Shown here piece after piece: positions 1 through 64,000 of a stretch of 64,000 nt of DNA. This DNA is from Sarea resinae (taxonomy: Eukaryota), in NCBI GenBank assembly GCA_026026165.1, contig JAPEUD010000081.1, positions 1-64,000 of the forward strand, read 5' to 3'. The position numbers and the translations under genes are program-made. Positions within the stretch are counted from its first letter, which is position 1, and the number at the start of each line of letters is the position of its first letter. Under the pieces are notes generated by a model. That model saw only the letters and a program-made list of their open reading frames with translations, searched no databases and was not told the DNA's origin.

Positions 1-283
1 TAAGATGCAACGCGGCCTGCAGTGCAGGCAAGCAGCGCCAGCGCAGCATAGAGGGTTAGAGGTAAGGCTAGGAGCACTAGAGGCAATGTTTTATCGCGTC
101 TAACTAGTGGCAACCCTACTGCTGCAATGCTACTTGGTTTAGGCTAGCCTGGCCAGCTAAATAGCTGATAGGCAGAGCGAGCGCGCGGCGCACAGAGAGT
201 TTTTTTCCTTCTAGACAATCTAGCAATATTTTCTTCTAGACTGTCTAGAAGTTTGATCGTCGAACAGCGACATCAAGCGACGT

Positions 284-3200
284 CTAAGCTCGCTTAAGCT
301 CTTGCTAAAGGTGCAGGATCACTTTGATTATCACCACTATAGCGTTGCTGACCCACTCTCCCTACACTGGCTAGATGTGCCGTTGCCTGAGCCACTTGCT
401 GTATCCTTCGAGGTCGCCTCGCTGGCTGAGAAATCTGGCCCTGCTGATTAGCTCCTACCCTCTCGCGCTGGCTGCCGCGTCGGCTGCAGCGGTGCGCACG
501 ATCGGCACCAGTCGATTCGGCCACTAACAGCTGGCCTGAGTGTCAACTCTAGTGCAGCAATACCGCTGACTAATGCTGCATCGAAAGCAGCTGTGGGTCT
601 TCTCCTCTAAGTCCTCTCAGAACCGGATTTTCTGTCGGAAGCTATTGACAGCCTGCTTGCTAAGCGCACCCCGCTGCAGGCATTAGTGCCAGCCATGCTC
701 CTACCGCTCCGCCTGCCTAGCCCCTTCCTTGAGCCCCTTGGCCACCTAGCAGACAGCGCACCGCCCTTCGAGCCAGTCAAGTGCCTGCTTGACGACGGCC
801 TGCTGCCGCTCTGCTTTGGCCTCGCGGGTCTGCCACTTAGTCAGGCCCTCGCTGCATCGATCGCACCGCGCCGCCGTGCCTTAGTCGACCTTGCCACACC
901 GCACCCCCTTTCTGTCAAGGTAGCCGCTCATGATCTGCCGCCGGCAGCCCTAAGTGGTGATAAATTCCTACATCGCCTGCTGGTCGACAGTACGCCCTAC
1001 AACGGCTGCCGCTGTGAGCTAGCTAGCCTCTACAAGTATAACAGCATCCACGTCCTTGCTAGCGCGCCTGGCCTGGCCTGACTCCTGCGCGAAGTCGATC
1101 ATGCTATACAGCACCCTAACGTGCAGCGTCATTAAGATCCTGCTGTAGTCGACCCTAGTGCTAAGCGCGCCAGTGGCGACGATCTAGCCCCCTTTAGACG
1201 TCTACTGCCTAAGCTAGCGCTCCTTATCCTCTGATGTCAAGTGATAGTAGCCGCACTGTAGAGTCTTAGCCAAGGCCTTGCACGCCGCCTAGGTTCGGCA
1301 GTAGATCACCCCTTTCCCTTGCTGCTGCAGTCGCTGCTGCAGCTGCTGTTGACAGAGGTGCGCCGCGCTCTCAAGCAGCTAGCTATCTTTGCACCGCACT
1401 ACTAGATAGCAGGTGCGCGGCCGGATCGTGCGAGCGCGAATGCAGCGCGCCACTAGCATCAGCATGCTGTCAGCTAGCTCTTGCTCTAGAGCAGGCAGCA
1501 ATGTCGCGGTCAGTAGTATTATCAGGCACATCATTATCTGCAGATGCTTGAGATCGTTGAGCCGCGGCTGGTAATCGTTAGCTGTGAACGTCAGGTGACA
1601 CTCGTCTACAACAATCCGCTGCAGCAGACTGTGCCGCTGCAGCGCTGTGGCGTACGTTAAGAAACCCAACCTACTAGCGAGATCAGCGCTGACTACTACC
1701 ACTGCAGCGAAGCTGCTATCGCTGTGCCTCCACTCAAGACTGTTAATGCTGACCCGCTGCAATCGGCTGACTAGATCGTTCACTAGGGCGCGGAACAGCA
1801 CTACTACTACTGTCACTAGCGGCCCTTGCAGCCCTTTCTCCTACCGCTGTTGCTTGAGCCAAGCCGGCAGCATAAACAGCAGGCTCTTCCTGCCTCTAGT
1901 AGGCAGCACTACTACAGTCAGCGTCTTATGTCGCAAGATCGCTTGCAATGCCACGCGCTGCTCTGCCGACTTAAACTCCACTTGACTTAACCCTAGCAAT
2001 TGCTGCATGCTAGTAATAACCTCCTCTAAGTCGACGTCGATCTCTTGCCTCAAACTATTATCATCCTCTAGCAGCCGAAACCGCTTGCGGCAGCCACAGC
2101 CTATCACTAGAACTCTTGTTTCTTCTCTCTCCTCTTGCTCCTCCTCTGGCGGCTGCTTCTCCTCTGCTTCCTGCTTGCGCTTTGGCTTTCCCTTAAGCTC
2201 AGGCTTAGACTCGCTCTGCTGCGCTGCACCGGCCAGGCTGCTGCCACTATCAAGCTGTAGGAATGCGTGCCACGCCTGACTCACTTAGCCGAACGCGTCA
2301 AGAGAGCGCGCGCTGAGATTCTAGACAATATCCCTAGAAACACCATATCGAATTTGCCTGATAGCAGTGGTGTGCCTAGTCTGCAGCTTGAGTTTGTCCT
2401 CCTGCTTAAGCTGCGGCTCCTCTACATCCTTAGCCTTGTCCCTACAATGCAGCGCTCGCCCCTTGCTGGCGGCGAATTCCTTGCCCACAAATTTCTAGCC
2501 GATTGTGATCGCCACATGTCGATAGTCCTGCGTGGTCAGCCGACATTTTAACCGCGTGGATGTCTCGCGGCTAAGGACCTAGGTCAGCCGCTCTGTCAGC
2601 CACGGCTGCCCTTTAGCTGTGCCCTAGATAAATTCATTGTCAAGCCCGCCCTCTAAGCCAACCGCGGTCTGCAGGTGGCTGTAGAACGGCCGCATGTAGG
2701 CTAGGTAGACGACTATAAGCTGGCTGACTCGCTACAGCAAGAAGCGCGGCACTACCTTTAGGGTATTGTACTAGGCCTAGCTCTTATAGTAGCGGGTCAC
2801 TAGCACGACTAATCTATCCACCACGTAGACATTGCGATCCTGCAGCAGGCTGTTGCGATAGCGCACTAACAACTCCTTAGTGCCGCGGCTGGGCTAGCCC
2901 CTAGTCACATGGCAGCTAAAGAGTAGCAGCTTAAGAAAGGCCTGCACGCGCCAGCAGTAGTCCCTAACTAGGCCTGGTTCCTAGCCAGTGCTGTCGCGCT
3001 GTCAGAGCGGTTTTTTGTCTTCTCTCCTTTCTTTCTTCTAGACTGTCTAGAAGTATCGAGCTGTGCAGGCGACGCGCGCCACTATTAAGGAGAGCCCCTA
3101 ATCGAGCCGGTTCGCCGGATTGCTAAGGAAGGACTAATTCCGCTGCGTGAACGCTATGTCGTCCTTGATGCCAGCTAGGTCGACAGTGAAGCAGTCGCCT

Positions 3201-4945
3201 AGTTCGCGGCACCACATCAGCTCAGGCCAGAGGATGGCCTTAGCGGCCTCGATCGCCTAGTGCGCTATCTGCTAGAAGTAGGCGATCACAATCGGCTTGC
3301 CGCAGAAGCGCAGCGACTGAGCATCCTAGGCCTAGTTTGTTGTCGCTGTGCTCAGCTGCCGCCAGCCAATGTACTTAGTGTATGTGAGCAGGCTAATCAT
3401 TGTGCTTATTAGGGTTAGCAAGCTGTCGGCTAGGAATATCTTGCGCTGCCCTAGGAAGCGCTTCTGCTTAGCCTGGCCCTGCCGCTCCTGCGCGGCCGCT
3501 AGCAGCAGCACCTCGACCCTGATCACCTGCATGCAGTAGACCACCCTGGCCAGCTAGTAGGAGTAGCTTGTCGCTGTGTGCAGCCGCTTAGTGAGGGGGT
3601 CGATGCTGAGCACAGCGAGGAAGTGGACTAGCGCGCTGTCAAAGGGGTCTACTAGTAGTAGGTCAAAGATAAGCGCCTGCGAGAAGGCTAGCACTCAGTC
3701 GACCTGCAGGGCCTTGTCGCTATCAAGCTTGAGCGACTCCTAGACAGCCTGCAAGCGCTCGTTCTGCTCTGCAGTCAGATGCAGCAATTTGTCGGCATCC
3801 TTTAGCTGCGCGTCAGGTGCGTGGGCAGCGAAGGTGCAGTGGGCGAAGACGCGCAGGCAATAGCAGATCAGACGCGCCTAATAGTTAGCATAGCGCACCT
3901 GAGCCTCCGCGGTCTGCAGCCGACCTAATGGCTTCAGGTGCACCTTAGTGCGCTTCTCGCTGCGCAGCCAGCGGCAGAGCTTGAGCAGTAAGGTAGCTAG
4001 CCTAGCCACGCAGCGCTCGATCATCAGTCAGGTGACCTTAGCGGCCTAGCTAAGGATCTGGTCTAAATCCTGCCGCTGCCGCTGCTGCCGCGGCCGCCTA
4101 AGTCGCTGGTTAGAGAGCTCGCTAGCGTAGAGAAGGTGAGCTATATTCTGGCAGCGCAGGTGGGCCAGCCAGCCAGTGCGACTGAACTAGCCAGTGCGAT
4201 CAGTCTTCTGCACCTCGCTCTTAGTCAAGGCCTGACTCTGCTTGTGCGCGGCCTGCTAAGCATCGAACTCGCGCTGGATCTAACTAGCTAGGTTGTCAGA
4301 GGCTGCTTCGCCTAGCCGATTATTATTGTAGCTCCTCTCTGCGTGCTCCTTTTCTGCTGGCCGCACCAGAAAATATCGCTGCAGCCTGCTAGTGAAGAAG
4401 GTCTGCACTAGAACTAGCTGCTAATTCGGCGAGTCCTCTTCTTCTTTCTCCTCTTGATTAGCAGACTAGGCGTGCTGCTTATTGCTGTGCTTCTGCATGA
4501 TCTAGCGATTCGCCGTGCTAAAACTACAGTCTCAACAGGTAAAGCTGTCAGTGGGTGCCCCTAGAGCGGGAAATGCAGGGCAATTCGGCAGTGGCAAAGG
4601 CACAGCATGCGGATCAAGTAGGCTGCAGCCTTAATACTGCGCTCTAAGCAGACATCGCTCCTTAGCTAGCATCGCATGACTGTCCTTTAAGTGGCGGTCT
4701 ATATTTCGAAGGGCGTAGCTATGTTGACAGCAGATTAGGACCTGATAGTTTGGCTCATAGTGGAATAATAACGATCGCGATCCTGATCTTGATCTTGATC
4801 CTAATCTCTCTTGCTGCTCCTCTTGCTCCTCTTGCTCCTCTTGCTGCTCTTATTGCTCTTGTTCTTGCGCCGCCTGCTGCAGCTGCCGCTGCTAGTTATC
4901 AAGGGCGGCGGCAGCGCTGCTGCAGGCGAAGTGCGTAGTTAGCAT
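284..4945 (-). pseudogene. RIP-inactivated multidomain gene of the telomere-linked-helicase type: Zn-finger/DUF3505-like N-terminus + tyrosine-recombinase-like domain + RecQ-like SF2 helicase + Cys-rich C-terminus (~1550 codons)
   Basis: All motifs checked lie in one minus-strand frame starting at ATG 4945 and broken by TAG/TAA stops typical of RIP. Motifs: YEPNYQVLICCQHSYALRNIDRHLKDSH (~4760-4680); CHVTRG*PSRGTKE (R at 2887-2885); YYK; YRH (2524-2516); QTRH-x8-Y; Walker A relic LPTRGRKSLLFMLPA; DECH; TAT; ATGALSTRVD; QESGQARR; CRR..CDRC Zn site. The 3' end is approximate. Confidence 0.85.
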
Positions 4946-5030
4946 GCCTTAGCTCACTGTAATAACCTCTTAACCCTCCTTCTTTAACCCTAAGTGACGC
5001 TCGAACTCTCCTAGTAGATTTCGCTAGCCA

Positions 5031-5541
5031 GGCTAGCTAAATAGCTAGCAGGCTAGGCAGGCGCAGTGTATATATATAGAGAGAGCTTTTTCTTCTAGAC
5101 TGTCTAGAAGTTTTTTAAAATCTTTAAACGGCGGCTAGTAGATCAGACGCAAGCAAGCCTTCTCTTTTCCTTTAAGCGCTGCGCAGGCGCTAGAGGCGAA
5201 GTGCGCTGTTAGTCTGCCTTAGCTAGCTGCAATCACCTCTTAATACCTTGAACCCTAAGTAACCCTAAGGGATAGGGCAACCCTAAGGGTGGGAAATCGA
5301 CGCTGGCAGGCCAGCGATCGAACAAACAGAGGGCAGGCGCGCGGGCAAGGATTAAGGCAGCTATCAAGGTGGTCAGGTTAGTAGGCAGAGGGCGTTTTTC
5401 AACAGGCGCGAAAACACTGTCGAGAAAACACCGTCGATTCTCGCTTATTCTCGCTTAGGCTCGGTTCGATGCCTTAAAGAGGCGAAGATCGGCGAAAATT
5501 AGCGAGAAGACAGTGTCTTTAGCTAGTGCAATGCGGTTAGG
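5031..5541 (+). repeat. ~510 bp direct repeat, copy 1 (upstream/terminal region of the helicase element)
   Basis: Aligns colinearly with 9080-9560; differences are mostly C>T/G>A plus a few short indels. Confidence 0.95.
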
Positions 5542-5544
5542 CTA

Positions 5545-8500
5545 CAGGCTGATAGCTTATATTAATCGATACGCTTGTTCTGCTACCTATTTGAGTTCTC
5601 TAAGACATATTAGCAGCGAGACCTAAGACAGTGACACACTCGACAACTATTAAGCATAGCAGCGCTATTACAATTCAGCGGTTCCTGCATCTTTAGGACT
5701 GTCTAGCACTTATCTAGTGCGATCTAGTTTGATCCCTTACAACGTTAGCAAGAGCATCCTAGTCTTAAAGAGACAGGCACTTCTGCAATAAAACAGCACT
5801 ATAGCTCTCTAGAGTGTGCTTAGTCTCTTACAGCAAGCATAATGCGCACACTTAAGGCTCTTTAGACTATAGTAAGATATCGCTATATGTAATAGATCTC
5901 TTAACTAATACCTCTATCCTTAATGCTAGCAACGTGCTTTAGCACTAAAGACTCTCTAAACCTTAGAGCTATTCTCTTAGTTAAGCTAGCAACGCCTCTT
6001 CCTTAAGATAATTCTATCAGCAAATCTTCTATAGCAGATCATAGAAAACCACTGGTTTAAACAATGCTTCCTCCTTTGCTAGCTAGGCCTTCGAATTCTA
6101 GGGCGACAATAGGTTTATAATAACATTTATAATCGATATACAGAGATCTTACTAAGGATCCTGCAGAGACTAGGCCTAGAAACCAAAATTTCTATCGCAC
6201 TAGATGTATAGCAGAGTCTAAATAAGATATCCTTTCTTTCTATAATAGGGTATTTTATTGACAAAGACTAGAATTACTAGGAAGTCCTCCTAGGGTTTGA
6301 AAAGATAACTAGAGAGCACTCTAGTCGCAACATAGCTACGTTACTACTTAATCGACTTTAGTGTTTCAACATTTAGGTTTGTCTTTAATGTTTATAGTAA
6401 CGCTTTTAGGTAACATTACATTGTAGGATTGCATACTAGCTGTGACAACAGATAACGCAGGCAATAACAACACAATGCGTTAAGAGCTAACAAGTCTACT
6501 CGCTAATCACTATTAGATTGTATAGGATTATAAGGTTGCTTATATGCCTTGCCTTACGCATGTTATTCAGCTTGCAGTCGTGGCTTTTAATAAGTGCCTA
6601 AAAATTACTGCTTTAAACAAGTCTATACAAGATACCTAGTTAGATACAGACTAAGAGCTGCTTTAGCAGCTTCCTTCTAAAGACTCTTTTAGCAGCACGT
6701 TGCAAAAGGTAAGTGCTAACAACCCTTGTCTATTACTACCTCTAAAGTTTCTAGATTTGTGCACTTGCTGTCTATATTGCTGCTTTATTACAGCGAACTG
6801 CGCGCTTTTATGATCTGCAGCCAACGCTAGTCAATATAATCTAAGATGTTAAAACTTAATAGAACTCAACATATAATATGCTGAAGCAGGCCTAGCAGCT
6901 GCGAGATGCTCTTTAGATGTTTCTTGTTAGCAAAACTAGTCCTGCTATACGTAGAACTCGTGTCTCTCCTACTAGTTAGGACTATATTCGCTATCTGATT
7001 GTCTTACTAAAGCTATTTAATGATTAGACAAGAGCTGTGTCTTAGACTAAAGGCGTAACTATCTATAAGACCTAGTTTATATACTCTTAGATTTTTAAGC
7101 ACTTAGAGAAGCATCTAAACAAGATGCAGCCTAAGCAGACACTCTAGAAACAAGAGCTTACTTCTGCTATAGAAGCAGCAAAGACTAAGCTCTCTAAGTA
7201 CTACTAAGATACTAAAGGAGTACAGAGGAGAATGTTTAATTTAGCATGCATCCTTAATCCCTTAACAAGGCTTAATCTATATAAAGTATGTTACCTAAAT
7301 CTGTTACCTTTACCTTATCCTCTAGGAATGTTTTGCTAATAGCTAAGAAGTCTAATAACTAGGGCTATAAATATTTGCGAAAGTACTGGCGCGAATTTAA
7401 GGACTATTATTAGTTGCATTATGTAAGAACTAAAGTTGCCTCCTTAGATGTTGCTGCACTCTCTATATTAGCATTAGATGTTAATTCACTTGCATAGGCT
7501 AAGACGCTTTAGAAACAACATCGCTTTGTTACAGATCTAGTCAGTTAGTATCTATCTTTGCTAGCTACAGATTATAAGGATCCTTTGCAGGTAACACTTT
7601 CAGGTAACATTTCTATGTGTAGGTGCTAATATTCCACTAGTTCTAGCGATCACACTACTAGCCCTTGCTTAAACAAATAGCAAAAGACATTCTTACTATA
7701 CCTAGAGCTGCTGTTAGTGTTGAACGGACTTTTAATAAGGCATAAGACCTTATTACCTTTTGTTAAAGTCGCCTTTCAGCAGAAACAGTTCAGAACACTA
7801 TAGTTGTAAAGCACTTTGATTGCGATAAACTCTGCTTCTATATAGGTAAAGATAAATCTAATAGTATTTCTAAGGACACTAATTATTAACACACGCTATC
7901 AGCTGAATTTAATGATTATTTACTTGTTATTAGTGATAATAATAAGCTAACCTTAATTAATAGTAGGCCTGCAATACAGGATAACACAGACCTGTATAGG
8001 TTTTCTAGTGATAAGCACTCTTTACTACTTCTACCTCTACCTACAGTGCAGCTAGATAAACCTGCTTTATAGCAGCAGTCTTTGCTTTAACGCTCTAGGC
8101 ATAACAACGCTTAATCTATATTGTCTTAAAGAAAGCGCCTGCGTTTAACTGTAGATGATTTATTTGTTAGGTTAAAGGTACAGAGGCTCTCTTCTAGAAC
8201 TAGTCTATTTCCTTCTTAATTGCGTGAATAGTTACACTTGTAGTAGTTTGCTTTGTATATGCTACAGCATATATTTATCTCTGTTAGAGTAGAATTAGTT
8301 CTAGTAAAACATACTACATTATAAAGGTTTAGAGGATGATTTAGTAGTTTTTATATAGTGTAGATTATGTAGGGCACTATAAACTAAACATATAGAGTGT
8401 ATTATTATACTATTATTCTTATTCTACAATTCCTATAGTTTTATCGCATTTACTCTCTAGATATTACCTCTATATATTACCTTTTAATAATCTTATCTTA

Positions 8501-8668
8501 TTAATCTACTCTTTATCTTATTAATCAACCTGTATATACCTAATAGGTAGGCTATAGGCCCTACAGCTAATTGAGCCTGCCTAAACCCAACCTGATTATG
8601 TAATCAGGCGGGCTAACCCACCTAAACCTTAATTTAGGCTGAGTACCTAAACCTAAGTAGACAGCCTA
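5545..8668 (+). mobile_element. RIP-degraded hAT-family DNA transposon, probably 5'-truncated
   Basis: Relic motifs: BED-finger half EHPSLKETGTSAIKQH (~5750-5800); KISIALDV*QS..FLSIIGYFIDKD*NY*EVLLGF (~6185-6300); TTDNAGNN (~6445); PCLTHVIQL (~6550); KT**NSTYNML (RWNST box, ~6850); hAT dimerisation AKDILTIP..SVERTF..SRLSAETV (~7680-7790). GT-AG introns are visible, and subterminal repeats lie at 8580-8668. Confidence 0.88.
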
Positions 8669-9079
8669 AGTAGTATTAATAGTAAGAGATAATTAATTAA
8701 GTGCTATAGAAAAGCAGCTCTTTAAGGGTTAGAGATATAGCTAGCAGTATTAGAGGCGATTTTAATATAATAGTAATTGCTTAATTCTACTCTACTTAAT
8801 CCTACTTTCTACTAGTAAGGTAGGCTAATTAAGGGCTAAGTAGTTAGAGTATATACCTAGTATATCTTCTTAATCCTAGTAGGATTACTAGCTGCAATAT
8901 AGTTAGGGTTTATATAAGGGTTACTTAGGAGAGTTACCTAGAGATACTATAAATAGTTACCTAGAGATACTATATACATGTCTTTTCTCTTATATCTCTT
9001 ATATAATATATATGTAAATCTTTATACAATGCTTTACTCTACTTTACTTTACTCTACTCTACTACTTTATAACTCTTAG

Positions 9080-9560
9080 GGCTAGCTAAATAGCTAGCAG
9101 GCTAGGTAGGTACAATGTATATATATAGAGAGCTTTTTCTTCTAGACTATCTAGAAGTTTAATCTTTAAAAGGCTACTAGATTAGATATAAGCAAGCCTT
9201 CTTCTTTCCTTTAAGCGCTATACAAGCGCTAGAGGCAAAGTGCGCTATTAGTCTGCCTTAGCTAGCTGCAATCACCTCTTAATACCTCTAACTCTAAGTA
9301 ACTCTAAGAGATAAAGCAACTCTAAGGGTAGGAAATTAATGCTAGCAGGCTAGCAATTAAACAAACAAAGGGCAGGTATATAGGTAAGGATTAAGGCAGC
9401 TATTAAGGTAGTTAGGTTAGTAGGCAGAGGGCGTTTTTTAACAGGTATAAAAACACTGTTAAGAAAACACTGTTAATTCTTACTTAGGCTTAGTTTAATG
9501 CCTTAAAGAGGTAAAGATTAGTAAGAAGACAGTGTCTTTAGCTAGTGCAATATAGTTAGG
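9080..9560 (+). repeat. ~480 bp direct repeat, copy 2 (more heavily mutated solo copy)
   Basis: Colinear with 5031-5541; CG dinucleotides of copy 1 are largely converted to TA/TG. Confidence 0.95.
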
Positions 9561-10388
9561 TATAGCAGAGTTAGGGTTTAAGGTAGAGAGCGAATTAGAT
9601 AAATATTAAGGTTAGAATAGAGAGAGAATTAAGATAATATATATAGTCCTTACATACTTACAAACACCTACAAAGCTAAGGATAGGTTTGTCAGCCCAAG
9701 TAGGACGACGCAAAGAGACCCTTAAAAGACAAATATAGACAGCAACACAGTGGAAGCAAGGAAGAAGTTATAAATATCACCTATTAAGAGCACCTACTCT
9801 AGAGTATCTAAAGTAGGTGGTGATGTCGATAGGCACGGTTCCGAGCTTGGTAGCGAGGCGACTAGCCCGAGGGGCCCACGTGGGGCCGTCTGCAGCCAGC
9901 TCTAATCCTTGGTGTCATCTTCTCGGAAAAATTTCCTTTCTTGCGCATACCTTTTTATCGTTTTTAGCATCTGCCCCTCAGCTGTTCGCCGAGTTCTTGT
10001 TCTTTGTTCATTGGCCGACACCGCTAGATGAGCTGTGCCGCTTAGAGATCTACGCGCCCGGTCCAATGCTTATCATCGAATGGCTACAAGAGCGGAGATC
10101 AGCAGCTGCGCCCAAGAAGTGGAGAAGACATGTATCAAATGAAGGCTCGCCCTGATATCTGTGTCGGCGCAATGCGCGGCCGGCTGATGCCATACCTTCC
10201 AAGGTCAATACTCGAGAGGGCGTTAGTGGCACTATCTTTCTCCAAGCTATCTCGTGTTCGTCCGATCTTATTATTATCATCGCCAACCTCCAAAAATCTC
10301 CAAGTTGCTACTCTTCTTCACGACTGAATCTTCATCGTTATCAATTTTTGAGAACTGTCTTCAGCTGGAGCCTGTCAAGGACGACAGA

Positions 10389-12125
10389 ATGGGCGCTATC
10401 ATGTTCCACGTGAGGCGGGCATGCGAGAAAGTTTTGAACACTCCGAAATATCTCTTGGCCACCGTTGTGATTTCAATTGGCGGATTTCTGAACGGGTAAG
10501 AGTCCTATACTGCATCACCCGGACCTCAATTAAGATTGACAAAAGCTATGACACCGGCTCGATCGGATCGATTACGACCATGCCTTATTTCAGTAAAGAC
10601 ATCGAAGTGCTATCGCCGACGATGCGCGGCTTCACGGTTTCGCTGATTATGCTGGCTGGTGCGGTCCCGTCGTTGTTTGCTGGCCATGTCGCCGATCGAT
10701 ACGGCCATCTCCACGTGGTCCTGGCTGGAGCGATCCTCTTCGCGGTCGGCGCTGCTCTTGAAGCCGGTTCAGTCAACCTCGCAATGCTTCTAGTGGGACG
10801 GATTCTTTGCGGTGGTGGCGAGGGCCTCTATCTGGGGAATCTAAACGTGTAAGTACTCTATAATCAGCACAAGTGTCATTGACTGAGGGACAAAGGTATA
10901 TCTGCGAAATAGCTCCGATGAAACGGCGAGGAGTGTTGGTTGCGGTGCCGCAGCTTTTGGTCACGTTGGGGATATGCACTGGGTATTTCACTTGCTATGG
11001 GTCGACACGGATACCTTCGTCGCTATCATGGCGCCTACCATTCATCATTCAAGCAGCTGGAGGAACCGTCATGGCCATGACTTGCGTCTTTCTACCCAAC
11101 TCACCTCGCTGGTTGATGCTACATGGACGCCGCGATGAGGCAATCTTCAACATCGAACGCCTAAATCTGTCTGCAGCTGAGGCAGAGAAAGATATCCTGC
11201 AAGCCGGAGAAGAAAGCTTCCGAGGAAATCCTCGGCAAACCTCTTTGATACAGGGATATCTGATCTCCTTTCAAAAGCGATACCGATCAAGGACCTTCCT
11301 TGCTCTGTTTATTCTGGGAATGGTCCAGTTGTGCGGTATCGATGGCATACTTTACGTGAGCATTGGTCTATTGTTTCGGAAACCGGGTCATTGCTGATTG
11401 ACAATAGTACGCGCCTACGCTCTTTGCACAGGCTGGTCTATCGGTCTCGTCGGCATCTTTCGTGGCCTCGGGAGTATCGGGCATTCTGATGTTAGCAATA
11501 ACGATTCCAGCCTTTCTCTTGGTTGATCACTGGGGTCGTCGGACTTGCGTCATTGTTGGAGGCACATCCTTGACCGCCTGCATGTTTATCATTGGAAGTC
11601 TGTATGCTTCCAACAGCGTCCATGGCCACAAAGGCGCCGGCAGATGGGTGGTGATAGTCTTCATCTTTGTCTTTGCCCTGACATACTGCTCGACTTGGGG
11701 AATTGTTGGTAAGATCTATGCCAGTGAGATCCAACCAGCGCAGACTAGGGCTGCGGCAAACAGCTTGGCGCAGGGATTGAACTTTGTGAGTGGCCTTTCT
11801 AATAGTCACCCTCCGTCTCCTGTGCTGATCGTTGCAATTCTAGTTTACCAACTGGATCGTTGCTTTCGCTACGCCAATCTTCCTCGCGCATTCTTCTTAC
11901 GGGCCTTATTTTCTATTCGGATCTCTATCGCTGATCACTGTCGTGGTTCTCGTTATGTTCATGCCCGAGACACAAGGCCGATCGTTGGAATCGATTCAAG
12001 GGGCCTTCCACAAGCCCGCCATGATCGGTTCGTTGGCTTCCATTTCTAAGCTATTCTCTAAAGGCCGTGGTGGAAATGACTTTCCGTCTGAGCTCGCCTA
12101 TGCCAGCGAAATAGAGATGCTCTAG
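10389..12125 (+). CDS. MFS sugar porter family transporter (multi-exon)
   Basis: GGFLNG|YDTG, ADRYG, EIAP..RRG, PNSPRWL, VQLCGID, DHWGRR, SEIQP and PETQGRSLE sugar-porter motifs; four GT-AG introns (first 10496-10545). Confidence 0.92.
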
Positions 12126-12694
12126 AGGTCCGAATGCGAATTCAGGGCCGTTTCTGTCATATATCGAGTATGTAGAGCTTATCAAGTAGCGGGCATATTG
12201 AGTACTCGTGCGATTCAGAGGCCTTTGCCCGACTCCACAGATATTAGTGTAGATCGCTGCTGAAGTGGGTGTCACTAACCAGGGCGTGCTAAAAGCCTCT
12301 GAACGGCGCGAGTAGAATAGGAAGTCAGCCATAAACTTTCGCCAAAATAAGAAATGACCGACGATCGCGGGATCTAATTCCTCGCGATACCTTCCCATTC
12401 TGAACAGGTAATTTACCCGACTGTTTCCCTACCCTGATGCCGCCCCTCTATTTTCCAAGACCCCACAGTCCCCACAGACATCGGTTTATTGTTGTCCGAC
12501 GCGGGTCCTTGTGCGGGTCCCGATGCCGGGCGGTCCGGGCCTAGAAATCTCGGGCGCGTTTGTTTCCGCTCGCAATGCTGGCATCTCAACGGTTGGATGT
12601 CTTATAAATGCGTGATGATTCTTTAGATGGGTTCTGTTGTCATTCCAGTCAGTCAGCCTTGCGCGCCTCGCAATAGTCAGAAGCTTTTTACAAT

Positions 12695-13666
12695 ATGTCG
12701 TCAGTCCTCCAGACTTCTGCACCTGCTGCAAGCACAAGAGCAATCGAAGCCGTTCGGGCGCATCAGCTACAACTAGATAGCCTCAGCAAAGCTCGCAGGA
12801 CGACGATTGTGGTGTTTGCCGCGCTCTCCCATCTGCTGATAGTGAGCAAACAACCTCCCATCTTCAATCAGCCAACTTGAGCTAACTTTCAGATGAGGGT
12901 ATGACTCTCGGCGCCGGTATCCTCACCAGCCTCAAGTCGTACAAGAGCCCGCACCTCTCGGAAACGTATCGAGTGGCAAGGATGGCCGGTTCCTACCCGT
13001 GAGTTTCCATCCCCGTGGAAACTCATAGACGCTCTGTACATGGAAGTAGGGTTGATATATTTGGCTTTGTCTGAATTCCCCGTCTGTCCGCGCGGCGACG
13101 GTGACAGGATCATGCAATACGCCGTCATGAACCTCGGAGGCCAGCTCGGTCACCGTCACGGCGAGAAACGTATCTTAGCTCTGGCGGCAACCTGGTGGAT
13201 CATCGGATCTTTCCTCTGCGGATTCACGCGCGGGATTGAAAATACGAATGCTGTCTTGGCTCTGACCACCATTGGCGGCGCTCTCGTCGTGCCGAATGCG
13301 ATGGCGCTTGTCAAAAGAGTTGCTCCTGTCGGAAAACAAGGGCAGGGCGCTTTGATGCTATTTGGGGCCATGGGGCCGGTCGGCGCGGCCAGAGGGCGTG
13401 TCTTGCTCCACACGGAATTCGAGTGGGGCCTGGCGAATATGGAGTCATTTTCTCGGCTGTGAGGGCGTGCATTCTTGGTATTCGTAATATACCATCCCAG
13501 AGTCGCTGACTTCAATCTACGTCCAGTACCATCATCGGCATCCTTCTATTCGCTGTTCTACTCGCCGCTCTTCCGGCTGACGATCACGTCTGCAAAAAAC
13601 AAAGGGTGGCAGGGACTGGTCGAGGAAGGGAGGTCTACTTTGCTATCGGAGGTCTTGTCCTTTTGA
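12695..13666 (+). pseudogene. Degenerate DHA2/ATR1-like MFS drug transporter fragment
   Basis: GGQLGHRHGEKRILAL..WWIIGSFLCGF..ALTTIGGALVVPNAMAL..LFGAMGPVGAA resembles the N-terminal half of a DHA2 transporter. There is an in-frame TGA just after the first intron (12842-12891), and the C-terminal half is absent. Confidence 0.65.
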
Positions 13667-14337
13667 GTCTGACATTGAACGTGGTTCTATAGACCGCAAC
13701 ATCTCGAGGCGAGGGGCATAGAATTCAGAATGCGATTCCGATAATTACAATTTAATTTTACCCTTAATTGGGAGCTATATATACGTCATTGTTTCACCGA
13801 GAACAGTTTGCTTTCCCACGGTTAAGCGAAAAGGTAGCTCCTCCTATGATAGGCTCTTAGTTGGCGAGCAGTGCCGCCTGGTGAGTGTAATAACGCTGAT
13901 CCTCTTCGGCGATAGCTTATTTCGACAGATAAGAAGATAACATTGGCTGTCTAAACGAAGTTGCCTATTTAGGTTCTCTCACCAGGCAGCAACACTAGCT
14001 TAGGAGATACGCGATGTTAGGAAGCAACAGGGAAGAAGTTCGGGTGTCAGGTGACAGGAATTCATTAGTCAGCATATTAAGGGAGGCAGGGTTTTGTTGT
14101 TGTGGAACCAGGATCGTTTCCTCTTTCGCTTCTGAGCTGGACATGACTTGAACGCGATACCATCATCGTTATCATCGTCACAATCATCACAATCATCTCG
14201 TCATCATCATCACAATCATCATCACGCCTGAAGCATCCTACCGGTAAGTTTGACCGGCTACTATACCATCACCGCTCCGAATCTCCCAGAGAGGCTGATC
14301 ATCGTTCTATTGTCATCACCAGACGCCGTTGAGATCA

Positions 14338-15242
14338 TGTTGTCCTCTCAGTCAAAGCAAGCCGATACCGTGACCGTCTTTCCGAGCGATGTTCTCTTGA
14401 ATGTTGGGCAAACCTTGAGCGGCCGTGAAGTCACCACTGTAACGCTACCACGCGTGACGACCTGCAAAGATGCCATCGATATCGCGACGGCCGGCATTGC
14501 GAACTTGGATGCGACTGTAATGATCATGAAGCCTCTCTCCCGTCGCGAAAAAGAAGCCCTTCGAATGGAAGCATTGCGCGAAGTGGAACCGTCTGACTCG
14601 CAGACGAGGTTCTCGCACATCCGAATCTCCCCGAACACCAAGGTAAACACTGATTTTACACCAAGTCCAGCACCTATCAACACCAAAGAACGACTCAGAG
14701 AAAATGCTAAGAGCTGGGAACCAGTGAATAAAGATCCCTACATCACACAGGTCCGCGCAACAGCAGAAGAGAAACGTCTGGCAGCTGTGAGCGGCATACT
14801 ACGATTGAATGGATGTGATTCGGAGCACCATGATCCAATTGGAGATGTTGTGTGTCACAATATGCTCTGGGATACAGGAGCTCATAGCTGCACTATCACG
14901 GAGGACCTTCTCGACGATGAATTTCGGGCGTACCTTCGATCTCCTCAGCACGAGCCATACAGGAACAACAAACGCACTCTTGTTCAAGTGGACGGTCTAC
15001 TTGCATACTCAAATACTGATTTGGAATTCTCGTGCATATTTGAAGTCGTCTCAACAGATCTCGTGCCCAACAGACGAAGCGGTGTGATACTTGGGCAGCG
15101 CACCTTCCTAGACAGTTTGGTGTATAAGTCTATTCCAAGGAACATACTAATCGCTAAAGGCCAAACGGTGGGAGAGGAGATATGGGGCGATTTGATCTTT
15201 GAAGAGTTTGTCACGCTTTTCCAAGAAATACAGCAACTGTAG
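14338..15242 (+). CDS. Intronless protein with a C-terminal retropepsin-like (single-lobe aspartyl protease) domain
   Basis: ~301 aa ORF from ATG 14338; contains MLWDTGAHSCTI (hydrophobic-DTG motif) and a downstream GVILGQ motif; only one DTG. Confidence 0.65.
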
Positions 15243-15486
15243 ATGGCTTAGACGCGCAAGAAGAATCCAAGAGCCAGTCAATGTGTCGAATGGATTGTCG
15301 AGCGCCTTATGTGCTGGCTCAGGTCTGGAGCTCCAATTTTCCACCTGAGCCATCTTTCTGGCTTCATTGCGACATCAAAGGCATCAAGTCCGCATTGACA
15401 TTCAACCAGCACACGATAAGGAAAGATTGCGATCATTGGGAAGTGTTGACGCCCGTCACCGTTGTATACCGACACCTACCAAGGCC

Positions 15487-16533
15487 ATGGCTTCTACGAC
15501 TACCACGATACCCCGCGGACTGCGGAAAGGCAACACGATCGCATTCGTTTCCCCTTCAGCTCGCCTGAAACATGAACTGCCCGCGCCCCTTGCCCGCGCA
15601 AAAGCCTACCTTGAGAAATCAGGTTATCGCGTCCGGATCATCTTCAACGACTCGCCCTGCGAGAACTTCAGAGAGTCTGTGCTTCAGCGCTGCGAAGAGC
15701 TCCATTCCGCCTTTCGTGACCCGGATATCAAAGCCATCCTCTGCACCGTCGGCGGCAGCTCGGCCAACGACTTAATCCGCCATCGGGACTACAAGCTCAT
15801 CCGCGCGACTTCGAAGATCTTCTGCGGATACTCGGACATCACCGTCTTACATTATGCCATCTTCACGCTGGCAGGTCTTCGGACTTTCTACGGTCCAGCA
15901 GCCATGACGGAATTGGGTGATTATCCAGAGCCGTTGCAGTTCACGACAGACCACTTCTGGCATGTGCTTGAGGCAAGGTCTGCCGGAAAGGCGTTTGGAA
16001 CCTTGCCTCGATCATCCGCATGGGCTGAAACGCTACCGGACTTTGGCCCCGACGAGGCCATCCAAAAATCTAGTGAACTGTCGCCGTCGCTACCATGGAC
16101 ATGGCTCAGACCCGGGAAAGCAAAAGGTCGATTATTCGGTGGGTGCTTGCCGTCGTTTTTGCGGCTCACGGGGACGAAGTTCTGGCCCGACCACCGCGGC
16201 CGGATCCTCCTGCTCGAGAATCCGATGGGAGAACAGATGACGGATCCGCTCCCTCTGGTGAAGACTCGGGCCATGATGGCGGATTTGGCCAATGCTGGTA
16301 TCTTCGAGGAGATCAGCGGGCTGGTGGTGGGAAGACCGTTTGCGTATGATGAGAAGCTGCGTGAGGAATTCGCGCAGATGATTACCGACCAGTGCTACGG
16401 GACTGATTTCCCTATCCTTCCTAATGTTGACGTGGGTCATACCGACCCTGTCCTTACTGTGCCTCTTGATGCTGTGGTCGTGCTGGACTCGGACCGAGAT
16501 GAATTTTCAATTCTCGAAGCCGGAGTGTTATAA
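15487..16533 (+). CDS. Peptidase S66 (LD-carboxypeptidase / MccF-like serine peptidase)
   Basis: GNTIAFVSPS, KAILCTVGG, GYSDIT (Ser), FYGP, GRLFGGCL, LLLENP (Glu), GLVVGRP and DVGHTDP (His); intronless. Confidence 0.93.
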   Translation: MASTTTTIPRGLRKGNTIAFVSPSARLKHELPAPLARAKAYLEKSGYRVRIIFNDSPCENFRESVLQRCEELHSAFRDPDIKAILCTVGGSSANDLIRHRDYKLIRATSKIFCGYSDITVLHYAIFTLAGLRTFYGPAAMTELGDYPEPLQFTTDHFWHVLEARSAGKAFGTLPRSSAWAETLPDFGPDEAIQKSSELSPSLPWTWLRPGKAKGRLFGGCLPSFLRLTGTKFWPDHRGRILLLENPMGEQMTDPLPLVKTRAMMADLANAGIFEEISGLVVGRPFAYDEKLREEFAQMITDQCYGTDFPILPNVDVGHTDPVLTVPLDAVVVLDSDRDEFSILEAGVL

Positions 16534-16972
16534 CAAGTTCAGATAGGATTGTTAAGTGCTAGGCAGCGGCTAGAGGATAATACAGCTGGAATTGGTGCTA
16601 TAGCTGCTATAACATTAGCAACTCATTATAGTTCTCTATCTTTGTTAGATTTCACATAGTCATATAGAAATAAAGGCCGTGCGTGAATTTTTCCGAAAGC
16701 GAGCAAGGCCTAGCATAGAGCACGGAGCACAAAACGCGGCGTCTAGATGTGTTTCCAAAACATTCCAACCATTCTTATTAGCTACAAGACACGAGAGCCT
16801 GTTAGCAGGGGATCGACCTTGCTCCAGACGGAAACGAAAACCAGTGCACCAATTCCCTTCCACCATTCCCCATCACCAATTCCGTTTCACCGATCCCTTT
16901 GACCAATTCCCTTCCTTTGCCAATTCCCTCCACAACCCCATGAACCAATTCCCATCACCCCGCGCCCAATGC

Positions 16973-18298
16973 TCAGGAAGATGAAGGCCCACCAATGGTG
17001 ACAGTCAGAAGCTGAGGACTGGGGTCCGAAACAACACCAGACTCGTTCTCGCCGGCTGGGTTCACGTCATCGTATGGGAAAGCGTATCCCTTGCCATCGA
17101 CCTCGTACTGATGCACAAACTTGCTGTACCAGTTCGTCGGCGAGGTGGTATAGTAGGAGCTCGAGCCGAGGCTGGGCTGCACGTTGCCGCCGGACAGCAG
17201 AAGCGTGGTGCGATCAAAGGCGGCGCAGAGCCGTGGAACGACGGCGGAGTGGATGTCATTGTCACCGGACACGATGCTAAAGGGACCGGTGTTGCAGCCA
17301 AAGATATCTTCGGCGCTGGGCTTCGCGTAACCGCGGTTGTCGCCGGCGCAGGTGAGGTTGCTGCCGGAGACGCTGCAGCTGACGTTGCCGGCCGAGCCCT
17401 GGGTGTCGATGGTCAGGTCCGAGCTGGTGTACTGCGACCAGACTTGGTCTATGTATTCGGTCCAGTAGTCGCTAAAGGCGGATGTGTTTGAGCTGACAAA
17501 GTCGCTCGGGGCAATCGCGCGCAGGTAATTTCCGCTGCTGTCCGACTGGCAAAGGGAGCCCCAAGGCTGGCCATCAGAGCTTCCTTGCGTGGCCAGAGCG
17601 CCGCAGATCTCCGAGACGGCATTGGCTGATAGGCCTTGGGCGGTCTGGGTGCTGCCATCGCCGGCGAGGAGTTCCATGCCAAGGATGAGGCCGACAAAGT
17701 CGACGTAGCTAATGTTTGCATAGAGACCACCGTCGGCGGTGTTGGTCAGCTCCACAAAGCCCCAGTTGACGCCAGCATTGGGATCGTCGGGGTTCACAGA
17801 GGAAGGCGTCACGACAGAAGTCCCGCCGCTCTCATCTTCGAGGACGAAGAATGTCAACTCCCCGACGGCAAAGTACACGCGGGCAGAAGAGATGTAGTCG
17901 GGAAGCGTGAATTTCGTAGTAGTGCCTTCAGCGCCGACAGCCAATGCCACATTTGTGGTGATTGCCGTGGGGGTGGACGAGGTTGCCACGGGTACGTACC
18001 AACTGCCATCGGACTGGAGGAAGACCACTTGGTTGTCGGTATTTAGGCCCGTGACGTACGCGTTGATTGATCCGCTGCCGCTGAAGTTGTTGACGAAAGA
18101 TAGTGGGAGCTCCTGGGTGGACTCCGGCCCGTGCGTGGTGCCGTTGCTGATGGGAGTGGAGGACCCGTTGATGGTGTTTTTGCTGGTGATGATGAGATTC
18201 TGTGCAGTGCCAGGGTGGACTGGCTGGACGGGGGCGGCCAATGTACGGCCGAGGAGGGCGGCGGTAGCCGCGAAGGCGAAGCTCGAGAGGAAACGCAT
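16973..18298 (-). CDS. Secreted GH64 endo-beta-1,3-glucanase
   Basis: Signal peptide MRFLSSFAFAATAALLGRTLA; SARVYF, WGFVELT, YANISYVDFVG, DIFGC..GPF, PRLCAAF and GYAFPYDDV GH64 motifs; intronless. Confidence 0.93.
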   Translation of the reverse strand: MRFLSSFAFAATAALLGRTLAAPVQPVHPGTAQNLIITSKNTINGSSTPISNGTTHGPESTQELPLSFVNNFSGSGSINAYVTGLNTDNQVVFLQSDGSWYVPVATSSTPTAITTNVALAVGAEGTTTKFTLPDYISSARVYFAVGELTFFVLEDESGGTSVVTPSSVNPDDPNAGVNWGFVELTNTADGGLYANISYVDFVGLILGMELLAGDGSTQTAQGLSANAVSEICGALATQGSSDGQPWGSLCQSDSSGNYLRAIAPSDFVSSNTSAFSDYWTEYIDQVWSQYTSSDLTIDTQGSAGNVSCSVSGSNLTCAGDNRGYAKPSAEDIFGCNTGPFSIVSGDNDIHSAVVPRLCAAFDRTTLLLSGGNVQPSLGSSSYYTTSPTNWYSKFVHQYEVDGKGYAFPYDDVNPAGENESGVVSDPSPQLLTVTIGGPSSS

Positions 18299-20584
18299 GG
18301 CGACAAGCGCGCGGAAATGCTCGTGCTCAGTAGATGATGCTAAGATCAAGCAGAAAAGATCAACTGTAATGAGAGACTGTTGCAGAGAAAGACCACCAAA
18401 GAACGACTGCTGCTGTGAAGAATGACCGACTGCTTTGAGGAATGAAAGCCATTCGAAGGGCATCTGAAGCCCTTCATATATACACATCCTCTCGAAACGC
18501 AGACATATCATCTGTTAGGCATCCTACCTCGGAGCCAACCCTTTCGCTCGCGATTGGTTACATCGCAGATGACAAGATGGCAAGGCCACCAGAAACGAGG
18601 AGATGGCTCGATGTGAAAGGACAAAGATTCAAGAAGGAAGGTGGCTTCCAGCACTATTTTGCGTCTCCCAGGTTGGATGACCAACTCGATTCAACCTCGC
18701 CAGGATGGGGACGAACGCTTGACATGAAAGATCCAACAGTCGAAACGTCTGGGCGTAAGGCGGCCAGGGGTTTTGACAGGCAAGCAGCAGTATCCATGGT
18801 ACAATGCTGCCATGGGCCATCAGCTGCGGAGGCCACGAGTATCGAGGCCAGAAAGACCAACCGGCCCCAACGTCTCATTCGCAACCGGAGTCGTTTTCGC
18901 TGGCGTGAAGAGTGCTAGGCCAGTGTGCAAGACTGTATGGGCGATGAGGAGGGTAGTATTGCGTCTGCGGCGCCAGTTGTGATTTTGGATAGTTGGAGGT
19001 CACTCCGTTACTGGAAATGGCTCTCGACAACCCTGCCGTGTCAATCTCCGGTTAGCGTGTCGAGCGAGTACAACGGTCAAGTACATTAGTCTCGCACTAC
19101 CGCGGTACGACGGTGTACTCGGAGTACATCGATCACGCGGCGCGGCACGGCAGATGTCCTGGGCAGATGATGGCGGAAAGGTGCCAGCGCCCGCCGTGAG
19201 TCGTGCCTGGAGAAGAACGAATGAGAACAAGATCGAAGAGCTGTCAGGTTGGGCGGCATAGCCAGCCATCGTCGCCATCGTCGCCATCGTCGCCATCGTT
19301 CGCAGGTGCGTGCATTGCCCTGGCATTCCCCTGAAGCTAAACCGCTCCGGGCAACCGCCAGCCCTGTCGCGAAGTGATCTGAGCGTCAAGCTCCAGGGCT
19401 GCCGGGTCGGGTTACATTGTGCTAATTGCACGTGTGGCCTCGAACGGTTTCAGGTGATTCTTCCAACAACTCGACGAAGAAGGGATGCAAAGCACGGATG
19501 ACAGAGCAGGGCACGACCTGGGAAGATGGCGAATCCCCCGGCACTAGAGTGCACATGAGCTAGTAGACGGAGACGGCTGATAATCCAGCCGCTGATAAGG
19601 TGGCCGATACGGAAACTGCATGTTGACACTCAACCCGAACATGCTCCGCAGAGGGCAAGAAGCACGAAGCCAGCGCAAAAAGATCCAGTGGCGAGATGCA
19701 TCAGGCGTAAGTATGCAAGACTCTAGATGCTTTTCCCATTTCAATCCTTCGTCGCGCAAGACGCGGCTTGAAGACCAACATGTCCCGACAGAGCCGGCAC
19801 GATCATACCCTATATCGCGCTGGGCCAGAGTTGGAGGATCATCGCGCTCGAACGCGCAACTCTGTCGATGGCCCATGATCTCCCTCGGATAGGCCATTGA
19901 GAGCGGGAATCTTCTCATCGTTGCAGATACCGTCGAGCTAGACAGAGTGCGTTGGGTGTAAGCCGATCCCAGAGACCCAAGGCACATCCACAGCCATGGC
20001 CGTGAAGTCCAGTTGGTCCGTTCCCGTCATCGAGGCCATGTGCTCTCATCATGGAGCATCTGGTGGGTGACGCTCCTATGGCGATGCGGCTCGGAGAAGA
20101 TGGGAAGTCCGGTCTGAAGGACATGAAGGTACGGGATGCTGTACGTCGACCCAGAGATATCGGATACGAAGATCCGATCCAACTCCAATTCCCCACCTCT
20201 CTACTCTCTTGAGCCACTGATGTGTCCTTCCACAATGACTCGAGATCAAGCGCAAACTATCACCAATGTCGATTATTTTGGAGACAGACGGCTACAGCTT
20301 GCACTGGGTCGGATTTCATCGGATGGGACCATGGGAGAATTGGAGAGGCCATCGGCTGGACTAGGCCCCCCACTCCCCGCCCCCAATTCGGCAGCGGGGA
20401 GCGGCAGCGGCAGCGCCAACGACGGCGGGGCATTCTTTTGTGAGCGAATATCGCCGAATCCGAGTTCCCACAAATCTCCTTCACAGCCTTCGAGAATACA
20501 ATGAATCTTGCTCTGTTCATCAGATAGCGTTGGAGATTGTTCGTGCGACTCGATTCCGCCCTCTCAGCTTAGGGTAAGAACGCC

Positions 20585-23500
20585 ATGCTGCTTGCCATTG
20601 ACGACCTTCTACGCCTTCGCGCAGGGGAAACCGCGCAGCCCCATATCCTCGCCTGCCCAAAGGGAGAGAAGAGCTTGACGGAATATGAATATTTCACCGC
20701 TCGCGATGTTGACCGATTCGCTGGTGCGGCCGCGCATACGCTCCGCACCAGAGGCCTCGAAGAAGTGGTAAGTACGTCAATCAACCAGAAAGTAACGACC
20801 CAAATACTAATCGCAATACAGCAGGAAGAGAGACCCCTCGTCGCGGCAGTCTTGGGCCCATCAAACCTCGAATATCTCATGACAATCTGTGGTCTAAGTC
20901 GGCTTGGCTATACCGTCCTCGTTTTTTCTCCTCGTCTCTCGGCTCCCGCTTACGAGGCGCTTCTGGATGAGACCAAGTGCGCCATTCTCGTCCATGATAA
21001 ACACTACTCTGATATCGCTGCACAAATAAATGGATCGCAGAATACTAGCCCTCTTCGCAAGATCGCATTGCTCTCTAGGACTGAATTCGACCTTGATGAA
21101 CCGGTCGAGTGGCGGCCCGCCCATGTCAAGACCGAATCCACTCTGGCCCGGGTGGCCTTCATAATGCATTCCTCCGGGTCCACCGGCTTGCCCAAACCCA
21201 TCTACCATACTCACCAGCGGTGCCTTCGAACATTTCGGGATGGCTTTCCTTTCTCTTCGCTGATAACCTTGCCGCTGTATCATTCGTATGGGTTCTCGTG
21301 CTTCTGGCGCGCGATGCATGATCGTAGTCTGATCTATCTGTTCGGTTCCAATATGCCGTTGACGGTCAGCAACGCCTCTGGCATATTGCAAGTGGCAAAG
21401 CCTGAAATGGTTTCCACCGTGCCGTATCTTCTCAAATTGTTTGCAGAGTCCGAGAATGGCATTGCAGTCTTGAAAGAATGCAAGCTCGTTACTTATCATG
21501 GCAGCACTTGTCCTGATGAGCTGGGAGATCGACTCGTCAAGGAGGGGGTAAATCTGGTCGCTCATCTGGGCTCGTACGCTTCACCTCTCTAGTCTTTCAG
21601 TCATATTCTTAGATATGTTGGTACTAACGTCTGGATAGCACCGAAGCTGGCCCATTGGCAAGTTCCTCTCGTCCGCCAGGCGATACCACGTGGAACTATT
21701 ATCGATTCCTTCCATCCGTCCAACCACATGTCTGGATGAAAGATGTAGGTGCAAATAACTACGAGCTGGTCCTGTTGCAAGGGCTAAAGACAAAAGTCCT
21801 GTCAAACTCCGATTCTCCTCCAGGATCTCTGCACACGAGAGATATATTCACACCCCATCCGAGCATCAAAGATGCCTGGAAGTTTATCGGCCGCTTAGAT
21901 GACCGCGTCACCCTTCTCAATGGCGAGAAGGTGCTCCCATTGCCTATCGAAGGCCACATACGTCAAGATCCATTGGTCAAAGAAGCGGTTGTGTTTGGCG
22001 TTGGTAAAAGCGGTCCCGGTCTTTTGGTTTTTCGCAGTCCGCTCGCAGCCAGTCTTTCTGACACGGAATTTCGAGCCAAGATTTGGCCTGTGGTCGAAGA
22101 AGCTAATGCGCTTGCGGAAACCTTTTCTTACATTAGTCAAGAAATGATTCTTATTTTCCCCGATACGATAGACTACCCGAGAACGGACAAGGGCTCGATA
22201 ATTCGTGGCCGCGTTTATCAGATGTTCGCCAAGGAAATCGACGATTTATACCGCAGGCTAGAAGAGTCCCATGGAGGAACGAGAGTTCTAGACGTTCCCG
22301 GAATCGAACAATACCTCCTTGACCTTTGTTCGACAAGAATCAACATTCAGCTCGACAGTCGGGACTCCGATCTATTTCAATCGGGACTGGATAGCTTGCG
22401 CGGAATTGAATTGGCCTCTCATATCAAGTCGGATCTCGATCTTGGTGGAAAGGAAGGGGCTGTCAATCAGAACGTCATATACGAAAAAGGCACCATACGC
22501 GCCCTAGCTCCATATCTATATTCTTTGCGCACTGGCTCAAGTCTTTCTGGAAAAGGCCATATCCAACAGATGGAGGAGCTTGTCTCGGAATATTCAAACT
22601 TCCGCGCTCGTGTCCATGACACAGCGTCACAGGAGAAGTCGGACCATGTAGTTGTTAGTTTCGCAGCTGATCCGTTTATGTTATATTTACATATCAACTA
22701 ACAAATGTGTATAGGTTCTCACGGGTGCTACAGGGTCCCTGGGTGCTCATCTCTTGTCACAGCTCATCAAAACGCCTAGCGTGAAGAAAGTCTATTGCCT
22801 CATCCGCCACCAAACAACGCTTGACAGCACATCCCGGATCAGAGATTCTATGCATGGTCGAGGATTGGACATTCCTCCCGTTTACTATCAGAAGATTGAA
22901 GCACTCGGGTGCAACTTGAGTCAGCCCGATCTTGGTTTAGAGCTCGGCACTTTCGAGGCGATCAAAGACTCCGTGACCCATATTCTCCACTGCGCGTGGG
23001 AAGTGAATTTCAATCTCAGCCTAGAAACTTTTGAGCAGGACCACATCAAAGGGCTATGGAACCTAATCAACCTCTCCTTATCCGTGTCTTCGTCATCACC
23101 TGCCCGACTTTACTTCTGCTCCTCTATCTCCGTTGCGCTCCGCAGTCCCACGGAAAAGGCTGTTCCGGAGGCCCTTATTAACGATTTTGATGCGGCAGTC
23201 TCTACCGGGTACGGAAGGTCGAAGCTCGTGGCCGAGCATATCATCCAGAATGCTAGAGAGCACGGCGCTCTATGCTACGTCCTCCGCATCGGGCAGATCG
23301 TGGGCGACAGCTACACGAGCCCATGGAATAGCAGCGAAGCAATACCGCTGATGATCCGGTCGGCATTAGTCCTCAAAGCGCTCCCTTCCTTTTCGCAGGT
23401 AAGTGATTCGGGTACCTATCATTCACCGCTTCTCTGACTCTTCTAGACGTGTTCATGGTTCCCCGTCGACCTGCTCGCCAAAGCCATCATCGAGATTGCA

Positions 23501-23974
23501 GGTGTAGCCACTCCTCCATCGACCCTGCCCCATCCTGCCACCTCCATCTCCTCATCTTCTTCGACCTCGCCAACACCGACGCCAATGCCGATGGTCTACA
23601 ATCTCGTCAACCCCTCCACCTTTGCCTGGGATACCGACGTCCTGCCAGCCCTGCACGCCGCCGGCCTCTCATTCGACGCCGTGTCGGGCCACGCATGGGT
23701 CTCGCTCCTCCGCGCGAGCGCCGACCAGGACGCGCGCTCAAACCCGACGATCAAGCTCCTGGCCTTCTACGAGACGCGCTACGGGCATCTACGTGGCGTT
23801 GGCGGCGTTGGCGGCCCCGGCGAGGACAGCCAGATCCCGTATCTGCGCTTCGATACGTCGAACGCTGAGCGTGCTAGTCTGACCATGAGGTCACTGCCTA
23901 ATCTTGTGCAGGAGGGGTATATTGGACGGTTTTTGGATCAGTGGATGAGGGAGTGGAAAGGGGAGGGGAATTGA
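20585..23974 (+). CDS. NRPS-like enzyme, adenylation-thiolation-reductase (A-T-R; carboxylic-acid-reductase type)
   Basis: HSSGSTGLPKP (A3), GS|TEAG, TRDIF, IGRLDD, TDKGS; carrier GLDSL; LTGATGSLGA Rossmann motif; YGRSK (YxxxK); four introns. Confidence 0.93.
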
Positions 23975-24476
23975 GCGCGGGAGGGGGCTGGGGGTTTGGA
24001 TAAGCTGCGGCGGTTGTTGCGGCGGCCGCGTCTGGGTAATCTGATGACAATATATTTCATGTATGCTATGTGTGGCTCTGTAGGTAGCGGGAATATTGAG
24101 AAAAATTGGTCAGGTTGACACGTTCGTCGATAATGCTTGCATGGAGTTGCTTCTGTTTACCTAGCGGGAGATTATAGTTCCTGTTGATCGTTACAGCACG
24201 GTCTACGCACAGAGCAACAGCAAAGTGTCTTGGTTCTCACCTGCCTCTAAATTACTCCGTCGTTATACAGTTAGTCTTTAGAAACAGCAAAATTCATAGA
24301 CCGACTGGTACAACCTTTCTACTTCAGATTGGCCGATCAGACACTACTATAGAGTCGTCAAAACTCCGCTGAGGTATGTATTCAATGGCAAAAGCGGTAA
24401 GAATCAATGTGTAAACGCGAGACGCGTGGCGTCTACATGGCGGCCCAACGCGAAATACCAAAAGTCTCGCTCGCAA

Positions 24477-27171
24477 CTAAGAATCCGTATCCAGGGCAAA
24501 GCAGCGCTCGCTACTCTTCGCATTGTTGCCCCACCAATTGGGCATGCTGATCATCTTGCCGGAGCCAAACATCAGGAAGATGAGCAGCATATTAAAGTTA
24601 AAGCCGGCATCGAAAGCGGCGGCCAACAGGTAGTTGTAGCGGCTCCAGAGCTCGTTGCGGTAGCGGTAGGCCCAGAACATGACGACGAAGCCGCCGATGA
24701 AGCTGGACGTGTAGCCCGTGCTGATATTGCCGTAGAACCAGGCGAAGCCCGAGAACAGGATCGTCGTGTTCCAGAGGTCGAAGCGCATGCGCGGGAAGGC
24801 TTTGTGCAGGGCGAACATGATCACGGGCGCGCCGGCACCGACGAGGAACGAGTATGGGAGGGGATGGTAAATCTCGAGCTCAAAGAGCCGTTTGGGTCCC
24901 TTTATTTGTTTGAGTCAGGAGATTCTCGGTTTGGGTAGGTAAGAGCCAAGGACTTACGACGAGAACGTACTGCACGCCCATGGTCAGGGAGCTGGCGAGC
25001 GTTTGGCCCGTCCATTGATGCGTCGGGTCTTCTTTTGCGCCGGTCAAGTAGTCTCCTTTGGTGTCAATGATCCATCGGACGACGCCGTAGTTGATCGGCA
25101 CGCCGATGATGGTACCGAAGATCTGGGAGAAAAAGACGTCGCGCGGGGGAATATGCATATAGTGGCCAATCTTCTGATCCTGGAGCATGGATTGTGCACG
25201 ATACCAGGCATCGCCAGCAATAGCTCCATATGTTGACGCTCCCGAAGGATTCTTGTGGCCAGAGACTGAGTTTACCATATACCCGTAGAGCAGTTCATTG
25301 AAAGATCCGATTTCCTACATCGTCAGCCAAAGCCCCTCCTCTCGGAAGATTGAACTCACCACTTGAAAGTTCGAGATGGCATACAACCAGGCCATTGGCT
25401 GGAAACGATTAGATATAGTGGGCAAGGTGGAAAGGGAGTGGACATACAGTAACGGCTACAGCACCGGTTGCCAAAGCGACAAAGTATGTCCAGATCGGGA
25501 TGAACATGATACCTTTTGCGAAGATGGTGATCAAGATGACAAACGACGACATGAAGAGGACAATGTACCACCAGATAGGGACCTCCTGATATGCTCGCTG
25601 GATGACATTCAGGCGATCGGTGTATAAATGATTGACGCTTTGTGCCTTGCCTTGGCTCCGCACTTTCATCTTCTTGAAGGTGTCCTTGATCCTTGAATAT
25701 CCGAAGAGAATCATCCACACATACGCCGAGGTATACGAGGCATAGTCGAAGAAAAGTGAATACAGTTGCTGGACTCCCACGTACATAGGGCCGTTTTCCT
25801 GGTAAGCTGTTTCGTTCAGTGTTGCTTGGGGTGTGAGCAATTCGGTTATCGGATATTTCGTGCCATTTGCTACCTTGGTCAGCATCTCAGCTATCGTCCC
25901 AGAGCTAAACATACCTAGGAATAATCGATTCGACATGAGACCATGATGCCACTCCCCCATCCCTCCAAATTTCGCTGCCGGGAGCAAGATCCAACAAGGG
26001 ATGGCATAACCCAGAAAGCAGAGCACTTGTGTCCACCAAGGAGCGAGGAAGAGTTCCACCATTCCTCCCTCGATACTCGACCAATCGAGCGAAAGGTTCA
26101 AGAATCCCATGCCGCCGAAACCGGCTCCAACAAAGTTAGCGGCCGCGTTGCGAGGGGCTACCCAGCAAAGGAAGGCCAATGATCCCAGCATTGGAAAGAC
26201 AAATTCCGGTAAGAATTGCCAGAGTATCACGCCTATCAGAGCGAGGAAGAATATCGTCATTTGCCTTCGTGCGAGTGGCGTGGGCGTCTCGTTATTTTTG
26301 CGTTGGGTTTCAAATAAATTTGTTTGACACAATCTAGAGTATATTAGGATAGCTTTTATAACCACTTTGAATATCACTCACGCCTTGTACCTGGAAGGAT
26401 TTTAGTAGTGTTTCGCAATGAACGGAGATGAGCTTACCATGGAAAGACTGGATCGTAAAGAAGGAATTGTCTTGCAATTGCGGCAAAAGAATAGCCGGTC
26501 CATACAATAGCCCACATGAAGAAAATGGCCGCTGCTGGGTTAATAGTTTCTCCAAAGTAGAGCTCCGACATGGTGATGGGCGTGTAGCCAAGATTGGACA
26601 TTGCTCCAGACGCGGCAGAGAGCGTTACCAGGACATGCTCCTTGATGCTCCATGGACCAGGATTCAGACTAAAGCTGTACTTGGTAAAGGGGACCTTGAT
26701 AATCCATGCAGGAAGGACCTTTGCAAGCCAGAGTCCGACATAGTTTGCAGCAATCTGAACGAAGAAAACGGAATACGGCGCATTCGTTGTCCGATAGATA
26801 CTCATCTGCGAGAGAAAGGCTCCAGGGGCGATGAACAAGATGGTAAGAATGAAGTAGCGGAATGTAATCGTTGGCAGCGTGGGATCATCATGAAGGCTGA
26901 TCATCTTTCGGATATCAGGCGGAATCTCGCTGATTTCCGGGTCAGTCTCATCGTCGCGTCCGAGATCGACGTCATTGATAGACTCCTGGGCTTCATTCTT
27001 TGAGCCGGGCTCCTTCTCCGAATAGTCGGTCGCCGTAGAGCTGATATGATCTTTCCCTACGATCACTTCTGCTGGAGTACTGTAATCTCTGGTATCGTCC
27101 CCGTCAGAGGCAGGCGAAGCATTGACATCTCCGCCGTCGACGCGACCAAAGAGCCGATTTCTCAGAGACAT
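24477..27171 (-). CDS. OPT-family oligopeptide transporter (multi-exon)
   Basis: DDPTLPTITFR, LNPGPWSIKEHVL, QFLPEFVFPML, GMGFLNLSLDW, DQKIGHYMHIPPR, YNYLLAAAFDAG and PNWWGN motifs. Confidence 0.93.
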
Positions 27172-28450
27172 GTCGACGTTCCACAAGCTTGGGACGCCAG
27201 AAACGCACAGATCGACAATGGACGCCCGAAAAGCAGAGAATGTAGATTTTAAGTTGTCAATCTTTCTACAGCCGCTCATGGCGGCTTCCGTCGGGCAAAG
27301 CTTAGAAGCATGGCGACGAGATAGTCAAAATGGTGCGATAAGGCGCTAGATTGATGCAGCGATTACCGTTGGTGGAAACCGCGGATGATCTGCAAGGACG
27401 ACAGGGATGAACTCAAAGAAGAAGCTCGAGAACATCGCGAGAACACGGCTCGTACAGCGAACTCGCACGATCCTTGAGACGTGACATTAGTCTCGGTCTG
27501 GCAGTGCTTCTACGCACATGGGATATACAGCGGTAGTCCAACGGCGTGGGGTAGCTGTGGCAAAGAGGTGCCGTGCCACTTGACCTCGTATTCCAGATGG
27601 ATACGGTTGTGTGATGCTCAATACTCGATTCTCTTATTGGCTTTAAGCTTTGGACCCTGGAGAAGCGAGAACGCTCGAGGTTGCGGCTCGCGGCCAACAT
27701 GCCACAAGCGCGAGACTAACAGGAGAGCTCTCAATGTCGCAATTTGGTGGCTTGGAATCGAGATGCTAGAACAGACACTCGGAAGGTGAACGGAAATGGT
27801 TGCAAAGGCTTCTTGCAAACACCTGATGCATTTCGTGAGACCAGAAGCTGAACTTCATAATGAACGCTTCAACTTTCACCTAGAGCGAGTGATGAACCTT
27901 TAAACCAAGCTGTGCAGAAAAGAAACGCAATTGAATCGCAATGGAAATTCCAGAATATCTATCAAGATTAATCCAAGCCACGACGCTGTAACCAGGGCCT
28001 CTGTCGGAATGGTGTTAGGGTTAGGGTTGGTGTTCGTGTAAGTCTTCGCCGTCAGGCAAACACAGTGAACACAACAAGTAAAATTAAAAGGATGACCGGA
28101 GACCACAATAGACGCAGCTAAGCAGTATCACAGTAGGATCCATTACAATCTTATATCCATTTATATCACCCGTGCTGTCCGAGGTCCAGAGGCAGAAACT
28201 TATCGATCTGATATGTATGGGGTGATCAGATAAGAGATTACGTTGGCGACCCACTCTCCAAGTGCCGAAATGGTACCGGCCTCATCATCTTGCTACCTAA
28301 CCTCCCTCGAGTTCGGCGAGAATTGTGTTGAGCGACCTCATCCCGCGACAACTCTATCCAGATCCTTCTTGTGACGCTTCCACGGGTCTCCCTTGGTTGG
28401 TGAGAATCATTCAGAAAGACGGGGCTTTTCAACTGACTGCTCTCATCATC

Positions 28451-30295
28451 ATGTCTAGCGGAGACGATGCCGTACGAGATGGCGACATCACGGCTGAGAA
28501 GCAGCCGCCCGTCACTTCGTCGGCTTCAAGCATCGTCGATGCGGAAGCGCGCCCGGCATGCTTCAAGTCTACCTTGCAAGAGGTCTTGTTTGTGGGCACG
28601 GCCACAATGGCCATCGCCATGACATCCTTTCTCCAAGGATCGACGACTGTTGTCACCTCGTATATTGGGAAGGATCTCAAGATGACCAATGCGGAGATCA
28701 CCTGGATCAATGCCAGTTCATCGTAGGTCTTTTCCCCGCGACATTTCATGCCTTGTGCTCATTATATCAACCAGGCTTGCTTCGGGGTCATTTCTCCTCT
28801 TCTTCGGCCGGGTGGCGGACATGTTTGGACGGAAACATTTACTCGTTGCAAGTCTCTTCATCTTTGCCGTTTTTTCGCTCGGAAGCAGCTATGCCCATAC
28901 ACCTATATCCTTGGATACCTTGATTGGTTTCATGGGGCTCTCTTCGGCAGCGGCCGTACCACCCGCAGTCGGGATCCTCGGAGCGGCGTACGGCAAACCA
29001 TCGAAGAGAAAGAATCGGGCATTTGCCTGCTTCAGCGCCGGTAATCCCCTCGGTTTCGTGTTTGGGTGTCTTTCTTCCGGGGTGGCGTCAAAGATCTTCG
29101 ATTGGCGCGCGACTTTCAGATGGATCGCCATCATTTATGTCGTTCTCACAATTATAGCCTTCTTTACGGTTCCGCCAGACTTCACGCCCAGGGAGAAGCT
29201 GTCGATGGAGACTCTGCTGCGGTTCGACGTCATCGGGACGTTGCTGGCCATTGCAGGTATCGCCATGTTCTCAAGCTCGCTCACGTAAGTACAGTCCTGT
29301 TTCTATAGGATGAAGGGCTAGACTGACGAATGATAGTCTCGCCGGCGATGCGCCGCAGGGCTGGAGAACGAACTATGTCATTGCGCTCTTGATAGTTGGG
29401 GTATTCCTGATGGTCGCCTTTGTCTACTGGGAAGGGAAATTCAAATACCCTTTGATGCCTCTGCATGTCTGGCGCGACAAAAACTTCTCTCTGGTGAGTC
29501 ATCCCTTACCTGATCGCACATCTACCTTGCTGACTCCAATCAGGTCATCGTCATACTCATGCTCGGATTCATGGCCTTTTCGGCGTCTCAGTTCTGGCTG
29601 TCCCTGTTCCTGCAGCGGGTCTGGCATGATTCGTCTCTCATGGTAGCTGTCCATCTTCTGCCTCAAGTTGTGATGGGCATAATCGTCAATGTACGTGAAG
29701 AAACGTTTTTCTCCTGACAAAAGAATCGCATTCTAATATCGATATTCTAGATTATTGCTGCTTTCATCCTACACAAGGTCTCCAACAAGCTTCTCATGGG
29801 CATTGGAGCGGTCTCTTACTTGATCTCCTTTATATTACTCGGAGTTCAAAAACAGCACATCATCTACTGGGCTTTGATTTTTCCGTCACTGATCCTGGTT
29901 GTCGTTGGAGCTGATCTTGAATTTAACGTCGCGAACGTAAGTACCCGAACACACTATGACATGCCTCTACAATTTGCTGACTCGAGCAGATGTATGTCAT
30001 GTCGTCTCTTCCACCGCATCAACAGTCAATTGCTGGGGGCATCTTTCAGACCGTGACCAAGCTATGCACCACCATTGGTCTCGGAGTCACGACGGCCATC
30101 TACAATCCGATCTCGAAGCAAATGAGTCCCGGGGACGACCCAACCAAACCGTACGCCGACTGCTTCTGGTTCTGTTGTGCTAGTGCCGCTCTCAGTGTCT
30201 GCTTGGTTCCATTCATGACGATCGGGACGCAAGGTCGTGCCGATAAGAACCCTGCAACTGATACAGAGAAAGGGATAGAGAAAGAGAAGAGCTAG
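28451..30295 (+). CDS. DHA2-type MFS drug/H+ antiporter (multi-exon)
   Basis: RPACFKSTLQE, GRVADMFGRK, AVGILG..Y..PSKRKNRAF, FSAGNPLGF, WRATF, PLMPL and QQSIAGG motifs; several GT-AG introns. Confidence 0.92.
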
Positions 30296-30651
30296 GGATG
30301 AAAGAAGAGGTTACTGAACGAAAAGAGATGAACAACCATTTCGTTCTGTGGATCAGCATTGCAGCAAACTAGCTGTGTCAGTGAAGTTATCCTGGTATAA
30401 TTTCTATCGCTATCGTTGGTACGAACTTCGCGACTGGTTCTCACCGCCACGCTTCTCACTCAGGATTACTTGGGAGATCCAACTTATCATATAGGCATAC
30501 ATAAATCGCTTGCACATGATATCCATGCTATGTGGTACTAGGCCTATACAAAACCGGCGCTCCTTCACGGGGCCATCGAGGCTTAGCCAACATTTGAGTC
30601 AACACATAGAAGAGGCTTTCATTTTATGTGTGGCTATGTCTATTTGATCTA

Positions 30652-31801
30652 TCATATTCTGAATACCCTTCCGCCCTTGCCCACGCCCCCTCTGAACAAC
30701 TCCTCGATCACGATTCCCTTCATCACAGTCTGCTCCACGATGCCCTCTACATGTCTCGGTTCGACCCTGCCATACCAGATCCCCGTCCCAGCCAGCGTAG
30801 TATCCTTCTCGCCATGGTCTTTAAAAGATGGTGGAATATAGATGATGACATTCCCCGCAAACTTGTGCCCGCCAATATGGCTGATCAGCCCAACACGAGC
30901 CTGCGGATTCGACGATGACGCTTCAGGGTCAGCCGGAGCTGCCATCGGATGCGCATCACGCAAGGTATCGAATCCGCTCCGCCGCAGCGCGGTCTCGAAT
31001 TCGGCGCGGAGCAGAGGACCCATTATCCCACATCGTTGGTCCCGGCCGCCGTGTCCGCAGATCAAGACTACGACTTCCTTGACGTCGCGCACGCCGGCGA
31101 ATTGGGCTCGATGGTGGCGTTTTTGCTGTAACATCTCTCGCGTGGAATGCGGGAGCGTGTCGTGTGCGGAGTGGAGTTGACGTGGGAGCAGGAAGCCCTG
31201 GGTGAAAGCTTGGATGGATGGTGGGGAGAGCGGAATGGACGGGATGTAACGGAAGCTGGGGAAGAGGTATGCGGATGCTGTGGTCATTGTTGTAGTTGAG
31301 GATGCTGGTGGGGTCGAAGGAGGAAAGGACGAGTTTGTGAGCATGACGTTGTGGAAGGGCTAGATGTGAGGTTGTGATATCAGCAGCTGTGTCTGCATAC
31401 ATAGAGATAGAGCTAGAGATCAACGCTCAGAAATTGAACAACAGAGGGGTACAGACATCGCTGAATTGGCCACCTCGGCCGAGTAGACCCTTCAGGCCCT
31501 TTATGAATCCCGCGTCGTCTTCGTCTTCAATCCGGCTCGTCCAGTCGTCTTTGCCCGTCGAGATGAGCATTTGCTGCGCGTACGCGGCCATGGTGCCGTT
31601 GAGAGGGCTTTTTCGGTCGAGGTCCATCTCGGGCATGGCGGCACATTTGCAACTTGGTGAAGGGCATGTTGAAATGACGGGGAACGGAGGAGGTGGCGGA
31701 TGGCGGAGGCGGGAGCTGTGGCGATGGGGGAGGGTGAGGAAGCGTAGGAGTGAGAGAGGGTCGGCGAGAGGCCGCGGGGAGGCGGCGCGTGCGACTTGCA
31801 T
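30652..31801 (-). CDS. Sucrase/ferredoxin-like (thioredoxin-fold 2Fe-2S) protein, Aim32/Apd1 family
   Basis: ICGHGGRDQRCG, ISHIGGHKFAGNVI and WYGRV motifs; Arg/Ser/Leu-rich N-terminus resembling a mitochondrial presequence; one intron. Confidence 0.88.
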
Positions 31802-32192
31802 TCCAGGAGGAAGATAAGAATTAAACTTAGAGAACAATAAGTGTCAAAGAGATTTTGATCTTCGATTATGTGGGGAGACTTGGATATAGTTGTCGACCAA
31901 ACACCGAACAACGGTCTGTAAACACACTCTCGGGGCAAGCCAAGGGCATGGGGAAGTTCGCGACTTTTATCTGATCTGCAATCTCACCTGGCCCGTGCCC
32001 CGGCCGGCCGTCGGGTTTGTCGTTGCAACCCCGACGTCTAATCTCCGGCCTATCTTATCATATCTTATCGAGATCTCGTTTCTCACCTTCCGCAAAGTAT
32101 CGGGCGCCCTCGATCTTCGATCTCTCTAAGCAGTCACTCTACTGCAACCATAACACTCCTGCTTGGCCTCACCAGCACAGACAGACAGGCAT

Positions 32193-33708
32193 ATGCCTCG
32201 TCTTTCCCCCTCACTCCTTCTCCAGGCGCATAAGATCCATGCACTCCTCCCGCTGCTGCTGCGCCCATGTCGCGATCTACAGTCCGCGCAGAATGAGCTG
32301 CGCTGGCTGCGCGAGCACGCGCTGGCGATAACTTCCTCCTCACGCGATTCTCCCAATAGCAATAGATATCTTCGAACCGTCACGGGCGCAGGATGGAGGA
32401 CCAACCTGAGGCAGCTGTGCGAACAGAGGGCCAGGGGCGTGCCGTTGCAGTATCTGCTTGGATCGCAGCCGTTTGGAGCGTTGGATATCAAGTGTCGACG
32501 GGGCGTTTTGATCCCGCGGTAAGTCGGGGATGGGATGAGTCCTGTTGGGATGCTTTCTCTGCGTGCACAAAGTTTCCCCCCCTAGGATTCCAGCTCAATT
32601 GATGTATAATTGCTAACGAGTTGATCGTAGCCCGGAGACAGAGGCCTACACGACGCATCTCGCCCATCAGATTCTCCGCTTCTTGCCCAGCACCACCACT
32701 GGCAAATCTTTCCGCATACTCGACCTCTGCACTGGCACGGGCTGCATCGCCCTGCTCCTACACTCTCTCCTGCACCCGCGGATTCCAAACCTCCAAATCA
32801 CAGGCATCGACATCTCGCCCCTCGCCATAGGCCTCGCGCGACAGAACCTAGCGTCCAACATCGCGCAAAATTTGCTTAGCCCAGCCGCGAAGGATCAAGT
32901 GTCGTTTAACGAAGGGAATGCGTTTGATACCAGATTGATTGCTTCCTCTGGAGGTGGAAAGCAGGGGCGACAGCGGTCTACGGAACAGGCAGAGGGTGGG
33001 GAGCGTCGGCAGGCGGGGAGTGGATGTGGCTGCGGATCGGAATGGGACGTCATCATCTCGAATCCACCGTATATCTCCCCCGAGGGCTATAAGCGCACGA
33101 CGTCGCGCTCAGTGCGTAATTTCGAGCCGCGGCTCGCTCTTGTGCCTCCATCTTCCGCCAGCGTACCCATCTCCACTGCACCCATATCCGCATCCACTTC
33201 CACATCCATACTTAGTACCTCAGCCCCAGCCCCAGCCCTCAAATCCTCCCAGTCCATCTCATCAACCACCACCACAGACGCAGACAGGGACGGAGACACA
33301 TTCTACCCTTCTTTGCTCCAGCACGCCGCAGCCAGCGGGGCACAGTTCAGCCTACTCGAAGTAGCGGACCTCGCCCAGGCGAAGCGGGTAGTGCGTCTCG
33401 CGACGGCGCAGAAAGGCGTCTGGGATGTCGTGGAGATATGGCGGGATTGGCCGGCGCAGCAGACGCAGCAGGCGCAGCAGGGCCTGGGATCTGGTTTGGA
33501 CGAGTATCGGTCGTGTGGTGGTATCGAGGCTGAGAGCAAGGGTGAGCGGGGGCCACGAACAGGGGAAGCAGGGGTGGTAGCGGGAAGAGAGATGGTGAAG
33601 GGGATGAAGGGGGTGGAGGAAGGAGACGTGCCTGTACGAGGCCAGGGCAATGGTCGGGCCGTCGTGTGTTGGCGTGCGGGTGGCGGGTCAGCCTGGTTTA
33701 GCGGGTGA
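32193..33708 (+). CDS. HemK/PrmC-family release-factor N5-glutamine methyltransferase (Mtq1-like, mitochondrial)
   Basis: RARGVPLQYLLG, VLIPR|PETE across intron 32519-32630, ILDLCTGTGCIA, GIDIS, ISNPPY and FEPRLAL. Confidence 0.9.
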
Positions 33709-34104
33709 GAATGCGGGGTCTTTGGTTGTCAACAGCAGAGCAGCGGGGTTGGAAATAGATGACCAGTAGAACAGTGGAACGCGGAAATAGGGGAACAGGG
33801 AAGCGGACGCATCAAGGCACAGATGCACAGAGACATAGGAAAAGGCAAAACAAATCAATAGCAAATTAGCAGCATTATGAAATAGCAACTAAGACTATTC
33901 AACAAGATGCTAAGACAGACGGCCAAGCAGCCAGGGAACTTCCAATTCAGTCATCCAATTACACACGACCCAAGAATTCGATTACAAGAACTAAATATCA
34001 AGCATTCGGTATCGTACAAAACGTGTATGCGTATACCAATCAGTCAACCAGTCATCCAAAGGGCCCCAAGCCAAAGCCAACAAATACAGCTGCGTGCCGT
34101 CCCC

Positions 34105-36044
34105 TCAACTTCGTCCCCATCGTTTCCAGAACTTCCATCCGACAGACTCCTCACTGTCACCGCGGCCACTTCTCTTCCCGTCTCTGCCCCTGATCCTGAG
34201 GTAATAAACCGGCACGCCGGCGCCGACGAAAAGCACCACGATGACCGTCTGCACCGGCTCGGCGACGACCGCGCGACTCAGCAAGAAGAGACTGACACAG
34301 CAAAAGATGACGGGAGTGGTGATCCAGGTCTTATAGGGCCGCTCCAGATGCGGTTCCTTGACGCGAAGGACAATCAGGCCCAGCACGGTGAGGAAATAGA
34401 ACGTGTAGCCCGCGACACCGTAAAAGGTGATGAGGGTACGGAATTCGCCAACGATGATGTAGACGGCGGTCAGGACCGAGTTGAGCAGCATGGCGTTGAC
34501 GGGCGTGAAGAAGAGGCCGGCAGACTCGTCGCCGAGGAGCCGTGCTAGGCGTTTGGTGGCCCACGAGCGCGTGCGCAGACGCGGTTGCGTCGTGGCGGAA
34601 GAGGAGTCGGAGCGGGACGAGGGCGGACCGATGTTGCCGAAGAGGGCGGGGAGATATCCTTCTTTGCCGGCGGCGTAGACGAGCCGCGAGGAGGTGAAGG
34701 TGGTGGCGTTCAGGGCGCCGAAGCAGGAGAAGCTGACGGTGAGGGCAAGTACGAGAGAGCCGATTGGACCGAAGACTTTGGAGCCGAACGACACGGCCAC
34801 CGTGTTGGTCGTCTCGAGCGTCTTCAGGGGGAGCACGAAGAAGTAGGCGATATTGGCGCACACGTAGGAGAGAATCACGAGCGGCATCGAGGTGTGGATA
34901 ACGCGGGGAAGATCACGGTTCGGGTTGATGAATTCGCCGATCACATAATTTGTCTGAGATGGAGTCAGTAAGGAGGCAGCGAGGTCGAAGGGGATTAAGG
35001 GAGGCCTACGTTATCCCAGCCATCAAAAGCCCATAACCCTGCGTACAGCGCGACGGCCCAGCTGGACACGTCGGTGCTGGTTCCCTCAAACCATCCGTGA
35101 TCTCTCCAGTCTTCGTTGGGCTGTCCCTTCCACGTGAACCCCGTAACGGCGACGACGATGCCGGTCACGGTGACGCCAAGTAGCGCGACGAATTTGAAGA
35201 ACATGAACAGATCGCCCATCCGAGTCCCGAGCTTCGTGGAAACGCAATTGAGAAACGTCACCACGACGAGGCCGCCAAGCGCGACCCCTTTATTGATCCA
35301 CACGTTCACGTTCTCGGCGTCCGCTCCCACGGCGGCTCGCACAGCGTATTCGCCAAAAATGATCGCGATGATGGCTGCCGAGCCGGGCTTGAGCACGCAC
35401 ACTGCAGACCACGTAAACAGAAACCCAAAAAGCTCTCCAAAGATCTTAGACAGGTAAGCTTGCGCGCCGCCATTGAGCGGAATGGCTCCTCCTAGCTCCG
35501 CATAGCTGGCAGCGCCCGTCCACGCCAGTATTCCAGCTACCGTCCAGACGATGAGCGACGCGCCGGGAGAGCCCGCGTTGGCGTTGACCTGGCTGGGCGA
35601 CGAGAAGATGCCCGAGCCAATGACCAGTCCAATGACTAGAGATAACCCATTGAGATATGTCAAGCTTTTGTGCCTTTCGAGGGCGCCGCCGCTGAGAGGA
35701 TTTCGGGCGTCGAGAGAAACGGTCGAAGGGGCACCCAGAGGAGCATAACCACCACCGGCAGTGGACGAGAGAGGAAAGAGATTCGGGGCGAAATCGAAGG
35801 CGGAAGAAACGGAGTAGGAGCGGCCGCGATTCGGCCGCGCTCCATTGGCGGCGGCATTGTTGTTCGAGAGGGGGTCTTCGTTCTCGAGGGAGGCTTTGCG
35901 CGAGGACGAGATGCCGGACGGAGAGGACGATGCTGAGCTGCGGCCGGAGATGGGTGAGGAGGATGCCAGAGATGCCAGTTCGAGCGAGTCGCGTGGTTGC
36001 TGAGTCGGCGGGGCTTTCAGGGTCGAGTAGGCGGACGAGGACAT
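34105..36044 (-). CDS. APC-superfamily LAT-type amino acid permease
   Basis: IGSGIFSSP, YAELGGAIP.NGG, YAGLWAFDGWDN, GEF.NP.RDLPR and SRLVYAAGKEG motifs; one intron near 34955-35010. Confidence 0.92.
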
Positions 36045-36546
36045 ATTGGTGTCGTGGAGGTGGTGTTTGTTCGTCGGTCAATCATGGATTCATTTGATGC
36101 ATCTGGGATGATGCTCGTCGCCAGCCATCACGAGGGTCAAGGAAAGAAAGGGGTGAAGTTCTGTTGCCCTTGCGTTGGAAGATGTTCTCTGGTGAGAATC
36201 CGATTCCAACAGTATGTGGTCGACTCTATAGACGATCTTCTGCCCTTCTGCCGTCAGGGGAAAGAAGCAGGAAACGGAAGCCTCTACCTCGAGTTGTTGT
36301 TGTGTCGGGTCACCCATCGGGTACCTTGGGGTCTGTATCGTACCGCACGGTGAGTGCTGTGAGGTACTCACTGTGCTGTACTCGACGTGCATCGACCAAG
36401 GTTGCTATCGATTACTTTTGCAGATACACAAAAGAATCTTGCCACGACGGAAACGCGCAGTTCCCGTTTCCACGATGCGCCGCTGAAGGCAGTCTTGACA
36501 GAACAGACGATGCGTCGGGCAATTCCTTGACGTCGCAGGCTTGCTT

Positions 36547-39500
36547 ATGCGCTTTCTTCCATCAAGGCTGGCGACCCCGGCGGCGGGCTGGAGCCGGCTG
36601 ACGACCTGGCCCAGCTCGTTGCGCCGACTCGATATCAACAGACGCAATGCCGTCAATTGCTGCAATGTCCTCCGTCGGACGGCTTCAACCACGTCTCCAG
36701 CTCCATCAGCCTCCAAGCGCCTCGACTTCCAGGCCATTGACGCCAAATGGCATCAGCAATGGAGACGAGAGCCACCGCCACCCCCCGAGACGGCTTCCGA
36801 CGACAAATTCTACGTCTTGCCCATGTTCCCGTATCCCTCGGGCGTGCTGCATCTGGGCCATCTACGGGTCTACACCATCTCGGACGTGCTCGCGCGCTTC
36901 CATCACATGCAGGGCCATAGAGTCCTGCATCCCATGAGCTGGGACGCTTTTGGTCTGCCGGCCGAGAACGCGGCAATCGAGCGCGGAGTCGATCCAGCCG
37001 AGTGGACGCTCCGGAACATTGACAAGATGAAGGAACAGCTGAATGCGATGGGTGGACGGTGGGATTGGGACCGGGTATGTTTGCAATGGGGAGGCATGGT
37101 CATCTAGATCTACATAGGCTTATCGTTTGCAGGAATTTAGGACTTGTGACCCTGCCTTCTACAAGCACACCCAGCGCATCTTCCTACTCCTCCATGAGCG
37201 CGGTCTGGCATACCAAGCCGAGTCCCTCGTCAACTATGACCCCGTCGACAGGACGGTCCTGGCCAATGAGCAGGTCGATGCCAATGGCTGCTCCTGGAGA
37301 TCCGGGGCAAAGGTCGAAAAGGTCATGCTGAAACAGTGGTTTCTGAAGATTACCGCTTTCAAGGAGGCTCTGCTGGAGGACCTGGAGGAGCTCGAGAAAG
37401 ATGACCGTTGGCCCAAGCGCGTCATCTCGATGCAGAGGAATTGGCTGGGCAAATCGAGTGGTGCTCGTGTTCGCTTTCCCGTGCAGGTGGCCGGTGGTCA
37501 GACTGGGGCTTTAACAACGATAGAGGCCTTTACCACGCGGCCAGACACTCTTTTCGGCGTTCGGTATCTGGCGCTGTCGACCACGCATCCTTTGGTCTTG
37601 AGTTTGGCCAAGAGATCGTCCAAGTTGCAGGCCTTCCTCGACGCGACCCCTGCTCTGCCCCCGGATACCAAGGCGGGTTTTGTCCTGCCGGGAGTCCAAG
37701 CTATCAATCCTCTGTCTACTCTCGATTCAGTGACTCTAGATTCGGTGGACGAGGTGAGCCGACCTTTGCCGGTCTACGTTGCCCCTTACGTTCTCGGAGA
37801 TTACGGAGAGGGTGCCGTGATGGGCGTACCGGGCCACGATGCACGCGACCATGCGTTCTGGAGAGAGAATCGAGGACAAGAGCCCATTCCTTTGGTCGTT
37901 GCGCCATCCAAAACCGACTCGAAAGCCAGCCATCTGGTGCCCGGTCCTTCCGACGAGGCCTTTGTTCATCGCGGTGTTCTGACGTCTCTTTGTGGGAAAT
38001 ACGCCGGTCTGAGCTCGACCAAAGGCGGCTCGCAGATCGTGGCGGATCTCAACGCCCACGACGACTCGGCCGAGCTGGCCGAGAGCTGGAGACTTCGCGA
38101 CTGGCTGATCAGTCGGCAGCGATACTGGGGCACTCCGATCCCGATCGTGCACTGTGGCAACTGTGGCGCCGTTCCCGTACCCGTCGACGAGCTCCCCGTC
38201 GAGCTTCCGAAACTGAAAGGTGATTTCTTCCGAGGGAAAGGGGGAAATCCTCTCGAGGACGCCGAGGACTGGATGAGGACCAAATGTCCCAGGTATTTTT
38301 TTTTCTCTTTCGATGGCGGTATGTCTAGCTGACGCTGGGATAGCTGCGGCGCGCCCGCAAAACGCGACACCGATACAATGGACACGTTTGTCGACTCTTC
38401 ATGGTACTTTCTCCGCTTCGCCGACCCGCACAACGCACAGGTGCCCTTCTCGGCCTCGTCCGCGACTGCTTTCCTGCCCGTCGACATCTACATCGGCGGC
38501 GTCGAGCACGCAATTCTCCATCTTCTGTACGCGCGCTTCATCAGCAAATTCCTATCGACCACGACGCTCTGGCCGTCGGGTGCTTCCGCGGAAACCCAAA
38601 ACCGCGGCGAGCCGTTCCGCAAACTGATCACGCAGGGCATGGTGCACGGCAAGACGTACACGGACGCTCGCACGGGGCGATTCTTCAAGCCCGACGAGGT
38701 CGACGTGACAGATCCCGCTCAGCCGCGCGTCAAGGCCACGGGTGAGAGGCCGAATGTCAGTTTCGAGAAGATGAGCAAGAGCAAGTACAACGGCGTGGAT
38801 CCGGGGACGTGCATCGGTCGGTACGGGGCGGATGCCACGCGAGCGCACATGTTGTTCTCGGCGCCCGTGAGCGAGGTGCTGGAGTGGGACGAGGAGCGCA
38901 TCGTGGGGATCCACCGGTGGTTCCATCGCGTTTGGCGGGTGGTGGCGCTGGTTGCTGGGAGGCTCTCTGCGTCAGGGTCAAAATCGTCGGAAATCCCGGC
39001 TTTCCCACCCCTCGCGACCCTCAGCCCGCAGGAAGCAGATCTGTGGTCGGCTGTGCAGACGACCGTCACTAGCCTCAACACGTCGCTGAGCACGACGTAC
39101 GCGCTCAACACGACGGTCTCGGATCTCATCTCGCTGACCAACGCGCTGGCTTCTTGCCTTGCGGAGACGTCGACGCCGGCATTGACCAAGGGGCCGGCGG
39201 TGTCGGCGGCGGTGCAGTACCACGCCTCCAGTGCGCTGCTGCGCATGATGGCGCCGATGACGCCTGCGTTTGCAGAGGAGTGCTGGGAGGCTTTGCATAG
39301 GGGCACTAGTCGGACTGACGGCACAGAGACTGAGAGCGCCGAAAACCGGGCCGCCACCTCCTCACTCGCGTCTACACCGTCGACGACCTCATCAGCGTCG
39401 TCTTCGTCCTCCTCATCCTCCCCTTCACTGTCTACGTCCCCATTAAACTCATCCTCATCCTCGTCACTGTCAACCCAGTCGATCTTCTCGCAGCCGTTCC

Positions 39501-39883
39501 CCACGCCCGACTCGTCGCTCGCGCATCTCGCCGCCCAGCGCAGCCGTCGACCGTGCGCGGTCATGGTGAATGGGAAAACGCGGTTCGTGGTCGAATTGCC
39601 TCCGCCGCCACCGACCTCCACGTCCACAACATCACCAACTCCAACTCCAGCACCGTCTACCTCCTCGACGCCGACCCCAGAAGCCGACGCCACGCAACAC
39701 CTCCGCGCCTGGCTGCACGCCGAGGTCCTCAAGACGGCCGACGGGCAGAAATGGATCGGTGCAGACGGCGAAAAGAATGCGGGGAAGACGTTGCATGGCA
39801 TCTTTGTCGTGAGAGAGAGAGTGGATGGCGGTGAGGGGAGGAAGGATGGGGCCGTGAAGACGGTGAATTTTGTGTTCAAGTAG
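36547..39883 (+). CDS. NAM2: Mitochondrial leucyl-tRNA synthetase
   Basis: MFPYPSG.LHLGH (HIGH), [19 protein letters not shown] editing domain, [37 protein letters not shown] and KMSKS; presequence-like N-terminus; introns ~37075-37132 and ~38293-38343. Confidence 0.95.
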
Positions 39884-40890
39884 GTAAATAACAGAGAGAG
39901 GGAGAAAGTGAAAAAGAAAGAAGAAGGATATAGTGTAGTATAGTGTATAAGACAAGTACTATAGAGAAAGAGAAAGAAGAAGAAGAAACAAGAAAGGTGT
40001 ACGAGAGGAGAGGAGAGGAGAAGAGAAGAGAAGAGAAGAGAAGAGAAGTCTAAATCTAGAAGAACTACTAGTGTAGAAGAATGTAAGAATGTAAGAATAT
40101 AAGAGTATAAGCATACAAGAAATTAAAGGTTTGTATAAAAAAGTGTGTATAGAAGAATCTCTATATCTAGTCTATACCTATACCTAAAACTATACCTACA
40201 GTAAGTAAAGAAGAGAGAGAGAGAGAGAGAGAGTATAGTGTGTAGGATAACATAGAATAGTCGGCTTTACCTAGGAAGGTAGCCTAACCTAATCCTGTAT
40301 TATATTCTCTTTTCCATTCTTTTTTTTTTCTTTTCTTCTTTCTTGTTCGCTTTCTTTTGTTCTCTTTTTTCTTTTTTCTTTTCTCTCCTTTTCTTTTCTA
40401 GGGAGTGCTCCCTGATTCTATACACCTCACACTATCAATATCACTATTACCATTGATATCAACATTGATGTTCTTTATTACCTACCTTAGTAAGGCAAGG
40501 CAAGGCTAGGCAAAGGCAAAAGAGAAAGGAAGAAAGACGCGATATATAACCTCCTATTACCAAACAATCAAACAATTCGAGTATTCAATACATTCAAGTC
40601 ATCATCATCGAGCCAAGTTCAATTCAGGTAAGGTAAGGTAGGTGAGGTAAGGGAGGTAAGGTAGGTAGGGAGAATCAGACCTACTAAACAAAGACAAAAA
40701 GTACAAAGTACAATCCAGATCGAACATATATACTCGACAGCGTGTTTCTTGCAGAGGTTCTTCTCGATTTTCTTGCGACGGGACTGTTCGGCGCAAAGAC
40801 CGGAAACTGCCCAAACACCACCACCGATACGTGGAGTCAAGGCCACGAGTCCAATCTAATCTAATCTAATCTAATCTACTCTACTCTGCC
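39884..40890. repeat. Microsatellite/low-complexity intergenic spacer: (AGAAG)n, (GA)n, pyrimidine tract, (GGTAA)n, (CTAAT)n
   Basis: Directly visible SSR arrays between the convergent NAM2 and FDH 3' ends. Confidence 0.85.
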
Positions 40891-41099
40891 CTAGCTTGGA
40901 TCTCACTCTTCTCCTCGGCTTCTCAGGCCTTGTTAATCGGGATTTCTTTTCAGATCTTCTCGTCATGTGGATTTATTGGGACGGCGATTCTATTATGATT
41001 GACAGTTTGATTTGAATTATACAGAATAAAGCTATGAATACAATCCAATCCACGCCATCGCCGCGCTATCTCCCTTCAAGCCACTTTTGTACTCGACGT

Positions 41100-42406
41100 C
41101 TATTTGTTGTTCTCCTCGCCGTAGGCCTTGGTGGCGTACTTGCCGCCGCGGACGATCAGGTCCTGGGGGCGGTAGTCGTTGCGGCCCGAAAAGTACGAGT
41201 CCAGGATGGCCTTGGTGCCGGCGGCGTAGCGGACCTGGGCATCGAGAGAGGTACCGGACATGTGGGGGGTCATGGCGTTGCCGCCGCCGAACTTGTTCTT
41301 GGCGTAGCGCAGGACGTGGTCCTTGGGCGCGGGTTGCGGGAACCAGACGTCTCCGCCGTAGCCCATGAGCTGGCCAGACTTCAACGCCTCGGCGACGTCC
41401 TCCTTGACGACAATGGCACCACGGGCGGTGTTGACGAGGTAAGATCCTAGCGATTGTTAGCAGCCAGCTCCAAAAACAACGACGAGATAGACATACCCTT
41501 CTTCATCTTGGAGATGAGCTCCTTGTTGAAGAGACCGCGGGTCTTCTCGTGCAGAGGGCAGTTGATGGTGACGACGTCGCACTGGGCGAGCATCTCCTCG
41601 AGGTTCTCGACGCGACGGCAGCCAATCTCCTTCTCGACCTCGGGCGACAGCGGCTGGTAGTCAAAGTACAGCAGCTCCTTGCAGTCGAATGGCTTCAGTC
41701 TTCGGAGCACACGCTCGCCAATACGGCCAACGGCCACGGTACCGACAACCTTGTTCTCGAGATCGTACTCGGCCTTGGCCACGGCCGCGACGTTCCAGTC
41801 TCCACTGGCGACCTGCTCGTGTGCGGGCACAAAGTTGCGGACCAAGTTGAGGATGGTCATCACGACGTGCTCAGACACGGACGTGACGTTGGAGCCGGTG
41901 ACCTCGGCGACGGTGATACCGCCGTTGGTCTTGTTGGCCGCATCGAGGTCGACGTGGTCGGAGCCGATACCAGCAGTGACGGCGATCTTGAGGTTCTTGG
42001 CCTTGGCCAGACGCTCGGCGGTCAGGTAACCGGGGTGGAAGCTGTCCCGTGTTAGACTTGGGGGAAGTAATTGAGAACAGAAAACTTACGGGGTGGTGAT
42101 GATGACTTCCGAGTCGACGAGCTCCTTCTCGAACTTGGAGTTGGGGCCCTCCTTGTCGGAGGTGGTCACCAGAGTGTGACCTTGGTCCTCGAGCCACTTT
42201 CGGATTCCGAGCTCGTTCTCGGTCGTTCCCAGAAGCTGGGGCACTTGCTTGGCGTGCTCACCACCGTCGTACAGGCAGAGCAGGACCTTGGCATCCTGGG
42301 CACTGGTGGCGGAGAAGGATCGCACACCAGCCTGGCGGACGGCGGACACCTTGGAGGCGTTGAGGACGGGGCGGAGACCCCGGGCGGCGGTGCGAGCGAA
42401 AACCAT
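41100..42406 (-). CDS. FDH1: NAD-dependent formate dehydrogenase with N-terminal presequence-like extension
   Basis: [66 protein letters not shown] and [11 protein letters not shown]; two clear introns. Confidence 0.95.
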
Positions 42407-45400
42407 GGTGAAGGTGAAGGTGAATTCGGTGTGAATCGATTATATGATAGAAGAGAGATGAGGAGGAAGAGGATTGGATGTGGAATGAAGAGGATCGAAT
42501 ACGACGGGGAGCTTCGATCCATATATGTATTGTCTGGACTGTCTGGCGAGGGATGCCGGATTCCGACCAGTTGCAGCTCCAGCGCTGAGGGCGGCCATGG
42601 TTTGGACTCGAGCAGCCGGCTACGTAACCGCGCGAGAGGTGGACCGGCCTGCGCGCTGGCTGCTTCAGGGCTAGAGGGCGGACGTCGTCGTTATTCTGAC
42701 GCAGATGCAGCCGGACGAGACGAGCGGGAGATCATAGCTCATCATTTGCCCACCCAGCTCGAAACCTTACTTGGGGCGCGACATGACTAAGGGGAAACGG
42801 TACCTCGACACGGATATGCGGCAATCGACGACGGGCTCGCCAGGTATCGCGCGGGCCGCGCCAGTATGCGAGAGTACCTGCTCCGGCGGGCGAGGACCGC
42901 CACAGCCACCGCGGCCACCCACGCCCACAAGTCACCCGGCCACGCCCCAACGTCATCCTCACCCATCGTATCATCCGGCCCATCCTGACCAGGCACGACG
43001 GTCTAGACCCGCTCTTCTCCTTTTTTTCTCTGCTTCGGCCCCTTCTGCCTCGACCGTGATGCTCTGAGAATAACATCATCTGGCGGCCGTTGACGGCGGC
43101 TAACGGCCTTGTTTTCCTGACTCGCGGCGAGCTACGGGAGGGATTGAGGGCGCGATGATGGGACATGGAGTAATGAAGACAACAAGACATCAAGACATCA
43201 ATAGCAGCGATACTACGTACTCCGTACATCCTGAAGTACATCCATGGATAGTAGGCGCCAACCCCGCTTTTGGCTGGCGGTACAAAGTACTTGGCAGTGC
43301 GCGACGGTTCAGCTGTAACTCTCCGGCCATGTGGCTTGGGCTCGAGCAGCTGCATCTTTGGTATTGTGCCTCATTGATCCATTCGTGCTGCATCTTCCGG
43401 CGGGGCTTCCTAGATCCTCGATGCAATAATGACAATAGAATGTCACCTTGAAACGACACTGCATTGACCGGGCGTCGTCGCCGCCGTGACCAGGCCGCAC
43501 TGGTTGCCGTGTTTTCCTATCAAATCTCTCAGATCATCGCCATGGGAGGGTTACGACGATCCGAAAAAGTCAAACAGCGACAAGAAATCACCGACGGCAG
43601 AGGTCAAGAAGCAGCCGTGCGATTCGAACGATTCGCGGCACGGCACCGTGTGCCCTGGGAGATGATATTGGATGGATGGCATGGATTCGAGAGCACCGTC
43701 CAGAAGATTCATGGATGCCGGAATAGCGTGCCGTAGCTTGCACGGGCAGCTGGAGGGCTCCAGGGCTGCTGGCCTACTCTACTATGAGTACGCTCTCAGG
43801 GCTGCTCGGCCACTGAAGCGAGCCCTCACTCTTCCTATCCCGATCGGGTTCCCTTACCCCTTCACCTGCACGCTGAAGGGGGTAGCCCCAAGCAGGTCGG
43901 GAGGTACCTTTGTGGTGTGAGCAGGGCGCATGAGTACGGGGACTACCTCGCTACAGTACCTCCATCGCTGGCCGGCTCGCGATCCGCTGAGTACGGACTA
44001 GAGTACGGTAGCGAGGGTAGCGATGCGAGCGATGGCAGCGACGGCAGCGATGGCAGGCTGCTAGTGGTGACCGGGCCCGATCGTACCTCCCGACTCGAAT
44101 CGAACGGGAACTCTGGAAGTGTCGGAAGAGGAGGAGACGTATTTAGCACTGAATGGCGGAACCAAAAAACTTGAGTCCTTTTTACGACAACCATCATAAT
44201 TCTGTGGCTCGTCGTCAGGCTACCGTAGCATCTATCTGACTCGGACCGGAAGAAGCACGGATGGTGGTGGTGATGGTGGTGATGATCATGGGCTTGACCT
44301 GACATCAATACTTTCACCCGTTCCATGTTGCTGTGGGTGACAGTCCGTTGCCCTCGTCAAGCGGATCCGCACCAGCAGAAGAGAGTACCTACCGACCGAC
44401 CTGCCACTACTCCGTACTCCACTGTGTTCCATGGCACGTCGCAGGGAACGACGTCAAGGTGACAGGCAGAGTATAAGAGCAGCGTCAAACGACCCACGCC
44501 GCACGCCTCAGACGTGACGATGGATATATATCAGGACGTGTCTTCTTGGACGGAGGTGTCGCATGAGATGATTCTCGATCAGGCCGGGGACGCGTCCTTG
44601 CAAAGTGTCGAGGCAGTCGAGGCAGTCGAGGCATGCAGTCGAGGGCAAGTGTCTGGGGCTTTATAGCAGGGCGGCTCCTCGGTCACACTGACCGCAGTGT
44701 CCTGCTGCTGTCCTGGTCACCGTCTACGACCCATCCTTGGGGCCGGTGCTCTGATGCTCTGATGCTCTGATGCTCTGATGCATCATGATGTCCATGTGAT
44801 ATCAGGTGGATGCCCACTTGCATTGGCAGTGGTCTCTGTGATCGGCCTTACATAAGCCCTTCGTCCTTCGTTGTGGTCAGCTCTGACGCGTCCCACGATG
44901 GCGGATGACTCAGCGCCCCTCGTGCCCTGATCTGCTGCCTCTTCCCCGATTGTCACCGACCGTCGCCCATCTTGGCCCATCTGGGCCCATGTTATGCACG
45001 GCGATGCCCATCGCTTCTGCTTTTATGTGTCGGATGCTGCCACGGGCACCTCTCATTGGTGGGCAGCCGAACATCACCCCACGTGACCCAATCACCCCTC
45101 GCCTCTGCTCGCCTCTGCTCGCCGCTGCACCGGAGATTGATCTCTCCCGACTGCCGTGCTCTCCTTGCTCTCTGTCTCTCTCCTTCTCTCCTCTTCGTTC
45201 CTCTCCGGCATTGGCATTGGATTGACATCCATTGGCATCGATCGGCATCGCCTTGGCTGGCTGGACTTCATTCGTTCCCGCCGTGATTGGCACCATTGGC
45301 ACCATTGGCACCACTGACATCCCAACATCCTCATCATCCTCATCATTCTCCTCCTCCTCTTCCTCTTCCTCTTCCTCCTCCAGGCACACCGGCGTTCGTG

Positions 45401-45630
45401 TTGGTGTACTCCGTCCCGTACTGGTCCCCTGGTCCCCTTATATCCTGCACTGCCATCGTCTATCCGCCATCATCCATCCATCTCTGTTACTCGTCACTTG
45501 TCTTCATCATGCTGCCCCGCCATTAAAGTCGACCACACAACACCATCATGCCCTCTCATCGCCAGCTCCCTCTGCCTCTTCATCTGCATCTATATCTGCA
45601 TCGCCATCGTCACCACAGATCCTCCGCAAC

Positions 45631-46715
45631 ATGAGTACCGACCAACATGTCGCCGTCGACGCGACAGACACCTCGGCGCCCCTGGGCGACGCGAAACCTG
45701 CAATCCCGGCCATCCCGAAGGAACCGTGTCCCGCGGAAGAAACCTCGTCCGATCGCAGCAGTCGTCCCACCACCTCATCACCACTGCCACCTCGCCCATC
45801 ACCGTCGGAATTGCCGTCCATTCATTATCCCTTGACCAAGAGAAAATGGAACATCTTCCGGACCTGGTCTCTGATCCTGCTCTTTTCGTGTCTCTTGCCC
45901 ATCGTTCTGTATTTCGCTCTCTATTATGATACCAGTCTGCAGCTCCGGTCAGTGATGTTCCCCCTCTGCAGATGGTCGATGACCTCTTTCTGACGGGCCA
46001 TGCCAGCTACATCTTCACCATCGTGACCTGCCTCATCGGCGTCATCGATGTCGCACCCCAACTCTGCATCCGAGCCTACCTCCTCTTCTACTACCCCTTC
46101 TATCGCCCGCTGGGCGCCTCCCGCTTCGCCCTCGACTTTTTCCTCTGGAACCTGTCCGGCGCCTTCATCGTCATCGCCGCCGAACTAATCGTCGGCACCG
46201 CCCCATACCACCCGCTGGTGCGCCTGCTCGCCATGCCCGCGCCGTCGATGCTCTTCTGGCTGGGCTTCCAGACCCTGATCTGCACGGTCATGCACACGGC
46301 CGACGTCAAGACCCCGATCCGCGTGTCGTCGTTTGCGCGCGGCGAACGCATGCCGCCGGGCCTCTACAGCTACATCGAAGACATTGTCTCCGTCGACGGG
46401 CGCGCCGGACAGCCGTATCGGCAGGCGCTGCGGGCCCGCTTCGAGGCGTCGCCCGTCTTCCGCGCCATGCTGATCCGGCTCAGCTTCTTCTGGTCGGTGC
46501 CGGCCATTGTGCTGGCGGCGGCGCTGACGGCCATCATCTTCGCCGCGCCCCGGGACGTCGGCTACGCCATGGGCTGGAGCGTCCCCTTTGCCTTTGGCGC
46601 CATCTGGACCGTGCTGACCATCTTCCACGTGAAACACGTCATCACGGGCGAGAAGGCGGCGTGGGCCCACGAGCACGATCCCGTGGTCGTCGACGATAAA
46701 GAGACGGCCGTTTGA
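45631..46715 (+). CDS. Uncharacterised multi-pass membrane protein
   Basis: ATG 45631; intron 45948-46006 (GTCAGT..CTGAC..CAG); several hydrophobic segments; GC3-rich codon use; IEDIVSVDGRAG..YR..L.ARFEASP.FR motif. Confidence 0.8.
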
Positions 46716-47261
46716 TTTGAGTTTCTGGTGGATTTTTTTGTTTCTCTGCATCGATCCGAGCGCTCATTGTCATCTTTTTTTTATGTGTGGTATGATTTAG
46801 ACAAAGTGGGCGGTTCTATGTTTGCATGGCTTGGATGGATCGGGAAAGAGCGGCATGGGAAGGGGAGTGGGACAGGATAGGTTAGGAAGCGGGCGGGTGG
46901 ATGAACAAGTCCTCTCGAAACCACATGTCTATAATATACACCTTGTCTAATAGACTGCTCTTCTACTCCATCATGCTTTACTTTGCCTTGAAAATCTTTG
47001 AACGGATTGGTATAGGGCCTCTGTGAGTTATACGCCCTCCCTACTTGGCCCGACTTGATATAATATGATATAATCCTGTAATACCGTATGTAATCCACCA
47101 CTAGAAACCTTGTGTATAAGCCCTATAGTTGTCGCTACCATCAATAATCACGAGACGGCTATTTCGATAAGATGTAAGTAAGTAAAAAAAAAAGCAGGCG
47201 CAGACGTGTTCCTCCTATAGAGGCTATCTCAAAGGACTACTATACCCTAGCTTGTCTACTA

Positions 47262-48045
47262 AGGTAGGTAGGTAGGTAGGTAGGTAGGTAAGGTAGGCTA
47301 TGCCTGTTTGCCCAAGGTAAGTTGGTACCTAGGTATACTTCTTCTCTTCTCTGCTAGGTAAGTAGGTAGGTAAGTAGGTAGGTAAGTAGGTAGGTAGGTA
47401 GGTAGGTATCTATCTAATCTAGTAGAGCGCTTCTTATTACTATTACTATTATAACTATGGCTATTATCATTCTCTTTTGATTTTTGTATATATATACCTA
47501 TAGTACTATGTTCTTATTAGACTTAGCAGGATAGATTAGATTAGGTTAGTTTAGCTTACTGTAGATAGAATAGGATAGAGAAGCGTACTAGAGTAGAGTA
47601 GGATTAGAGAGTAGTAGTAGTAGTTGTTGTTCATTGTTGTTGTAGGAAAAGAAGAGATAGAAAAGAATAGGTCGGTAGATAGGTTAGTACCTAGGTAAGG
47701 TAAGAAGATAGATATCTAAGTCCTCTCTCTCTCTCTTAAGAACACTACTACTACTACTACTACTACTACTATGTAGTACTACTATATCTACAATATATAC
47801 CTTGTCTAAGTATAATATTATATAATCTAGACTGTTCTTCTTTAAACCCTTAGTCTTACTCGCCTCTATTATTGCTTTCCTTGACTTTCCTTAACTTAAC
47901 TTGACTTGACTTTGCTTTGCTTTAATTTCAGAGTGTATATGTATTTATATAGGGCCTCTCTGTGTGGGTTATACCGCCTACCTGATGTAATAGACTTTTC
48001 TTCTTCGACTCTACTCTACTCTACTCTACTCTACTCTACTCTATT
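47262..48045. repeat. SSR-rich AT-rich spacer: (GGTA)n, (GTA)n, (CTA)n, (CTCTA)n
   Basis: Directly visible tandem arrays. Confidence 0.85.
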
Positions 48046-48349
48046 ATTACTTGACTTTGCTTTGCTTTGCTTTCATTTAGTCGAAAAACTTGATTGGAAA
48101 TATATTTGTTTATAGCCCCTGTGTGTGGGTTGTACCGCCTGCCTAGACGATCCTATCCTTACTTGATCTGACCTGACCTGACCTAAATTGATATGATATA
48201 AATATATTATGATGTTACCCTAATGCAGCACCGCGCCGCACCGCACCGCATTATACGCCTGGACGAGAAACAACACTAACGAAAAGTAAAACAAGCCAAA
48301 ACAAGCAAGAGAAACAGACAGGAAACAAGAGGTCGCCTCAGATCCAGCC

Positions 48350-51364
<3,015 letters not shown>

Positions 51365-51974
51365 TGCTGGCTGGCTTGAAGCGCATAGACGCTATCGCCG
51401 TGATATCGAAAGAGATCGGAAGAGGAGATTCTATGACGACGGGAAATCATGCACCGTGAGACACTGAATATAAACTTAGTCTGAATCGTAATCTGGATGA
51501 AGTTGTATGGGATAGATGGAATGTTGACACATATCGCTGCCGATGGATGTCCAAAGGTGAACCGCGGGGCGAGGTCGCCTAGCTCGCTGGTGGTGGGGTT
51601 GCGTATGCTAAACATAACGAATAGCCCGAAGCGGACAGTTCCCCTACGGCCATGACATCCAACACTTACGAACTCGAATGGAAGGCTTCGACATGATATT
51701 AAAATTGCTAATTTCAGTACTCTGAATTGCATATGAGTATATGAGTGACAGGCTGTTTACGCAGAACGACTCCGTACAGAGCCCAAAGTAGGCTGCGCTC
51801 TTCCTGGTATCCCTAGGGGCCTCGAAAGTAAAGCCGTAGCTTCAACTAATCGCAACTTCGCTTTTTGCTTGCGCTGTTGACCGCTGATAGTGCAAGGGCA
51901 AATCATCACCTTAAAGCCACTCGGTGACAGTGAGAACATACCCAACCTGACAAGTCCGTCCTACCCTCTAAGTC

Positions 51975-52820
51975 TCACCTCCTCCCTTGTCCATATCCGC
52001 CGCCTGACAGGTTCGGATCGCCCGAAGTCCATGGCGAGCCCGCCGATACGTATGGTTTCTGATCTCTACCGCCCCCACTGCCAAACCGTCCGCGATCGAT
52101 CAACGGACCACCAGCGTGGCCAGCCCCTACCGCTGACCCTGCACCTGCACCTGCACCGTGACTATTTCCCCTCTCGTAAGGGCTTCTCTGACCCGAAGTA
52201 GCAGCGGAAGCTGCGCTTTGGGCCGGATTTGCCGAATCACCGCTCCAAAACCGAGCTTTGAGTCTGTCCCGCGCACTGGATCCCGAGCCAGCACTTGGAG
52301 GAGGTGACGGAGTGTATGCATCTCGAGCTGCCTGCTGCGCGAATTGACTCTGATAGCTGCCGGCCCTCTGACTCGGTAATGGCCTTGCTGCTGGAGGAGG
52401 GGCCAGCTCCTCACGTCGAGTCGATCCGTTGTGAAAAGAATTCGAGGAACCTCTGCCAATGGACGGACGCGAAGAAGGCCCTCGGCCACTCCTCAGTGAT
52501 AACGATGGCTCTTGCTGAGCTTGCTGTGGTGAATCCCAAAGATCACTCAATCCGCCACCGCTTCTGCCGACAACCGGTTGTAACCCTGGCCTCGGATTTG
52601 AGGTGACATACTGTGCGGGCGCAAGTTGTGGGGCCTTTGGATCTGGGGGCAGCCATGGTGGAAACGGACGGCCCTTTTCCGTGTAATATGCGCGAAGTGC
52701 TCGGGAGATGTGACTGTCATCTTCGGTATCGCCGTCAACTTCGTCGGAGAGGAGATTCCTCCGCAGCGAATTATATCGCGAGGTCGTAGTGGTGAGTATG
52801 GAGGAGAGATAGGAAGACAT
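51975..52820 (-). CDS. Mso1-like Sec1-binding exocytosis protein
   Basis: N-terminal DGDTEDDSHISRALRAYYTEKGRPFPPWL resembles the Mso1 Sec1-binding motif; the rest is low-complexity. Confidence 0.75.
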   Translation of the reverse strand: MSSYLSSILTTTTSRYNSLRRNLLSDEVDGDTEDDSHISRALRAYYTEKGRPFPPWLPPDPKAPQLAPAQYVTSNPRPGLQPVVGRSGGGLSDLWDSPQQAQQEPSLSLRSGRGPSSRPSIGRGSSNSFHNGSTRREELAPPPAARPLPSQRAGSYQSQFAQQAARDAYTPSPPPSAGSGSSARDRLKARFWSGDSANPAQSAASAATSGQRSPYERGNSHGAGAGAGSAVGAGHAGGPLIDRGRFGSGGGRDQKPYVSAGSPWTSGDPNLSGGGYGQGRR

Positions 52821-53404
52821 GATGGAAGGGTTTCTCTCCGAACTGAGGGCGACACAGCTCGTGGCAGAAGGAGCGCACGTCAGCGCATGTAGATGGCTCG
52901 GGAGAGCGCAGCAGACAGAGGATAGAAACTCTTCCTGAGATTGCGGTGGTCCAAGTCGTGTCACCAGTCTTGTGCAAGACACTTGAGGTAATCGACTATG
53001 AAGAAAATGAATTGATATCGATCAAATACCTGTGGTGTGGGCTGCTGGAAACGACCTGGGGGTAGGCGGACTCGCATGTTCAGTGTTTGGAGTGATGCAC
53101 GGGGTCGCCCGCGTCGGGCTTCAACATCACCGGCGCATGTATGTACTCCGGAGTACACTGGCGAGACCGGTCGACAACACTGTCTGCGCAATCTACGACT
53201 GGACGCAAATATATCACGACGCAACACGATTGGGGACATCAAGGATCCACTGAGATAGAATGAATGTATTGTCTATTAACGCCTATCGTTCCTTTTGTAG
53301 TGCTCGAGCAATAGAAAGCCGTAACAACATCATAATGCAGCCATTGATAACCAGTGCCAATGTCCCATGAATGCCTCTCCGACACGCCAAAGAAACCATA
53401 ACAA

Positions 53405-54517
53405 TCACGCATACGACGATACTCTTTCTTGTTCGGCCGGTTGGTTCTCCATTTCGTATTCGATCTCCACACGAGGGCCTGAATGAGACTGTCAGCAATG
53501 CAACGTGAAAAAGACCCAAGTAGCTTGGGATGTACCGACCTTTCTTTTTTGGTTTCGCCGGCGGCGGCGCCTTGCCTCTCTTCCTCTTGAGTCCGGCCTT
53601 CTTCGCAGCAGCAGCCTCTTCATCGTCGCTTTCGCTTGACTCATCGCTCTCTTCGTCCGAATCGCCTCCGCTCGCATCGGTGACGTCCTCATCACTGCCC
53701 AACCAATCCTCCAGGTCGTCCAGATCCTCCTCCTCGCCCTCGAGATCACTGACATACTCGACATCGCCGCCTTCATCTTCGAGCTCCTCTTCGTCCTCAA
53801 ACTCCTCTTCCTCTATCCCTTCGTCGAGATCCTCATCCCTAGTCCCTTCACCGCCTCTCTCCAGTCCTCGTAGAACCTTCTTCCAAACCCCTTCCTCAAC
53901 ATTCAGAGGCTTGTCCCCGTAGGCTCCACTCCGCAATCTTTCAATCAGCTCCCTCTCAATGGCCCTCTCGACCTTGGCAGCCGCTTCTGCTTTCCTCTCG
54001 CGAGTTTCTTCCCGACGCCTGACCTTGGGTGCCAACTTCGGAACAAGCTTCTCACCAAGTCGCGCCTCTTCTTTCGCCAATCGTTTCATGCGAATGCCGA
54101 CTTGTGTCAACCTCGTAAGTCTTTGCTTGCACTTGTGGATCATGAACTTGGGCCAGTAGATCAGTCGCTCGTCTATCTGCTCCAGAGCTTTCGCATAGTT
54201 GGAAGAAAGTCGGATTCGCTCCCACCACTTGGATGGCATGTGCGACCGCTCGATGGTTTTCATGTATAGATAGATGGCACCGGTCTCGGGATTAGAGCGG
54301 ATCGTGGCATATCGAGAATTCGCCAGAGGACACGACTGGCGGTTGCAAAGGCCTGTTACATTGTATTCGTTGCGACAGAAATTTTGGTCCTTGGTCGTCC
54401 TGAAACCAGACCGTCAGAGGCGGCCCTGTACCAGAAGCCAATGAGCCGAACTTACTTCAGTTTGAAGGAGCAAAATTGCTGGTTGATGACCTGCCAGACG
54501 ATCTCGTCTGAAGACAT
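53405..54517 (-). CDS. MAK16: Ribosome biogenesis protein Mak16
   Basis: [65 protein letters not shown], acidic tail, and final exon GPRVEIEYE; two introns. Confidence 0.95.
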
Positions 54518-54906
54518 GTTCAAAGGATTCGAGCGACCGTCTGTCGCTGTGCGAGGCAAAGGCAGCCAAGTCTTCCACGAGAAAGTGAAAACACAAAATA
54601 TTGGACTACGGCTGGCAAAACGAGTTGGCGCGCAGAAAGTTTCGGGCGGTCAGACATGGCGGTACCAAGACTACGCAGTCGCTTGGAATACTGTGGCACA
54701 GCATTCACGGCCAGAAGCCAGCCATCCCCTTTGCATGTTTCCTTGAATCACAACAAAACACAGAAAGTCAATCCCGAGCACGGAGGGCAATGCTAATTCT
54801 TATCTACGAATGTAGAACCCGCTAGCTACCTAATAATGCAAAGCGTCCTGTATCCACGCAAGCTATGCCAGCTCAACTTAACGCCAACGTATACCGCGAC
54901 TTACGT

Positions 54907-57900
54907 TCACCATCCCTCCATTTGTAAAGGACCGTCCCAGCCCTCTACTAATCCAGGATCGCCCCTGTAGCCAGTCCCTAACCCATCATCCTCCCATTCC
55001 ATATTCTCTAATTCCCTAGCGAAAAAGTCTCTCTCGGAGTCGAGGACACCCTTCTCGGCCCCCATCTGCTCAGGGTATCGTTTCAGGTTGAACCAGTGGG
55101 TTAGCGCTCGGAGAGCTTGCTCATGAGGTAGCGCATCCTCGACCTCTGCGTCAATGTCCGACCCTGCTAGCCAGTCGTCTCGGAGTTCTGGGTGGCAATG
55201 CAGATATATGGCAGTGATGACGCGCATGTTCGACTGCCGCCATTTTCGCCCACAGTAAGGGACTTGATTCTTAAAGAGCTTGAGAGTATAGAGGCGTAAG
55301 GTAGGCTGCGGTACTTTGAGAGCTTTGCGTAGAATCGTGGAAGATTTGTATTGAACCAAAAGCAGGTTGCGGTGGGCCTTGTTCTTGCAAATCTTTTGCA
55401 TGATGCGCAAATAGTTGATGGTGCTGAAGAAGTTGCGCCAAGAATAATTCGTTATCGGTTCGGCGGGAAGGTCGGACACGGGGTAGCCGAGCTCGTCCAC
55501 TTCAGGAGGGCCTGGCGCTGGAGGTGGAGCTTCTTCTGCTGAAGGAGAGGGGGCTTGTTTTCGGCGGAGCTGGACTACAGGTGGAGGGCATGCATCGTCG
55601 TCTTCCTCATCACTAGAGTCTACATCGAGCGGTTGATTGTCGGAATGAGCTTGACAGAAAGCGAAGAAGCTTGGCCGAATCAGCAAGAGAACGTTATTCC
55701 AGGTGAGATGACTCACCCAAGATCGTCGCGGTCAGTCTTCGAGTCTACCACTCTCTCTAGCTCCTGATGAGCGAAGAGCTTCAAGATGAGGGGTAGGTAA
55801 TTCGAATCGAGAAGTAGTTGGGTCATATACTCGAATTTAAGCACATCTGGCGAAATTAGAATTGGCACAAGCAGTGCATCCCTCGGTAGTACTTACGTGA
55901 TATTTTGAACCACTTAAGCAGCAATATGAGGAGGCCCGAGACTGCCTTCGCGGTGATTTCCTGTGATCTGACGGAGTCAAGTTCATCAATCATTTTCTGT
56001 GCGTCTTGCTGAGCAGCTTTTTCTTGTCCATTCTCGGTCCCATTCATTTGGCGTCTATTGACATTAGCGCCAGCTCTAGGTTGGCTAGCAGCCGCTGTAG
56101 GATCTTGCATTGGAAACCCCGGCCCATAGCCATTGGTGCCCATGCTACCGTTTGGTTGAGTCACAAGAGCAGTGACGTTTGCAAGGATCAGCTTAAGCAA
56201 GACGATAACCACCGACTGGAGATGAGGTAGGGCCTCTCTCTGGGAGACGTTAGCAATCTGCCTCCGATCTTCTGGGTTGCACCAACATAGAAATCATCAA
56301 CGGCAGCCAGTTTTTGATGGATATCTTGGTCGACCCTTTCCCTATCCGACGTTTCATCATCTTGTGCGGAAGCGTCAATCTCCGATGCATCCCTCAAATC
56401 ATCGTCTTCGGATTCAGCGCTTCCTGCTTCTCCCCAACCTCTTTCAAATCGGATGAATCGCTCCCTTTCCTTCCAAAGTTGCCTCATTGCACGAGTCGTT
56501 CGCATGCGACTTGCAAAGAGTTGACCAGCTTCCAGAATAGAAGCTGGGATGTCGCTTCCCTCCCACTTCTTCCCCACTAGGTCTTGCAAAACGGCATTGC
56601 CCTTCCCCCCAACGCTGTTACTGGAACCGTCAAGTGGTGGATATAGAAACGGAAAATTTTGATTCGTCTGATAGTTCTGCTTTTTCCCAGTCTTTCCACC
56701 CGGACCTGCTGGTGAAGGAGGTGGTGACGGTGCGGGAGTAGCAATATGGACTGGCTGATGAACTATCGAGCCACCTGTCCCGTTCAAACTTGAAGGCCAA
56801 CCTCGAGAGGAAAGGCCAACAGAGCTATTGCTTCTGCTGGAGCTGGCGGACAAGGGAGGGAGAATTGAATTGTTTTCGGGCTCAAAAGGTAAAAGGGGAG
56901 GAGGGGGATCGTAAGCCGGATACTTGGACGTAACCTCCTGACGAAAAAGATGGTAGTCTAAAGGAGACGCGGTGATGAGTGGATGACCCTGATCATCGGA
57001 TAAAGCCTCTGGCTTAGAGTGAGTGGCGGCCTTGACATCGTCGACAGCTTTTATGCCACCGAACAATAACAGTATAGACTTCCAGAACAAGAAAAGAATT
57101 TTCGTGACTGGAAGATCTGTCGAATCATTCCAGCGAAGTTTAGCAACCAACTTTAACAAAAAGATTAGATACTTTGGCTCGAGTGCAGCAATTTCGTCCT
57201 TTAAGTTCGTATCCTCATGCACTTCTGCATTGATCCTTCCAGCCTCAACGAGGAGATACATTACGGTCAGAGCATTTCTCAGCTCACGGCTTTCGGCTGC
57301 TTTGATGGATTGGTCTTGCTGCTCTCGATCAACCGGTGATAGTTCTGGATCCCTAGATCTGTGTCAGTAGTATCCTATGTCGATAAGACACGACAATCAT
57401 GCACTTACCATCCCCGCAAGCATGCGCCTCTCATAACGTCGAAGATAGGTTGGACACCCATATTGCCATAGACTAGCTCTGAGCCTATTATCATCCATTT
57501 CTTTTGCAGACCGGTGGTCGCATACGCCTCATCGGCTTTCGTCTCCTTGGATTCACCTTCTTCAATCAGGGGCTCTTCATCATCTTGATCGTCAATTTTC
57601 CTACCCGCTGTCTCTCTCCAGGCACCGAGAACGATATACAAGATTGACTCGAGACTCTGGCCTCTTCTGAAGATGTCGGGATGCTCCAGATCGGCCACCT
57701 GCTTGCCAACAAACTTCTTCCTTCGCGATTCTTCAGCCCGTATCCAAGAAGACGCGTTCTCATTTGGAGACTCTATGTCTGCGTTGAACTCCTGCCATCT
57801 TGCCTCGAAAGTTGTTTGTGCCCTGACGAGCCCTTCCTGCTCTTCCGCGCCGTACGAAAACCACTCCTCCAATTCCTCCGGAAATGGCGCAGTATCCTCG

Positions 57901-58322
57901 TAGACAAAGGCGTAAGGTGTTGGCTCATATTTCGGCATGTCCGTCACGATGCGTTTTAACTGCATCAGCGAAAGCGAATCAGTCGGGTTGCCAGGTTGTT
58001 CCTGTTGAGCCTGCTGGGCCTGCTGGGCCTGCTGTGGCACAGGAGGTAACTGTTGGGCCGGTGGAGGCTGGCTCTGATCTCGACGAAGCTGAGGTCGCGC
58101 CGGAAGAGGCAAGCTCTTCATGGGCATCGCTCGAGCGACGTCTTCCCGCAAGGAGGCAGGCTTGCCCTCCGTGATCTCCAGGTCATTGTCGTCGCTCACA
58201 GCCGCGCCCGCAACATCTGAGCTTGTTGTGCCAATGTTCGCACCCAGTTCGTCAACCTCGTCTGCTTTGACAATCACCGGCTGTCCTGAGACCGCGTCCG
58301 CAGACGCGTCTGCGGCGTCCAT
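54907..58322 (-). CDS. FAR11: STRIPAK subunit Far11/STRIP (ham-2-like)
   Basis: DSLSL.QL, EELEEWF.Y, ITASPLDY..FRQE..SKYP, YQTNQNFPFLYPP, PASILEAG.LF, LLLKWFK.S|HVLKFEY and PYCGRKWRQSNMRVITAIYLHC. Confidence 0.93.
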
Positions 58323-59068
58323 TGTTCCCACTCCCTCGCGACTCTAGTTGCGAAGGCCGCTGGAGCGCACGATATCGAAGATGCTCTCCCCAAAATCGCT
58401 CATCTTCCAACCATTATCGATCAAGAGTCATCCAAAGCAGTGGCTGGTCTCATGGAATTCCGGCTCGGGGGGTGCGTAATATTGATTAGGCTCGTCGCAG
58501 TTCCACTTGATAGTGACTGCCATGCCTATTCCGCGGGGCGCTGCAGCAGTTACCCTATGCGATAGATGATGATGGATCATTGATGGATGTTTCATAGGGT
58601 AAGGTAGCTAGGTACGACGTACTACATTGGATGATTTGGATGACTCCGTGACAAGTCTCTCTACGCAAAGCGAGCTTTGGAAGTATGCAGATTGTCTGTA
58701 GCGCCAAGTACCGGTACTACTGTACCAGCAAGGTGGCCTTCATGATTATTGCTGCATCTGATACATGACGGTCTCGGCATTCTGACTGCTCTAGGCAGCT
58801 TCTGGACCCAACTCCTCCTCTGTCTGCTGTTTCAACCCTTCGACTCACATCGACTCTCCCTGTATTCCATATCATCGACTCAGACAAAGACAGAAGAAAG
58901 ACACACAGAATGTTGCATCGCTGTTGAAAGAGAGCCTCTTGCCGAACACATCATCTTGGAGCCTTGGGGAAACCGTAGGACATGGTCTCACCTCGTCCGC
59001 GTAAGCCATTATTCCTCAAGGCAACCCGCCACTAATAAGCCGGCACTGTCGATGAATTTCCTTGAAGC

Positions 59069-62000
59069 ATGTCTTCCTCGCACCAGTATCATCACCCCGA
59101 CTCCGGTGGGCTTTCGACGGAACCAAATTCGGACTCGGATAACGACCTGGATCTCCAAGAACTGGACCCCATAACGTCGACCGCTGCGCCCACCTCACCC
59201 AGGTCATCTTCTCATTTTCTCCGGAGCTCCAAGGAAGAGCGCCGCGCCGATCAAGGACGTAACCGTGGTATAGCGCTGAGGAGCTTGAGAACCGGTGCCC
59301 GAAGAGCTCCGGGCGGAGCAGCAAGGAGATATGGACAGCTGGGTCAATGGGGACATTCCGATCAGGACGACCTCCAAGGGCTTTTGAACGACGAGGATGA
59401 CGCTGCAGCAAAGCGAGATTCGGCTGGCAGCTTCGGGACGACAGATGATGATGCTCCACTCCTGCAGGCACCAACCTCGGGGCGGAGGAGGACGGAGAGA
59501 GAAGATGGAGGACCTATATCGAGGCTAGGGTCGAGGATACGGCTTCCAAGTTTCATCTCTGCAGCATCAAGGCTGTCAGCTCAACTAGATGAATCCCCGC
59601 CAAGTCCGACCGTAGAAGAACACGATCCATCGTCCTCACGCACAATATTAGTGGGCCAAGCACAGCCAACGCGCTTCCCTCTGAATGCCGTTTCGAACGC
59701 GAAATATACCCCTTGGAGTTTCCTTCCACGAACCTTGTACAATGAATTTTCCTTTTTCATCAATCTTTACTTCTTACTTGTTGCCTTGTCGCAAATTATA
59801 CCCGCTCTGCGCATCGGATACCTCTCTACTTATATTGCACCACTGGCGTTTGTTTTGACGATCACACTGGGAAAGGAAGCAATAGATGACATTGCTCGAC
59901 GCAGAAGGGACTCGGAAGCCAATTCAGAAGGATATACTGTTCTACGATATGAGCAGGAGAGGGTCGACAGCGGAACGTTGCCCATGATGAAATTGTCAAA
60001 CCGTCTGCAACGGAAGGTCAAGAAGAGTAAAAGGAAGCCTCAGAATGGCGCTCGCGAACAAGGACGGATGACGGATATTGAAGAAGAGGAAGAGAACCTG
60101 CAAAGTGGCGAGGTGGATGACGGGCCAGCTTCAAAGTTCTACGAAGTCGTCAAGAGATCTCGAGATCTAAAAGTTGGCGACGTGGTCAAGCTGGGCAAGG
60201 ACCAGCGAGTACCGGCGGATGTGATAGTCCTAAAGAGCTATTCTAATGAGACTTCTGTTGCTGCCGCAGCATACGATGCTCCAGAGCCCGAGGCAGAGCC
60301 TCCGGCCCCACTCGTGGAGCCTCTTCTAGAGACGCCAGCTGCGGATATTCCTGCTACTGAAAATGGTGTTGCTGGACAACCTGCAGAAAAGAGCAATCCA
60401 TCAGCGGATGGGGGAAATGTCGGCGAAACTTTCATCCGAACGGATCAATTGGATGGAGAGACTGATTGGAAATTGAGGCTGCCATCTCCTCTTACGCAAG
60501 AGTTGGAGACAAGTGAATTCGTCCGCTTAAGAATCGTTGCGGGGAAGCCAGATAAGAGAGTGAATGACTTTGTCGGGACTCTTCAATTATTACCAAAGGA
60601 GCCAAAGCTCGACGGACCAGATGACCCCCGAAGAAAGAAGAGGACGGGACAGAATGACAGCTCTGTGGATGCTGATGGGCCAGAGCCAATGCCAGAAACG
60701 AAGTCTGCGTCTCTTACAATCGACAACACTGCTTGGGCAAACACGGTCCTTGCGTCCAATGCTACAACTCTCGCGGTCGTGGTATATACTGGATCGCAAA
60801 CCCGCCAAGCACTTTCCACATCCCCGTCCCGGTCAAAAACGGGCCTTCTCGAATTTGAAATCAATTCCTTGACCAAGATCCTCTGTATTATGACTCTCAC
60901 TCTCTCTATCATTCTGGTCGCTCTTGAAGGCCATCGGTCGAAAGAGGATCCTGAGTGGTACATTGCAATCTTAATCTACCTCATTCTGTTCTCCACTATC
61001 ATTCCCATCAGCTTGCGGGTGAATCTGGATATGGGCAAATCGGTCTACGCCTGGTTCATCGAACGAGACAAAGGGATTTCTGGTGCAGTTGTCAGAACTA
61101 GTACGATCCCTGAAGACTTAGGTCGGGTCGAGTACTTGCTCAGCGACAAGACTGGCACCCTCACTCAAAACGGTAGGTGCTTGCAACCTATTACCTATTC
61201 ATGTCACTAATTCAAGTGCAGAGATGGAATTGAAGAAGATTCATGTTGGGACTGTTTCCTACGCAAATGAAGCTATGGACGAAGTCTCGTCTTATGTCCA
61301 TCAAGCCTTTTCTAGCCCATCGTCGTCCGATGTCAACAAACCCTCGGCACTCATTACCCCGTCTTCTACCTATATTGCTTCTGCATCTACCGCCACTCGC
61401 ACTCGAAGAGAGATTGGCTCTCGTGTTCGAGACGTCGTTTTAGCGCTCGCACTCTGCCATAATGTTACGCCAACATCCGAAGAGGATGATGGCCATAGCA
61501 TCACAACCTATCAAGCCTCTTCGCCGGATGAGATCGCCATCGTTCGCTGGACTGAGAGTGTAGGTCTTCGTTTAGTTCATCGAGATCGTAAAGGCATGGT
61601 CCTTCAATCCGTCGAAACCGGTCGGGTTGTCGTGCGAGTGCGCATCTTAGACGTGTTTCCTTTTACCTCGGAAGGAAAACGCATGGGCATTATCGTGCAA
61701 TTCTTCGTCGGGACAGAGACTGTGTCTACTTCCCACGATGAACCGGGCGAGATCTGGTTCTATCAGAAAGGTGCAGATACCGTCATGACGTCTATAGTGG
61801 CCGCCAATGACTGGCTTGATGAGGAGACTGCAAACATGGCAAGAGAGGGACTTCGTACGCTTGTCGTCGGCCGCAAAAGGCTGTCGACGGAGAAATACCA
61901 GGAGTTCTCTTCCACTTACAAGCAGGCTTCGCTTTCTTTACAAGGTCGTGATGCTGGAATGGGTAAAGTAGTCAAGGAATACCTCGAAAGTGATCTCGAG

Positions 62001-63340
62001 CTGCTTGGTGTTACCGGTGTTGAGGACAAGCTTCAACAAGATGTCAAGCCTTCCCTTGAGCTTCTGCGCAATGCGGGCATCAAGATCTGGATGTTAACTG
62101 GCGATAAAGTGGAGACTGCACGCTGTGTAGCCGTCAGCGCCAAACTGGTCGCTCGTGGGCAGTATGTCCATACCATTTCCAAATGTGAGTGCTCATCTAC
62201 GTATCGAGCAACTTGCACCTTCTAACCGTCGAGCAGTACAACGGAAAGATCTAGCACAGGATTCTCTTGACTTCCTCCGCAGTAAGACGGATGCCTGTCT
62301 CCTTATTGACGGCGAATCGCTAGCTTTAATGCTGACGCACTTCCGGGAATCCTTCATCTCCCTCGCCGTACTTCTCCCCGCTGTCGTCGCCTGTCGCTGC
62401 TCCCCCACGCAGAAAGCAGAGGTGGCTAAGCTGATCCGCCAATACACCAAGAAACGAATCTGCTGTATAGGCGATGGTGGCAACGACGTCTCCATGATTC
62501 AAGCCGCAGATGTCGGCGTTGGCATCGTCGGCAAAGAAGGTCGTCAGGCCAGTCTTGCCGCTGATTTCTCCATCGAGCAGTTCTGCCACCTGACCAAGCT
62601 GCTGGTCTGGCACGGTCGCAACAGTTACAAGCGCAGTGCTAAGCTCGCCCAGTTCATCATTCATAGGGGGCTTATCATTAGTGTGTGCCAGGCCATGTTC
62701 AGCATTGCCAACAAGTTTAATCCCATTGCTCTGTATAGGGTTAGTTGAAACCACCTTCCTTGTTCTCCTTTTCCACCCTCCTAATTTACTTATACTAATT
62801 ACGTTCCCACAGGACTGGCTCCTCGTTGGTTATGCAACCGTCTACACCATGGCACCCGTCTTCTCCCTCGTCCTCGACAAAGACGTCCCCGAATCCCTCA
62901 CCCACATGTACCCCGAACTCTACAAGGACCTAACATCAGGGTCCTCGCTCTCCTACCGCACGTTCGCCATCTGGGTTGCCGTTTCCATCTACCAAGGCTC
63001 CCTGATCCAAGCGCTCTCTCAACTCCTAGTAGCGACGCAAGGGCCGCGCATGGTATCGGTGTCATTCACGGCGCTCGTGCTCAACGAGCTCATCATGGTC
63101 GCGCTCGAAATCACCACCTGGCACCCGGTCATGATCTTCAGTCTGCTGGGCACGGCCGTCGTCTATGCGGCCAGCGTGCCGTTTCTTGGCGACTACTTCG
63201 ATCTTCACTGGCTTGTCTCTTGGGCCTGGGTTTGGAGGGTTGTGGCTATTCTCGCCATCAGCCTGGTGCCGCCTTACGCGGTCAAGCTTGTCAGGCGCAC
63301 GCTGAGACCGCCTAGTTATCGGAAGGTACAGGGCTTGTGA
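59069..63340 (+). CDS. NEO1: P4-type phospholipid-translocating ATPase, Neo1/ATP9 class
   Basis: SNAKY, TDQLDGETDWK, IPISLRVN, SDKTGTLT (phospho-Asp), SPDE, KGAD, MLTGDK, CRCSPTQKA and GDGGNDVSMI; three introns. Confidence 0.95.
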
Positions 63341-64000
63341 TAGCTCGAGGAGATTTCTTTTTATTACCGTTGAAAGATTAGATTAGGCCAGCGACAAAAA
63401 TTGGAAGAACGGGGGGGACTTTTCCGTTTTGCTTGGTTCTTTTTGTTTTTTTAGTTTATAAGGGGGATCATTCGGCAGGCAGCATTTCGTGCATCTGGAG
63501 CGTCGGATAGGCCAGGCGCTTTTCTCCTTTCATCCATCTCATCTCTTCTGTCACTCTCACTCTCACTCTCATTTCTCTATCGCACGAAAGGGAGCGAGAC
63601 AAAGAGTTGGTGATGTTCATACCAATATGCACAATATGTAAAGATCGGCAGGGGATCGGGAAAAGAATAATCTACTTTAACGTCTTCGTTGCTCAATGGG
63701 ACAGTCTCGACTTTCTTCAACGGCTCGCTCGCTCCCTTGCTCGCTGGTGCGTAGGTGTGCGTATGCATGTATACAATTGAAGACTAGGAGTAAAGGACTA
63801 TCTATTTCCCAACCTCTAACCTGACATCGATGTTCCAATGGCTAGCTCGTGGCCACGGCATGACATATAGACCGTCCGCGGTTCTCCGAGAGGGGAGAGA
63901 AAGAACATCGGTGGTCGTTCGTTCCGTTTCGTTGGGCCGGGAGGTAGGTAAGGTAGCTTTCCTGTGCTACTGCTCCCTTTCTCCTCAGTCGGAAGCCTTT

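Follow-up and report, generated by a model that had tools for sequence, protein, structure and literature searches.

Telomere-linked helicase (TLH) genes lie at the chromosome ends of many fungi, and have been described as TLHcr or telomere-linked RecQ helicases in Fusarium oxysporum, Magnaporthe oryzae and other species; their function is called undetermined in the 2024 Fusarium preprint (bioRxiv 10.1101/2024.02.27.582403). A gene at the left edge of the window analysed here (the whole stretch of DNA, 64 kb) shares several features of that account: an open reading frame of ~4.7 kb, two N-terminal C2H2 motifs, a putative "TLH domain" (~250 residues in that account) just before the RecQ core, and a compact repeated unit with telomere-like motifs at its edge and copies that are often mutated. 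A strongly conserved region of ~480 residues directly upstream of the helicase also agrees with the TLH layout, and by its predicted architecture the gene matches the telomere-linked-helicase type as described. There are differences as well. The Fusarium TLHcrs are described as flanked by telomere repeats, whereas the window gene has only isolated 9-mers, AACCCTAAG, at 4986 and 5251-5287 (mutated copies at 9290-9326), and no terminal (CCCTAA)n tract was found in the window; moreover, the Results and Discussion of the preprint speak of neither a palindrome nor a recombinase fold (bioRxiv 10.1101/2024.02.27.582403). At the present locus a 19-bp palindrome, CTTCTAGACTGTCTAGAAG, recurs at both ends of the gene and once inside it. 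We suggest tentatively, from one locus, that it may be a putative junction or att-like site of the helicase unit, recognized by the gene's own recombinase-fold domain.

Other systems offer partial parallels, among them the Y' elements of yeast (mentioned in PMC4522978). Y' elements are helicase-bearing subtelomeric repeats that can amplify, and their spread is attributed to telomere-repeat recombination. The likeness lies in the helicase-bearing subtelomeric repeat and the difference in the recombinase-fold domain seen in the TLH models, which Y' helicases are not known to carry. The cores of lox, FRT and dif sites, recognized by Cre, Flp and Xer, have arms of 11-13 bp around an asymmetric spacer of 6-8 bp. 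The palindrome resembles them in having dyad arms for two recombinase subunits, and in direct-orientation sites at both ends of an excisable segment. However, its arms are 9 bp around a single nucleotide or, in an alternative 6+7+6 reading, 6 bp around a nearly symmetric centre, GACTGTC; the inverted arms are present, an asymmetric 6-8-bp crossover spacer is not, and the near-symmetry of the centre would give the site no direction, which counts against an att-like reading. Cryptons are bracketed by short direct repeats taken as recombination substrates (PMC3212892, PMC9977147). They resemble the helicase unit in encoding a tyrosine-recombinase-type protein, in lacking terminal inverted repeats, in being bracketed by direct copies of a short sequence, and in that target-like sites elsewhere mediate rearrangements (PMC3212892, PMC9977147). 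However, Crypton repeats are 4-6 bp and non-palindromic, against 19-26 bp within a 110-bp module here, and Crypton proteins have a recognizable recombinase, often with GCR1_C, and no helicase, whereas the TLH domain matches no integrase profile. By repeat size and the absent recombinase profile match, the unit falls outside the Crypton definition in PMC3212892, a paper in which the word "helicase" occurs 0 times.

The gene itself runs from about 4945 to 284 on the minus strand and is a pseudogene killed by repeat-induced point mutation (RIP): its single frame, 1567 codons long, is broken by 56 stops, of which 45 are TAG. The use of TAG as a sense codon was ruled out, since the TAGs align with W, Q, M, K, R, D, I and other residues in relatives, as expected of random nonsense changes. 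Near the N-terminus, OrsD (PF12013) is matched at residues 62-160 (E 1e-09; 4472-4768, minus strand), a stretch that includes the two C2H2 motifs (C74, H77, H87 and H92 nearly invariant; C139, C142, H155 and H160 invariant). The RecQ helicase core lies at about 962-1999, also on the minus strand, and the family profile, built from the window protein and 11 homologues, matches BLM and RecQ5 (E 1e-49 to 1e-46). DEAD and Helicase_C are detected in 11 of the 12 aligned sequences, the RIP-damaged window copy being sub-threshold. The window protein has 27 homologues, the best with 41% identity over 95%. Many relatives are found on contigs of 5.2-6.0 kb that barely exceed the coding sequence, which fits compact multi-copy units. 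Within the 64-kb window there is no second helicase copy: tblastn with the window protein returned this gene alone, and the 11 intact homologues gave chance-level matches outside 250-4951 (best E 0.02). The first in-frame ATG, at 4945, is a putative start; the 78-nt leader in which it lies has a non-coding copy at 5194-5266 and occurs three times in the region, and similarity to relatives starts at nt 4765. A comparison with known RNA families gave two sub-threshold miRNA matches (E about 0.3) and nothing further.

The catalytic part of the TLH domain, to which a recombinase fold may be assigned, is located at about 2252-2989 on the minus strand. For the AlphaFold model of the P0031 domain (pLDDT 73.8), tyrosine recombinases make up 24 of the 25 first-listed PDB matches (best E 1.4e-2, probability 0.99), and for that of the P0113 domain (pLDDT 74.9) all 15 of the first 15 (best E 8.5e-3, probability 1.00, TM 0.35-0.41). 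Cre, XerA, XerH and XerD are the top structural matches, and no Foldseek match of either model reaches E <=1e-3 among the matches listed. The nearest named Atlas clusters are PF00589, NDC10_II (rank 4, score 0.84) and protelomerase (rank 30, score 0.82), with all scores below 0.9 and sub-threshold; TelA appears at Foldseek rank 45 (probability 0.06). Candidate catalytic residues, assigned by motif order and spacing and not by superposition, are an Arg (38/38; nt 2885-2887), a Lys (38/40; nt 2783-2785), a second Arg (35/37) with the next His (37/38; Arg-His at nt 2516-2521) and a Tyr (33/33; nt 2345-2347). Three positions before the second Arg there is a Leu in 27/38 and a His in 6/38, and a canonical HxxRH occurs in 6/38; the His/Trp catalytic position is Arg in 35/36, and the stretch bearing the Tyr is modelled at pLDDT <50.

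Sequence-profile searches gave no link to integrases. In Pfam, no integrase family was detected up to E=1 in 12 sequences or up to E=10 in five domain-only proteins. A domain-only HMM run against PDB sequences returned six matches (E 0.28-1.6), none of them a recombinase, and the full-family HMM was swamped by helicase matches. With hhalign, XerD and Cre gave probabilities of 0.09 to 0.3; the best Cre alignment, itself non-significant, places "QPARGTE" on Cre "LLRIAEI". The initial annotation had called this a recombinase-helicase gene. The helicase is well founded (BLM/RecQ5, E 1e-49), whereas the recombinase holds at the level of fold and motif and fails at that of the sequence profile. The models weakly suggest that the TLH domain has a tyrosine-recombinase catalytic fold, and full-text literature searches found no paper that joins TLH with tyrosine recombinases. 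Ndc10 is non-catalytic and binds centromere DNA, and the targets of protelomerases are palindromic telomere-resolution sites, longer and even-centred. As members of the recombinase fold class that act on special chromosomal DNA, Ndc10 domain II and the protelomerases may be of some relevance, as weak leads only. The TLH domain keeps R, K, R and Y, whereas Ndc10 is without catalysis, and the palindrome here is 19 bp and odd-centred, unlike protelomerase targets.

A search of the 64-kb window gave three exact copies of the palindrome, at 233-251, 3035-3053 and 5092-5110, where 0.02 would be expected by chance and none of 100 shuffled sequences gave as many. The RIP-degenerate pattern CTTCYAGACNGTCTRGAAG, allowed up to three mismatches, gave six sites (expected 0.10): the five known copies and a weak one at 3737-3755. 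The same search found no site past 9157, and this confinement of the palindrome to the first 9.2 kb counts for the att-like reading. All four sites that had been reported, at 233, 3035, 5092 and 9139, the last with one G>A change, were thus recovered, and their placement relative to the gene was as claimed. The first, c1, lies 33-54 nt past the likely stop (TAG 284-286 or 305-307); c2 is within the reading frame (codons 634-639), before the Arg box; c3 precedes the first in-frame ATG by 147 nt; and c4 (9139-9157) differs at a centre-adjacent base (TpG to TpA, RIP-type). All are given on the plus strand, as is a degenerate tandem copy, CTTCTAGACAATCTAGCAA, 25 nt before c1 and preceded by CAGAGAG and T7. 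The latter had also been noticed, and is real, but extends over 208-226 with three mismatches rather than over 208-224. The common TTT...T context is found at three of the copies and not at the internal one, which has TTT...TAT.

The number of independent copies is smaller than it had seemed. Those at 233, 5092 and 9139 are parts of one longer module of ~110 bp, of which the palindrome is the right-hand end, preceded by a hairpin-capable palindrome, GCTAGCTAAATAGCTAGC, an AGAGAG stretch and a T-run. Directly oriented copies of the module flank the helicase gene on either side, and a further one lies 4 kb off, beyond a dead hAT transposon. Its left-hand portion (part B, plus strand throughout) lies at 143-184, where the inner palindrome reads CAGCTAAATAGCTG and is less mutated, at 5023-5083, with GCTAGCTAAATAGCTAGC at 5032-5049 and a predicted hairpin, and at 9080-9132, with GCTAGCTAAATAGCTAGC at 9081-9098. 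On the two sides of the gene, 229-254 and 5088-5113 are 100% identical (26/26), whereas the adjoining part B is 76% identical (143-184 against 5023-5064). The left flanks of c1 and c3 align with a score of 38, reached by 0 of 500 shuffles; their right flanks are unrelated, 358 of 500 shuffles scoring as well. Only 3 nt beyond the palindrome the two gene flanks cease to be homologous, a point in favour of the att-like reading that also places the palindrome at the junction of a 4.88-kb gene-bearing unit with its surroundings. The copies at the two boundaries of this segment, 233-251 and 5092-5110, are in direct orientation and identical in their central base and flanks. Direct copies at both edges, with homology that ends 3 nt beyond, fit a putative site at which the protein encoded by the element would bind or recombine DNA. 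However, with ~110 bp shared, ordinary homologous recombination or unequal crossing-over could give the same picture.

If the palindrome is such a site, the tyrosine-recombinase-fold domain encoded by the gene would bind it as a dyad, and strand exchange there would lead to insertion, excision or tandem stacking of the unit, in the manner proposed for Cryptons and integrated circles. Exchange events at secondary sites would then have left the internal copy and the degenerate tandem copy as by-products. A broader proposal is unlikely: that TLH units in general are, or descend from, self-mobilizing cassettes, in which the TLH domain, as an active tyrosine recombinase, would excise the unit and insert it at a palindromic att-like site, assisted by RecQ, and in which subtelomeric spread and stacking would be recombinase-driven and not only a by-product of telomere recombination. 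If it were true, a helicase-bearing branch would join the small set of eukaryotic recombinase-mobilized elements (Cryptons, DIRS and Starships). Should the TLH domain be a tyrosine recombinase and the units be bounded by palindromes, an old descriptive puzzle would become testable, through site binding, cleavage and circularization.

The strongest alternative, although we consider it somewhat doubtful, is that the palindrome belongs to a passive repeat, a subtelomere-type module copied by segmental duplication, unequal crossing-over or gene conversion, in which the palindrome was spared by its lack of RIP-mutable dinucleotides. It is in keeping with this that three of the four palindrome copies are in one module and that the region is a patchwork of duplications, with a hAT remnant and three occurrences of the leader; in other fungi, TLH regions have been described as prone to recombination (bioRxiv 10.1101/2024.02.27.582403). 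The long copies, 5031-5541 and 9080-9560, are 80.8% identical. The part beyond the palindrome (region A, 5113-5541, plus strand) is common to 9160-9560 and includes the second leader copy and three AACCCTAAG telomere-like 9-mers at 5251-5287. The 9080-9560 repeat is the more heavily mutated: relative to 5023-5560, C>T or G>A accounts for 67 of the 82 substitutions, and most of these fall on CpG and CpA. In the 26-nt identical block there are 0 CpA, 0 CpG and 1 TpG, and the single change in c4 falls on that only TpG. Since the block has none of the CpA and CpG dinucleotides that a RIP-like process hits, its perfect conservation beside diverged flanks needs no selection. If the palindrome is merely a RIP-immune island, it would serve as a warning that in RIP-affected DNA a motif free of CpA and CpG may be perfectly conserved without this being a sign of function. 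However, passive copying does not explain why the flank homology ends within 3 nt of the palindrome, nor the tandem degenerate second copy, nor the ~55-nt palindrome-ended piece that lies inside the open reading frame, in frame and in the same orientation.

This internal piece could, in a passive repeat, be a small ectopic conversion or template-switch insertion into an already dead or tolerant gene. It is a block of CAGAGCGG-T6-GT-CTTCTCTCC-TTTCTTT followed by the palindrome (3003-3056, plus strand), which resembles 194-254 and covers ~14-15 extra codons of the linker before the catalytic domain. The palindrome has with it about 35 nt of the T-run side of the module. The linker is 23 residues long in the window protein (P0001), against 9 residues in 9 of 11 homologues, 10 in one and 19 in one, and the peptide of the extra block was found in 0 of 147 other proteins compared. 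When the left flank of c2 is compared with the c1 module, the score is reached by 18 of 500 shuffles and by 1 of 292 other gene windows. The presence of the 19-mer in a second, unrelated context inside the open reading frame gives it an identity apart from the module. Nothing at this locus speaks for the autoregulation or the deletion derivatives that the initial annotation suggested for the internal copy.

A cis-regulatory role is improbable. In such a model, the palindrome, the second palindrome and AACCCTAAG would be bound by a dimeric factor of the host, acting in transcription or on chromatin, and would form part of a promoter or terminator module ~150 nt upstream of the gene; the downstream copy would be that of the following unit. 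Odd-centred dyads are of the kind bound by dimeric factors, the module has two dyads with telomere-like 9-mers, and the distance from c3 to the first ATG, 147 nt, also counts for it. However, the sequence past the downstream module is unlike a unit start: 1-142 scores 17, against 14.9 +/- 2.1 for shuffles, a shuffle-level score that also leaves unsupported the idea of a tandem array in which 1-142 opens a further unit. Neither the internal coding copy nor the position of the breakpoint is explained by regulation, and no factor is known.

Even less probable is an origin in abutted terminal inverted repeats, whereby the 19-mer would be two 9-bp cut-and-paste transposon ends back to back, CTTCTAGAC...GTCTAGAAG, as a minimal deletion derivative or footprint, with TTT as a 3-bp target duplication. 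Three copies do have TTT on either side, and the remnant of a hAT transposon is close by: an AT-rich (35% GC), RIP-degraded block at 5560-9070 on the plus strand, between the two long copies, with a Dimer_Tnp_hAT match at about nt 7647-7811 in frame 3 (E 1.8e-05; 24.9 bits, cut-off 21.4). However, hAT elements make 8-bp target duplications, no convincing inverted ends bound the block, so that hAT terminal repeats were rejected as the source of the palindrome, and no longer element with such ends is present in the window. The internal copy is flanked by TTT...TAT, and three of the copies are one duplicated module, which leaves at most two insertion events. In purine/pyrimidine space the AT-rich block did not resemble the helicase gene; when the comparison was repeated with gaps, its scores were level with those of shuffles and it is uninformative for that reason.

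A Helitron 3' end, which is a hairpin 10-12 nt before CTRR, inserted before T and accompanied by a Rep/HUH protein, was judged unlikely, as no CTAG of the palindrome has a T at the expected place on either strand and the gene has no Rep domain. It is scarcely credible that the internal copy lies partly in a short retained intron (45 nt, GTCTAG...CTCTGACAG, minus strand) whose removal would restore the linker length of relatives. There is indeed a span from GT to AG of exactly 45 nt, and the extra block measures 14-15 codons, but GTCTAG departs strongly from the GTRNGT consensus of fungi, no more than 2 nt separate the branch-like CTGAC from the AG, the span is rich in purines, and the identity with the flanking palindromes would be left unexplained.

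As it stands, c2 reads F-stop-T-V-stop-K, 51 codons before the conserved Arg of "ARGTE". The pre-RIP form proposed in the initial annotation, CTTCCAGACTGTCTGGAAG, would read open and in frame, as F-Q-T-V-W-K. As an ancestor it demands conversion of every arm; in the gene, about 47-60% of such sites are converted.

The 19-bp palindrome CTTCTAGACTGTCTAGAAG (9-bp arms, 1-nt spacer) recurs around and inside the helicase gene, a telomere-linked helicase (TLH)-type pseudogene inactivated by repeat-induced point mutation (RIP), as the initial annotation had described. Exact copies are present at 233-251, 3035-3053 and 5092-5110, with a one-mismatch copy at 9139-9157 and a three-mismatch copy at 208-226; 0.02 matches are expected from window shuffles, none of 100 of which reached the observed count. 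The proposed search with a RIP-degenerate form of the motif, run within the 64-kb window and allowing up to three mismatches, returned six sites against 0.10 expected in total, all confined to the first 9.2 kb, the helicase-gene end. Beyond this region, the window contains a single exact 9-nt half-site, at 23440. A weak relative of the palindrome in the coding region, CTCCTAGACAGCCTGCAAG at 3737-3755, has three mismatches to the degenerate pattern and is close to what chance would give in the window.

The 19-mers at 233, 5092 and 9139 form the right-hand ends of three copies of a repeat module of about 110 bp (about 143-254, 5023-5113 and 9072-9160). Reading rightward, the module starts with a left portion (part B), which contains a second palindrome, and continues through an AGAGAG stretch and a T-run to the 19-mer. 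The second palindrome, GCTAGCTAAATAGCTAGC (8-bp arms, AA centre), is exact in part B at 5032-5049 and 9081-9098, and a less mutated version, CAGCTAAATAGCTG, occurs near 160, in the 157-174 region of 143-184. It lies 42-60 nt left of the 19-mer in each module copy (0.05 expected by chance), and hairpins are predicted for both dyads. The second and third module copies run rightward into a common 430-bp region, region A, with 80.8% identity between 5031-5541 and 9080-9560. Region A holds another copy of the 78-nt leader of the helicase gene and three telomere-like 9-mers, AACCCTAAG; adjoining the module, this 9-mer is found in four exact plus-strand copies (4986-4994 and 5251-5287), and a RIP-type form, AACTCTAAG, is found in three copies at 9290-9326 in the second long repeat. 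These 9-mers may be remnants of interstitial telomere repeats, or else sites for a factor. A short interstitial (TTAGGG) tract of about 2.5 units is also present on the plus strand at 28014-28028, among ordinary genes.

The 3.5-kb AT-rich block between the two long repeat copies (5560-9070, 35% GC) is a RIP-degraded hAT transposon: a frame broken by many stops matches a hAT dimerisation domain (E = 1.8e-05), and a search for terminal inverted repeats gave no clear ones. The module copy downstream of the helicase gene shares only the module, and not region A, so that a 4.88-kb gene-bearing unit is bracketed by direct module copies. The downstream and upstream copies are identical at 26 of 26 positions between 229-254 and 5088-5113, with 76% identity across part B. 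Their sequences beyond the palindrome on the right are unrelated (358 of 500 shuffles score as well), and homology thus breaks 3 nt past the palindrome.

The helicase gene occupies a single minus-strand frame of 1567 codons (4951-250) with 56 in-frame stops (45 TAG, 6 TAA and 5 TGA) and no frameshift, a pattern that is a signature of RIP. TpA/ApT is 1.57 at the gene versus 0.61-0.65 across the rest of the window, and CTAG density is 16.8 per kb versus 2.0 per kb elsewhere. No second copy of the gene was found in the window, and the genes to its right are ordinary (an MFS transporter, a peptidase S66, a GH64, an NRPS-like reductase and an OPT transporter). The 78-nt leader with the first in-frame ATG (4924-5001) is repeated upstream of the gene at 5194-5266 and 9233-9305 with 74-77% identity, and the ATG is not kept in these copies; the module therefore has a leader copy on either side, and this ATG is a putative start codon. 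The 4.7-kb ORF encodes, in order, two C2H2 motifs, a conserved region and a RecQ core. Its 27 protein relatives, the best with 41% identity over 95% of the length, carry OrsD (C2H2), DEAD and Helicase_C domains; those that are named belong to Dothideomycete fungi.

No Pfam family was found over the conserved middle region, the putative TLH domain. Structure models of this domain were built for two fragments that occur naturally in relatives, from 34- and 40-sequence alignments (mean pLDDT 73.8 and 74.9). Tyrosine recombinases (Cre, XerA, XerH, XerD and lambda Int) are 24 of the 25 best PDB matches listed for the longer model and all of the best 15 listed for the catalytic-domain model, with topoisomerase IB and a protelomerase further down. 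The best Foldseek E values, 1.4e-2 and 8.5e-3, are marginal, none reaching 1e-3, with probabilities up to 0.99-1.00. The nearest named Atlas clusters (three PF00589, then NDC10_II and a protelomerase cluster; scores 0.82-0.85) are leads only. The candidate catalytic residues hardly vary across the alignments: the Arg of ARGTE (38/38), the Lys of YHKS (38/40), the Arg of YRH (35/37) and its following His (37/38), and the Tyr of RYGV (33/33). The canonical HxxRH is present in 6 of 38 sequences, and the Tyr-bearing stretch is poorly modelled. An HMM of the domain did not find a recombinase among PDB sequences, and hhalign probabilities for XerD and Cre were low (0.09-0.3). Of the earlier designation "recombinase-helicase", the helicase half is borne out by family-profile matches to BLM and RecQ5 at about 1e-49, and the recombinase half holds at the level of fold and motif but not of sequence profile. 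On balance, the TLH domain is a recombinase-fold domain, a putative member of the family, and is probably catalytic. A full-text literature search found no paper linking TLH with tyrosine recombinases, and broader searches returned unrelated papers only.

It may be, as a hypothesis for one locus rather than a rule, that the palindrome is a junction or att-like site of the helicase unit, recognized by the unit's own recombinase-fold domain; we favor this reading tentatively. The domain would bind the palindrome as a dyad, and cleavage and exchange there would make the unit mobile, leading to insertion, excision or stacking of units, with the tandem degenerate copy and the internal copy as by-products. 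As the initial annotation recognized, the 1-nt spacer does not follow the rule for the usual recombinase core site, a 6-8-bp asymmetric spacer. The unit resembles the TLH-containing regions of Fusarium and Magnaporthe in gene and compactness, but those regions are described as bounded by telomere repeats (bioRxiv 10.1101/2024.02.27.582403). Like Cryptons, as far as these sources describe them, it lies between directly repeated copies of a putative substrate, although Crypton repeats are 4-6 bp and the elements lack a helicase (PMC3212892, PMC9977147).

Between the two long repeat copies (5023-5560 and 9072-9580), transitions (71) outnumber transversions (11), and 67 of the transitions are C>T or G>A, most commonly at CpG (19 C>T, 19 G>A) and then at CpA/TpG (8 and 7), a CpG-first bias worth comparing with the host lineage. 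The sole change in the fourth palindrome falls on its only TpG, and the 26-nt identical block contains no CpA or CpG, so that its perfect conservation needs no selection. A passive RIP-immune island within duplicated DNA would account for the conservation of the palindrome, but it leaves the breakpoint and the internal copy unexplained; it is the leading rival, somewhat less likely than the att-like reading. A host-factor site within a promoter module is improbable, and a junction of abutted transposon ends is quite improbable.

A CCAG/CTGG palindrome had been suggested as the pre-RIP form, in which case every arm must have been converted. Among conserved codons of the helicase gene, TAG stands in 9 of the 19 Trp positions that are now TGG or TAG and in 2 of the 13 Gln positions that are CAG or TAG. 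At the gene, CTAG makes up 0.67 of CTAG+CCAG+CTGG, versus 0.17 outside, and per-site conversion is roughly 47-60%; by our own arithmetic, six to eight independent conversions would then have a probability of about 0.2-5%. This ancestor is thus disfavoured if conversions were independent. If it were true, the internal copy would have been open, encoding F-Q-T-V-W-K.

The internal 19-mer now reads F-stop-T-V-stop-K (codons 634-639), 51 codons ahead of the conserved Arg. The linker that holds it has 23 residues in the window protein, versus 9 in nine of 11 aligned relatives, 10 in one and 19 in one, and the peptide, in any RIP-reverted form, was found in none of 147 other fetched proteins. The left flank of this copy (CAGAGCGG, T6, CTTCT...) resembles the 194-254 module copy with its tandem degenerate palindrome; 18 of 500 shuffles and one of 292 windows elsewhere in the gene score at least as high. 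It shows no significant similarity to the remaining two module copies. The internal copy looks, from its sequence, like a piece of about 55 nt of the module end, in frame in the ORF, which may have been copied in either direction. A 45-nt intron, which would concern only this copy, is hardly credible. Several full-length relatives of the helicase protein (P0002, P0004 and P0005) are on contigs of just 5.2-6.0 kb, a size that would follow if assembly contigs end at the borders of a compact multi-copy unit.
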